Below the pieces are notes generated by a model that saw nothing but the letters and a program-made list of their open reading frames with translations, was not told the DNA's origin and ran no database searches. A stretch of DNA of 51,298 bases, the filler included, from Dirinaria sp. TL-2023a (Eukaryota): assembly GCA_051941275.1 (NCBI GenBank). It is 3 parts of 3 records of this genome, joined end to end, with 100 filler letters (N's around TTAATTAATTAA, not from the genome) between each part and the next. Parts side by side here need not be neighbours in the genome. Positions count along the whole stretch, not along the records: positions 34,293 to 51,298 come from JAVEBF010000458.1; 2 more parts are not named here. The stretch is one strand, 5' to 3'. Positions 1 to 51,298 of the stretch are shown one piece after another. The position numbers and the translations under genes are program-made. Positions within the stretch are counted from its first letter, which is position 1. Every line of letters starts with the position of its first letter.

Positions 1-276
1 CCCGCCGCCCGCCACACTACCTCCCTCCTCTTCTTCTCCCTCGCCTTGTTCGCCGCCGTGTACGGCGTCAGCTACGCCTACATGCTGCATCACCTCGTCA
101 ACCTTGTCGCCGCGTGGCTCGTGGCGATGCATTTCTCACGCAGCAATTTCTCGCTTCAGCGCTTAGGCCAGCTTTTGGAGGCTGGCGAGCCCGGTTGGGC
201 GGATGATGCTGGCGGCGGCGGTGGTGCTGGTGGTGCTACCGGTGGAGGCGGCGGAGGGGGGAAGAAGATGCCGTGA
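1..276 (+). CDS. BST1: 3' end of probable GPI inositol-deacylase (Bst1/PGAP1 family), partial
   Basis: Frame 1 is open from base 1: PAARHTTSLLFFSLALFAAVYGVSYAYMLHHLVNLVAAWLVAMHF...GGGGKKMP*. The hydrophobic segments match my recollection of the C-terminal TM helices of fungal Bst1. Only the tail is visible. Confidence 0.65.
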   Translation, partial: PAARHTTSLLFFSLALFAAVYGVSYAYMLHHLVNLVAAWLVAMHFSRSNFSLQRLGQLLEAGEPGWADDAGGGGGAGGATGGGGGGGKKMP

Positions 277-615
277 TAAGATACCCACGGCTTAATTAAT
301 CCTGGCGAGCTGGTGCATGTACCTATGTTTTTTTTTTTTTTTGTACACAAGTAGAAAAGAAACGAATGCAAACTGTTCATAGAAAAAGATGATTTTTTTT
401 TTTTTGCTCGTCATTGCGGGGGACATGGCACCGCATACTAGGTCATTTGGGAATTTCATCATGAGCTACCGGTTTCGCTGGACGGGACCCAGAAAAGAGT
501 ACCCCTACCAGGGCACGAGATACGTACTACGGATTTTTTCCGATTGGGAGTCTTTTTTTTTTTTTTTTTTTTTTTTCTACCAACCGTACCGAAATGTCAG
601 GAAAATATATTCATC

Positions 616-2738
616 TCAAGTGGGTACATGCGTGACAAGTGGCGACGGTCCCTCTCGCTCATCGATCCTCCCCACCTTCACCATCTCTCTCTCCCTCAGC
701 TTCTCGTCTGCCAGTTTTTTCGAGGCATTCTTCCGCTGCCTCTTGGCCTGCTGGAAAGCCTGCTTATACTGACCTCTGGCCCCGAACTTGATCTTTGTGA
801 TCATATCCCCCGCCTTGCCCCTGTTGATGTCGTTCCACTTGAGCTGTTGGCTCTTCTCTCTGAAGCTGTTGAGGAACTTGAGTTGCCCGTCGCTGGCAGA
901 GGCGTTGCGCCACGAAGCGGCGTGCGAGACCAGTTTGTAGACAAATTGCTCCTGAGCGTAGGTGTCTGCGGCGTGAACAATGTCCGAGAAGGCTTCGGCG
1001 GTGGCGATTTGCTGGGGCCGCATGTACGGACTTCTGGTGCCCTTCGCGCCTCCAGGCGATGCGGCGAGCTTTCTGGTGACCAATGCACGGTACTTGGGTG
1101 AGCTATCGGGATTCAGCTCGATTGTTATGTAGTCGCCAGAGGACGCGGAGAGTATGTAGCGGTCGAGGTCGACTCGGACCCAGGATAGCGCGCTCATGCT
1201 TCGAATATGTCGCTCACCAGACGTGTCGTCGATCAGATCCCAGACTGATTCATAGTGGGTAAAAGTCACTTCCTGAGACGGATCTGCGCTTTGGGAAGGC
1301 TGGCCGTACACAGGTACGCCTTGACTCGAATCTTGGAGGGTTGCCTCTTGGAGTTTCTTTATTTCATCCATATTGGCTTCTTTGACGAGAGCTGCAGGAT
1401 CAAGCCCAAACAACGTGGGAGTGGTAACGATACCGCTGTCAAGGGAGGCTACCATATCAACGATATGGCAATTGGCTTTGCCACGATGTAATCGCATGCC
1501 CCGACCTATCATTTGAACGAGGAGATTGCGAGATCTGGTAGGTCGGGCAAGCAGAACGCAATCAATGTTCGGAATGTCTGTACCTTCGGTGAAGACACCG
1601 CAGTTCAAAAGCACCGGAAAGTCTCCGTTCTTGAAGGCGTCCAACCTTTCACTGCGAGTGGTTCTGGAAGTGTTTCCAGTGATGTACCTAGCGTCAATCC
1701 CCTGAGCACGGAATTCATCCGTAAGGCCGCCCACATGAGCAAGGTCGACGCAGAACACTAGCGTGGATTTTCTTCCACGAGCGCTACGCCGCCAAGCTCG
1801 GACAGTGATTTGGTTTGTCTTTACGGTATTGACTGCCTTGGAGAGTTCGCTGGGCTGGAAGTCGCCAGAGCTAGCCTTTTTAACCCGCGAGATATCTGCT
1901 TTCGATTGCACAGTGGTGAAGATGACATCAGAAAGCCACTTTTCCCCGATCATGTCCACATAGTCCCTGAGCTGTCAGCATAGTTCTTTCCTTCTCTTTT
2001 GGCGCTACTCACTTATGGTATACTATATGATCGATGGCGTCACTAAGCCTCAGCCCATCAAATCGAGAGAGTGTCGCTGATACTCCTACCAGCGCTGGAC
2101 TGTGCAATTCCTCGTCACCTTCGACAACCCTGAAATGCCGTAGGGTATCCATATAGCTGGAAGCAACAATATGATGAGCCTCATCCACAAGTACGAGCTT
2201 GTAGAAGTCCGGATCGAACTTCGTTATCCGATCCCCGGAGGTAAGACTCCTGACTGAGGCCACCGTAATGTCTGCGTTGCCAGAAGCATGGAGATTGCCC
2301 ATTTCAATATCGATTGACTTCGTAGGGTAGGCATTGGCACAATGGCGAGCCGCCTGTTCGACCAATTCCCGACGATGGACTAGGATTAGTGTCTGTATGG
2401 CAGTAGGAGTCGGAGGCTTGACTCTATCTATAAGCTGGGTGAAAATAACCTGTAACTTTGTTAAAACGAAAGCAAGCACGAAAAATGCGTCTTACCGTCT
2501 TGCCGCTCCCAGTAGCAAGTGACACGCCTAACCTCTTATGCCCATTGTCGAGGTAAGATAGTACGGATTGTATACATTCTTCTTGATACTCCCTCAGGTG
2601 GATGGCAGTACCGCGCACCTCTTGAAGACTAGGCGATGTCTCGATACTTTGCCATCGTACCGAACCCCCCAGTCGTGCAAACTCTGAGCGAAAACACCGC
2701 AGGCGAAAGCAAAGAAAGCTCCGGGAGCTTGAGAGCAT
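616..2738 (-). CDS. IRC3: Mitochondrial DExH-box DNA helicase, Irc3-like (3 exons; introns 2450-2495 and 1967-2012)
   Basis: Arg/Ser-rich presequence, Q motif LREYQ, Walker [29 protein letters not shown] and [12 protein letters not shown] introns join ORFs 2424..2738, 2009..2479 and 616..1959 in frame. Confidence 0.9.
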
Positions 2739-3136
2739 CCCTCATTGTGAATTGAAGGCAGAGGTAATTTGTTTAAGGTATAAGAATCAGGAATGGAAAC
2801 GAACCCTCAGAACGAGCATCAATACAATGGTTGAGCTCTTAGGGCTGATTTAGGGTTCATCTATCTACTTTACCTTACATAGGTACGAGGCTCCGAGGGT
2901 ACCTACCTTAGGTTCCACACATAATCTTAGGTACTCACTGTATCTCTAAAGCAGACTCTGCTTTGTAGCGAAGATGAGAGAGGCAAATATGAGCTGAAGA
3001 ATTTGGCTTCTAGCTGTTCGGTCTCGATTCACATGCTGCACGAGCTCGCCGTATCAAAATCTGTGTTATTCTTGTGACAGGGCTTGAGCAAAATCTGTGC
3101 TGAACGTCCTTGAGATCATGAGTATGCCCACTGTTG

Positions 3137-5137
3137 ATGCACAATGTCATGAGCGAGACGAGTCAAGATCCAGACACAAACGCGGATGATTCCACTCATG
3201 ATGTCGACGACATTTCTGCATCTTCGTATTACGGATCGACCGATGATTCGCTGAATGCGTCACCTTCTAATCCGCTTCAGAATCTATCAGACACCGTATC
3301 CAGGAAGCGGAGAAACGAAGTGCTATGTTCAACAACAAATCAGAGTCGCAGGAAACGATTGAAGCCATACTACAACGATAGCTACCGTGAGCTTTTCAAT
3401 GAAACGGTGATTGATGCAGTGGATGGCGAAACTGGAAGCGGCGATGAAGATTTAAAACAAAGTCAGATTGGCATCACGAGCTGGTCCGCTTCCGAAAAAT
3501 CCCTTTTCTTCGACAATCTTGCTCGCAAAGGGCGCGATGAAATCCTTGAAATTGCTAAAGCCATAGGCACCAAAAGTGAGCCTGAAGTACGAGCGTACCT
3601 GCTTCTCCTCGATGAGGTTTCGACAAAACAGCAAATCTATTCGCCCAATGAATCCTTACCTGGACAGATTGAGATCCCAGCAGCCTCCGAGATCAGTCTA
3701 GCCTGTGCATCTGCCCTGGAAAATGCTGCAGATGCGCTAGCATTTCTCCAGCAAAAGGACGATGAGAAGGCCGAGAAACAGAAGCACGGTAGGCAATGGC
3801 AACTCACGGCTAAGTATATCAAGAAAGCCAGCAGGAGTCTAAGAAGAGACCCAGAGAATGCAACCCCAGGAGCTGAGCTGGTAACAGAAGCGAATCTCCT
3901 TAATCTGAAGAATTTTCTTGCCCTGACACAGCTCTTCTTCATGAACTCCTCCGACCCTGATTACCACTGGCAGACGCATGCAGTCGATGGGAAAGAGCGG
4001 CCATCAATTTTTTATACCGCCTTTTCTGACTTCAACAATCTTGTTCTCAGCGTCACGCAACGTTTGGTACGTGCAGCTATCTTTTTCGCCATTTCGAGAC
4101 TACGAGCAATGGATGGGTCAAGGATCAAAGCCAACCGTCAAGTAAGACGTAACGATGTCATAGCTGCTATAAATGTCCTTGGCATGAAGAAGGATCGCCA
4201 CGAATATTGGGTCGGCTTGGCGAGGCGATGTAAACTTAACGTCTACAAAATGGACGACGCGGAGCAGGAACTTAAGAGAAAGCTGAACCACGACATGGTT
4301 GAACAAGAACTAGATCGGCCGAGGGGCAAGCGGGGTTATTATATAAACAAATCCTCTGAAACCTCAAGCAGGGCCCCGAGCCTCTCAAGTCACGCTACGT
4401 CGTCAATCTCTTCCGATAGCACACCTGAGTTTCCTAGTTTCGCCAGTGAGTTGAGCACTCCCAGCGAAGCACCCCTCAATCAGCGCTCCCCCGAAGCAAT
4501 AAACGCACAAGACCAGCGCGATCGCGAAGAAGACGCCTATATTTCAGCCCTCGACCAGCAAGCGAGTCTGCGCGAAGAAAAACGTCTTTGGGATATGCTC
4601 GGCGAAACTACTCCCAATCCGATTGAGCCTGACGAGATCAACATTCCTAAAAAACCCCGAAATAAACCCATACCACTTGAAGATATCGGCGATTGGAGAC
4701 GATGGATTCACTATTCCCCAGAATGGGAGGTCGTAGGCCAAAGCAAGCCTGACTGGAGCAGGCAGCGACCAAGCTCCCACTTTCATCACAGTAAGGCGGC
4801 ACGGAGGGCTCCTTCTGGGACTAGACGCAAAGGCAAGGAGCGTATTACTGAGCCGATAGCTGGAGACAGTGTGGAAGATGAATCTGTAGGCTTTGATACA
4901 GAAACGTTGGACAGCGCCATGGATGAAGATCCCGACAACAGTTCCGACGGATCAGCGTCGTCGAAATCGTCCAGAGCAATCAAGAAATCCAGTGTTCAGG
5001 AATATGACTACGAAGGGAATATGGGATCAGCAGATTCTACTGATACGACAAACACCGACCACTTGGAAGATTCAGACGAACCTAGTGCTCAAAGCGCCGA
5101 GGAGCGAGACTCGGAAGATAGTTTAGACAGAGATTGA
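3137..5137 (+). CDS. RRN5: RNA polymerase I upstream activation factor subunit Rrn5-like (SANT/Myb plus histone-fold-like region)
   Basis: Single ~666-aa ORF. Myb-like WSASEKSLFFDNLARKG...IAKAIGTKSEPEVRAYL, the IPAASEIS motif, VRRNDVIAAINVLGM and an acidic tail. Confidence 0.75.
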   Translation: MHNVMSETSQDPDTNADDSTHDVDDISASSYYGSTDDSLNASPSNPLQNLSDTVSRKRRNEVLCSTTNQSRRKRLKPYYNDSYRELFNETVIDAVDGETGSGDEDLKQSQIGITSWSASEKSLFFDNLARKGRDEILEIAKAIGTKSEPEVRAYLLLLDEVSTKQQIYSPNESLPGQIEIPAASEISLACASALENAADALAFLQQKDDEKAEKQKHGRQWQLTAKYIKKASRSLRRDPENATPGAELVTEANLLNLKNFLALTQLFFMNSSDPDYHWQTHAVDGKERPSIFYTAFSDFNNLVLSVTQRLVRAAIFFAISRLRAMDGSRIKANRQVRRNDVIAAINVLGMKKDRHEYWVGLARRCKLNVYKMDDAEQELKRKLNHDMVEQELDRPRGKRGYYINKSSETSSRAPSLSSHATSSISSDSTPEFPSFASELSTPSEAPLNQRSPEAINAQDQRDREEDAYISALDQQASLREEKRLWDMLGETTPNPIEPDEINIPKKPRNKPIPLEDIGDWRRWIHYSPEWEVVGQSKPDWSRQRPSSHFHHSKAARRAPSGTRRKGKERITEPIAGDSVEDESVGFDTETLDSAMDEDPDNSSDGSASSKSSRAIKKSSVQEYDYEGNMGSADSTDTTNTDHLEDSDEPSAQSAEERDSEDSLDRD

Positions 5138-5826
5138 TGAAAAATTAGACGGATTCGGATATCCTCGCAGTGTACTCTGATAGTAATAGTTTGCCAGACC
5201 GGCAAAAACTTGTGATCGGTTTTAAGGGTTGTATGTATTTTAAGTCAAGGGTTGATATATGGTTCAAACTCTCTCTCATTTTCCTGCGAGTGGTTCAGCG
5301 ATATACTAATCCATACTTTATGTGATTACTCCTACTATGGCCAATCAAATACTTCTTTGACAACTTGTTGAAATGCCGAATGACGCTTATATCTTGAATT
5401 TTTTCTAGATTATCGTCATCTCGTTAACAAGTTTTTGTCATGAAGTGCTGATTGATACGCCTGAAATCAGCGAACTCTATCAGAGCAAATGGGATTTCGG
5501 CGAATGCTAAGAACTTTTCACCTGCACCATGAAAACCTCTTTAAAATATACCGTGATATATCAGGATCTTCCGCGATTTTGACTCCTTGTAAAGGAGGGT
5601 CTACTGTGTATAAGGGTTTTGATAACCGGTTAGATTCGGGAGGAACGACTTATCATCCATGGTAATGCTAGATTATACACGTTTTCTATTTGTCTTCTTG
5701 CAGGCTTTTAGCTAGGGGGCCCAAAGACTACATTACCCGTTGGTAAGGTAGATACCTCCTCCATTGCGCCTCTTGGAACTCGTACACCCGAAAGACGCCA
5801 TAATACCACCATCATCATTGTCACAC

Positions 5827-8105
5827 TCACATCTCGAACTTCCTCCACCCCTTCTCCCCCTCCTGCAGCGGTCGAACCTCCGCTCTCCCCTCCCCGGCCA
5901 CAAACTCCAACCGGTCGCCGCCGCCCGGTTCCGCCTTGCCCTCCACTTTCAAACCCTGCATCGCCCTCTCCGCCTCCGCGACCCTTTTGCGGAACGCGAC
6001 TCTCTCCAAGAATAGTTCCCTGCGACCCCTCTCCAGCTCCTTGCGCTCGGCCTGCAAAAGCGCCTCCATCTCCTGGAACTGCTTCATTTTGAGATCCATC
6101 TTCTGCAGGGAGAGGTTCACGGCCGCGCTGACGAGGCGCGTCATTTCGCGCTCCTCATTGCTGGCGAGAGCCGAGGAGCGTGCGGCTGAGGCGGCAAGGG
6201 CGAGTGTGGGTAACGGATTAGCGGGTTTTTCTTGTTGTTGCGGGGAGCGGGAGCGGGAGCGGGAGCGGGTGGCGATTGTGGTCGAGGGATGTGGTTGGGG
6301 TGAGGAGGTGGTGTCGATGTCCATCGCTTCTGCGCTCGTCGTCGTCGTTATTGTTGTGGTGGCTGTTTCCGGTTTGATGGTCTCGGAGGCCTTTCCCTTA
6401 TCTTCTGGTGGCGCGGCGGTGGAAGGTGACTCGCCGCCAATACCCCCTTCAAGGCGCTTTTGCAGATTCTTGCGCGTTTCGTCGACCCAGCGCCCAGCTG
6501 TTGACGCTGCGACGGATGGATCTGCCATGCCAGCCAGGAAGCTGACAACGGACATGACAGGGTTCTCGGCTTGGTTGAAAGGGACGCGACCTTGGTCAAG
6601 AGCGCCATAGGATTCGGGCTCGGCTTCTAGGTATTTGTCTTCGATTTCGAGTTGCAGGAATTTCATCACACACTCCTCGCGCGTGCGGGTGCCTACGTAG
6701 TCGGAGATCTTGTCCCAGTTGTCCGTATCTTCTTCCAGCGCTTCGAGCAGCAGGAGGAGTTCTTTATCCGACCATGGCGCATCGTGGTCAGGCACGCGTG
6801 TATAGTCCTCGTCCTCAAGCTTTACGTAGTCTGTTGCTTGGTGGTTGAGGGGCTTTCTGCCACCCGCAAAGCAAGTACGGCAGAGGTCAAATTGCATTTT
6901 CGCCACGACTCCACCGGTAGCTGAAGGTGCGCTTTTAGCATAGTGGTAGCGTAGTCGAGTGCAGTCGATTCCGCAAGAGTAGCAAAAGACGGATTTTTTG
7001 GACTCTTTAGCGATCTCCTCCAAAGCTTTTGTGGCGCCTTCACCTGAAGTAGCGCCGTTTGAGGTCCCCTCTTCGCCATTTGCTTGCTTGTCTTTGGCTG
7101 GAGTTACGTCTTTACCGCTCTGATCGTAGATATTCCGACCGATCTCGAGATTCAGGCGAGATTTTGGTGTTAGTTCCTTGGTACTGTATGAGACGCCTAG
7201 CTTCTCAGACTGTTCTGATTTGAATGATGGCTGAAACGGCTGGATGGCACGAGGTGTGTCAACTTGGGTGCGGAAGTGGCCTGTGAATGGGGGGCCAATT
7301 GCAGAAGGTCGCGTTTCTGGGTCGATCTGGAAAACTCAGCAACGCACCTGGGATTAGCATGTGCAGGACCTACCTGATAGTTGATTAAGCCCCATTGTTC
7401 TAAGAAGGCATGAACCCGCATTATTGCGCATACATCCCCAGCCAGATTTCGCCGGCAAGCAGTGACGGTGAGGTATTCGCTGGGATTTAGCCGGTATGTG
7501 TTTATCATAAAGTCCCGGTAGTCCTTATAGACCGCTGGAGTCTTGCTGCGGTTCCGGCTATTGAAGAACTCGGGAAGTCCCTTTTTCTCCATGGGACTAA
7601 TATGATGCATGTCAAACCAGCTGGCGTAGCTCGGCAATATAATAGATTGCTTTCCCTGTGATACCAGATGTGCCCGGGCTGCATTAGTGATGGATGATTC
7701 GGTCTGTGTTGGCTGCCCATCAATTGCGCCTTCCTGCTGCTGTTGATCCTCTTTCTCAGGGCTACCATTCTCTTTTGGAGCCTCGTCCATTCCTGCCATT
7801 TCCTCGTCCTCTTTATCTTCATCGACATCACCTGGTGGAGGCGCAGCCGGCGCATCGAGTGGATTGTCCGATATTGTTGGTGTGTTTTCCGCTTTGGGAG
7901 TTGTTATAGGCTGGAGGTTATCATAACCTGAGGATGCCCCAAGGACTGCAGCAGCTGCATTCAGGTAGACTTTACCTAAATTACTTTCAGAGGCTCCGCC
8001 GTTACTGACTCCAGGGTCGCCCTGGTTGGCTGCGACCGGGGCTTGGGTTGACTCGTCAAGCATATGCGTACTCGAGTCGCCTAGCTGTGGAGAGCCGCCC
8101 TCCAT
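5827..8105 (-). CDS. RSC8: SWI/SNF-RSC chromatin remodelling subunit (Rsc8/Ssr2/Swi3 family); intron 7327-7373; start codon uncertain
   Basis: SWIRM domain ([10 protein letters not shown]...[52 protein letters not shown]), ZZ-like CxxC pairs, SANT ([14 protein letters not shown]...[15 protein letters not shown]) and a C-terminal coiled coil. Confidence 0.9.
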
Positions 8106-8565
8106 GCTGTTTGGTGGAATCCAAGGTTCCGTTTGCGACTGGCTTGCTCTTTCGTCTCCGTGTTGTTGTTGTATCTTGGTCTGATTGAGGTTAATGAGCA
8201 AAAGCGATTCGTGCACCTGGCTCAGCTAGAAGATGGTGGGAGATAGCACACGAGAGCGATATGCCCACGGATCGAGTGGCACTATATCAGTTGGCTGGTT
8301 TGTTTGATACAACAAGGTTTGCCCGACCGGTCGCGGTACTCTGGACTCCCTAGAGGTACTGCGATAATCTGATGTTCTGCAACGCGACCTGAGCCGCTAC
8401 TTTTAGCCAAGGCGCTAGAGCGAGCGCTAGGGCCACCGGCACTCCGAAGCCGCCCCGACGTTTTTCCGCTACCTCGGCTTCCAATCCATAGGAAATGGAG
8501 CGAGGGAGCGTTCTACCTAATCGTCACAGATCATGAGGTGATAACTTGGATCCGATCAAGGTAAG

Positions 8566-9768
8566 ATGATGCAATGTGTCCCAAAATGTGTCTTGAGGCA
8601 ATTAAGGTCTCCATCTCACACTTCTCCATATTTTCGACAACAGCAATCTGCTCTTGTTCGGCTCCTTAGCTCCCTCGCTGTTCTTGAGCAACGCGATGGA
8701 AAGCTGCAAAATGCCTCTCTCTCCGCAGTCACAGCTGCTCAGAAGCTTGGTGGCTCCATTACCGGTATAGTTGCCGGCAGTAATATCAAATCAGTGGCCG
8801 AGGAAGCAGCGAAAGTGAAGGGTGTCGAAAAGATCGTCTTTGTGGAAAATGGCTCCTATGACAAGGTGGTGTTGGCCGCCGACGCACATACACTCACCCT
8901 GACCAGTCAATAGGGCCTCCCAGAAAACTACGCTCCCATGTTGGCTGAAAACATAAAGAAAGGCCAATTCACCCACGTATTCGCAGGTCATTCGGCGTTC
9001 GGCAAGAATCTTCTACCTAGAGTAGCAGCACTGTTGGATGTACAGCAAGTTTCGGACATTACAAGCATCGAGAGCGAAGACAGTACGTTCACGGACGATT
9101 GCAATGACCCTAAACCTAGCGTTGATTGTATCTTACAGCCTTTGTACGACCAATATACGCCGGCAATGCCATTTTGACGGTTCAGAGTTCAGATCCGATC
9201 AAAATTGTAACAATAAGAGGCACAGCTTTTGCACCAGCTGAAGCCGAGGGACCCTCAGCAGAGATTACTGAGGGAGTCGACCCTCAAGTCCAGACATCGA
9301 CGGAATGGCTTTCGGAAGACCTTGCCAAATCCGATCGGCCTGAACTCGCGTCTGCAAGTAAGGTGGTCTCAGGTGGAAGAGGTCTCAAGTCCAAAGAACA
9401 ATTTGACAAGATCATCCCACCGCTTGCAGATGCTCTGGGAGCAGCTATTGGCGCCTCCAGAGCCGCCGTCGACAGCGGCTTTGCGGACAACAGTCTTCAA
9501 GTCGGGCAGACCGGCAAGAACGTCGCCCCGCAGCTGTACCTATGCGCCGGCATTTCGGGGGCGATTCAACATCTCGCCGGTATGAAAGACAGCAAGGTTA
9601 TAGCTTGCATCAACAAGGATGGGGATGCTCCGATATTCCAAGGTCGGTCGAGTCCAGTTCCGGACGGGGATGCTTCATTCGCTAACCTTAGCAACAGTGG
9701 CTGACGTTGGTCTGGTCGGAGATTTGTTTGAAAAGGTGCCGGAGTTGACTGAGAAGCTAAAGCAATAG
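8566..9768 (+). CDS. ETFA: Electron transfer flavoprotein alpha subunit, mitochondrial (introns 8866-8913, 9083-9138, 9643-9697)
   Basis: [58 protein letters not shown] and INKD. Spliced frame ends [23 protein letters not shown]. Confidence 0.96.
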
Positions 9769-10476
9769 CGAAAGTCTATACTCCGTACTGCTTGACGTAT
9801 ATGTCCGTTTGAATTAAGACGACGCATGACATTGGGATTCCCGTGACTTGGGAGCAAGTCTGTACGGCCGACATAAGTGCTTCAGCGACAGGATAGCGTT
9901 CAGTTACTCCCTCACTCTTCGAGAGAGCAACTGGTGGCTCATCATAGCACCTTGATTCGGCTGGCTCAGGGTAGAGGTTCTCTTATCCGATCATACCTTA
10001 CTCACTACTACTGAGCTGCTGCTGTATGATGTTTTCCGAATGCGATGTAGTCTCGAGTGATTTTCGAGTGATTGACGTGATAGCTGTGCTTGACGCAGAC
10101 ATAAGCGCCGCCTCGAATGGCTTAAGTCGCCCGGACTTTACCTTTAAAGGATGTTGCTTGATTGTTTGGTTGCTTGGCAAGATCCTCTTTCGTACTATCT
10201 CGCGTCGCCTCAGTCCCACGCGATACCGACTTGGGTACCGCCGTGAGCTCATCCTTCCCGAAGCTGCAGCAGCAGCCCCCAGCGACCCCCAGTAGGCCCC
10301 AGTAGTGCAGCGATGCGTTGCCCTGCTTCCTCAAGCTACCTTTACTCCTCTAACCATCCTGGGATGCTCCCCACGCTCCCCATGCCGCGCCCTCGGCCTC
10401 CGTTCCCGAGTCAAAACGTACATCCGGCAGGAAAAAGGCTCCATATTATTTCCATCCTATATCCGACGACACCGTA

Positions 10477-12507
10477 ATGGACGAGAAATCATCAACATCC
10501 AATCCTGCAAATAATAGGACTGACCTTAGCCTGGATCCTTACGTGTCTCCCCGGCATGCATCTCCGTCTCCCCAAACTCCCACGCCCGCTGAGGATCCAG
10601 CAAAAGCCAAGCAACCCCGCAAGCGCAACAAACCGAGCCTTAGCTGCGAGACGTGTACCGTCAAGAAAAGTACGTGCAAACTGTTTCATCCTGTCTTCCT
10701 AATATCCGTGATGCGCACTTGCCGGCTCCGGCCGCCTTGGTTTCCGTTGCCTTGTGTACTTCCAGGCGTCGACGCTGACTCTCCATCCTGCATTAGCCAA
10801 GTGCGACCGTGGGCGGCCAAGGTGCCTTGCATGCTTAAAGCGGAGGTCCACATGTTCCTACTCGCAGCTTGCAGACCTGATCGAGGAGCAGCATAAAGCG
10901 CTAGGTATCGACAGTCCACGCAAGAAACTCAAGCAGCAAGTGCGGTTGCCGCCTCAGAGTCCTGGCCCTGGATCCGGGCTATCAAGTCGACAAGATGGCC
11001 ATGGCTCCATATCCAAGGAGCGCAGATTGTCTCGCTCCTCGACTGGGTCTTCTCCCATGCTGCTGTCCAACATGCCCTTCTCTCATCCGACTGCGTCAAA
11101 TGTTTTCAAAGCCGAACATCCCTTCAGCAACTACTGGACCCTTGCCGGAGGGTTGGCGGAGGTGGTGCAAGTACTACCCAGTAAAGATCAGTCAGATATC
11201 TTGATCGCGAAGTATTTCGATGTGGTAGATCCCGTGTATCCGATGATCGACCAAGCTTCGTTTCGACTGGACTATGACCATATCTGGTCACTGCCACCCC
11301 TGGAACGAAGACACGCTGATGCCTCACTGGTCGCTCTTGTCTTCGTCATGCTAGCTATGGGAACTCAATTTGTGGCTTCGCCTTCTGCGGCGCAAAAGGA
11401 GCAGACGGCCGAGTTCTACGTCTCGGCTTCTCACCAGGCCCTCCGCATGTTCTCCTATCTCAGCAGGCCGTCGCTTCGGTCCGTTCAGACCATGGTTCTC
11501 ATCACCTACTTCCTGATGAATGATAACCACGGGTCCGATGCTTACGCTTTTGCGGGGATCCTGATCCGTCAGGCATACGCCTTGGGTCTGAACCGGGATC
11601 CCTCGCTTGTGGTACCCATTGGCTCTCGCTACGAAATGCAGCAGCGTCGGAAGCTCTGGCAAGCCGTTTTCCTCCAAGACACGTTCTTTACCATCATCTT
11701 GAAATTGCCACCAACAGCCACCCACAATGACGTTCGTGTCGAGGATCTCGACGAGACAGACGAAGATCCCAACCTCAACGCTGGCGCAAACGATATTTCC
11801 TACATTCGATCGTTCTGGAATTTAGCCAACTTGTGCCAAACGGCCCTGTGTACACCCCGCGCGCTTTCACTGCCGGTATCAGCATCGGCAGCAGCTCGAT
11901 CGCGGCTCGTGGCTTCGTTTCACAGGCTGTATACTTCCTTCCCTCCGCCGTTCCGTACATTCAGCGAAGCGGCCATCTGTGAATTGGCGAAGCACAGTCA
12001 GCGGCTAGCACGGCAGACGTTATTCCTGACCAGCAACTATTATCACTGCCTCATGCTGGTCTACGTCGACGAGAGCGAGGATCTTTCACTCGATCTAAAG
12101 GGAACGCTAGATGCGGCTCACGAGGCTATCAACAGCTTCTTCCTCCTGCACACCTTATTTCAAGACGAGGCACGGGTTTGGTTCCATTTTCAACACAGGG
12201 CGTATTCGGAAGCGGTACGTTTCTCGTCGCCTCCTCTCTCCCACACTTTGATGCTACGCTATCATGCGAAAAAACCCCCTTTATCATCTTGATAGATTAA
12301 AAAAAGACTAACCGTATCATAATAAAAAAACTACAGGTCGTGATCGCGGAACTCATCAAGAACAAACCGGAGGATTTCTCCTCCATGGATCCCATGTACA
12401 TGCGGGCGAAGAACGACCTGCTCCGTATGATCGGCATCCTGCAGCTGACCAGCGAGGTGGACATCGTGAGCAGGACTCGTGTCGGCGTTTTGAGCAATTA
12501 TCTGTAG
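10477..12507 (+). CDS. Zn(II)2Cys6 fungal transcription factor with fungal-specific middle homology region (introns 10670-10796, 12215-12336)
   Basis: The spliced cluster reads SCETCTVKKT|KCDRGRPRCLACLKRRSTCSY (six Cys). Middle-region motifs AYALGLNRDP and RRKLWQAVFLQD. Last exon ends TAG at 12505-12507. Confidence 0.92.
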
Positions 12508-12540
12508 GTAGGTAGGTAAGGTAGGTAGGTAGGTAGGTGG
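12505..12540 (+). repeat. (TAGG)n / GGTAA-type microsatellite immediately after the stop codon
   Basis: taggtaggtaggtaaggtaggtaggtaggtaggtgg. Confidence 0.85.
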
Positions 12541-13399
12541 GTATGTAGGAAAACGGGGTATATAGACACACGTATACACACGCAGCGTTACAAACAGCGG
12601 ATCTTGATTTCCTCCAATAGAAACTCATGATTGTAGAGAGGGAGGGAGGAAGGGAGTCGGCGTGCATATAAGGTGGGGGAAAGGAAATGTATTTAACTAC
12701 AACACAAAGCACACTGAGCTAGAAATGCAACTGCCGCTCAGGATTCGCTCGCTCATCCTTCAACTTTTGGTTTTTAATTGAAGAAATAAACGAAATTTTC
12801 TTTCTCTCTGTCTCTCCTTTTTCTTTTTTTTGGTAGGCTGTCTTGGGTGGCTTTTCATTTTATCGGGTTGGCGGATTATGTCAGGTAAGGTACTGCAGGA
12901 CCTTTAAGGGAAGAGAGAGAGAGAGGTAAGGTATCTTACCTTATTGTTTGTGGGAGCGCCGTTTATTCACCCATAGAACGCTTATATGACATGATATTCG
13001 ACCTTAGATTTTCGCACCGCTTTTCCCTCCCTTTCACTCAAGGTTTTGTAACTTTCGTTTCCAGTCTTTTGAGCATTACCTTATTCATTTCTCATCGAAA
13101 AACCATTGCGGGGGAAAGATATACGGATATTTCAATCATAGGTTAACCCCTAAGCCATACACGAGCAAATATTTACATATCAATGGAATATCTGGAAAGC
13201 TTTGAACAGTTACCATCATGCTTTTTTCCTATACTCCCAGATCTCCCAATATGCAAGAACAGGCATATATTTTCATCTTCCAAAACCGCAGAACTGATCA
13301 AGAATAAAACCGAGTTATATCCGTTCAAGGCAACAAGAACTTGCTGCAACGCATACAGAAGAGTCCCACCATCCTTAGCATCCTGAGCCCCAATGTCCG

Positions 13400-14060
13400 T
13401 TCTCTCCACAACGAGCACTTGGATTTCGTGATGCTGGCCGGCTTTGGGCACTTCCAGCCCGAAATTCAGCGTTGGTTCCCGCTCGATGTATACGCTGAAG
13501 GTATTGCAAGTCTTTAGTATCGTCGCAGATGTCGGCGCAGGCGACGGTTTCGTAGGCGTTCCGGTAAGCCCTTAGGATCCAGCTATTTTCCTCCGCACCG
13601 CCGAGCCCAGGCCCGAGACCGCATAAACGAAGCCGGACAGTGGTTAGGCGAGCAGCGTCGTCGCGACGAAATCTCCGTGTTCGCGGAACGCCTCGGGTGT
13701 CTCTAAATCTAGCGCCAGCTCTAAGCTTATATGATCTATAAGCCAAGGTTCTTTTTGCTGACTGACTGATGCATGGAGGGGAAGATGATGCAAGTTCTAT
13801 CAAATATTTATTAACGTATCGGCCGGCATGAAGGTGCAAGCGTCTACGGCGTTCGATACACCGAGATTATTAGAGCTGGCCACTTCCATTGCAGAAGCTG
13901 ATGGTGCAGAAGAGCTTGAGCTGGAAGTGAGAGCTGATGAAACCGAAGTAGATGCCGCGGACGAGGAGGCTGCTTACCTAGTGATTGAAGACGACGTGCT
14001 TGAGCCACTTGAAGACGTAGTGGCTGCAGAGCTGATGGTCGAAGTAGTACCGCATTTATC
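13400..14060 (-). pseudogene. Decayed gene for a secreted Ser/Thr-rich, Cys-patterned (PAN/apple-like) fungal protein
   Basis: Joining minus-strand frames gives a Ser/Thr-rich stretch, then TPEAF...DFVATTLLA*PLSGFVYAVSGLGSAV / NAYETVACADICDDTKD / CNTFSVYIEREPTLNFGLE / CPKPASITKSKCSLW. In-frame TAA at 13644-13646 and frameshifts near 13592, 13509 and 13451. Confidence 0.6.
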
Positions 14061-14375
14061 GTGAGCAGGTTCTGACCCGGGAATCAGAACGACCCAATTT
14101 AGCTCTTCGGTTCAGGAAGGAACTTTCAGTTGCACTTTCATATCAAACTGCCTGTGTGCAAACCCCTACATGACTACTATGCATTTCGCCTTCGAGTAGA
14201 GGTGACACTGCTCGATACATTCTGACAGACTGTAGATATTGGAGATCACATTTACACTGTAACCAAGAAGGTCTGTACTACAATGCAACCTGCATTTGGC
14301 GCCTTTAGCGATGGTATACTCTTCGTTGCTGTCATTAAAACGTCTAAGATTCTCTTAGGATGTGTATCCGCGCAT

Positions 14376-16379
14376 TTACGGTTTGACCGATTGAGGATTC
14401 CAAAATACTTCCTCTGAATCATAGACCCGCTTGAGGCTTCTGAGTTTTTCGTACGTAGAAGTAGAGAAGTACACCCGATGCGCTTCCGAGTTGCTTAGAC
14501 TGGGGTCGAGGAAAGGAGCAAAACTCCGGAAATTGATGTCTGGTTGCGCCGTCTTCATCTCGTCGTGTGCTCCTTGTATGAACCTTGTCATATCTCTTGG
14601 GTCTCGGCTTGTCACCCCGTCGTGCTGGATGATCCACATGCTATCTCGAAACGAGACAGAGGAATGCTCTTCCGCCCATGAATTTGTGACTGTACTACCT
14701 TGCCCGCCCATAAGGCGAAACGTTATGACCCACCGGCCGGGCCATTTGTTTCCGTTCTGGATGAGATATCTGAAGTACTGCTCCAAGCCGCTTGACGACT
14801 TCAGTCCACGGCTTCCGGTGAGGAGGCTCTTGGCGAAAAAATTGGCTCCTACTCTGGCATTGCGAGGCTGCTGGACTGAAAGTCTTCCCCCAATCCTCGC
14901 TAGAGCTTCGTTCCACGAAAGCTTGGTGAGCTCCGGCTTTACGTTCGGCATAGCTTTATCAAGCTCGGGCTGGATTGTTTTCTGAAATTCTTTTCGACTG
15001 CCATAATAGTAGCCCGCGATGGTGAACCTTGCCGAGGTCAACCGAACTGTCAAGCCCATGTCGCCAGTTATTGCGCTCGAAGACCGCAGTGTCCGTTGAA
15101 CATCCATGAAATAACTGGCCATCTTTTTGGGCGTTTTCCAGTAATCGCTTAAATCGTATGAAAAGTGAGTTACTTGCTTTGGCGCTTCGTACGTCCTGAG
15201 CCAAATTTTCGTCACAATGCCAAAAGAATCCGCTGCTCCTTTGAGAGCCTAGAACACGCCCATAGTTAGCTATGGAGATCGACCGGTCATTGAAACTTAC
15301 CCAGTTCAGGTCTTCATTCTCCGAATAAGAAGTCTCCCGAATCAATCCATTTGCGGTAACCACTTCCAGGTTGAAAATGGAATCTGTGGATAAGCCCCAT
15401 TTTCGCGAAGCATATCCAAACCCGCCGTGGAGAGAATGACCTGCCAGTCCGACGGCTGGACAATCGCCATGAGGAACGGCCCTGCCCTGTCCCGATAACG
15501 CTAGCGCAAGATTTCCAAGGCGTGTTCCACCCTCTGCCAAAACCATGCCACCGTCGCTGCTTGGATAGTATGTTATCTTGTCCATTTTCCGAAGGTCCAC
15601 GACCATGCTTCCGTCCTTGCCTCCAGTGCTGAAGGAGCCATAGGAATGGCCTCCGCCTTTGGGTTGGACTTTAACCTTTGCTTTTCGTGCACAATCGACA
15701 GCGTCCTTCACGTGATCAGTATTGGTAGGGAGGACGACTACGTCTGGTGTGTAAGAGCGACGTTCATTATATACTCGTGACACAGTAGTCCAGTCTTTGT
15801 CGTCTTCGTATTTACTGGGAACTTTATAATCCTTCAGACATCGTTTCAGGGAGCTGGATACTTTTCGGCGACTTAAAACCGTAACGTTTTTCAGAGTGTG
15901 GCCGTCGTAGGAGAAAGAATGTTTCGAGGACTTCGACTTACTCGTAGTGACGTTGCTTACTGTCACATTGCTAAACTTGAAAGAGCTTTTCGTGACGTTC
16001 GATATTGTCTCGTTGTTCAAATGCAACGCGCTGTTGAAGCTCAGTAAGTAGAGTGCGATGGTTGGTGCGACACGTACTCGGCTTCGATATCTTCCCACCA
16101 ACCCCCCGACACCGACTCTAGCAAGTCCCCATCTTCCATTGTCTTCGCTTTGGCTTCCTGATCTTTCAATAACGCTTGGTCATCCTTAAAGACGGAGTCG
16201 GGATTTGGGGTTAATACGATCCCCCCTTTCTTCGGCATTGTTGAGTTCGAGGTCGAATGACCACCGGAACTGGAATTCCCGTGGGATATGGTACCGCCTG
16301 TTGGGGCCACATCTTTTGGTGATGGCAATGCCGCAGTTAAAGCAAAATAGATGAAATATATTAAAACTACTGTGCACAT
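14376..16379 (-). CDS. Secreted FAD-linked oxidase, berberine-bridge-enzyme / AA7 (gluco-oligosaccharide oxidase-like) fold (introns 16031-16077, 15249-15300)
   Basis: Signal peptide MCTVVLIYFIYFALTAA. KGGGHSYG (His-FAD), HGDCPAVGLAGHSLHGGFG (Cys-FAD), W|ALKGAADSFGIVT and the BBE tail LRSLKRVYDSEEVFWNPQSV. Confidence 0.88.
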
Positions 16380-17050
16380 CGCGCCGCGAATGTACGGAAA
16401 TTGAAACTATGAGATGACAATGGGTAACGATCAACGTCACCCAGGCAGTCCGAAATAGAGTCGAAAAATAAATGCAAACAGACAAGAGGGAAAAGGGTCG
16501 CGGTCAGTCCATGCCGCTCTGGTAGAGAATCAAGATATGTGAATTCTTGCAAGATTTATATAATCCCTGAGCATGCCGAGAATGACGTATGAGCAAGTGC
16601 AGCAAGATGCCGGAGGCGAGAAGTGTCCTGTTACTACCTTATGGCTTTCGCCTTGTCGAATGCGACAGTTCTTCGACGGGCAACATAGTTTTGTCACCGT
16701 TCGTGGCCGAAAGCGATGCTCTAACAGCAGTGCCATCACAACTAGCGAAGGTGAAGCCGTTGGAATGGCTGATCAGGATTCGGTTGTTGTTTACCAAGGC
16801 CTGGTGGATGTAGTTGAGTCTCAGGACAAGACAGGCAACTTTTGCGCTGCTATAGAAAGATTGGGACGTGATGGTGGGAGCGTATAAGCTATTGTTTCAC
16901 TGGCAGAAGGCACGAGCTGCACCGCCACAAAGCTATCATCATAGGATCCATAGCTTCGAGCGTGAGTAAAGTAGGAAGGGAAGCGGAGAAGGCGTGCTAT
17001 GCTTTCAACAGCTCTCATTTGGCAACTTCGCTCTTATTCGATATCAATAC

Positions 17051-17150
17051 NNNNNNNNNNNNNNNNNNNNNNNNNNNNNNNNNNNNNNNNNNNNTTAATT
17101 AATTAANNNNNNNNNNNNNNNNNNNNNNNNNNNNNNNNNNNNNNNNNNNN
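17051..17150. other. Assembly gap: 44 N + TTAATTAATTAA six-frame-stop linker + 44 N
   Basis: Seen directly. The structure is identical to the gap at 34193-34292. Confidence 0.97.
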
Positions 17151-17931
17151 GGGGGATAGAGGAGGAGAAAGGAGAGAGAAAGAATCAAATCAAGCCATTC
17201 TATCATCGCAGCTAGCTACTGGAAGGTACAGTTGATATTCAGGCCCTTCGTCGTTCTTTTTAAGAATCTTAAACTCGAGTCGGATCTTTGAAGAAGGAGG
17301 AGGAGAAGAACAGAAGCTTTCTCTCTCTCTCTCTCTCTCATGATGCATGGAAGGTACAGAAATAATCTACTAAACAATGATTTTCCGAATTTTCATATCG
17401 AAAATGGATATCGAACATGGATATGTAGGAAGGATGAAGTTTCAGAAAGGGGGGGGAACAAAAAGCTAGAGATAGACATGCATATATACATACGGCATAA
17501 GTAGGAAAAATCAGGGAAAAGCGTAAGGTACACAAGATGTGGTTTTTGGAAAAAGGAGGGGAAGGGAACCGTTCTTTTTAGAAAATGAACTTTCTGTCTA
17601 TATATATACAACGAGATGGAGAATTCCATGACTAAACTTAGGCTTCAATGCTTTTTCCCTGACGAAATGCTGGGGTATATATCGGCACATTGAGTGCCCC
17701 TTACTGACTGACGCCTCGCTCGCGCGCTCTGATTTTTTTTCTGCCCAAAGGAAAAAAGAAAGGGCCCTTCCCTGTGAAAATGCATGCATGCATGCTTCGC
17801 TGATCCCATTTTTCATCGCGCGCGGTGGTTTTCATTTCATTGCTTTATTTATTACTTCAGATTTGAAAAGGGAGAAGAAGAAGAAAAAAAAATTTAACCA
17901 CCAACGCCTCTCGACCGCGGATCCACCTATA

Positions 17932-19059
17932 TCATCGCATGTTAGAATGGAACGCGCGGCTATACACCGAACTGGGGCTGGCAGGACGACTCACTTTCCC
18001 CGGACTACCAAGGTAGGGCTCGCCGGCGCGGAAGCCCGCGTTGTGCATCATCTCCGAGAAGGTCGTCTGCCGCTGCTCCGCGGGCGCCACGTTGGCCATG
18101 TTGGGCGGGCTGTAGATCTTGATGCTTTCCATGCTCGGCTCTTTCCGCATCGGCGGCGTCAGGGGAGGGGAGCGCGAGAAGAGGCTTCGCACTTTCGATG
18201 TCCGTCGAGGCGCCGCGTTGGTAGCCGCTCCGTCCATGTTGGGCTGGCCTCGACGCAGGAAGTCGGAGCGGTAGGCGTTGCTTTCTTGGTAGATCGGGTC
18301 GGAGACTGTGGCTGCGGGAGAGGAGAAGACAGAGGAGTTGGATGATTTGACGGAATTGGCTTTCCTGCGCCCAAAGAGGCAGATTGTGGCGATGGTAAGG
18401 AGAGCGCCTAGGATTATCCCCGGGAAGAATCCCACGAGCACGGCAGACGCTGGGAATTGGTTGCAGTGCGCTGCGAATGCGGTACCGTTTTGCTGCTGGA
18501 CAGAAGTAGCCGTGTTTTTAGGGCTGGTGGATGTTGATGTTGTACTTGTGGCGGAGTGGGTGGGTGTAGTTGTTGATGGTTTCGTGGCCGATGACGATTT
18601 TGGCGTCGTGCTTGGAGCCTTCGATGTTACGCTTGAAGTCTGCATGACGCAGAGATTGTTTTGACACGAGTAGCCGTTCGGGCAGCAGTTCGAACCACAT
18701 TTTGCCAACGAGCCGCTCAAATCGACACTGTGCAGCTGGCTCTCAGGAGATAGGGTGGCGTTTTGCTTTGATATGTCGCAGCTGATAGGGTTGAAGGTCT
18801 TGCATTCCTGCCCTGCTGGGCAACACACTATTGATTTATTGTTGTTGAACGGTATGCATGTCTCGTCGGATGGACAGCAGAAATTAGAGGGCAGGCCAGC
18901 CTTGTTGCACGGCGAGTAGCCGCTTGTCGAGCACGTGGCTCTGGAGAACAGGTCGAAGTCATTAGCTGTGTTGAGCGCAGTGGCGATCGAGGTAAATGAC
19001 GGTACGGTGGAGGAGAGGAGGCACATGGCCATGAGGTTTAAGCGGGTGGTTCGTACCAT
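17932..19059 (-). CDS. Type I single-pass cell-surface protein (Mid2/Wsc-like architecture)
   Basis: Signal peptide, Cys-rich ectodomain (CC pairs), S/T-rich stalk, TM helix AVLVGFFPGIILGALLTIATICLF followed by GRRK, and a cytoplasmic tail with SDPIY. The last ~20 codons might be intronic (GTGAGT near 17994). Confidence 0.8.
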   Translation of the reverse strand: MVRTTRLNLMAMCLLSSTVPSFTSIATALNTANDFDLFSRATCSTSGYSPCNKAGLPSNFCCPSDETCIPFNNNKSIVCCPAGQECKTFNPISCDISKQNATLSPESQLHSVDLSGSLAKCGSNCCPNGYSCQNNLCVMQTSSVTSKAPSTTPKSSSATKPSTTTPTHSATSTTSTSTSPKNTATSVQQQNGTAFAAHCNQFPASAVLVGFFPGIILGALLTIATICLFGRRKANSVKSSNSSVFSSPAATVSDPIYQESNAYRSDFLRRGQPNMDGAATNAAPRRTSKVRSLFSRSPPLTPPMRKEPSMESIKIYSPPNMANVAPAEQRQTTFSEMMHNAGFRAGEPYLGSPGKVSRPASPSSVYSRAFHSNMR

Positions 19060-19819
19060 GGTAGCTGTAGAGTATTAGGCAGTATTGATCTCCCAGAGAC
19101 TCGAAAAAATATTTGTCTTAGTGAAAAGGTAACCAGAAAGAGGAAGCAGGGGACGTGTAGGAAATAGAGCAGCTGGAGAGATGCGCGGACAAAGGAACGT
19201 TTTCTGAATGAAGTCGACAAAGGAAACAATGCCCAAAGCCCAGCTTTGTGCACTTCAAACACAAAAAGAAACCGATCGAGAGAACGCTTGACAATGACGA
19301 TGAGACAGGAATAGATCGCGAAGGCCTGATCATGTTTGACCGTAGCAGTAGCCAGCTTCACCTGCGCTGAGGCATGTAAGAAGTTCTGTGCTTGACGCTC
19401 TAGGAATAAACCATCCTGCCTCGAGCATGGAACTGCTTCACTGAGCGATTGGCCGCAAGAGCCCCTTCATGGTAGAAGGCAGTGAGTCAGAGAAACGAGC
19501 GGCTCTCTGAAGTCGGGTGACCATGTTTGGTGCCAGGGCGTCGAGAGCGCGCAGAACAGGACATGGAACGGAGGGAAACGTTGGCGGCAACAATAAACGT
19601 GTGAGAGGATCGAATTCCCTTGCATGAAACCAGGTCTTTGATTGGCTGCCATTTATACAACGCGCCATCACGTTACCAGCACGGAGTCGGGATTCCAAGG
19701 GAACCAGTCAGAAGCATCAGAATCTGTGTGCTGACATAATCCACAGTTCGAGATCCTCGAAAATTCATGTTCTGAAACGATTTCCAGATTCGCGGTGACA
19801 GCTCCATCGCCAATCGTCT

Positions 19820-20921
19820 ATGCTGTCTTCACCTCTGATCCGGCAGCAGTCTGCTCTGCTACGCCGAAGGCAGCTCGGGGTGTGCTCCTACGTAGTTCCG
19901 CTTTCGAACCTCACCTACTGACTCGATATTGATAGAGACCACCGGTTATTTTTGCCCCAAGGACTCAATGCCGAGGTCGACACTTTGTGTCTCCACTTGC
20001 ACACGGCGAAAAGTTCGCGAGAGATGGCGTCGGTCAGATGCTGTCGCCCGAAGGCTTTGACATGGCATGGACTCAGTACCAAGGCTACATGGTCCAAAGG
20101 CTGAATGAATTGACTGCCGGTATCCCATTCCATGAGGACGTGAAAAATCAAACCGATGAATGCTTATGTCTGACAACCGTGCAGGACGTCCAGATGAAGG
20201 GACCAAAGTCAGAGACCTGATCATCAAATATGCGCGCAACGCGGACACGGCCGCGCTCTTCAACTACGCCTCCATGGCCCACAACAACCACTTCATGTTC
20301 AGCACCCTCGTAAGATCCCAACCTCCCTTCCCTCCCCTCATCAGCAGCTGAGCTCACAGCTGACCGTTTCCCCACACACAACAGACACCAACACCCCAAC
20401 CCCTTCCCAAGATCTGCTCGAAGAACTTCCTCACAAATATCGACATCGCCTTCTCCTCATTCGAGTCGTTGCGGGAGACCTTCCTCGCCACCGCGGCCTC
20501 CATGTTCGGACCAGGCTTCACATGGCTCGTGAAGGAGAACCCAAGCCAGAAGATGTCCATACTAAACACCTACCTCGCCGGCTCCCCCTACCCGGGCGCG
20601 CACTGGCGCAAACAGCCCGACGACGCCGCCACCACCGATTTCGGCGTCATCCCCAACAGCAACACCCGCTGGGCGCCGAACATGAGCGCGGGCGCGGTGG
20701 GGAAATTCAGCCGGGGCTCGCCAATGGCGCCCGGCGGCGCCAATCTGGATGTGCTCATGTGCGTCAGCACGTGGGAGCATACCTGGCTCAGGGATTGGGG
20801 GGTTGCGGGCAAGAGGGAGTATCTGGAGGCGTGGTGGGGAAGTATCGACTGGAGGGTCGTGGAGGCGAACGGGGGTGGAGCAGGGAGTGCTGGCGGGGCC
20901 CCGCGGACGCGCGATTATTAG
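19820..20921 (+). CDS. RSM26: Fe/Mn-SOD-fold mitoribosomal small-subunit protein (mS42/Rsm26-mS43/Mrp1 family); introns 19880-19935, 20120-20184, 20310-20384
   Basis: Arg-rich presequence. LSPEGFDMAWTQYQ, LFNYASMAHNNHFMF, AASMFGPGFTWLV and CVSTWEHTWLRDWG. The SOD DxWEH aspartate ligand is replaced by Ser. Confidence 0.75.
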
Positions 20922-21378
20922 GAAACGTGCGGTGGGGGCGATGCTCATGTTGTATAGGTCGCTGTATCATACGTCTTGTGCATAAATGGAGTGTGGGCAT
21001 GGAGAACATAATGGAACAATACTACGGCCCTTGCTTTGGTTAGACTATATATGCTTCCCCACTTCACTTCTTTGCAGACGATCAACGATCGAGGACGAGG
21101 ACACTTGATCAGACGACAATCAGAGGTGACTCGATCGATATTCATGCTCTATCTAATTATTTATTACACGCAAAGCTGTCCGAAAGCAGAATACCTCACC
21201 AAAGCTATGAGTCACGCTCTCTATGTCTATTTTGACGGCATGCTATGGGTACTTTTTGTCGGCCAGCCACTGCAATTCTAGCGAGGAACTCTCCATGCCC
21301 GCTGCAGGCATTGCCCGCCCTTGAGACATTCGTAAAAACACGTAGCCACCATCTAATTACCGTACTCAGAAAATTGGA

Positions 21379-22733
21379 TTAGTAGTTCAAAAGCGCCGTC
21401 GCTCCTGGCTCGCTCGACACATAGCAGACCTCGTGTTGATCGGTAAAGCCATTGAATCTCGTGGCCGAGCATCGAGTATAGGCTCCCATGCCTTCGAAGA
21501 AGAGCCAGTCACCCACGTCAAGCAAACCGCGAAGGGTGCAATTCTCGGTAACGCGGTCAATACCATCGCATGAGGGGCCCCAGATTGAGTATTCGGTGGC
21601 GCAAGCGTTCGCATCACCGCCACGCTTCTGCAAGATACGTGCCGAAGGATGCTGATGGTCGAAGATTATGCTCGAGAAGTTGCCGTAGACGCCATCGTTG
21701 AGATAGAGCATATAGGAAATAATGCGGGTCACCGGGTCTTGGATCTGACGCCGGGCGATGACATTGCAGGCCAGAGTGAATGCGGAGGAGACATAATAGC
21801 GCCCAGGCTCACCGATAATGCGGACGCCAGGCGGGAAATTCTCGTCCAGGGCATTGCTAAGGACTGTGGACATATCCTCAAAGTTATCCCCAGAGAAGCC
21901 ACCACCTACGTCCAGAGTCTTCAGCTCATATCCGACCTCGGCGGCCTGATCGAAAACAAATCGAGAGTCCTGAACGGCTTTTGAGAACGATTGAGGATCA
22001 GAAGCGCCAGAGCCGACATGGAAGCTGACTCCCACCATGTTGAGATCGAGTTCCTTGGCTAGTTCCAGAAGGTCCCTCGTACAGTCAAGCGAAGCTCCGA
22101 ACTTCTGGCTAAGACGGCAAAGGCTAGATGAGTCATCGGTTAAGATGCGGAGGAAGAGCTCGGCACTAGGGTAGATTGCTCTGATTTTATACAGTTCGTC
22201 CGCATTGTCGAAGGTCATCTGCTTCACGTTGTTCTGAGCGGCATATCGTAGATGGGATTTCGTCTTGCAAGGTTGAGCATAGATGATCCGAGAAGGGTCG
22301 ATACCGAGTCTGAGGATTTGCTCGATTTCGGCCTTGGACGCGCAGTCGAAACCAGTGCCAAGCGCTGCAAGTAGACGGAGCACTTCCAGATCTGGGTTGC
22401 ATTTCACGGCTAAGCAATGCTGTAAGCCACACTGTCACCGACTAGGCCCTTCATGCGAGACTCACCATAGTGCGGTCTGACCCTTTTCAAATTCATCTTC
22501 CAGCGGAGATGCTGTCGATACACCTCGCCCATATCGGCCACGAAGAACGCATCTTCCTGGCCAGGTTCGCAGATATCTGTGTTCACTTGCTCTGCACGTT
22601 CTTTAAGAGTGCTTTGCACCAACTCCCTGCCAAGGACAGCACCATCATGAGGGCTGTGAGCAACAATCAATGGCTCTTTATTGATTGAGGTTGCTTCAAA
22701 TGCTATGGTAGTGGCTGTGACCGATGGTGCCAT
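21379..22733 (-). CDS. SPE1: Ornithine decarboxylase (intron 22410-22465)
   Basis: AFFVADMGEV, PHY|AVKCN (PLP lysine), GFDCAS, FHVGSG, LDVGGGF, EPGRYYV, WGPSCDGID and GAYT...FNGF. Confidence 0.97.
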
Positions 22734-22932
22734 GCCCTTGCGAAGAAGCAAGGTGATACTGATCTGGATGTTGTAGTTGATGTGCTGAAGGGAAGTGTCC
22801 TGTTAGGGGGGTTTATATGTGTCAGCCCCTGTTTTGGGTTGACGTGACCTGGGCGACTCTTCCTCGGGAGGAGGAAGAACCTCTAGGGACGTCCTATGCG
22901 GCAGCTGGGTGTTTGCGGATTCGGCGAGGGCG

Positions 22933-23117
22933 TTAAGGAGAATTCCGAAAAGAAAGGCTGCAGGCTCGGAAGTGGCGGTCAGCAGGGGGCGGTAAGTCGT
23001 TAAGGATATCTCGGTGAGGCCGTGTAGCGGGATCTTGAAGAGAGATCTGGGTCAAGGCGGCTGAGGCCGTGATGAAAAATGGTGAATCGAAATCTGGATG
23101 GAGGAAATTGAGGCCGT
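22933..23117 (-). promoter_or_regulatory. Candidate ACG-initiated uORF array in the ODC 5' leader (three uORFs, one per frame)
   Basis: CACGGCCTCA (minus strand) occurs at 23109-23118, 23062-23071 and 23015-23024. The uORFs are 23117-23052, 23070-22933 and 23023-23000. There is no AUG on the minus strand from 23160 to the ODC start. Confidence 0.6.
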
Positions 23118-24217
23118 GGCAGAAGAGGGATTATGCCACTAGGCACCAATTCACGGTGCTCTGAGGAACTGGATAGGCTCGGAGATAAAATCTAGGAAGC
23201 AAGCCATGTAAGCAAGTGATAGGAGATAAGGAGAGCATCCGAGCAATGTTCACTTACTTCTCGATACCAGAAAAAATTCACAAGGCAAAGTGATGAGGTC
23301 GGAGGATGCCAGATTAGGTATGTTGCTGTATTATGGAGTTGGGCGATTCTGAAAAGAGCTGGATGTGGATTAAACTTTGTGTGCGAAGCTAGTGTTTAGG
23401 AAAACGCGCGCGAATGACTCAAAGATCTCGGAAGTGACAATCTACCCCACATATGCCAGAACGGTGCTTCTAATCTCCTTACAAGGCCCTCGAATCCTCC
23501 ATACACGTCATGTACCAATGCACGAATTTGGATTCAAAGCATTTGCATCCACACAAAGCAGCAGAGACAGACAGAGAGAGTCGGATATCAGCGAGTCTTG
23601 AATCAAATGATTCTCAAGCTGACATGTATCATCGGCGAATTTAGTAACTCATCTCATCATCAGATGCAGAATCTACCTGATCCCGTCATCCAATGCAACC
23701 GAATGCCTGGGTCATCGCGGAATGCCTCACATAATACCGTGCCTAAGGTATGGAGATCTGCAAGCACGTCAAGTACATACATAGAGGTATTACCCATTGT
23801 GTGGCACGAATTCACAGGATCGACCGCGTTTATAATCCTCGCTTAGCATACTTCGAACTTCTGATGCGGTGTAACCCGAGGCAGCCTCGGTTTTGTCCGG
23901 GTTCTCGGTCCCACGTGGAAAAATGACACACTCTACCGGTCTACCCTACCTTACCTCGCCTACCTCTACCTTCGCCCACTGATCTTACATACACCTTACC
24001 TTACCGTACTAACCATGTCCCTCGGTCCCTTAGTCACTTTCACCATGTGGCTTCCATGTTTAATTTTGAGGCTGACATGATATCCTGCATATTGCTTCTA
24101 TTACTGGCAATTGGACAAGCAATGACATTCTCTAGTGCACACGATCAGCTATCCAAGCCAGGCAGATGGCGCTATTGTCACGGCTTCGGACATGCCCATC
24201 TTCTCGACTCAGAAGTG

Positions 24218-25379
24218 CTAGTACGTCACCTGTGAGCTGCTGCGCCTCTTAAACTCAAGGATGTTGATTGTCTCGGAACTGTCCCCTGTGGCTACCCTGC
24301 CTCGATTCGGGAGCCGGAAATCTGTGTGATAGATCTGGACAAATCTAGCTTCAGCCATCAATTCGAAGAAGATCGCTTCGCTTGGATGACGACATTTCAG
24401 GGAGACGACAACTGCGACGTTCAGCGAGATGGACGCGATTGCCGATATCGTGTCCACTAAAGCTGGTATACTGTCGGCGTTGTATGTACAATCGGAAACC
24501 AAGACGAGGTCAAAAGTAGTCCGTTGGATATCAGCAGGAATAGGCTTTTCCCAGTCAAGAACGGAATGAGCCAATGTAGCAGTCTTCGCGGGCTTGCTTC
24601 GATGGATGTTCAGCCCAAGTATGTCCATGGCTTCGGGTAAGTCCGTCAGAAGGACATTGCAATTTGGGAATGACTGTGCGAGAGCAATGCCTACAATACC
24701 GCAGCCACTACCGAGCTCGAGTACGTTCCTTGGAGAGGAAGCAGCTTGGTCCTGCAGAAGCCTGGTCACGCAAGATCCGTCTAACTCATGCGATGATAGC
24801 TGTGTAGTGCTGAAAAGTGAGACCACAAGAGCAATACCAGCATCCCTGAGTAGTTCAGCAAAGCATTCCAATTGATCCGATCGCCTACCAGATATGCCGT
24901 GCAATACTCTCTCCAGTGTCCTCCAGGATTGACAGAACATTGCCTGACCGCAACATGAAACGTCTTTCGATTCGATTTAGATGATCCGTGTCTGCTGCCT
25001 GTTGACTGACATAGCTCCAAGCACTAAAGACTTCGGGTATGGCATCAGCGGAAAGGACATCAACTCGTAAACTTGTCTCTCGACGCGCGGCCCTGACCGC
25101 AAATCTCCAGGGCTCTTCTACTATTTGAAGGCATGGAGCATCTACTTCAATCCATAGCACACGCGATCCACCCTTCCAGAATGCGCTATGGTGAGAAATG
25201 GAATCTTGTTCTTCAGTGCTCACGGAAATTTCAGCGTCCAACAACAGATCTTGCGCGAAGAAATCATCACCTAAGTCTGTAGTGATGGTGATCAGAGCTT
25301 TGACCACATGCACTTTGCGCAGTCCTTTGTTCGCGCTGCAAATGAACGGCGCTTTCAGAAATCGGATATAATGTACCAT
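24218..25379 (-). CDS. Seven-beta-strand protein-lysine methyltransferase, METTL21/Efm6-Rkm5-like (intron 24846-24888)
   Basis: MVHYIRFLKAP start, EDTGESIARHIW|DAG, motif I VLELGSGCGIVG, LTDLPEA, LDW and VLVSDCTYN. Confidence 0.88.
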
Positions 25380-25844
25380 GGCCACGGAATCCAAAATCGA
25401 GGAAACCTGGACAGCAAAAGGAATGAAGTACTCGTACCTTAGATAAAACTTACATATAAGTAAAAATCATTGTGTGATATTTTCCTAGGCGAGGGTCTCT
25501 TCCAATTGCGCTAGTCTCCTTCCGAGAAAACCCGCAACAACGGAACGACAAAATGAACCCCCCCTATTTCCCTTCTGAAGCACGAATTATCTGTCGAACT
25601 GCGCTGGTACTTGCGACGAGCTTCCTTGTTTCCCCCAAATCCCCAAATCTTCCTCCTCGTTTAGAAGAGGTGCACTTTGCAAAGATCGGCTTGAGCGGAG
25701 AATGTACAAGTAATGTATTGAGTGATGCTAAACTAGCTGGTTCACTGTCCCTCACGTCCTGATGCCCGAATAACAATGCCCGAGTATCCTTTATCTGTGC
25801 TTTCTGCGTCTAGCCAGCGATGAGCACTGTCAATTAGGACGTTA

Positions 25845-27952
25845 TCAGAAAGCGCTATGCAGTGGTGGAAATAACACGCCTTCTTGCCCCTGGCCTGTTG
25901 GAACCGTTGGTGTCCCGTATGTCGAATCGGAGCCGAACTTGGTGTTCTCGAGGTTTCGTTTCATTGGATCGACTCCTAGCTGATCTAGCAGATCTTTCAT
26001 TTTCGAAGGCATGTACGGTTGCAGTAATATGCCACAAATTCGGACCGATTCAGAACACAAAAAGATTATCTTATCAGCTTGCTCTTCATCCGCCTTCCAT
26101 GGCGCAGCCTTTTGCATATACTCGTTTGTCTGTAGGAGTTGTTAGAGCCATGCGGTCCGTTGATACTGTGCTCATGGAAAAGCTCAGGAGACGGGGGCTT
26201 CTGACCTTGAATATGCCGTTCATGATCTCTCGCAGCGCTGCGCCTGAATCCAGGTTGGCCATCATTTGAGCTACCTTATCAGGCATTTCGCAAAACCGGT
26301 TTTGGCGTGCCATTGCAGTTCGGTCGTCCACATCAACCTCGCCACGCTCGACAGCACGGCGGACGCTCCAGCCTCTTCCTCGCACAATTCGACTAACCAG
26401 ATTCCCAAGTCCGCCTTGCAGCCCTTTGGTATAGCGCTCGATGATATATGAATTCTCGTAGCTAGCGTCATCTTTCAAGCCTCCGTCGTAGGCAAGATAA
26501 TAACGCATGGTATCTACACCAAAGCGTTCGAGAGCGAAGAAAGGGTTTACCACAATTCCCCTAGATTTTGACATCTTATTATGACCAAGTGTCCAGTGGG
26601 CGTGGGTCAATATTTGACGCGGGAGAGGAAGATCAAGCGCCATTAGAAACGCTGGCCAGTAGATGCAGTGGAATCTCGAAGGCGTCAGGCCAGGATGGGA
26701 AATAATGGGATCTCGAGAGTAACGCACCTAACGATGTCTTTGCCAATCACGTGGCAGTCGGCCGGCCAGCCGCCAGCGTTTTCTTCGCCGGGTATCTGAA
26801 AAGGATAATTGGCTTTCGTAAGGTAGTTGATCAGTGCATCAAGCCAGACGTATATGGTTTGGGAAGTATCGTCAGGTACCGGGATGCCCCAGCTTAGTCT
26901 CTCCATCGGGCGAGACACAGATAGGTCTTGAAGTCCCGACTCGACGTGTTGTACGACATCCTTCATGCGCGTTGAGGGTACGACAAAGTCAGGATTGCGC
27001 TTGTAAAATTCCAGTAGCCTGTCTTTGAACGTTGATAGGCGGAAGTGGTAAGTCTTTTCCGATGTCCACTCAACCTCGGTTCCAGTTTCAGACGAGGCCT
27101 GCCACATGTCAGTCATAAAGGTCGACAAAATTCCATCCGCAGCTTATCTGTACCATAAATTTCCTTCCAGTGGAAGGATCAAGAGCAAGCTCAACAGCTG
27201 AAGGAGGATAAAAAGTTTCATCATTGACAGAGTACCAGCCTTCATACTTTGATGCGTAGATATGGCCCCGCTCTCGCAGCAATAGCTTCATAATGTTAGA
27301 CTTAGGAATCGAGGATAGCGGGGCAATACGTACTAACCCAGAAGTGCTGGACAGCAAGTCGATGATCTGGCTCCGATGTCCGTATGAAGTGGTCGCGGTC
27401 TATATTAGCCTTCTGCGCCAGTGTCTGCGACACTCTTAGCTTTTGTTGAAATGCTGTTCAACTAGTCTCCTACATCAAAGGGCTCGTGCATCTTGTCGCA
27501 GAAAGAGCGCACATCTTGTCCAGCTTTCGTTGCCGCTCGCTGGATCTAGCAATTTTGAAGCGGTATAAGTGACGATTCGGATTTCGGAATGAACCCGAGC
27601 TTACTTTCATGCCATGCTCGTCGGTCCCTGTACATAGCACAGCGTTCTGTCCACAGAGTTTGTGCCATCGCTTCAATATGTCCGCGAGGATTAGTGTATA
27701 GAGATGACCGATATGTGGCGCTGTTTAATTTTCAGCAGTTGTATATAGCTAGGTTCTAATCGAGAGCTTGTCACCTGCGTTAACATAGAAAATAGGACTT
27801 GTAACGTAGTACGGCTTGATGCAATTTGTAGGCTGCACTTTCGTGTGTTGCTGCCGCCGAGACACGAGCCGCAGCTTGCAACTTTGACAGGCCCATCCTT
27901 TTCCGCGGATTGCTGCAGTAGAGAAAGGCCTGAAAGCTGTTGACGATTTCAT
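25845..27952 (-). CDS. MSM1: Mitochondrial methionyl-tRNA synthetase (multi-intron)
   Basis: Presequence, YYVTSPIFYVNA|APHIGHLY (HIGH), GTDEHG, YEGWYSVNDE, LSVSRP..WGIPVP, YVWLDALINY, IGKDIVR|FHCIYWPAFL and KMSKS. Confidence 0.95.
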
Positions 27953-28178
27953 TGCAGCTTATGTACACTTCTCACCGAAGAACGCGCTTCTACAGCTCCT
28001 TCCGCCAAGGACTCGGCCCTACATTCTGCCGAATAGACCCTGCCTCCCTGCATTGACTTCCATTACCGTCCGAGCCATCGTCATATCAAAGGTGTGGATG
28101 AATTTAGAGAGGTTGAAGAACTCCAGAGTCCAGAGTGCTCTAGATTCTCGTTCTCTGGGCCAATCCCCCACCAACAAA

Positions 28179-28744
28179 ATGTCGGCTTCGTCCGAGGACA
28201 CGAACGAAGCTACCTCGACAGAGAGTATGTATAATTCGCCATCACCCATCCACGCAGGAGCTGACGCTGGCTATACTAAGCTGCTGAAAGATTTATCGAT
28301 ACCTACTATGAGGCACTAGAGTCTCACAGAGATGCTATTGCCTCCTTCTATATGAAAGCGACCACGCTGCCTGATGGTAAAACTTTTCCTTCAATAGTGT
28401 ACAACGGAAACATCAAAGCGGACGGGGCAGGAATGCAAAAGTTTTTCCAGGAGGAGATGCCTGAAATGCAATTTGACATTCAAGCATTCGACTCTCAATG
28501 TCTCAATCCCAACTATATCCCGCAGGGTACGACAGGCGGCCAGGCAGCGTATGAGAAGAATATGACGATATTAATTACAGTCAGTGGAAGTGTGAAGCTT
28601 GGAAAGTCGCGAACAGCAGCAACAAAAGAATTCAGTGAGAGCTTTGTGCTCGTGCCGAATCGTGATGAAACCGGTCCACGAACACGAGGAAAGCAAGTGA
28701 AAGAATGGGTCATTCAAGCTCAAACATTCAGGGTCGTCGTCTAA
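28179..28744 (+). CDS. NXT1: NTF2-related export factor Nxt1/p15 (intron ~28225-28280)
   Basis: Spliced AERFIDTYYEALE...IASFY, IVYNGN, FDIQAFDSQCLN, ILITVSGSV, FSESFVLVP and WVIQAQTFRVV: an NTF2-like pattern. Confidence 0.8.
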
Positions 28745-29736
28745 GCAAATGGAAAGCGGTTTTACCTTTGATGTGCCAACAGTTGGCGATAGCGAGATTC
28801 TCGATTATTCAACAGCGCAAGAATAAATGGCACCCTTCTGAAAGCAACTTTGAAGCCCACATTTACACCAAAAAGGCGAAATGCCAATGTTGGATCGCAT
28901 CTGATTGTGATGGCCAATGTAATCTCGCCAGAAGCCGAAGGTGTACAGACTCGCCTGAAAGATCAAAGAGAAGTCACTGACAGCTACTCTAAGCCAATTG
29001 GCAGTATCAATAAAACCCCCTATGGAGACTGCTGTCTGCTCGAGGAAACAATCTGATCGAAAGGTATTGAAGTCAAGATCAAGCTGTGAAGTCGTTGGTT
29101 TGTTCACTTGCAGAGCTGGGACTGAGCAACATCTCATTGTCACGAAATGATGAATTAAAACCAATCCTTATCGGTTACCTAAGGTAGCGTCTTTCACACG
29201 ATAAGACCTTCTAAGCGAGATCACATGATGAGCTTCCGAGATGAATATACAATGTAGGTTTGTTTTCCTGCTTTCTCCTTTTGTCACTTTACTTGGTGCA
29301 AAAATCGAACTGCCTCGACAGACCATCATCTGACCATTCCGAGCATCTTTCTCTATGTCTGGAATAAGCCAGCGGTTGTGTTAAGATCTTGTAAGAGGTT
29401 GCATCTGACCGCTGGATTCTTGTTAAGGCACAAATCCACTACGCGATTTCTCTAATACCACACTCTTTTCACTCCTTCGATAGCGTGCAAGTGCACCTAG
29501 TCTCCATTCCAGCATTCTAATCAAGGTAGCTACAGAGTTGCCATCACCCTACGCTGCCATTTAAGTCCCGCCGTAAGTACTGCTCCGTATTTGCAAAAGG
29601 TTTACCTCGTCCTCCAACACCTTTACATTGGTCTACCGAGCTGCAAGTTCTGCTACGACAATCGCTTTAGTATCTATACAAGTGTGCTAGACTAACACGC
29701 AGTAACGGATTGTAGGTAGCGGATTACTGCGTCAAC

Positions 29737-31575
29737 ATGCGATATACAGACGAGGCTAAAAAAGACATCGTTGCCGTCACTGTTCGTACCGATGGAGTCG
29801 ACTGTCCAGAGCTCCTTCCGTCTAGCGAAGGGAATAGTTCACAGTGCTGGATTGCTGTCAAAGCTAGCCAAACGCTCTCGGTCCTCGTCGACCTTAAGCT
29901 GAATACTAGCCATTACCAGGTTGACTTGGTTATCGATGGGGTCCTGCGTAATATCTGGCTTGCTACCTCAACTCCAAGGAACGACTCCCGAAAAGCCTTG
30001 TTCGAGTTCTATGAGGGAGTCCACAAGTACGATCGCTCCATATTCAGGAGTAGCATGTATACGTCTAGACTCGAGCAAGGTTTGTAGTCGACCCCAGCAA
30101 AGCGTAATATTACATGTGCTTACTTCTGCTTCATCAGGCAAAGGAATAGTCTTTAACGATACTGATCATACTAGTGTGGGCACGATCGAGATACTTGTCT
30201 ACAAGTACGACGATGGATATGGCCATATCCGCGCCGCAAAACACCCTGAGGACGTTGTTGACTGGGAGGACCTCGACTTTCAACCCGGAACTTCAGGCAT
30301 TCAGCCCACTCATGAGGTAGTGTGAGTAGCCATTCACCTTTGTAAGCCTTTCAGCGTCCCAGCTGATGGAGTCCCTTACAGACTTACCGCTGGCGCTCGG
30401 CTTACAGATACTGAGCGCCGTACTTGGAAGACCAAGACCGGTAAGGTACCGATGGGCCACGCGCCTTTAGTTTCTTTCAAAATCTTGTACCGTCATGAGC
30501 GTAAGTCTAGTCAGCATGTATCATGGACTAAATCCTTATGTTGATACAGAGGCCCTTCGACGCTCAGGCATAGTGGATTCGAATCTTGATGTTCTCCCTA
30601 CTGCAGGACCAGCATCAGTAATTACTTCTGGTGCCGCTTTGCCGGAGGAGGTTGATGGTGGAAATCCAGCAGATAGGATTCCAAAAGCACCAGCTAGCAA
30701 TGTGGGTGGTTCGCAGGACGAAACACCGGCGAAGCATTTGAATCTCCGAACAGGAAACCCGTACGCAATCAGCGAACGTAACGGTATTCGGGTGTACCAG
30801 CTCATCACTGTCAATCCTGACCATCCCGGCCCACAGACCAACAACAAAGCCCGCTACTATATCAAGACAGGATCGACGAAGAAGAGAGCGAGACAAGGCA
30901 CAATCCGTCATTCAAGCATCATTGATCTGGACTCAGACTGTGATTCTCAGGCGAGTCATCAAGGCTCTGAAGAGGCTGAGCAGGCACCCGAGAGGGCAAG
31001 CCCAATGCTACCAATTAAGAAGCGCCGAACAGACGTTGAGGCCTTAAGAGCCATGGTCGTGAAGATGCAAGCGGAGCTTGAGGAAGCCGAGCATCTTGAA
31101 GCACTAGAAAAGAGTAAGACCCAACAGATGGAGGTAAGTAACCTTATACACGAACATATGACAAGCCTGATAGGGTACAGAGAGATCTCGAGAAGGAATT
31201 GAATGATCTCGCAACGCAGCAGACAGCTCTTGTGCGACAATTGAAGCATGCTAAGGCGCAGGCTCAAAGCTATAAGGTATGCTCCACTCTTTACGAATCC
31301 TTCAATGAGGAGCTAAAGAATGGTAGAAGCGTCAGGCTGAGCTGAGAAAGATCTTTGATGAGATTGCATCTCTAAGAGAAACTATGGCTAGAATTTTCAA
31401 AGGCATTCCCATCAGTGGAAGCTCTAATGCGGACGAGTTGATTGCTACTAAATATCAAGAAAGTGCAGACGACGGTCTGGCAGAGTACTACCATGGCCCA
31501 GGGACAAAGCACAGCCATTCAGTGGACAGAGACACCACTGAGCCGGGCGCCAAGGGTCGCTCACCCCATCGCTGA
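29737..31575 (+). CDS. Six-exon hypothetical protein: fungal beta-rich DUF (DUF7918-like, tentative) plus C-terminal coiled coil
   Basis: Canonical introns near 30080-30138, 30321-30381, 30501-30549, 31133-31180 and 31277-31327 give a continuous frame. It contains VTVRTDG, VDLVIDG, VGTIEILVYK and PLVSFKILYRHE|QALRRSGIV. Confidence 0.6.
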
Positions 31576-32087
31576 TCGGGCTATATTTTCAATTGCGTAC
31601 TAGCCTTGCATGTTCAGCGGAAAAGTGTTCATTTCAGCTTGAGATTGTTGCGCCCTTCAATCTCTTGCCAGATGCATGTTGATGAATGACTTTAGAGCGT
31701 TGTGGATAACACCTGAGATTCTTTTCTCTCTGCGATGATCATCTGCTGCGTTCGATTATCTTCTCTTCGATTACGTGTATTACTAGTACAAAATGTATTT
31801 GCTGGAAGCTTTTTTCACTATTCTTCACGAGACACCAAGCACATCTTCAGCTGCAGAGGCTCTACACACTCGGTGATCCATAAGTTCGAAAAATTAAGCA
31901 CTGGTAATCAGCCCTGTTAGATTTGCACGATTTCATTGACCACGCTTTATGTTCATTTCTCCAGACTGCCTTGACAGCAACTCGTGAATTGCATGCCTCA
32001 AAGAACGTCTTCTGTTCCTTTTTGCCCAAGAGGATAGGACTTGCCTTCTATACCATGAGAAAAAGAAAGCCTTTGATGCATCGTCGC

Positions 32088-32718
32088 TCATGTCCGTGGT
32101 GGTTTCATATTGGCCTGCACCCTTTCCAGCAGCTCTTCCCGGGTAGCTTTGCCATTCGGCAGAAGACCCCTCTATCCCATAGAGCAGCACCATCAGCATG
32201 AAATCTTAGCACAGCGACAAAAAAATTTTATATCATCATCAAAGTACCACACAATGAAACAAAAGGGGGGGGGGACCCTAACCGCTTCCAGCCACCTTCT
32301 CAACTCCGATTCTTCCCATTTCGACGGATCTAGGAATTTGCGTGAGTTTGAGGAGCAACAGAGAGAAGTCGTATATGAAAGGGAAGGGCTGGCGCAGCAT
32401 TTACCTCCAGTAGGGTCCTTCTCAGCGGGGAATATATCGCCACCCCAGATGCTCCATGCTGCTGCTGCTGTGACGATGCCTGCGAACCCTAAAGTAGGTG
32501 AATGAGTTTTATGCATGGTGCAATTTTGAGGATTTTTAAGAAATTGAATCTTTTTGGGTGGATGTACCGAGGAAGGCATTCTAGATAGGGATCTGGATCA
32601 GTGGCGTGTTCTTTTTTTTTTTTTTTTCTCTTTTTTTCTTTTTTTTCTTCTTTTTTTTTGAAGAGATTCTAGACTTGCTTACTCTCGATTGCATTGCTCT
32701 ATCTAGTGGAGTGGGCAT
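32088..32718 (-). CDS. 87-aa single-TM microprotein with C-terminal helix-extension-helix (Ish1/SAP-like) motif; 5 exons
   Basis: Exons 32718-32683, 32580-32568, 32488-32405, 32329-32283 and 32171-32088 give MPTPLDRAMQSRNAFLGFAGIVTAAAAWSIWGGDIFPAEKDPTGDPSKWEESELRRWLEARGLLPNGKATREELLERVQANMKPPRT*. All introns are GT-AG and the frame is preserved. Confidence 0.85.
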
Positions 32719-33132
32719 CTTGGCGGGCTGGCAAAAGGTTGATCCTTTTGTTGTTCTTTGGAGTTGGAGGGACTTGATTTTGGTAGATTTTTCAGCGTCA
32801 AGTTTAGTTGCTATGTGTTCTGATAGTTCAAAAGAATGATACTTCGCGGCAGCATTCTTCCCGGATTCTCCTTACCTGAGGAATAAATGCATATCGAGAC
32901 AGGCAGCCACATTCCATTAAGCGCGCGGGGGCACTGCGCCACAACGAAACCAGCAGCCGCCGCTAGCGCGATTCGCTTCCGGGATCCACAAGGCTAAACC
33001 CGGAAATTCGAACGAAATTCAGAACGCCCCGGAGCACATTATTGAGCTCTCCAACATTACATACTCACGCCCACTTCTCCGAACCCCCTCCGAATAGCGA
33101 AGCTGGTGCTATAGGCACCAAAATCGCCCATC

Positions 33133-33738
33133 ATGCCTAAGGCAGTCAACGACATCAAGCAATTCATCGAGATCTGCCGGCGGAAGGATGCGTCCTGTAA
33201 GTATAATAAGCCCTCATCCATCCTTCAATTTACACCCTATAATCTCCCCCCGGCGTCTCTCAAAAAGGCAACACAAAAAGAACGAAAAAGGCTTGACTGA
33301 CTGACATTACTTCATGAAGCCGCCCGCATAAAACGCAACCGCAAGTCGCAAAAAGTCAAGTTCAAGGTCCGATGCCACCGCTACCTGTACACGCTGGTAT
33401 TGAACGACACGGACAAGGCGGACAAATTGAAGCAGAGCTTGCCTCCTAGTACGTGTCAGCCTTTTTCCTCATACATACAGCCCATATACCAAACTTTGGA
33501 AACTACCTTATGTTTCTCGTACAAAAGGGGAGGGGTCAGTGGGATGGGAGGAGGAAGCGTGTGGTGCCAGAGATTGAATAGCGCCTCTCTTAGGAATTCG
33601 GAGGCATTTTGAAGAGCCACAACTGGGAAAGATGGTGTTGCTTGGATTAAAGTTGCTGACGAGGGGATTTTGAATATACTAGGCCTAACGATCAACGATG
33701 TACCGAAAAAGAACAAGAAGGGGAAGAGGGTCGCTTGA
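33133..33738 (+). CDS. RPL38: 60S ribosomal protein eL38 (introns 33197-33319, 33449-33682)
   Basis: [82 protein letters not shown]. Confidence 0.96.
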
Positions 33739-34192
33739 TTGAGTGCGGTAAGGGTAGGAGGCGGAGAGGCAAGCAGAGAGAGGCCGGAGCTGGGGGAACA
33801 TCTGCGAACCTGGGACTGTTCCTTGTGGAGGTAGAGCGCATGTCCATGAGCTTTTTTTTTACTCCTTTTGTTAGAAAAGCAATCGAGCAGTTGTTGCATC
33901 TATTCTTCAGAATTGAGATTCTCCCCCCCCCGATCCTGAATATGAGCTCTTGCGGCATTTTCAAGCGAAGCCTGGATTTGCGAAACGTGATGATTATGTG
34001 CATAATGAGGCCTTTATATGGAGTTCTATGGAACTAGGATCCGATCACAGTAATGGGGGCCAACAAGCTCGAGAGCCCCGTTTAAGAATCATCATCTTCT
34101 CTAATATCTATTGTTAGTATCCCTCCCTCGTATTCTAGAGGGTTGGAAAGCCGATTCTAGGGATGAGAGTTGTAAGCTCATAGGATATCCTG

Positions 34193-34292
34193 NNNNNNNN
34201 NNNNNNNNNNNNNNNNNNNNNNNNNNNNNNNNNNNNTTAATTAATTAANNNNNNNNNNNNNNNNNNNNNNNNNNNNNNNNNNNNNNNNNNNN
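34193..34292. other. Assembly gap: 44 N + TTAATTAATTAA linker + 44 N
   Basis: Seen directly. It abuts a poly-A run of about 33 nt inside a TVP23 intron. Confidence 0.97.
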
Positions 34293-34327
<35 letters not shown>

Positions 34328-34338
34328 AAGAAACTCAC

Positions 34339-34987
34339 CAATCAAAATCAACCAGATCGGATTCCGGAAGCGGATGATCGCCAGCACGCCCAGCACGATC
34401 CACAGCCCGGGCTGGCAATACAGCGCCAGCCAGAAAAACCGCTTGTCGGTCATATTCTGGCTCGGTCGGGTTTGTCCGTGCTCGTCCGTGCCTTCGCCTG
34501 ACCGGTCCTGCGATTCGAACACCCAGTGAGAGTCGCCCGACGCCGTGTCCACTTCGTTCCACCATCTCAGCCCCACGAGCCGCCGCCCGGCGATGTTTTT
34601 CAGGTAGTAGAAATCGGTCGCGAGCAGGAGCATGGTGATTATGAAGATGAAGACGCTGGGAGCGGATGGTTAGCTGCCGGTTTTTAAGGTTGGGGGGGGG
34701 GGGGAGGCCATACAAGTTCTTGGAGAAACCGGGGATGTAGATGCCGAAGAGATAGATTAGGAGGGATGCTGCGTTTTGATGGTCAGCAAGCAATGTTCCT
34801 CATCTTTTTCATCTGTCGAGTCTTTAAAGGGATATTTTTTATTTTTTATTTTTTTTTTTCCTTCAATGCAGCACATGTGAGATCTTATCCTACCAATTCG
34901 AAATCCTAGGAAGCAGAGCAGCGTGATTGGGTGTGAGGAGAGACGCCAACTCAGATCGCCTGGGCGGGGCTGTCGCTGCTGCTCCAT
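34339..34987 (-). CDS. TVP23: Golgi membrane protein Tvp23; final exon lost in the assembly gap
   Basis: [49 protein letters not shown] and [17 protein letters not shown] donor near 34338 runs into poly-T and the gap. Confidence 0.92.
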
Positions 34988-36214
34988 GATTGGGGAGCGG
35001 TGTTTTTGGAGAGTAGAAGCTTTTCAGAGGAAAAGTTGTCTAGTATTTCGGTGTTTGCGAAGCTGAGACGTAGCTTCCAGCGTGGACTCGGCGCAAGCGT
35101 TCTCTAAGGGTCCAAGGCGCTTAGCATTTGGCGCGCGCGTGTGGCGCTAATGAAGGAGCGATTATCGTTCTTGTTGTCTTGCGGGATTTCAATTTGTCTC
35201 AATTGTCGAATACAACTATGTCTGCAGAAATAATAAATTTGTCGGCACAAAGAATCTCAGCTTTCTCTTGCCTCTCGGTCAACTGGGGTTCTATGGAGCT
35301 GAGAAAGTATCAACGAGGGTGCTAATGTTCTACAGATAGCTATTCTTAGTCTTCTTACCACGATGAATCGACCCTGAAACGCCGGTCTTATGCCACAATG
35401 GAGATTCCGCATAACTCAAGAGAGAAGAATAATATGGCATTTTTCCACGCGCACACTTCATCAACCAAATCAAATATTGCGACTATAAGCGGGTAATAAC
35501 AAGAACCCCATAATCTAAATGCAGAACCAGGCAAAAAGCTGGACACGGCCTTCAAACTTCCCGCCAGAAATAACTGCTTCCTCTAACTTCTGGGTAAGTG
35601 AAACCCAATCCAATCCCCCTCCCTTTCCCATTGATTTCCCCCCAACCAATGATGAAACCCTTAAACCTCCATCAAAATCTCTATAGGAAGAGCCGGAAGA
35701 GGCTTGCATGCATTGCGCGCGCGTGCGGGAGCATCGACATATGTTCTACCGTCTGCCCGTCGTTCATGGGTGGCCGATGCTTAGAATTGGGTCTCTGACA
35801 CTTCTCCTTCTTTAAAATTATTTGTGCGATTTTTGCAAGGGGAGGGATGTTTTGGTATGAGGAAGGCATGGTTTGCTAATGCTGCTGTGGTGCATTTTAG
35901 GGAAGTTATAGCAGTGGAAGCTGTTTAGGTAAGCTGGGCGATTGGAGGGAAGAGGTGGGTGGATGGGTTTTAGTGGGTGGAAGGGCAAAGGGGGAGTTAG
36001 CGGGAATGATGGGTGAGAGTGATAATTTTATGTTCGGAGGAGATGATATCATGGCCTTGAGGCGTCAGAGACAGTGCTCGCTGGTTTTCACGAGTTATTT
36101 TCGCGTTCACCATGTAGAGTGCTATCCTTTCCATGGGTATCATTTCCTACACGGACACAACGATTTTCTGATCTGGAGTACGTAATCTCTCGTAACATCC
36201 GGTCATCTCTGTAT

Positions 36215-38228
36215 TCATCTTTTCTCGGTGAGGTATTGGTAGGATTCCACAAATTTCTTCAGCGACTCTGGGCCGTCCGAGCCTTTGCAGTTGTCAGACG
36301 GATGACCTTGAGGGGCTCATTAGAGGGCTTACCATAGGGATATTCCTCAGGCACGATATCTTTGGTGCTCTCAAGATGATGCAGTAGCGGGGTGAAGATC
36401 TTCCAACTGGCCTCCAATTCATCCTCTCGTACAGAAAGCGAGTAATCTCCCATCAATGCGTCGAGCAGCAATGCTTCGTACGCTTCGGGCAAATCAGGGT
36501 CTTCCACAATGCCTTTGTAGGTAAGATCTAGCTCGGTGGCCACAGTCTTGAGCTCCAGACCTGGATCCTTGGCGTTCATTTTCAGGCGGACCCCCTCTTT
36601 GGGCTGGATTTGGATGATGAGCTCGTTGTGCATCGTATGCTCGAGCATAGCTGCCGTGGTGTCTTTGAGTTGGATGCGGATCTCCGTTTTGGATTCTCCG
36701 GTTGCTGTCTGAATGAGCTTATCATTCCCGCATCATGGGGAGATTTGGATACCTTTTCCGGCTTTAAGGATGAACGGAACGCCTTCCCACCGCGCATTCT
36801 TCACGTAAGCAACGCTTGTACAGAAGGTTGCACATTTTGAATTTTCCAGCACGCTCTCGTCGTCTTTGTATCCGGGCTTTTTTCCGTCCCTAGATTTTCC
36901 ATACTGGCCAAGTATTGTGTTCTTCATTTCTAGTGGCGGTACAAGGCGCAATAAACGTGCCTGCTCGAGCATTAGCCTACCCTCCAGCACAATCCGATGC
37001 TTAACCGACCTTCTCCTGTCGCATGTCTTCTGCAGAAAAGGAGCCTGGACGCTCCATAGCTATCAATGCAAGCATCTGAGTCAGATCTACTATCGTCTCA
37101 GCGGGCTCATTTGAGAGCAGAGACAATTTTACGGTTCTGCATAACATCGCGAAGAATGCCCACGTCGTCAAAATAACCGCCACGACCTTCTGTACCGATA
37201 GCCTCAGTCATCGAGATCTACTAGACACCTTAGTGAATGTCGAATGCTTCAGCAGCGCGAATAGTTCAACTTGAATATTGTCGATACAATCACACGACCA
37301 GACTGCACCAAACATTGGATTGCCGAATCGCAGGACAAGGATATTCTTGACCATCTCCTTTCCAAGATAATGGTCGATCCGGAAGATTTCGTTTTCGCTC
37401 CAGTTTGGTGCTAGCTTTCTGTGTAGCTCGATAGAGCTCTTCAGATCCCTGCCAAATGGCTTTTCAACCTATAATGTATCAGCGAAACGTTCTCGGCGCG
37501 GACTGCTTCTCTGTCTGGCTTACAATGATCCTTGATACTCCTTTCTTAGATTTGCAGCACCTCCTTAATTGTTCAGATACCGGCACATAAACATTCGGGG
37601 GTAAAGCCATATAGAAGAGCCTGTTTTGCGCTTCCCTCTCTTCTGTAAAGCTCTCCATGAGGTCGCGGAGTTCTTCGAAGGATTTGTCACCTCCATCTTT
37701 ATCGATAGAGATGTAGTGACAAAGCCTGCAAAATTCATCACGTGCCTTCTCTTGATCTTCGTCTTCCGCGCTCACACATGACTTGATGTGGTCGATGTGT
37801 TCATCATGGTTCATTGGCGTCAAGTCGAACCCGATCACTCTAATGCCGCGAGGTAGAATGCCTCTTCGGTACTGGAACTTAAGTAAGAGGAAAAGACAGA
37901 GAAGGTCTTTAGAAAAGCTTACGAGATTGCTCAGAGCTGGATACTATGACAGGGTGTAAGGTACAGGAGACTCGATCAGATTATCACAGTGCGTACAAGC
38001 TTTTTGGTTGCTAAATTACCCGATGCTCCTAACAGTACAATGACCGTATTTTCCTCGAGCCGATGGCTAGAAGGGAAAGAAAAGGCTTTTTGTCAGCGTA
38101 TTTGCCGTGACCTGGACCACGTATGCTCATGAAATGGACATTATCGTTGATTCAAACAAAATGCAATATGAGAGAACGTTCAAAGCTTACTTCTGATCGT
38201 CCTCAGACGCTACTTGTCCCTTTGCCAT
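36215..38228 (-). CDS. Divergent glucose-6-phosphate dehydrogenase (many short exons, including 21-nt exon YPALSNL)
   Basis: [91 protein letters not shown] and [14 protein letters not shown]. The frame is intact after splicing. Confidence 0.92.
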
Positions 38229-38783
38229 TCTTGCAAACGATGGCTCTGGTCTTCCTCTCCCCTGTCGAGATAGGGAGAAAGACAGAATCGTCTACATACC
38301 TGGGTCTACATTGGCCTCCAGTGCGCGTTACGTCACTTCATTCTCGTCATATTTACCTTTAGGTACATATTTACGGAGAACGTGCACAATAATAGCTTGG
38401 CATTCCTAGGGTTGGCTTAGCCTTGATGTATAAAGGTAAGGTAGCCCGATTCTCTGAAAGGTAACATTTAGACCAATGAGCGTGGAATATTGAGATATCG
38501 ATATCAGGTATTGGCGACCACTAGCAAAACATTACCATCAGTCTGAATCATTGCATCCTGTGTGCATTGATCTACTCAGAAATATTCTTAACGTAAAGTA
38601 CAGTTGGGTATCTAGTAGTAACGCCACCCGTAATATTTTCCCATGATATATGCAACTTTTTGCCAGGTCGGATCGCCCCTTTCCCATGACTTGATCGACG
38701 ACCACCCAGCAGAGAGCTGATCCGTCGAATCAGACACCATATCCATGTATTGATGATGTATCGCATTTGCCTTCATCCGAATC

Positions 38784-41700
38784 CTACGGCGATCTGGAGC
38801 TTCCCCCCTTTCCAAATTTGAGGATCAGCTTTGGCCTTTTCTCGGGTTCGGTGGGTGGCTGAGCTGACAGCAGCTGGCTCGATGAAGAGCCAGACGACAG
38901 TGACGAGGCTCCACTCGGTAGAGATGGCGTTTCCTTTTTAGGAGGCTTGAGTGTAAAAGATCGCTTGACGGCAACAGGTGGCGGCATAGTAGCCGGAACA
39001 TTGCTGTTGCTCGTTTCACGGGCCTCTCCAGCATTGGCAAACTTGGGAGTAATAAGCGTTGTTGTTGTTGCGTTGCGGGGTTGCAGTGTAGTTATGCGCT
39101 TAGTCCGGACACGTGAAGCCTTCGAGAAACGGACCTTGCCCTACAGTAATAAGCTCGTTAGTATCGTGTTACTATTAAAGCCTTGGTGTAAACAAGTAAC
39201 GTACCTTCCCGACCTTCGAGCATGCCCAGTACCGAGGGTAATTGAGCACTACCAACATACTCGATATAGCCGGATATAATGTAGCACAGATGTCTAGGAG
39301 CTGAACCATTTCGCTCAATGAGATTATTGGTGACGAAGTTGCGCCCCATAAACCGACCTCAAACTCTTCGTTACCATCCAGCTCAGCTTTTAATGCTTCT
39401 ATCGCTCCAGGTATGGTCTGTTTTCGCTCTAGCTCGAGCTTTCGGGCTTCCGTGGACGTCTCTTGTTCTATGGTTAAGCCATCGTGGTCTGTCACAGTTG
39501 CAGCTGCGGCATCAGAGCTGTCGCCTATGGCAGCGGAGCCCAAGAGTTTTCCCAGGAGCCCAAGCATCCTCTGACGCATGTAAGCGGAAGGATCGGTGCC
39601 TAAAACTACAAAAAACCATCGGAGGATTGCGTTCCTCTTCAATAATCCTATCTTAACCAGGCTTTCGAAAGCTTTAAGCCTAAGGTTGTCTGCTATGCCT
39701 TCTCGCGTATACATCAAGAAGTCTAATAGGTCGAGACTGACGGCACCTGCTTGGGCCAGCTGCAATTTGCAGTCTAGAGATGTTCGTGACAGGATATTAT
39801 CGTGAGACGGAATCCACTCATCGATACGACGATATCTGTCTATCTCCTCAAGGCATGCTGTATGAAAATGCAGATCGTCTCCATCATCGTCCTGCATGTA
39901 ATCATCGCTGTCAACAGGTGCTGGTTTCGTGGACATGGCTTCAGCGAGCGACCCCATCAGAATTGCAAGATAATGTGAGTCAGAGAACTGACTCAGCGTC
40001 AGCTAGAATTTTGCATATTGCCTATTATGTGTTCTCACCTCATTGTTAGAATTGTCATTATATCTCAGCTTCTCAAATAAGAATTTTCTGGCTCTTATTG
40101 GCGAAGTTCTACCGTTATCGCGGACCTTTGCTACCGCTTGTGGTATGGCACACTGGATGTAATATGCGGCACGATCTGAAAAGTCGTTTGGCTTGGGCAT
40201 CTTCGAATCGGGGAAGCAAAAAAGCTCTTCGAATGCCTTCTCAAGATGATGTAAACCAATCCAATCGAATTCCTGTTTTGCTTGCTTATGTAAGGCTAAG
40301 GCAGCGGCGGTTCGTATACCATGGAAGTATCGTCGATCCATAAGGGTCCGGACGAATATCGTAGATAGGAGCGGAAGTGCATTCCTGTCCGCCATATACT
40401 GAATGGACTGCTCACGGTTAATTTTGCTGAAGCTGGAGTGGCCTGCTATGATTTACCTCAAGCTGAGCGACCACGTCACGATCTTGCTGTAACTGCGACA
40501 GGTACATGTAACCCGGCATTTGAATGTCCATCTTGCAAATCCATTCAAAATCGGCATCCATCCGTATCCATTCATATGATTCTTGGCTCATCCTGTCTTC
40601 TTCCTCCTTGGTCCAGTCCGACAGTTTCCAATCTTGGATCTCTTCTTCACTCTGCAACACGTCGCCTAGGCAGTATAGGAGGACATCATCATTCCCGTCA
40701 GCAGCATACTCGATCCCTGCAGCAGCCGAAGTTCTTTCCTTCTGCCGTCTGCTACGCTTTAGCCGCTTGTATTTGGTATTGTAAGGAATATCGAATTTAG
40801 TTTGCGCCTCCTTGATTTCGATGATATGTTCGTATGGTGTACCATCAGCTTCGTGTATGCGAATAGTCATCGGACCCTGCCAGACTTAGTACTAATCACT
40901 CACTCGAGAATGGAGTAGGATTCGGAGACCAACTGTAAAGACAGGCTGGACAGCGCCTGCGTATACGCCACGATCGTCTTCTTTTACTTCTCGCATGAAC
41001 GTGTCCTTATCCAAGTCCCGTGCTCCTGCTTCTTCCTGGATCTGACGAACCAACATCTCTACTACCAGCTTCTTCTTATTGAATCTCTGCGATACCTGGA
41101 ACCTTGGACACCCAGCGCCGTAAACCCATTGCGTCATGAAGACGTCCATTTTGGTGTGACCGAGTTTCTCGCACTGCTTGATGAAGTAATTCGTGTTGAT
41201 AGCAGCATTAACCATATCACCCACCTTGGCGTTAAGGAAGAGTCTCATTATGATCCGTGAAAGTCCGGTAGAGCCACCGGCTTTGTGTAGCCTCCTGTCG
41301 AGTATAAAGAGTACTAGCGGTGCTTTGAGCTCCATAAATTCAAGCTCAAACGGGTCCAGCGCAAGAATCGAACCCAGTTCATAAAGCGGCGGTCTCGCCA
41401 CGTCGAGCTTGAACACCTGATCGGCCGCCTTCTTCTGACGATACCGGTAGTCATTGTTTCCGGACAGTTTTTTTAAGAAGAGATCTGTAATGAAATACGC
41501 TATACCAACGACCACCCATGTATCTTCAGGGGATTCTGGTATGATGTTGATGCCCATCCACTGCACGGCCAAAGAATGAACCAATTGACGGGTTACTGAG
41601 TCTAAAGGCTCAATGATATCTTCTGAAAATAGAAGCCGACTGCTACATATTGACAACGAGGCTGTATCGTTAACATGTGCGGCATTGTCATCCACAAAGC

Positions 41701-42958
41701 AGAGCTTGTAGGTCCCAAATGGGTAAGAGCCATAATTGATAATGAAGAAGTCTAAGGCCTACAAGCATATCAGCACGACATTTTGTAAAGGTAAATTCAG
41801 GAAATCCTACCATGGCTATTGGAAGACACGTGTTTTTTAAATCGTCAGTTCTGCCTGGGAGACAGAATCCATACGTCCCAATAGCATTTTGCCCAAACCT
41901 ATCATCTTCTTCCCCTTCGCGCAATTCTCCGAGATCGACACGCTCGAATGGCCCAATCGCAAAACCAACATGATGAGCAGCGATCGGAACTGCGCAGTGG
42001 AAAGAGGTGATTTTTTTAGAAGAATCGGTTGCATTGACGATCTAAACGTGTAAGTCAAGGTCTGCTAGATGATTAGTTATCTCACCTCATCTGTGAGCTC
42101 TCCTGTGCCAACCACGACCAGATCTAACAATTTATCTTCCTCACTAAAGCTATCCCGCGACAGCGTGGACTCCTCAGTAGCGTGTTGTCCATTCACACCA
42201 TTCAAGGAAGACATTTTGGATGACATTTGAGACTGCCATATTGCATCTCCAATAGTTCTAGAGCATGTGATCGAGATGTCCCAAGTGCATCGAGACGTCA
42301 GCTTATCAATGCATGGAAACAAGCAGCATGCTGCCCCTGTTGCTGCAGATTGTGTGGTATAGGCATGAGGGTAGCGAAGGTCTGCTTGATCCCATCCAAC
42401 GAACTGCATTCCATCCCGGATCTTATCAATTGTATACTCCACAGTCACAGTCACAGAAGTAAATTGTGAGCCTTGTTCTACCACTGCTCGCGTCCCTTGA
42501 GTTATATCCAGCGAAGACGCATCAGCTGCGTCCTTCTTTGGTAGAAGCACCTTCTGCGCTTCCACTGTGAAGGGATCCAGATCATCTATCTTGACACTTT
42601 TGGGAAACGTTATGACCAGCTCCTCTTCAGGAGGGTCTTTCAACGTGTCTTGTATCTTGCTCTTGAGCATTTTCCATTGCCGAACTCCAGCTTTCCATGA
42701 TAAATTTGCTTCCGTGTAGGGATCATCGTAAGTATAATTCGAGCAGGCTTTTCCATTGACGAAGACACGTTTGATGTCGCACTGCCTGCAGTTGAGGCTG
42801 ATACTTTTAAGCCCCTTGAGATGGGGATTGATGTTAATTTCAGTCTTGCCGCGCAAGCTGCGGGACAGCAAATCGATTTCGAGTTCAACCTTCTGATGCA
42901 ATATCGAAAAAGGCGTCTCAGGAACAGAGTCGCTAGAGGTCACGATCAAGCCAACCAT
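38784..42958 (-). CDS. TAF2: TFIID subunit 2 (M1-aminopeptidase-like fold, non-catalytic), multi-exon
   Basis: HQKVELEID, LNCRQC, FPCID, LKAPLVLFILDRRL, QWVYGAGCP, GPMTIRIHEADGTPYEH, EWIRMDADFEW, QLQQDRDVVAQ, YNDNSNNE and RYRRIDEWIPS. Confidence 0.95.
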
Positions 42959-43471
42959 GTTGCCCGGATTGTATCGACAATGCTGTTGCAATCTGCAGAT
43001 TCCTCTTTTGGCCTCACTTCCAGCGATATGGAACAATGGTGTACATCGAGTGTTCCATTGTCAAGCGGTCTGGAACACTGCATTGCTTGGATGACCGACG
43101 TTTTGAAGAGCAACTAATATCTATAGGCATCACGAAAGCCGATCGTAGTAGTCAATTCACCGGTCTTGTCGTTTTGCACAAAACCTCAGAAATTACCTTG
43201 ATATAATGGGCTGCCATGCGGAAGGAAAGGTACCGAGGTACCTTAACGTGCCTTAGGGTTATTGTACCGAGGGTAGGTACCTTACCTTACCTGACCAACT
43301 TAGGTCGCACCCTGAACCCTATACAAGTACCCATAGCCAAACTCATTAATACCTTACGGTTTCAGGACTCTCATGTATGGCCGCTTCTGTCCAAATTCTG
43401 GAAGCATCCCTGACTCAGAACAATTACAATGCTTAAATTACCGACCGAAGCACTTTCGAATCGGTTGCTTG

Positions 43472-44982
43472 CTAAGTCCGACTTCCCCTACGAAATCTAC
43501 GCCGACTCCTCGCACTGGCTGCTAACGCATCCTGCGTCAGAATATCCCCCGGTAGTTCGAAAGGTTTGTCCTTCAAGACCGGCAGTGGCTGTCCGAATGC
43601 GAGTCGTATTCTCCCTCGACGATGCTTGCCGAGAGCAGCATCACGGAGGTATGGTTTAGAATAGAAGGAGGTAAAAGGTTTCTGTTCTGGCGGAGGCTGA
43701 GCAGGCTTAGGCAACGCTGTTTTGCTCCGCACCCGTTGGCCAGTTGCTGAACTTGCTTCCTGGTGTAGCTGACGAGCAGCACACGCGTCGACATCGCTGC
43801 CATCCGGTGCATCGCCATCGTTCATATCCTCTGACGCGGCCTCGCCCTCTTCAGCCATCAGCCTCTCTTCCCTTTCAGTCTTCCGCCGCTTCTCTTCTTC
43901 CTTCCATTCTCTAAACTTTTCCAAAATTAGTTCAATCTCACGAATGAAGTAATCCCGTTTTGGCTCGAACGATTTCTTCCCACCATCAGTAACGCCGTTG
44001 ATTCCCATGATTTTGAGCCAGTCATGACCTTTGAGACTTTCTAGCAAGCGCTCGAGCTGCACTTTTTCATGCATGGCTCGCTCTTTCTCGATGTTGCGCA
44101 GCTGTTTCTCTTGCCTCTCAGCCCGCCGATGGGCCTTAGCATAAAAGTTATCGTCTAATGGATCTTGCAGGCCCACGAATGTGCTGCGATCGATGGTGGA
44201 GAAATCGACTCGTTGAACATCAACAGGCGCGATTGTGCCGTCCAAATCTGAGCTTGCGCTTTGCACCACGTTATTCGTAGTCGGAATCTTAGGAGCCCTT
44301 GAGGGTCGAACCCTATTGAACGCATTACGAACAGGTGCTGTGCTGGGCGGAGCGGGAGCGGGAGCGGTGGTTGTAACAGGTTCGTCGATGATCTGTATGC
44401 GAGTCTCTGCAGTCAAAGCATCTTCGGCGATCAGCGGAAGATCAGTAGCACTTGAAGAATTCACGTACCGGGCCCTTTCGGCTCATCATTAATAAGCTCT
44501 TCGTAATTTGGGAAGTACCACGAGAGTTCGCTCTTCGACCTGGAACCGCCATTCTGGGAGCGTAATGTCCTTTTGTCGCTCTCTTTCACCGCATCACTTG
44601 GACATTCAGACTTGGAATTGGCCGGATTTGCGGATTCATTGCCATTGGTGACCACCCGGTCCGAAGTGTTGTTTTGTTGCACAGGGTTCAGGCTTCGCGG
44701 TTGCTCCGCCTGCGGCTCCACGGCTCTCGTGACCAACTTGCCCGTGCCTGCACCAGACCCCGTACCATTGCTATGGGACCTCGCCTGAGGTCGCGATGTC
44801 GATGGAGGTGAGAGCCGGTGTCGCTTGCTGGCCTGAGATGGATCTGCTTTGGTAAGGGGATCGCGTGTGCGTTTGCCTAGCCGGATACTGTCGGGGGGAT
44901 CCTGTGGGATAGCGGTCGCAATTGGGTCAAGGCCTCCCCTACGTGAAGAGGAACGCGCCGATGGCCTTGCATAAGCGGCCAT
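43472..44982 (-). CDS. SAS4: SAS acetyltransferase complex subunit Sas4-domain protein (intron 44422-44468)
   Basis: RTLRSQNGGSRSKSELSWYFPNYE, then DPLDDNFYAKAHRRAERQEKQLRNIEKERAMHEKVQLERLLESLKGHDWLKIMG. A 47-nt GTACGT...AAG intron joins the two ORFs. Confidence 0.85.
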
Positions 44983-45444
44983 TAGAAGTATTAGTAGCTA
45001 ATAGCATTTTCTATCGTGCTTCCAACTGTTTGAAGTAGACTCATGAAATCATGTTTGTGGAATTACTCTACTTGAAAAACCAGTGATGTGACAAAGCGAG
45101 CCCGGGTGATCCCTTCTAGAGCCGCTTGCCGAGAACGGTAGATAAAACAGCACTTATCACGATACAGCGAACAGTCACTAAGTACTAAGGTGAATTCACC
45201 ATGTATGTCTCCCCGCACAGCCGCTTTGAACTCCGGCCCCGTGTTATACATTGGATTACTGTGGCGGCGAGTTGCCCAAACGCTGTAGACTGATCAATTG
45301 GTTCTACCATATCTCCAGGTGCGGCGCCGGAGTCGCATTCTTGCTGCCTTTCTTGTTTCCAACAATATAAAGATAGTCATCATGTTATCGCAGACCTGAC
45401 AGGAGATAGCCTCTTGACATCGAAATGCTCCTGTGTGATTATTA

Positions 45445-46229
45445 TCATTCGAAGATAAAATCCTTCGTGACCGGCGAGGATGAGAATTCGGGATTGAGCA
45501 AGACACAGGTCAGAAAATAGGCAAGGCCTGCTCGGCGCTTCTCAAGAAACTCGGGTTGAAAACGATCTTGGAGGTCTTTAGCCTTGCTTTCATGCTGCCT
45601 CTTGGGCACGTATAGGACCACCTACTCCAAATACTCTTGGGGGGAAGGAGCGGCATTGCCGCTTTAGAAGATGGGAAGGTTTTCCCCAGCTTTTTGCGCA
45701 AGTCGTCAAAATCGGAGTATCTGGACACACGGGTTTCAGTCCTGAAAGTACAGGCGGGGGCTCTGAATTTATCAACCTTTTCCGAACCACTATTGAGCCT
45801 CCCTGCAAAAGGCGTCAGTTGATGTGGAACACTAGAATGTAGCCCCTGAGAGTTTGTGTGGTGGTAAGAGGAACTTGATGCTAGGGGTGCCTGAAGACTG
45901 ACATCCAATGTGTCGATCTTACAATTCCAAGTTATGTAGTCACCGACGCCCGGCACGCTCCCAGAAACCACGGTATAGGCATTAATGGCAACGGCTTTAG
46001 CCCACAACGGGCTCTTTATGTCCGAGTCGCTTTCCGTATTATCTTCTAGGGTGATTGGCGGCGGCTTGGTAGTTCCGATGGACAAATATGATTCATGACG
46101 GCGATGTTGCCAGTAAATGGGGGTGACGGATGTCGCGTTGTCTTGACCTGCCAAAGGGTCGTGCCTCAACAGCTCCCCAGTGGCGGTACGATGGTGAGGT
46201 GACACACGCTTCTTGTTTCCAGGATCCAT
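45445..46229 (-). CDS. YPT35: PX-domain endosomal/vacuolar adaptor Ypt35-like (3 introns)
   Basis: LWAKAVAINAYTVVSG...YITWNCKIDTLD|GGSIVVRK|RYSDFDDLRKKL..FP...PLLPPKS|..RFQPEFLEKRRAGLAYFLTCVLLNPEFSSSPVTKDFIFE*. Confidence 0.85.
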
Positions 46230-46929
46230 CCATCCATAGAGGCGGAATCCAGCGCGGTGGTCACGTTACCCGATCATTTGGCGGGAACAGTTGTTTTTCA
46301 TGTGAACGAAGACTGTGACTGTGGTCGTGGCGTGAATCAGGTGAGGTAAGGTAAGGTAGGTAATAATGGAATGGCGGGCGAGGCGGGATGGGGAAGCTCG
46401 TATCTCCCCATGGCTCAGAGTTGATGTTCACAGAATTGGGTTTAGTGAACACCCGGCAGAGATCATACTGTCCAATCATTTTACCCCTGCATCGCGCTAT
46501 CTTAGTGTCCGGCTCCCGCGCCGGTAAAGTAAACCCTCTTCACTCTTGGCCGTCTACGATGATCCGTGCAGTGCAGGACATTTTTATCACCGACCCTCCA
46601 TAGGCCTAGTTCGAGAAGCATTCAGCCATTCCACTTTTTTTTTTCCTTCTCCCCCCCAGACTCGAAAGCATTCATTTTTCTTTCGGTGTACTTTAGGCAC
46701 CCGTCTACGAACTCTGTCACTCGTTACCTGCCAAAGAGGCTTCAATTCTCTCGTTGTTTGTGGGATCCACTCCTGGCTTTGGACATACTGTAAGCTCCAA
46801 AATTCCACCTTTTATGCTGTCCTCCCCCCGCCACGCACGGATCCACTCGATCCTTTCTTCTTGCAAACCCTCATGGTTGACGAGTACTCACCAAAGCCTA
46901 GAAGTTTCAACAACTTCCACTCGCTCAAA

Positions 46930-47642
46930 ATGATCTCCACCACTGCCCTTGTAATTGCCTTCACCTTTTCCAAGCTGGTTGCTCCACAGTCCATTGATCC
47001 CAGCTCGGTCGACATAACCACGAGAGGTAAGCTGTTCTAAGACACCAGCCCGAACATCGACGTTACTGACTTAAGCAGATAAGTGGTGTGACGCTCAGAA
47101 AGCCTCGTGTCCCCTGCTTTGCCTCCAGATCCCAGGAGCATCCGCTGCCCCAAGCTCCAACGATTGTACACCGGTAATGGACCTGCCCCATTACTGTCCT
47201 GCACCAAACTGACAATTATCAGAGTTCATTGGCCTTTTCCTGTGTCTGCAGCAACGGCCAGCAGCCGAACGCCTCGCAGTATTCCCAGACGATTCCCTAC
47301 TTCGAATGCACCGAATCGAACACCCAGTGCGCTAACAATTGCGGACAAAACTCGGCTTGCGTGTCATCCTGTCGAACAAGCCATCCTTGCGGTGCGCAAG
47401 ACCCTGTCCGAGTCAACACGTCCACCATCAGCACCATGGCTGCCACGTCGTCGGCAACAGGGAGGGCTGCGGCAACTTCGGGCGGGTCAGCCGTCTATAC
47501 TGGATTTGGAAGCTCATCTACATCGTCCAGCAAACCCGACAAGTCCAGCAAAGCACAGACAATTGCCATCGGAATCGGACGTACATACGGTCTGGTCCTC
47601 GTTCTCGCCGGTGTCTTTGGAGGCTTCACTCTGATGCTATAG
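46930..47642 (+). CDS. Small secreted Cys-rich, probably GPI-anchored cell-surface protein (2 introns)
   Basis: Signal peptide, IDPSSVDITTR|DKWCDAQKASCPLLC...NDC|...CVCSNG..PNASQYSQTIPYFEC...C...C...C...C...HPCGAQDP, an S/T-rich linker and a hydrophobic C-terminus. Confidence 0.82.
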
Positions 47643-48091
47643 GCGGTATAGTCCTCTCCTGGGTCCAAAGTTCTCGACTCGCTGGTGTCCTATCCCAGCC
47701 ATTACAGCTTGCAGCATGCCATTTCCTAATGTCTTCATCTTTCCAGCATAGCAGCATTGTGTCTTTAGCGAAGGAGTTTGCATGTGGAGGAAGTATGGTC
47801 GTCCGGTAATATGGGAAAAAGTTCGGGCTTCACACTTTCCTCATCCGGTCATTTCTAGCAGTACTCTGGCGGCGTAGCGGGTTAATGAAGGTATTGGTAA
47901 TCAAAAAGGCTTCGAGCGTTCCATAAGAATGTCCCACGGTTCCTTGCATTTCGACGTAGTGACTCAGGTCAGGTATGTTTGTTTGACTGATGTGGGTGAC
48001 ATTGAGAACTCTTCTCTACTGAACTTATTTCGTCGACGATACCCCAAGGTAGATGGGTTGTACTTCGTGATCTGCTCCTTCCTCAAACGGA

Positions 48092-48322
48092 TCATCGCCC
48101 AAGCCCAATCCTCCCCTCCCGCGTCTGCACCCTTGGTGTCCTTGTCCTATCGCCAGGCAACGGTTTCAGTTCATCATTGGGATCGATGGCAGGTTTCCCG
48201 TCCGCATTGACGTTTTGACGCGTATTAGCGTTCTCTTGGCGTGCTGAGTTGTCCTTTCGATCCTCGTAAATCGCAAGATCCTCGGAAGTCAGTTGGATCG
48301 CTGTAGGCTTTCGACGGAGCAT
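48092..48322 (-). CDS. CDC26: Anaphase-promoting complex subunit Cdc26/Hcn1
   Basis: Diagnostic N-terminus MLRRKPTAIQLTSEDLAIYED; 76 aa. Confidence 0.85.
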   Translation of the reverse strand: MLRRKPTAIQLTSEDLAIYEDRKDNSARQENANTRQNVNADGKPAIDPNDELKPLPGDRTRTPRVQTREGRIGLGR

Positions 48323-48603
48323 CCTGGTCGTGAAGGACTTCGCAAGAAATGGGTTGGATTCTGAAAGACGTGGGTGGTACCTTATGGTGAGAGGGTGATA
48401 ATGGAGAAGTCAAGGTGCGGGTGGGAAAAATGACATTTGGAGACGGAACCCCAGCGGACCAATCATAATTATGAAGCGCCAGCGCCAAAAGCTTGATGGC
48501 TGATGAGCCGCTTTTCCACTACTGAGGGTTCCCATCCCCAAAATTCCAACATCTGGAGCTGCTGTGCTTCAGTTTGGAAAAACTTTGATCATTATTTCCG
48601 GCC

Positions 48604-50091
48604 ATGCAGAAGACGCAGATACCATCAGCGTTGGTGCGATGTAGACATATAGGCTTCAGAGATAGGCCGACGGACAGGGTCCTAATAACATGTCGCTCAT
48701 TTCATCGCTCATCTCATCAACCCGCTTCTCAAGCTGGACAAGGTCAAGATGCCAGCACCAATCCAAACACGCAAAGAACAGGTAACGACTCGAAGTCATC
48801 GTCTTCGTCCTCCTCCTCCTCAGGTCTCCGACCTCCCCGCCCGCCAAACCAGCCTACAGGAATCGAGCGTGCCTTTGATCGACTGAGCCGAGATTCCAAA
48901 CCTTTCTTCAAATATTCCAAAGAAAGGCCTTCCAAGCCTCCGAGACCGGCTCCACCGAACGTCATCGACGTTCGCTCCTTAGCCGCCCTCCCCTCAGACG
49001 TCCAGGAGCGGCTGGCCATCCGTAAGGTCGCGACGCATAAGGCTTTTAAGCGTGAGAGCAATAGATCGAGATATGGGTCCGGATCTCAAGACCAAGAGAA
49101 AGTTCGTAGTGAGGATCCGCCAGAGCCTCTGAGCCGCGGTTTCAAGATCCGCCCCATAAGAAGCGGTGACCGCGAGGGGTCCGAATCTCAAGACCGAAAG
49201 ATTGTTCGTTGGGTGGACCTGCCCGAGTCTTTGAAGCGTGGGACCGAAATACGGAAAATTGAGTCCGGATCTCAAGACCAAGACATTGTTCGTAGGGTGG
49301 ATCAGCTCAAGCCTCTGAGCGGTGGGTTCAGGATCCGCACCTTCGGTGTCGGTGACGGTGAGGGGGGTCGCAATCCAGGCGTTCAGCTGCCGCGGGGCGG
49401 CCGTCCCTTGAGAGAGAGCCGCGGTGCCCATCTGTCCGGGGAACCGAAACCGCGGAAAAACAAAGCTCGCGACGGTTTTCGAAGAGCGGTCCCGCTCGAA
49501 GAGATGACCCTTTCCAGCAGTCTCCAAGGTCTGAAATCGAAAAACGATGTCTTGAAAGCGATGAAAGAGTTGGAGAATCCCGAGGTGGCGACATACCAGC
49601 CCTCGGAGGTTACGTTGGAGTCACTGCAAGGGAATGGGCCGGCGATACCGCTGACCGAGTGGGGCATGACTGAAGTGGTGGAGGAGTGGGTTGATAAGAT
49701 TTCCAAGGCAAGCACCAGGCGGCGTGAAGTTACAGAGCAGAGGGCGAAGAAATTGAAGAAGGGCGATTTTGTACCGTTTGGGAACAAGGGGATCAGGGAA
49801 CAGGTGACGGATGCCGCTAAGGACGGGATCGGGGAGATGAGCGAAGAGGAGCAAGCAGCTGCGGCAGGGAGGTTGAGGGAGATATTCGGAAACAAATTTG
49901 CAGAGAAGGTATTCAAGGGCTCGTATGTGTTCGATGCGAGGGGAACCGCCAGTATTAAGGAATCGCTCGCCAGCCAGACCACGCGCAATGCGAGTCTTCT
50001 ACCTCAAGACAGGGAATCACTGGTTGGGAAGGTGAGGGCGATTCTGCCACCTGCAAATTCCGGTGGGTCGCAGACAGCAGCGAAGGCTTGA
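48604..50091 (+). CDS. 495-aa probable mitochondrial protein with internal tandem repeat; possibly an mS46/Rsm28-like mitoribosomal protein (weak)
   Basis: Long ORF with an Arg-rich presequence ending RSFHRSS. The C-terminal region includes YQPSEVTLESLQGNGPA and RNASLLPQDRESLVGKVRAILP. The family guess is from memory only. Confidence 0.6.
   Translation: MQKTQIPSALVRCRHIGFRDRPTDRVLITCRSFHRSSHQPASQAGQGQDASTNPNTQRTGNDSKSSSSSSSSSGLRPPRPPNQPTGIERAFDRLSRDSKPFFKYSKERPSKPPRPAPPNVIDVRSLAALPSDVQERLAIRKVATHKAFKRESNRSRYGSGSQDQEKVRSEDPPEPLSRGFKIRPIRSGDREGSESQDRKIVRWVDLPESLKRGTEIRKIESGSQDQDIVRRVDQLKPLSGGFRIRTFGVGDGEGGRNPGVQLPRGGRPLRESRGAHLSGEPKPRKNKARDGFRRAVPLEEMTLSSSLQGLKSKNDVLKAMKELENPEVATYQPSEVTLESLQGNGPAIPLTEWGMTEVVEEWVDKISKASTRRREVTEQRAKKLKKGDFVPFGNKGIREQVTDAAKDGIGEMSEEEQAAAAGRLREIFGNKFAEKVFKGSYVFDARGTASIKESLASQTTRNASLLPQDRESLVGKVRAILPPANSGGSQTAAKA
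49075..49362 (+). repeat. Three degenerate in-frame tandem repeats (102, 84, 102 nt)
   Basis: Units begin g(g/a)gtccg(g/a)atctcaagacc at 49075, 49177 and 49261. Confidence 0.85.
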
Positions 50092-50686
50092 GCAGGCGCA
50101 ACTATGGTAGCGCTCGTATAAACATGCATCTTTCCAACCCTTGCACTGTACAATCGTGTCTAAATGCCCTGCACCCGATTGCTTAGCCCCTTTTTAACGG
50201 TACCGTGGATCAATTGTGGGTACGAAAATAACCCAGAGAATGTGTTGACAAAAGTAGGCTTTACTTGCCCGTTTTTGTAGCTAAAAGTATTGGCCCCTGC
50301 TATTCGGACTGATCTCTATGACCTAAGGCGATTAAGCATCCTAAAGCCAGTCAGTACCTTTCTTCAGCAGCAAAGCACGACGAGTAAAGGTGTAGACTAA
50401 TAGAAGTTCAGAGAGAAGATTATGCATTCGCCATGTCCCACTAGACTTCCTCATCAGCGGCTTTTAGCCCTAGACTGAAAACCGGCCGAAGAGCGTGTGA
50501 GGTCTAGCAGGAAAGTCCGTCTAAGGATGACGATAAATGGTTTTCATCATGGAAGGGGACGGGGAGACGGACACCGAGGTTGTGAAATGCAGGTACTCAC
50601 ACACCTTGGCAGTCTTAACGACGGCTAAGAATCTGCTGGACATTGCTCGCAGACAAGCCGCGAAGTGGAAAAGGAGACGAGGCCAT

Positions 50687-51298
50687 TCAGGATCCACCTA
50701 TGACTGGCCACCAAATCTTTCTCCCTTCCACTACAGGGCTCGGCTCTGTTTTGGTAGAACCCACACCAAAGGGTTCCGCTGTATCCTCATAACTAACTCT
50801 TGTGCGCCCATTTGTTCCATCGGCATCTACTTGATGTAGGGCGTTGACACCGCTAGGACTTTCTTCCTCCCCATAATCGAGCACCGTGTTATCCATAGTG
50901 ACCTCGTCCATTTCCCGAGCGATCCTCCGCGCAGTAGGTGGCCGCCCACGCTCATCAACACCTTCAGCGGTATATCTTTTCCGCTTGCTCTTCTTCGCAG
51001 CCTGGACTCGCAGTTCACGCTGTTCGCTCTCGAGGAACCGCGCGTACTCCTCTTCGTCGTCGCTATCGCCTCCAATGGTATCCTCCAATGGCCCCTTTAT
51101 TTCGCTATCCCCTGCAATACCGGTCACATGCTTATTCAATTGATCTTCTTGGGCTTCAGCTCCGGGTCCAGCATCTGCTTTTTCTTGCTCTCGTTGACGT
51201 TCGCGGAGCAAGCTGTAGATCTCGCTGTGCCTGAACATGGCGACTTGATCATCCGTCAGGGTACGTTTGACGCCATCTGGATAGTAGCCGAGGCCGTC
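50687..51298 (-). CDS. DUF3807-like conserved fungal protein, 5'-partial
   Basis: Open from the window edge: DGLGYYPDGVKRTLTDDQVAMFRHSEIYSLLRER, ending GRKIWWPVIGGS*. Confidence 0.75.
   Translation of the reverse strand, partial: DGLGYYPDGVKRTLTDDQVAMFRHSEIYSLLRERQREQEKADAGPGAEAQEDQLNKHVTGIAGDSEIKGPLEDTIGGDSDDEEEYARFLESEQRELRVQAAKKSKRKRYTAEGVDERGRPPTARRIAREMDEVTMDNTVLDYGEEESPSGVNALHQVDADGTNGRTRVSYEDTAEPFGVGSTKTEPSPVVEGRKIWWPVIGGS

Follow-up and report, generated by a model that had tools for sequence, protein, structure and literature searches.

Polyamine synthesis is gated by ornithine decarboxylase (ODC), whose leader in fungi is among the textbook candidates for translation that senses a metabolite. 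In Dirinaria sp. TL-2023a (GCA_051941275.1), this leader carries a 10-nt sequence that recurs three times, each copy containing an ACG triplet, which raises the question of whether the repeat itself is a polyamine sensor or an addition to another regulatory arrangement. An initial annotation leaned toward the former, suggesting a possible multi-layer sensor built from a triplicated unit with one ACG start in each frame. The window referred to below is the whole 51-kb stretch of DNA analyzed; the ODC locus lies within its JAVEBF010000457.1 part (positions 17,151 to 34,192), and the features of this locus described below are on the minus strand.

The assignment of the downstream gene to ODC agrees with Pfam (Orn_Arg_deC_N, 1.8e-75; Orn_DAP_Arg_deC, 6.2e-25). 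Domain matches and RNA place the coding sequence at 22733 to 21379, with exon 1 at 22733-22466, an intron at 22465-22410 and exon 2 at 22409-21379; the splice joint 22409/22466 was found in RNA contigs from 4 runs. A second intron (GTAAGT...TAG, 23257-23192) lies in the 5'UTR, and its joint was recovered in contigs from 3 runs, the 13 letters between the two sides of the joint corresponding to the exon end with one mismatch. Spliced contigs, from which both introns are gone, cover 21201-23358 at a minimum, with one run extending as far as 23492. The repeats are thus transcribed and lie inside the mRNA leader. These contigs are ∼97% identical to the window, contain repeat unit 1 with no indel and show 0 gaps across 22466-23191; among the differences listed (40 of 67), none falls in the leader. 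The AUG-free leader reported earlier (more than 420 nt) is also confirmed, with no ATG between 22733 and 23207 before splicing. Excision of the 5'UTR intron removes the only two ATGs nearby (23238 and 23207), leaving 652 nt of spliced leader without an ATG against 6.6 expected (P ∼0.001). Farther upstream, an AUG at 23452 may be part of the mRNA, depending on where transcription starts.

The window contains exactly three copies of the 10-mer CACGGCCTCA. They lie on the minus strand with their first letters at 23118, 23071 and 23024, hence at the exact 47-nt spacing first described. Units 1 (23118-23072) and 2 (23071-23025) are identical at 29/47 positions in the original register and, with the 10-mer set aside, at 19/37, where shuffles average 10.2 (p ∼0.001). 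Tandem Repeats Finder reported no array at the repeat, which is too diverged for it, and lag statistics were used instead: the best 47-nt window at lag 47 scores 31/47, compared with 26 at the best of the other lags from 10 to 150, and a score of 31 was reached by 0 of 1000 shuffles (maximum 29). The proposed old tandem duplication of units 1 and 2 is borne out, but the triplication is not, homology being limited to these two units. Outside the 10-mer, unit 3 matches unit 1 at 8/37 and unit 2 at 6/37 positions, at or below chance (∼10). The third copy (23024-23015) is no duplication unit; it sits inside conserved coding sequence of frame F1, the frame of the second ACG, within the codons for Thr-Arg-Pro-His (‘ATRPH’). 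The aligned place reads CACGCCCCCA in the closest relatives L001 and L002 and CACGCCCACA in L003, so the match arose via two changes, synonymous in F1. Judged by these comparisons, unit 3 is conserved coding sequence that matches the 10-mer by chance. Unit 2 holds the conserved ACG (23070-23068, context CATCACGGC) together with the first 15 codons of F1, and unit 1, with its ACG at 23117-23115, is by the same comparisons a lineage-specific, old tandem duplicate of this start region; a counterpart was not found in 34 other distinct ODC leaders. The triplicated 10-mer would then be mostly a by-product.

The three ACG frames translate as first given, all ending in Pro-stop, and since 47 is not a multiple of 3 they fall one in each frame. 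Their contexts are also as described, with a purine at -3 and G at +4 for ACG-1 (gccACGg) and ACG-2 (atcACGg), and T at -3 for ACG-3 (tacACGg). uORF1, from ACG-1 (23117-23052), has 20 sense codons after the ACG, ends in PQPP followed by UGA and closes 16 nt past ACG-2; it is lineage-specific and lies in frame F2, which is F1+1. uORF2 (23070-22933), here called uORF-A, runs in F1 and is conserved from the ACG to an internal Pro-Pro-Pro (23070-22984), but not in its tail (22983-22933). uORF3, from ACG-3 (23023-23000), has 7 sense codons in the third frame. Neither uORF1 nor uORF3 has a counterpart among the 34 other leaders, ACG-3 is not conserved beyond the closest relatives, and neither context nor comparison of relatives gave evidence of function for uORF3. 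The Pro-stop, previously regarded as the functional motif, is not what is conserved in uORF2: that element is the internal PPP, whereas the tail varies in sequence and length, and the terminal proline (...RNSP-stop in the window) is not shared even by the closest relatives, L001 stopping at ...ADRHF.

Comparison with related leaders covered 67 ODC loci, with subsets of 21-35 distinct leaders that are not independent lineages, several being near-identical. Deep conservation among the three ACGs is confined to ACG-2 (23070), in the form CAnnACGGC (CAUCACGGC in the window). All leaders retaining ACGG have it as ACGGC preceded by A at -3, and the ACG is never replaced by another Thr codon among the leaders compared. 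The PPP (CCG CCC CCT, 22992-22984) is a candidate eIF5A-dependent stall site. It is in F1 phase in 29/35 distinct leaders, with CCA, CCC, CCG and CCT all occurring at each position, and lies 75 or 78 nt from the ACG in 28/29, so that indels in this interval are multiples of 3. The distance from the ACG to an invariant box further downstream is likewise divisible by 3 in 35 loci. Entropy by codon position (0.67/0.49/1.23) follows the F1 phase, third positions being the most variable. A tblastn search with uORF-A gave matches in ∼40 loci, limited to residues 20-50, and some lineages are without the ACG/PPP part. From codon phase and conservation, we infer that uORF-A is translated. Thus, in the alignment of relatives, ACG-2 and the F1 codon pattern to PPP hold up and the extra ACG units are without counterparts. 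The earlier choice of uORF2 as the conserved element was correct for the ACG-2 start and for the proline-containing frame as far as PPP; however, the published upstream conserved coding region (uCC) matches the other frame, at 23033/23051-22803.

This second conserved frame, F2, was absent from the initial annotation, which named uORF2 instead. In the window, uCC (23033-22803) has a putative AUC start at 23033 (context CAAG) and 76 sense codons ending in ...GADTYKPP, then UAA, 70 nt ahead of the ODC AUG. The frame is open from 23051 and measures 82 codons stop-to-stop (81-179 among relatives). A tblastn search against relatives reached E-values down to 4e-27, with a further match of 1e-9 covering 82 aa at ∼39% identity. 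In 44 of the 67 loci, plus the window, the box precedes an F2 frame that closes with [FYLT][KR]PP-TAA, and CCN CCN TAA at the uCC end is invariant in 30/30 aligned sequences. Variation from the box to the stop follows the F2 phase, and the variable middle of 21 leaders contains no F2 stop (21/21), against 34 in F1 and 16 in F0. Several related loci, such as L017 and L040, appear to be intron-less mRNA contigs, their exon-1 and exon-2 protein matches adjoining without the intron and the full leader being present.

Exactly 41 nt ahead of PPP, 27/29 leaders carry a near-cognate start in F2 (TTG 16, ATC 6, CTG 4, GTG 1) in the CAAR-type context of fungi, here CAAG, CAAA or CACG; in the window it is the AUC at 23033, 37 nt past ACG-2. 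The F1 residues at this place vary (V, I, T, S, D), while the F2 codon stays near-cognate; it is lost in L040 and L056, the lineages with fused frames. Furthermore, the Leu codon four ahead of PPP is CTC or CTT in 19/19, where CTG, CTA or TTR would make an F2 stop, indicating that F2 is kept open upstream of PPP. These observations argue for translation of uCC from its own near-cognate start, and the codon-phase statistics point to translation passing out of the ACG frame and into the +1 frame. Because the AUC of the window and its closest relatives is a weak near-cognate (6/29), entry into F2 is least certain here.

The F2 frame matches the uCC published for Pezizomycotina ODC leaders, described as a non-AUG region of ∼100 codons with two adjacent prolines near its C-terminus (PMC2811004, summarizing Ivanov, Loughran and Atkins 2008); the leader region containing uCC represses ODC in N. 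crassa (PMC2811004). Like the published region, the window frame lies in an AUG-free ODC 5' leader, has a near-cognate start in good context, is conserved mostly near the C-terminus and ends in two adjacent prolines. Compared with the ∼100 codons of the review, the window frame has 76 sense codons from the AUC, or 82 stop-to-stop. In addition, the start of uCC is overlapped in the -1 frame by a second conserved frame with an ACG start and PPP, where the account in PMC2811004, as far as available, presents a single uCC, and in the lineage of the window the ACG unit is duplicated.

Part of the conservation is not explained by peptide sequence. The invariant box (CAGCTGCCGCATAGGAC, 17 nt, 22907-22891) encodes QLPHRT in F2, its TAG being a stop in F1, and columns 10-21 are invariant in 30/30 aligned sequences, synonymous sites included. 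Within uCC, a predicted hairpin (22878-22858) pairs UCUUCCUC with GAGGAAGA across a 5-nt loop and encodes VLPPPEEES in F2. Variant stems keep the pairing and alter the peptide (CUGUUCC/GGAACAG in L016 and L054, CUUCCC/GGGAAG in L042 and L039). RNAalifold recovered the hairpin in the 3' half of uCC with next to no covariation (score -0.01), the variant stems of L016 and L054 being misaligned there, and single-sequence z-scores are weak (-0.2 to -2.2). A CTTTGG...CCAAAG inverted repeat ahead of the ACG is found in most relatives and is absent from the window, and no partner sequence for the 10-mer or the box was found within the window. The hairpin, and the box with its invariance at synonymous sites, indicate that conservation is in part RNA-level, and some of the uCC peptide conservation may be secondary to it.

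Taken together, the locus probably represents a Pezizomycotina-type, polyamine-responsive ODC leader with one lineage-specific addition, in which two overlapping near-cognate uORFs would form a stall sensor responding to polyamines and eIF5A in two stages. Its presumed mechanism follows AZIN1 and HOL1. Most scanning ribosomes would leak past both weak starts, and ODC would be made. When polyamines are high and eIF5A is impaired, the few ribosomes on uORF-A would stall at PPP and those on uCC at PP-stop; scanning subunits would queue behind the stalls, so that weak-codon initiation rises and fewer subunits arrive at the ODC AUG. Queue spacing was also considered in terms of multiples of ∼30 nt from stall to starts, an arithmetic that was dropped since the distances did not fit (∼44 nt separate the stall P-site from the F2 start, ∼81 nt separate it from the ACG, and neither distance is divisible by ∼30).

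Three other readings were weighed against this two-stage model. A multi-layer sensor by design, with every ACG starting a regulatory uORF in its own frame and every uORF stalling at Pro-stop, would account for three exact 10-mers at exact 47-nt spacing, for the -3 purine and +4 G of ACG-1 and ACG-2, for a Pro-stop closing every frame and for a 10-mer better preserved than the remainder of unit 1. The comparison of relatives, however, gives it no support and makes it very unlikely: units 1 and 3 are without counterpart in 34 other leaders, unit 3 is non-homologous outside the 10-mer and has a T at -3 of its ACG, the uORF2 Pro-stop is not shared even by the closest relatives (L001, ...ADRHF), and a period of 47 yields three frames automatically. 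Conservation of the ACG-to-PPP region purely as RNA, a structure or factor site that is untranslated and leaves uCC as the sole uORF, would fit the inverted repeat before the ACG, the box and the hairpin, as well as a CAA ahead of the F2 start that is invariant at a synonymous site. Given the three-base periodicity in F1 phase, a PPP kept amid synonymous variation of its Pro codons, ACG-PPP indels solely in multiples of 3 and an ACG that never becomes another Thr codon, this is extremely improbable.

The relation between the two frames also admits a programmed +1 frameshift, antizyme-like and polyamine-stimulated, in a single upstream coding region that starts at ACG-2, stalls at PPP, slips to the uCC frame and ends at KPP-stop. 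The uCC frame is indeed +1 of the ACG frame in 35 loci, the F1 tail beyond PPP is short and unconserved, a CCC_C lies inside the PPP of the window, and in L040 and L056 the ACG frame continues to the uCC end as one 89-codon frame, with PPP lost in L056. Nevertheless, a conserved shift site is absent, the Pro codons varying (CCA CCT CCT in L003, CCA CCA CCT in L008), and so is a stop or conserved slow codon, the codon after PPP varying freely. Two further points also argue against a shift: ahead of PPP, a strong-context near-cognate is conserved in F2 and missing only where the frames are fused, and F2 stays open upstream of PPP (Leu as CTY in 19/19). In addition, the available text of a 2016 frameshifting review (PMC5009743) yielded neither such an upstream conserved coding region nor a case on ‘ODC mRNA’. 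We therefore regard the frameshift as very unlikely. The same doubt applies to its extension to most Pezizomycotina, in which a polyamine/eIF5A-dependent +1 shift at the proline stall would link the ACG/PPP frame and uCC into a single sensor, with L040 and L056 as natural ‘pre-shifted’ forms, an arrangement that also seems very unlikely. If true, the +1 shift would constitute a second, antizyme-like recoding event directly on the ODC mRNA.

Known systems illustrate which parts of the two-stage model have precedents. The uCC of AZIN1, for which a PPW stall and ribosome queuing have been modeled (PMC11550727, PMC9788402), shares with the present leader a weak near-cognate start and a proline-rich, eIF5A-dependent stall, here predicted, upstream of a polyamine-pathway gene. 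Unlike AZIN1, the leader has no PPW, the putative stall being an internal PPP for one frame and, for the other, a PP-stop at the end, and its starts are ACG and UUG/CUG/GUG/AUC rather than AUU; according to the review, the fungal uCC arose independently of that of AZIN1 (PMC2811004). The HOL1 uORF of S. cerevisiae, a polyamine-responsive PS-stop motif with a queuing model (PMC11550727), is likewise a fungal uORF acting at termination after proline, a polyamine response being presumed here. HOL1 is, however, a different gene with a conventional uORF and, in the account available, no overlapping second frame. Antizyme also belongs to the polyamine pathway and likewise has overlapping frames, the second +1 of the first, but shifts at a conserved codon beside the stop (UCC_UGA, PMC5009743), whereas the ODC leader has no conserved shift site and its second frame has its own conserved start. 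The cpc-1 gene of Pezizomycotina also combines deeply conserved ACG, CUG and AUU codons, shown to work as starts in extracts of N. crassa, with Kozak-like context and a long fungal leader, but its near-cognates, as described there, extend the main protein rather than starting proline-stall uORFs as proposed here (PMC5487733).

No description of two overlapping frames or of a frameshift in fungal ODC leaders was found in the available parts of the literature searched (including PMC2811004, PMC5009743, PMC5487733, PMC11550727, PMC9788402 and PMC12719033). Dozens of fungal ODC leaders have a regular layout in common, consisting of ACG, PPP, a +1-frame near-cognate placed 41 nt ahead of PPP, the 17-nt box, the hairpin and PP-stop. 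Unless the 2008 work already contains the overlapping ACG/PPP frame, this layout would suggest a two-stage queuing model in which ribosomes stalled in one frame promote initiation in the other. The comparison set also supplies ready-made natural mutants: the duplicated ACG of the lichen fungus, the fused frames of L040 and L056, and the lineages without the ACG/PPP part.

Within the two-stage model, the lineage-specific unit 1 would supply the uCC frame with a further, favorably placed ACG, the frame being shut after 20 sense codons (PQPP-UGA) just beyond ACG-2, and is probably a minor extra leaky uORF or neutral. Its 10-mer is exact although the rest of the unit is ∼49% diverged, and a run of at least 10 has a rough, estimated probability of 0.02; ACG-1 may for this reason be more than neutral. 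Near-matches to the 10-mer, with one mismatch each, occur only at 12044 and 20133, both outside the ODC transcript.

Ornithine decarboxylase (ODC) is encoded on the minus strand, as are all leader features described here, with its coding start ATG at 22733 and two exons (22733-22466 and 22409-21379) separated by a 56-nt intron (22465-22410); exon 2 matches the Pfam families Orn_Arg_deC_N (1.8e-75) and Orn_DAP_Arg_deC (6.2e-25). The main interest of its leader lies in two conserved frames arranged around the middle ACG of the 47-nt repeat (ACG-2, 23070), the conserved start. This ACG opens frame F1 (uORF-A), which encodes a Pro-Pro-Pro motif (PPP, 22992-22984). The second frame, F2 (F1+1, and also the frame of the first ACG beyond its UGA), has a putative AUC start at 23033 in a CAAG context, identical in the five closest loci. 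It forms a long upstream conserved coding region (uCC) that contains a 17-nt box (GCTGCCGCATA, 22907-22891) and a hairpin (22878-22858) and ends in KPP-stop (22805-22803), with the ODC AUG 70 nt downstream.

Using the exon 2 protein as query, 67 related ODC loci (L001 onwards, 41-82% identity) were retrieved from metagenome contigs. Several have adjoining exon 1 and exon 2 protein matches with no intron between them, and are interpreted as mRNA contigs lacking the intron. When the window's leader frames were searched by tblastn, two different frames proved, unexpectedly, to be conserved: F1 over residues 20-50 only (ITAS...L.LQ..S.R....[IL][LF]N[NDT][ILV]PPP), and F2 over 82 codons ending QLPHRT..VLPL.EEES......F[KR]PP-stop. 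Landmarks were counted across all loci, and the DNA alignment comprised 35 distinct leaders. The box and, downstream of it, an F2 frame that ends in [FYLT][KR]PP-TAA are present in 44 of the 67 loci and in the window; the available sequence of 22 loci, most of them short contigs or distant ODCs, contains no box. Among the 45 box-bearing loci, 35 carry ACGG 162-177 nt and PPP 84-99 nt upstream of the box, always at multiples of 3; in two (L040, L056) the ACG and the uCC end share one frame, five (L023, L024, L025, L028, L039) have neither ACGG nor PPP, one (L049) has lost the ACG region, and two have upstream sequence too short to score. The five leaders with neither landmark retain the box, hairpin and PP-stop, their uCC frame being open for 78-108 codons upstream of the box (31 codons in L028). 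L010 (3321-3509) has ACG, PPP and box, and its uCC frame ends 17 codons past the box (…DATK-stop); decay of this copy or an error in assembly may account for this. In the mRNA-like contigs L040 (92-427) and L056 (55-387), the ACG frame is continuous with the uCC end as one 89-codon frame without an internal near-cognate, and L056 additionally lacks PPP; their relative L048 retains the two-frame layout, with GTG.

In 21 non-redundant leaders, the entropy of alignment columns, sorted by F1 codon position, is 0.67/0.49/1.23 from +33 to +87 past the ACG, F1 third positions being the most variable; between the box and the stop it is 1.01/0.71/0.69, corresponding to the F2 phase. PPP is retained with all four Pro codons in use at each of its three positions, and lies 75 or 78 nt from the ACG. 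The ACG itself is never exchanged for another Thr codon, and its context invariably includes A at -3 together with GC at +4/+5. Between PPP and the box, where conservation is poor, F2 contains no stop in 21/21 leaders, against 34 stops in F1 and 16 in the third frame, F0. Because of this phase switch, Pro codon usage, spacing and absence of F2 stops, ribosomes appear to translate F1 between the ACG and PPP, and to be in F2 from a point ahead of the PPP-box stretch until the PP-stop. The initial annotation had proposed the middle ACG frame as the conserved element, an interpretation that finds support in part: F1 is conserved up to PPP, its tail (ADRHFRACSLSFRNSP-stop) differs even in L001, where F1 stops after ADRHF, and the element that fits the published uCC is F2.

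How ribosomes enter F2 admits two readings. A near-cognate codon in F2 (TTG 16, CTG 4, GTG 1, ATC 6), in a CAAG/CAAA/CACG context, lies exactly 41 nt before PPP in 27/29 leaders; the exceptions are L016, with the near-cognate at 38 nt, and L049, where it is deleted. At this site the encoded F1 residues vary and the F2 codon is constantly near-cognate, and it is lost in the fused-frame lineages (L040, L056). Four codons ahead of PPP, Leu is encoded by CTC or CTT in 19/19 cases; any of the other four Leu codons would create an F2 stop. Since the near-cognate is conserved, is lost upon fusion, and is accompanied by this Leu codon restriction, we favour independent initiation of F2 and hence two overlapping uORFs. 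A bolder alternative, that a +1 frameshift at PPP moves ribosomes from F1 to F2, is hinted at by the +1 offset, by the lack of conservation in the F1 tail and by L040/L056, in which the two frames are joined; however, there is no conserved shift site at PPP. In many leaders a uCC-frame stop also separates the ACG from the uCC start (+16 to +18 past ACG-2 in the window, 23054-23052, and at the same place in L001-L003; +13 to +15 in L007/L017), which in those lineages closes F2 to ribosomes that started farther upstream.

The comparative data indicate two overlapping frames that are translated from near-cognate starts and contain proline motifs. In Pezizomycotina, the ODC leader carries a uCC that does not start with AUG and has two prolines close to its end, and the N. 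crassa leader region containing the uCC represses ODC in a partly polyamine-dependent manner (PMC2811004); the window's uCC belongs to this known family. In AZIN1 and HOL1, eIF5A is impaired when polyamines are abundant; ribosomes then stall at PPW or PS-stop, and the scanning subunits that queue up initiate at the weak codon more frequently (PMC11550727, PMC9788402). By analogy, we infer a two-stage sensor, in which stalling at PPP in uORF-A and at PP-stop in the uCC would divert scanning ribosomes from the ODC AUG; the spacing in the leader does not fit a simple 30-nt queue. The literature searched contains no description of the overlapping ACG/PPP frame, fixed 41-nt spacing, invariant box and hairpin, which may or may not form part of the original 2008 account of the uCC.

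A single lichen-metagenome study (one sample) provides four RNA-seq runs with contigs 96-97% identical to the window, which extend from 21201 across the CDS with the 56-nt intron removed. They are gap-free over 22466-23191 and omit 23192-23257 (GTAAGT...TAG), a 5'UTR intron; the 13 letters between the two sides of this joint correspond to the exon end with one mismatch. These splice joints establish that the contigs derive from RNA, and therefore that the repeats are transcribed and lie within the mature leader. A second isolate, which differs slightly from the window, therefore shares the duplication. The contigs reach 23358, or 23492 in one run, positions that do not locate the TSS. The 5'UTR intron eliminates the sole nearby ATGs (23238, 23207), and the long AUG-free leader noted initially extends, once spliced, to 652 nt in which no ATG occurs (6.6 expected; P about 0.001). 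One contig (run X2, reaching 23492) omits 51 nt with GC..AG ends (23359-23409); this stretch may be another 5'UTR intron, or may be deleted in that strain. Should the TSS lie upstream of 23452, the ATG at this position would begin a uORF of 18 codons.

The repeat described initially is confirmed: the 10-mer CACGGCCTCA recurs at 47-nt spacing (starts 23118, 23071 and 23024) and is otherwise unique in the window, and the three ACG frames translate as initially annotated, each ending in Pro-stop. Units 1 and 2 are homologous (29/47 identical; 19/37 without the 10-mer, p about 0.001): the best lag-47 window reaches 31/47, other lags at most 26, and 0/1000 shuffles exceed 29. Unit 3 matches units 1 and 2 at only 8/37 and 6/37 outside the 10-mer. 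Because unit 3 is unrelated there while units 1 and 2 are related, the supposed triplication is one duplication plus an additional 10-mer match. The unit 3 10-mer sits in F1 codons Thr-Arg-Pro-His, and L001 reads CACGCCCCCA at this place, both differences being synonymous in F1. Unit 1 has no counterpart among the relatives in the 35-leader alignment, most of which have an inverted repeat (CTTTGG...CCAAAG) in the corresponding region. The ACG of unit 1 (ACG-1) is in F2, and its frame is closed by UGA (23054-23052) 16 nt past ACG-2. The duplicated ACG unit is a lineage-specific variant, and the idea of a three-frame sensor is not supported.

At the RNA level, the box (CAGCTGCCGCATAGGAC, 22891-22907) is invariant over 17 nt in the window and 30 aligned relatives, synonymous sites included; an AGG to AAG variant changes the F1 stop from TAG to TAA and retains it. 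The uCC hairpin (window 22858-22878; L016:1141-1159; L042:3577-3602; L039:258-291) is maintained with different stems (UCUUCCUC/GAGGAAGA, CUGUUCC/GGAACAG, CUUCCC/GGGAAG), and its peptide varies from LPL.EEE to CSVEEQ. Pairing retained despite changed stems and peptide suggests that an RNA structure is conserved and not the peptide alone. In most relatives (L001-L057 leaders), the conserved ACG is preceded at 12-15 nt by the inverted repeat (CTTTGG, 6-10 nt, CCAAAG(G); e.g. L001:3322-3340), which reads 'TAFG..KG' in varying frames; it is near-invariant and so offers no covariation by which to judge pairing. It is missing in the window, where its place is taken by unit 1 and a different small hairpin (GCACCG..CGGUGC, about 23158-23141).

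What the first reader, a model, noticed from the sequence alone, without database searches (positions are those of the whole stretch)
36215..38228. Intact but divergent G6PD with a switched coenzyme fingerprint (GYAR->GFDL): candidate NAD+-preferring fungal G6PD
Seen: the second Rossmann strand reads [15 protein letters not shown] (Asp codon at 37824-37826), whereas canonical fungal and human enzymes have IVGYAR(T/S). Established: that Arg (human R72) binds the 2'-phosphate of NADP+, and an acidic residue at the end of this strand typically selects NAD+. By my alignment from memory the structural-NADP site is also eroded: NELIIQIQP (R393->Q), EGVRLK (Y401->R), YGSDGP (R487->D) and a shortened tail lacking the terminal Trp. 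Sugar-phosphate and catalytic motifs ([21 protein letters not shown]) and all splice phases are intact, so it does not look like a pseudogene. Inference: this is a second, neofunctionalised paralog making NADH or insensitive to NADPH feedback, which would be unusual for a eukaryotic cytosolic G6PD.
Basis: partly seen in the sequence, partly recalled or inferred. Interest (0 to 1): 0.75.

Follow-up and report, generated by a model that had tools for sequence, protein, structure and literature searches.

The report
Lichen-fungus G6PD paralog without NADP fingerprint
A lichen-forming fungus carries an intact, transcribed extra copy of the sugar-oxidising enzyme G6PD in which the residues that normally grip NADP have been replaced, so it may be a rare eukaryotic version that works with NAD instead, though no one has measured this.

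Summary
A 10-exon, 494-aa G6PD gene lies on the minus strand at 36215-38228 and reads IGFDLTPMN where 116 of 116 canonical fungal G6PDs read GYAR(T/S).

By alignment to human G6PD, F58=Y70, D59=A71 and L60=R72. The 2'-phosphate arginine is lost, and an Asp sits on the last residue of strand beta2.

It belongs to a well-supported clade found only in Teloschistales and Dirinaria. Five assemblies hold both this type and a canonical copy. The clade also changes Y112 and D42, and five of the eleven structural-NADP+ residues, including the C-terminal tail. Every G6P-binding and catalytic motif is kept.

RNA contigs from a close relative splice all nine introns. A rough dN/dS against that relative is about 0.13.

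NAD+ preference is plausible from work on bacterial G6PDs (PMC4807051, PMC8546961) but is untested here. No whole genome is held for this window, so a canonical copy in this genome could not be sought.

This scan had not noted the feature before.

Verdict: a real, neofunctionalised paralog and a new variant of a known enzyme kind.

The parts
36215..38228 (-). Whole G6PD-paralog gene, ATG to TGA: 10 exons, 9 GT-AG introns, 494 aa
   Evidence: model; Pfam G6PD_N + G6PD_C; all nine introns spliced in RNA contigs of a close relative
38191..38228 (-). Exon 1 (ATG at 38228-38226)
   Evidence: the RNA contig of run X2 joins 38066 to about 38200 with 12 intervening letters that match the end of exon 1 with one mismatch
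37997..38066 (-). Exon 2. Holds the dinucleotide fingerprint [10 protein letters not shown]. Asn30 codon at 38017-38015; canonical enzymes have Asp (human D42)
   Evidence: N in 20 of 21 paralog rows; D in 100% of canonical rows
37923..37943 (-). Exon 3, a 21-nt microexon (YPALSNL)
   Evidence: joints at 37943/37997 and 37871/37923 in RNA contigs; skipped in most database gene models of the clade
37524..37871 (-). Exon 4. Covers strand beta2 and the rest of the first half of the coenzyme domain
37821..37829 (-). Codons F58-D59-L60, equivalent to human Y70-A71-R72. The 2'-phosphate Arg is lost and an Asp is gained at the end of beta2
   Evidence: in the AF2 model of clade member P0012, beta2 spans residues 38-44 and the equivalent Asp44 is its last residue
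37698..37700 (-). Lys101 codon, equivalent to human Y112, a contact of the catalytic NADP+. The clade has Q in 24 rows and K in 4
   Evidence: PMC12429737 passages
37863..37871 (-). Two acceptors at intron 3. The in-frame exon start is 37871. An alternative start at 37863 (AG at 37865-37864) shifts the frame and reaches TAG after 7 codons
   Evidence: joint 37871/37923 in X1 (depth 3.6); joint 37863/37923 in X1 (depth 5.1) and X2 (depth 11.1). Sequence
37271..37468 (-). Exon 5 ([14 protein letters not shown])
37133..37217 (-). Exon 6. Thr229 codon at 37208-37206 corresponds to human K238 of the structural NADP+ site. Also holds [10 protein letters not shown]
   Evidence: residue list from PMC7022596
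37010..37086 (-). Exon 7. Completes the QNH catalytic His codon
36753..36960 (-). Exon 8 (ends in KAGK)
36333..36704 (-). Exon 9. Gln380 codon at 36612-36610 (human R393; Q only in the Dirinaria pair). Arg388 codon at 36588-36586 (human Y401; R in 29/29 paralogs)
36215..36282 (-). Exon 10. Asp475 codon at 36277-36275 (human R487). Short tail ending ...SYQYLTEKR, then TGA at 36217-36215. The Y503/W509 segment is absent

Best explanation
This is a lineage-specific, selectively maintained second G6PD of lichen-forming Lecanoromycetes (Teloschistales plus the Caliciales genus Dirinaria).

It most likely arose by gene duplication in their common ancestor. It went through a burst of change and has since been kept under purifying selection.

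It keeps the G6PD fold and every glucose-6-phosphate-binding and catalytic residue, so it most likely still oxidises G6P. These points are shown by sequence and model.

The pocket for the adenosine 2'-phosphate of the coenzyme has been rebuilt. Arg72 became Leu or Pro. Ala71 became Asp on the last residue of beta2. Tyr112 became Gln or Lys, Tyr70 became Phe, and a neighbouring Gly became Ile. In the fingerprint, GASGDLAK became GASGNLA(A/T).

The second, structural NADP+ site has lost 5 of its 11 residues, including the whole C-terminal arm.

Inferred, not shown: the enzyme no longer selects NADP+ and prefers, or at least accepts, NAD+. It would then be free of NADP(H)-dependent stabilisation and feedback, giving the fungus an NADH-yielding or NADPH-insensitive entry into the oxidative pentose-phosphate route beside the canonical NADPH-producing enzyme.
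For: Gene and fold:
- The gene is intact and belongs to the G6PD family.
- The AF2 model of clade member P0012 has mean pLDDT 92.2 and pTM 0.90. It matches K. lactis G6PD 7E6H (TM 0.96, rmsd 1.7 A) and human G6PD 2BH9/6E08 (TM 0.96, rmsd 1.6-1.7 A).

Clade and origin:
- The clade has SH-aLRT support of 100, and its stem is 1.35 substitutions per site against canonical branches of 0.01-0.1.
- Holding the paralogs together with the canonical Teloschistales and Physcia copies gives a tree 34 lnL units better than the quick free tree, p-AU 0.94.
- Canonical and paralog proteins carry the same locus-tag prefix in 5 assemblies.
- One member lies on a 2.26-Mb contig of Xanthoria calcicola.
- A search restricted to the N-terminal 125 residues returned 17 proteins, all from Teloschistales.

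Conservation of the new states:
- D59 21/21; Arg position P 17, L 4; F58 20/21; N30 20/21; position 101 Q 24, K 4.
- T229 28/29; R388 29/29; position 475 E/D 25/29.
- Trp in the tail: 0/29 paralogs against 90/116 canonical rows.

Catalytic and substrate motifs are kept in 26-29 of 29 paralog rows: [31 protein letters not shown], KxGK, KTEIRIQ, IQP, ELDLTY, PEAYE.

Selection and expression:
- RNA contigs of a relative splice all 9 introns.
- The window and P0002 differ at 19 of 432 residues, against about 60 nucleotide differences in the same coding part. This gives dN/dS of roughly 0.12-0.15.

Literature (passages read):
- In E. coli G6PDH, K18 and R50 supply the 2'-phosphate binding energy and the K18A/R50A double mutant no longer discriminates between coenzymes. 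In bacterial group III, Asp is frequent at the position before the Arg (PMC4807051). Fungal enzymes have Ser at the K18 position.
- The most NAD+-specific bacterial G6PDHs lack this Arg. Such isozymes occur mainly in species with several zwf copies (PMC8546961).
- Arg72 is proximal to the 2'-phosphate. The dual-specific L. mesenteroides enzyme has a more hydrophobic adenine environment (PMC11448927).
- Contacts of the catalytic NADP+ include S40, D42, L43, K47, R72, S73, Y112 and Y249 (PMC12429737).
- The list of structural-site residues comes from PMC7022596.
Against: - No kinetic or binding data exist, and no ligand-bound model was made.
- In E. coli, losing the Arg also weakens NAD+ binding (R50A Km for NAD+ 14.7 mM). 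Arg loss alone could therefore give a poor enzyme rather than an NAD+ enzyme.
- Dirinaria and three other rows have Lys at the Y112 position. A Lys there could conceivably reach a 2'-phosphate.
- Trypanosomatid G6PDs are NADP+ enzymes with no reported structural NADP+. Loss of that site therefore says nothing about the catalytic coenzyme.
- A canonical copy was not demonstrated in this genome.
- In the relative's RNA contigs, the frame-shifting acceptor at 37863 is at least as well represented as the in-frame one. Contig depths are not a measure of isoform abundance.
- The dN/dS figure is rough. Only 40 of 253 differences were listed individually, and the 3'-UTR and CDS had to be separated by hand.
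- The clade evolves about ten times faster than the canonical copy over the same species split.
Confidence: 0.5

Rival explanations
1. It is still an NADP+-dependent G6PD isozyme. It binds the 2'-phosphate through other residues and differs from the canonical enzyme mainly in regulation, for example reduced NADPH inhibition, no structural NADP+, or a different oligomeric state.
For: - All nicotinamide-side and substrate residues are kept.
- Clade-specific basic residues appeared: R46 in 21/21 rows, K101 in 4/28 rows, R388 in 29/29 rows.
- In E. coli the single R50A mutant still prefers NADP+ 50-fold.
- Trypanosomatid NADP+ enzymes lack a structural site.
Against: - Asp on the last beta2 residue is invariant in the clade (21/21) and would repel a 2'-phosphate.
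- No Lys stands at the E. coli K18 position; it is Ser28.
- R46 lies in the alpha1-beta2 connection, away from the coenzyme. This placement is inferred from the model's secondary-structure elements.
- Position 101 is Q in 24 of 28 rows.
Confidence: 0.22
2. It is a weakly active or inactive paralog that acts through protein contacts, for example by forming heteromers with the canonical G6PD. Arabidopsis G6PD4 (the P0 class) works this way with G6PD1.
For: - A catalytically inactive G6PD isoform that binds an active one has a precedent (PMC12125578, passages).
- Three coenzyme contacts are changed: D42, R72 and Y112.
- Many clade-specific changes fall in the beta-sheet and dimer region.
- The clade evolves quickly.
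Against: The catalytic His-Asp pair, Lys, and all G6P-binding motifs are conserved in 26-29 of 29 rows across two orders. That is not expected of a protein that no longer turns over substrate.
Confidence: 0.15
3. In Dirinaria this is the only G6PD, that is a fast-evolving orthologue, and not an extra copy.
For: - No genome is held for this window.
- No canonical Dirinaria protein appeared among the 15 members listed of the 103-member cluster of canonical lecanoromycete G6PDs, looked at twice.
Against: - Five related assemblies hold both types.
- Physcia stellaris, also in Caliciales, has the canonical type.
- Only 40 of the 103 cluster members were read, so absence is not shown.
- The source is a metagenome-assembled genome and may be incomplete.
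Confidence: 0.08
4. It is a decaying or neutrally drifting duplicate.
For: - The stem branch is long and within-clade rates are higher than in the canonical copy.
- A frame-shifting splice form is seen in RNA contigs.
Against: - The reading frame is open over 10 exons.
- The same derived residues are fixed in about 30 species.
- dN/dS is roughly 0.13.
- The gene is transcribed and spliced.
Confidence: 0.03

Closest known systems
Canonical fungal cytosolic G6PD (Zwf1/GsdA type; solved example Kluyveromyces lactis 7E6H)
   Same: - Same Pfam domains and the same fold: TM 0.96, rmsd 1.7 A for clade member P0012.
- About 60% identity to canonical Pezizomycotina enzymes.
- Identical substrate and catalytic motifs.
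   Different: - About 70 positions that are at least 95% invariant in 116 canonical fungal enzymes are changed in the clade.
- These include GASGDLAK to GASGNLA(A/T), GYAR to GFD(P/L) and Y112 to Q/K.
- Structural-site residues K238, Y401 and R487 are changed, and the C-terminal arm of about 15-20 residues is missing.
Bacterial NAD+-preferring or dual G6PDH isozymes (Komagataeibacter hansenii, Pseudomonas fluorescens, P. putida G6PDH-B, Leuconostoc mesenteroides)
   Same: - An extra isozyme beside an Arg-bearing one.
- The beta2-alpha2 Arg is missing.
- Asp at the preceding position is frequent in bacterial group III.
- The adenine environment is more hydrophobic (PMC4807051 and PMC8546961 passages; PMC11448927 passage).
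   Different: - Independent origin: the lichen clade groups with fungal G6PDs and has 9 spliceosomal introns.
- The Arg position holds L or P, where P. putida G6PDH-B has His.
- The eukaryote-type structural NADP+ site is lost as well.
- No kinetics exist for the lichen enzyme.
Arabidopsis G6PD4 (P0 class), a catalytically inactive G6PD paralog
   Same: A divergent, low-profile paralog that coexists with active isoforms (PMC12125578 passages).
   Different: G6PD4 is plastid-type, is reported inactive, and works by binding G6PD1. In the lichen clade the catalytic and substrate residues are fully conserved. No interaction was tested.
Human G6PD with catalytic and structural NADP+ (2BH9, 6E08, 7SNI)
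   Same: Same fold, TM 0.96 and rmsd 1.6 A. K366, R370, K403, D421 and T423 of the structural site are conserved.
   Different: R72, Y112, D42, K238, Y401, R487 and the Y503/W509 tail are changed or missing. R393 is also changed in Dirinaria.

Membership tests
Glucose-6-phosphate dehydrogenase (Pfam G6PD_N PF00479 + G6PD_C PF02781) | Both domains score above the curated cut-offs | tested here: met
   Exon 4 scores 68.3 bits and exon 5 scores 66.6 bits against G6PD_N (cut-off 22.1). Exon 8 scores 64.9 bits and exon 9 scores 106.7 bits against G6PD_C (cut-off 27).
Glucose-6-phosphate dehydrogenase (Pfam G6PD_N PF00479 + G6PD_C PF02781) | Substrate and catalytic motifs: [14 protein letters not shown], the His of QNH, KxGK | tested here: met
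   All are present in the window protein and in 26-29 of 29 clade rows.
Glucose-6-phosphate dehydrogenase (Pfam G6PD_N PF00479 + G6PD_C PF02781) | G6PD fold | tested here: met
   The AF2 model of clade member P0012 has pLDDT 92.2. Its best PDB matches are G6PDs with TM 0.92-0.96. The window's own spliced protein was not folded.
Glucose-6-phosphate dehydrogenase (Pfam G6PD_N PF00479 + G6PD_C PF02781) | G6P dehydrogenase activity | not testable with these tools
   Needs an enzyme assay.
NADP+-selective G6PD (Arg in the beta2-alpha2 loop; human R72 / E. coli R50) | Arg at the 2'-phosphate position | tested here: not met
   Leu60 in the window. In the 21 covered paralog rows the position is P in 17 and L in 4. 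It is Arg in 116/116 canonical fungal rows and in 105 of 118 aligned representatives of diverse G6PDs.
NADP+-selective G6PD (Arg in the beta2-alpha2 loop; human R72 / E. coli R50) | GxxGDLx fingerprint with Asp | tested here: not met
   The window reads GASGNL. Asn is present in 20 of 21 paralog rows. Asp to Asn also occurs in a few Arg-bearing representatives, so this is weak on its own.
NAD+-preferring G6PDH isozymes (as defined for bacteria in PMC8546961) | Absence of the beta2-alpha2 Arg | tested here: met
   The rule is taken from passages of PMC8546961. Its authors excluded eukaryotes from their survey.
NAD+-preferring G6PDH isozymes (as defined for bacteria in PMC8546961) | Acidic residue at the C-terminal end of beta2 (general Rossmann-fold rule for NAD+ selection; recalled knowledge) | tested here: met
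   D59 is present in 21/21 rows. The equivalent Asp44 is the last residue of strand 38-44 in the model.
NAD+-preferring G6PDH isozymes (as defined for bacteria in PMC8546961) | Measured kcat/Km for NAD+ at or above that for NADP+ | not testable with these tools
   No kinetics are available.
Eukaryotic G6PD with a structural NADP+ site (human type) | Eleven site residues: K238, K366, R370, R393, Y401, K403, D421, T423, R487, Y503, W509 (list from PMC7022596) | tested here: not met
   K238 to T (28/29), Y401 to R (29/29), R487 to E/D (25/29), and the tail holding Y503/W509 is absent (0/29 with Trp). R393 to Q is seen in the Dirinaria pair only. K366, R370, K403, D421 and T423 are kept. The human numbering of R487, Y503 and W509 rests partly on recalled sequence.
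Arabidopsis-type inactive G6PD (P0 class) | Loss of catalytic activity and binding to an active isoform | not tested
   No assay was possible. Conservation of the catalytic residues argues against this class.

The most novel reading that the evidence does not exclude
Teloschistales and Dirinaria lichen fungi possess a true NAD+-specific, NADP-independent G6PD, a kind so far characterised only in bacteria. It would open an NADH-yielding, NADPH-insensitive oxidative pentose-phosphate entry in a eukaryotic cytosol. Such a route might serve to burn or convert photobiont-derived carbon when the NADPH pool is full.
Probability: 0.4. Interest if true: 0.75.

Novelty: new variant of a known kind. Interest (0 to 1): 0.6.

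Why it matters
Eukaryotic G6PD is the textbook NADPH source, and its Arg72 and structural NADP+ site are central to human G6PD deficiency.

This clade is a natural experiment conserved in about 30 species. It removes the Arg, adds the classical NAD-selecting Asp and discards the structural NADP+ arm, yet keeps catalysis intact.

If it uses NAD+, three things follow:
- The bacterial rule that extra zwf copies are the NAD+ ones would extend to fungi.
- Lichen carbon and redox metabolism would gain an unrecognised node.
- Engineers would have a ready-made eukaryotic scaffold for changing G6PD cofactor specificity.

If it is not an NAD+ enzyme, it still shows which parts of G6PD can be lost without losing selective value.

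Two full-text searches found no paper linking Teloschistales with G6PD (0 papers) and no description of a eukaryote's own NAD-dependent G6PD under four phrasings (8 papers; judged from titles and abstracts only, none appears to describe one).

Tried and rejected
- **Whole-genome search for a canonical copy:** not possible, because no genome is held.
- **Canonical lecanoromycete cluster:** looking twice into the 103-member cluster showed the same 15 named members and no Dirinaria entry. This says nothing either way.
- **Search of 1.84 billion 50%-identity representatives:** it collapsed all fungal G6PDs into a few rows, so it did not help with close relatives. It was used only to survey the Arg position.
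- **Biosynthetic-cluster context:** rejected. The neighbours are housekeeping genes: TAF2, SAS4, a PX-domain gene, DUF846, NTF2 and methionyl-tRNA synthetase.
- **Bacterial transfer or retrocopy origin:** rejected. The gene has nine spliceosomal introns and sits inside fungal G6PDs in the tree.
- **Kinship with the unnamed protein P0272, which reads GVDLTPM:** rejected. P0272 is 36% identical to the paralog and 38% to a canonical fungal enzyme, so the motif is convergent.
- **Earlier notes of this scan:** nothing on this gene or on a second G6PD in the genome.
- **Protein-complex prediction:** no job was sent, because I make no binding claim that a pass would alter.
- **Sequencing runs:** all five runs held small shares of the sampled words (0.05-0.16). 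No habitat or strain conclusion is drawn from them.
Full report
**1. Observation**

The minus strand of 36215-38228 holds a 10-exon gene with nine GT-AG introns of 46-124 nt. Its 1485-nt reading frame encodes 494 aa without an internal stop. Exon translations hit Pfam G6PD_N and G6PD_C well above the curated cut-offs.

Codon 37826-37824 is the Asp of I-G-F-D-L-T-P-M-N.

phmmer alignments to solved structures place the first residue of exon 4 at human residue 56. That gives F58=Y70, D59=A71 and L60=R72. The Asp replaces the Ala before the Arg, and the Arg itself became Leu.

**2. Source and relatives**

A 213-aa protein annotated in a metagenome-assembled genome of Dirinaria sp. is 100% identical to the window's translation, including read-through of two introns. 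It is a mis-modelled fragment of this gene. Dirinaria belongs to Caliciales, Lecanoromycetes.

A full search with the 95%-identical protein P0002 gave two kinds of hit:
- proteins at 65-73% identity, named only from Teloschistales assemblies such as Xanthoria, Caloplaca, Gyalolechia, Flavoplaca, Gallowayella and Letrouitia;
- then, at about 60% identity, canonical G6PDs of all Pezizomycotina.

A search restricted to the N-terminal 125 residues of clade member P0012 returned 17 proteins, all from Teloschistales. Together with cluster members, the clade covers 29 named Teloschistales taxa, Dirinaria, and one unnamed close relative. One member sits on a 2.26-Mb contig of Xanthoria calcicola.

**3. 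Paralog, not orthologue**

The 103-member cluster of canonical lecanoromycete G6PDs contains proteins from five assemblies that also hold a clade member under the same locus-tag prefix:
- Polycauliona sp. 2
- cf. Caloplaca sp. 2
- Gyalolechia gomerana
- Flavoplaca navasiana
- Xanthoria sp. 2

Physcia stellaris (Caliciales) has the canonical type.

For the window's own genome the test could not be run. No genome is held, and only 15 of the 103 cluster members are listed.

In a 60-row maximum-likelihood tree the clade has SH-aLRT support of 100 and a stem of 1.35 substitutions per site. Its place among Pezizomycotina is unresolved. A tree that holds the paralogs together with the canonical Teloschistales and Physcia copies is 34 log-likelihood units better than the quick free tree (p-AU 0.94). 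This fits a duplication in the common ancestor of Teloschistales and Caliciales followed by a burst of change. Dirinaria is sister to all Teloschistales paralogs (support 98), as in the species tree.

**4. What changed and what did not**

I compared 29 paralog rows with 116 canonical fungal rows. About 70 positions are at least 95% invariant in the canonical set and different in the clade.

Coenzyme site:

| Window residue | Human equivalent | State in the clade |
|---|---|---|
| N30 | D42 | N in 20/21 |
| T33 | K45 | A in 17, T in 3 |
| F58 | Y70 | F in 20/21 |
| D59 | A71 | D in 21/21 |
| L60 | R72 | P in 17, L in 4 |
| I99 | a Gly | I in 24 of 28 |
| K101 | Y112 | Q in 24, K in 4 |

Passages in PMC12429737 list S40, D42, L43, K47, R72, S73, Y112 and Y249 as contacts of the catalytic NADP+. 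Three of these eight are changed in the clade, and two of them (R72, Y112) lie on the adenosine side.

Structural NADP+ site (residue list from PMC7022596):
- K238 to T (28/29).
- Y401 to R (29/29).
- R487 to E or D (25/29).
- The tail with Y503 and W509 is absent: 0/29 paralogs have a Trp there, against 90/116 canonical rows.
- R393 to Q occurs only in the Dirinaria pair.
- K366, R370, K403, D421 and T423 are kept.

By contrast, these motifs are kept in 26-29 of 29 rows: [31 protein letters not shown], KxGK, KTEIRIQ, IQP, ELDLTY and PEAYE. The exceptions look like faulty gene models.

**5. Fold**

An AF2 model of clade member P0012, built from a 60-sequence alignment, has mean pLDDT 92.2 and pTM 0.90. 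Strand beta2 spans residues 38-44, and its last residue is the Asp equivalent to D59. Foldseek gives K. lactis G6PD 7E6H (TM 0.96, rmsd 1.7 A) and human G6PD (TM 0.96, rmsd 1.6 A) among the best matches. The window's own spliced protein was not folded.

**6. Expression and selection**

Four RNA runs of one lichen metatranscriptome sample and one DNA run hold small shares of the gene's sampled words.

When three of the RNA runs and the DNA run were laid on the window, RNA contigs of 1891 nt (X1) and 2059 nt (X2), about 95% identical in exons, join exactly at all nine predicted introns. A DNA contig of another relative (X5) runs through the introns.

Two acceptors are seen at intron 3:
- the in-frame one at 37871 (X1, depth 3.6);
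- one 8 nt downstream at 37863 (X1 depth 5.1; X2 depth 11.1), which shifts the frame into a TAG after seven codons.

The second form explains why the database ORF P0002 starts at Met63. Contig depths do not measure isoform abundance, but this is a caveat for the protein level.

The window protein and P0002 differ at 19 of 432 residues. The laid pieces show about 60 nucleotide differences in the same coding part. With 276 synonymous and 1020 non-synonymous sites, this gives dN/dS of roughly 0.12-0.15. The value is approximate, because only 40 of 253 differences were listed individually.

**7. Mechanism**

Shown: an intact, transcribed and constrained G6PD-fold paralog. Its substrate and catalytic apparatus is conserved. 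Its 2'-phosphate pocket is rebuilt and its structural NADP+ arm is deleted.

Established by others (passages read):
[quoted passage not shown] The double mutant no longer discriminates NADP+ from NAD+. In one bacterial group the Arg is often replaced and Asp is frequent at the preceding position (PMC4807051).
- The most NAD+-specific bacterial G6PDHs lack this Arg, and NAD+-type isozymes occur mostly in species with several zwf genes. Eukaryotes were excluded from that survey (PMC8546961).
- Arg72 is proximal to the 2'-phosphate, and the dual-specific L. mesenteroides enzyme has a more hydrophobic adenine pocket (PMC11448927).

Fungal G6PDs have Ser, not Lys, at the K18 position. Losing the Arg therefore removes the only positive charge there.

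Inference: with no positive charge, an added carboxylate on the beta2 end and more hydrophobic neighbours (F58, L/P60, I99), the enzyme should not select NADP+ and probably prefers NAD+. Having lost the structural site, it should also be independent of NADP+ for stability. I put this at about 0.5.

Rivals:
- an NADP+ isozyme with altered regulation (0.22);
- a weakly active or inactive partner protein in the manner of Arabidopsis G6PD4 (PMC12125578) (0.15);
- the sole, fast-evolving G6PD of Dirinaria (0.08);
- neutral decay (0.03).

**8. How unusual**

Among 150 representatives of diverse G6PDs, 118 could be aligned at the preceding Gly, and 105 of these have Arg at this position. Only one other representative combines Asp and Leu (GVDLTPM, P0272). 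It is 36-38% identical to both fungal types, so the motif is convergent.

Full-text searches found no paper holding both 'Teloschistales' and 'glucose-6-phosphate dehydrogenase'. Under four phrasings they returned eight papers. Judged from titles and abstracts only, none appears to describe a eukaryote's own NAD-dependent G6PD.

Earlier notes of this scan hold nothing on this gene.

**9. Context**

The neighbours are housekeeping genes: TAF2, SAS4, a PX-domain gene, DUF846, NTF2 and methionyl-tRNA synthetase. There is no sign of a metabolic gene cluster.

**10. Verdict**

It is a new variant of a known enzyme kind, with moderate to high interest and a simple decisive experiment.

Noticed in passing
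window 37863-37871 (minus strand): There is an alternative 3' splice site 8 nt inside exon 4 (AG at 37865-37864). RNA contigs of a close relative use both this acceptor and the in-frame one. The shorter form shifts the frame to a TAG after seven codons, and is why database protein P0002 begins at Met63.
   Followed up: partly
window 36215-38228; database proteins P0001 and P0003-P0018: Public gene models of this gene are poor. The Dirinaria entry is a 213-aa fragment that reads through two introns. Most Teloschistales models skip the 21-nt microexon 3 (YPAL..), and several start at the internal Met.
   Followed up: partly
protein P0272 (unnamed assembly): An unrelated G6PD, 36-38% identical to both fungal types, reads GVDLTPM at the same place. 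The D-L-T-P-M solution therefore arose at least twice. Its organism is unknown.
   Followed up: partly
window 39175-43060 (-), 43472-44482 (-), 45510-46265 (-), 34241-34669 (-), 28280-28744 (+), 26086-27143 (-): The neighbouring open frames hit TAF2 domains, SAS4, a PX domain, DUF846, NTF2 and class-I methionyl-tRNA synthetase. This is an ordinary housekeeping neighbourhood.
   Followed up: no
canonical fungal G6PD tails (output): Many non-lecanoromycete canonical G6PDs end in -NKL or -NRL, whereas the Teloschistales and Physcia canonical copies and all paralogs end differently. Whether this relates to peroxisomal targeting was not examined.
   Followed up: no
protein P0142: A 492-aa member of the canonical G6PD cluster is named 'Inorganic pyrophosphatase' in its source (Watsoniomyces obsoletus MAG). 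This is probably a mis-annotation.
   Followed up: no
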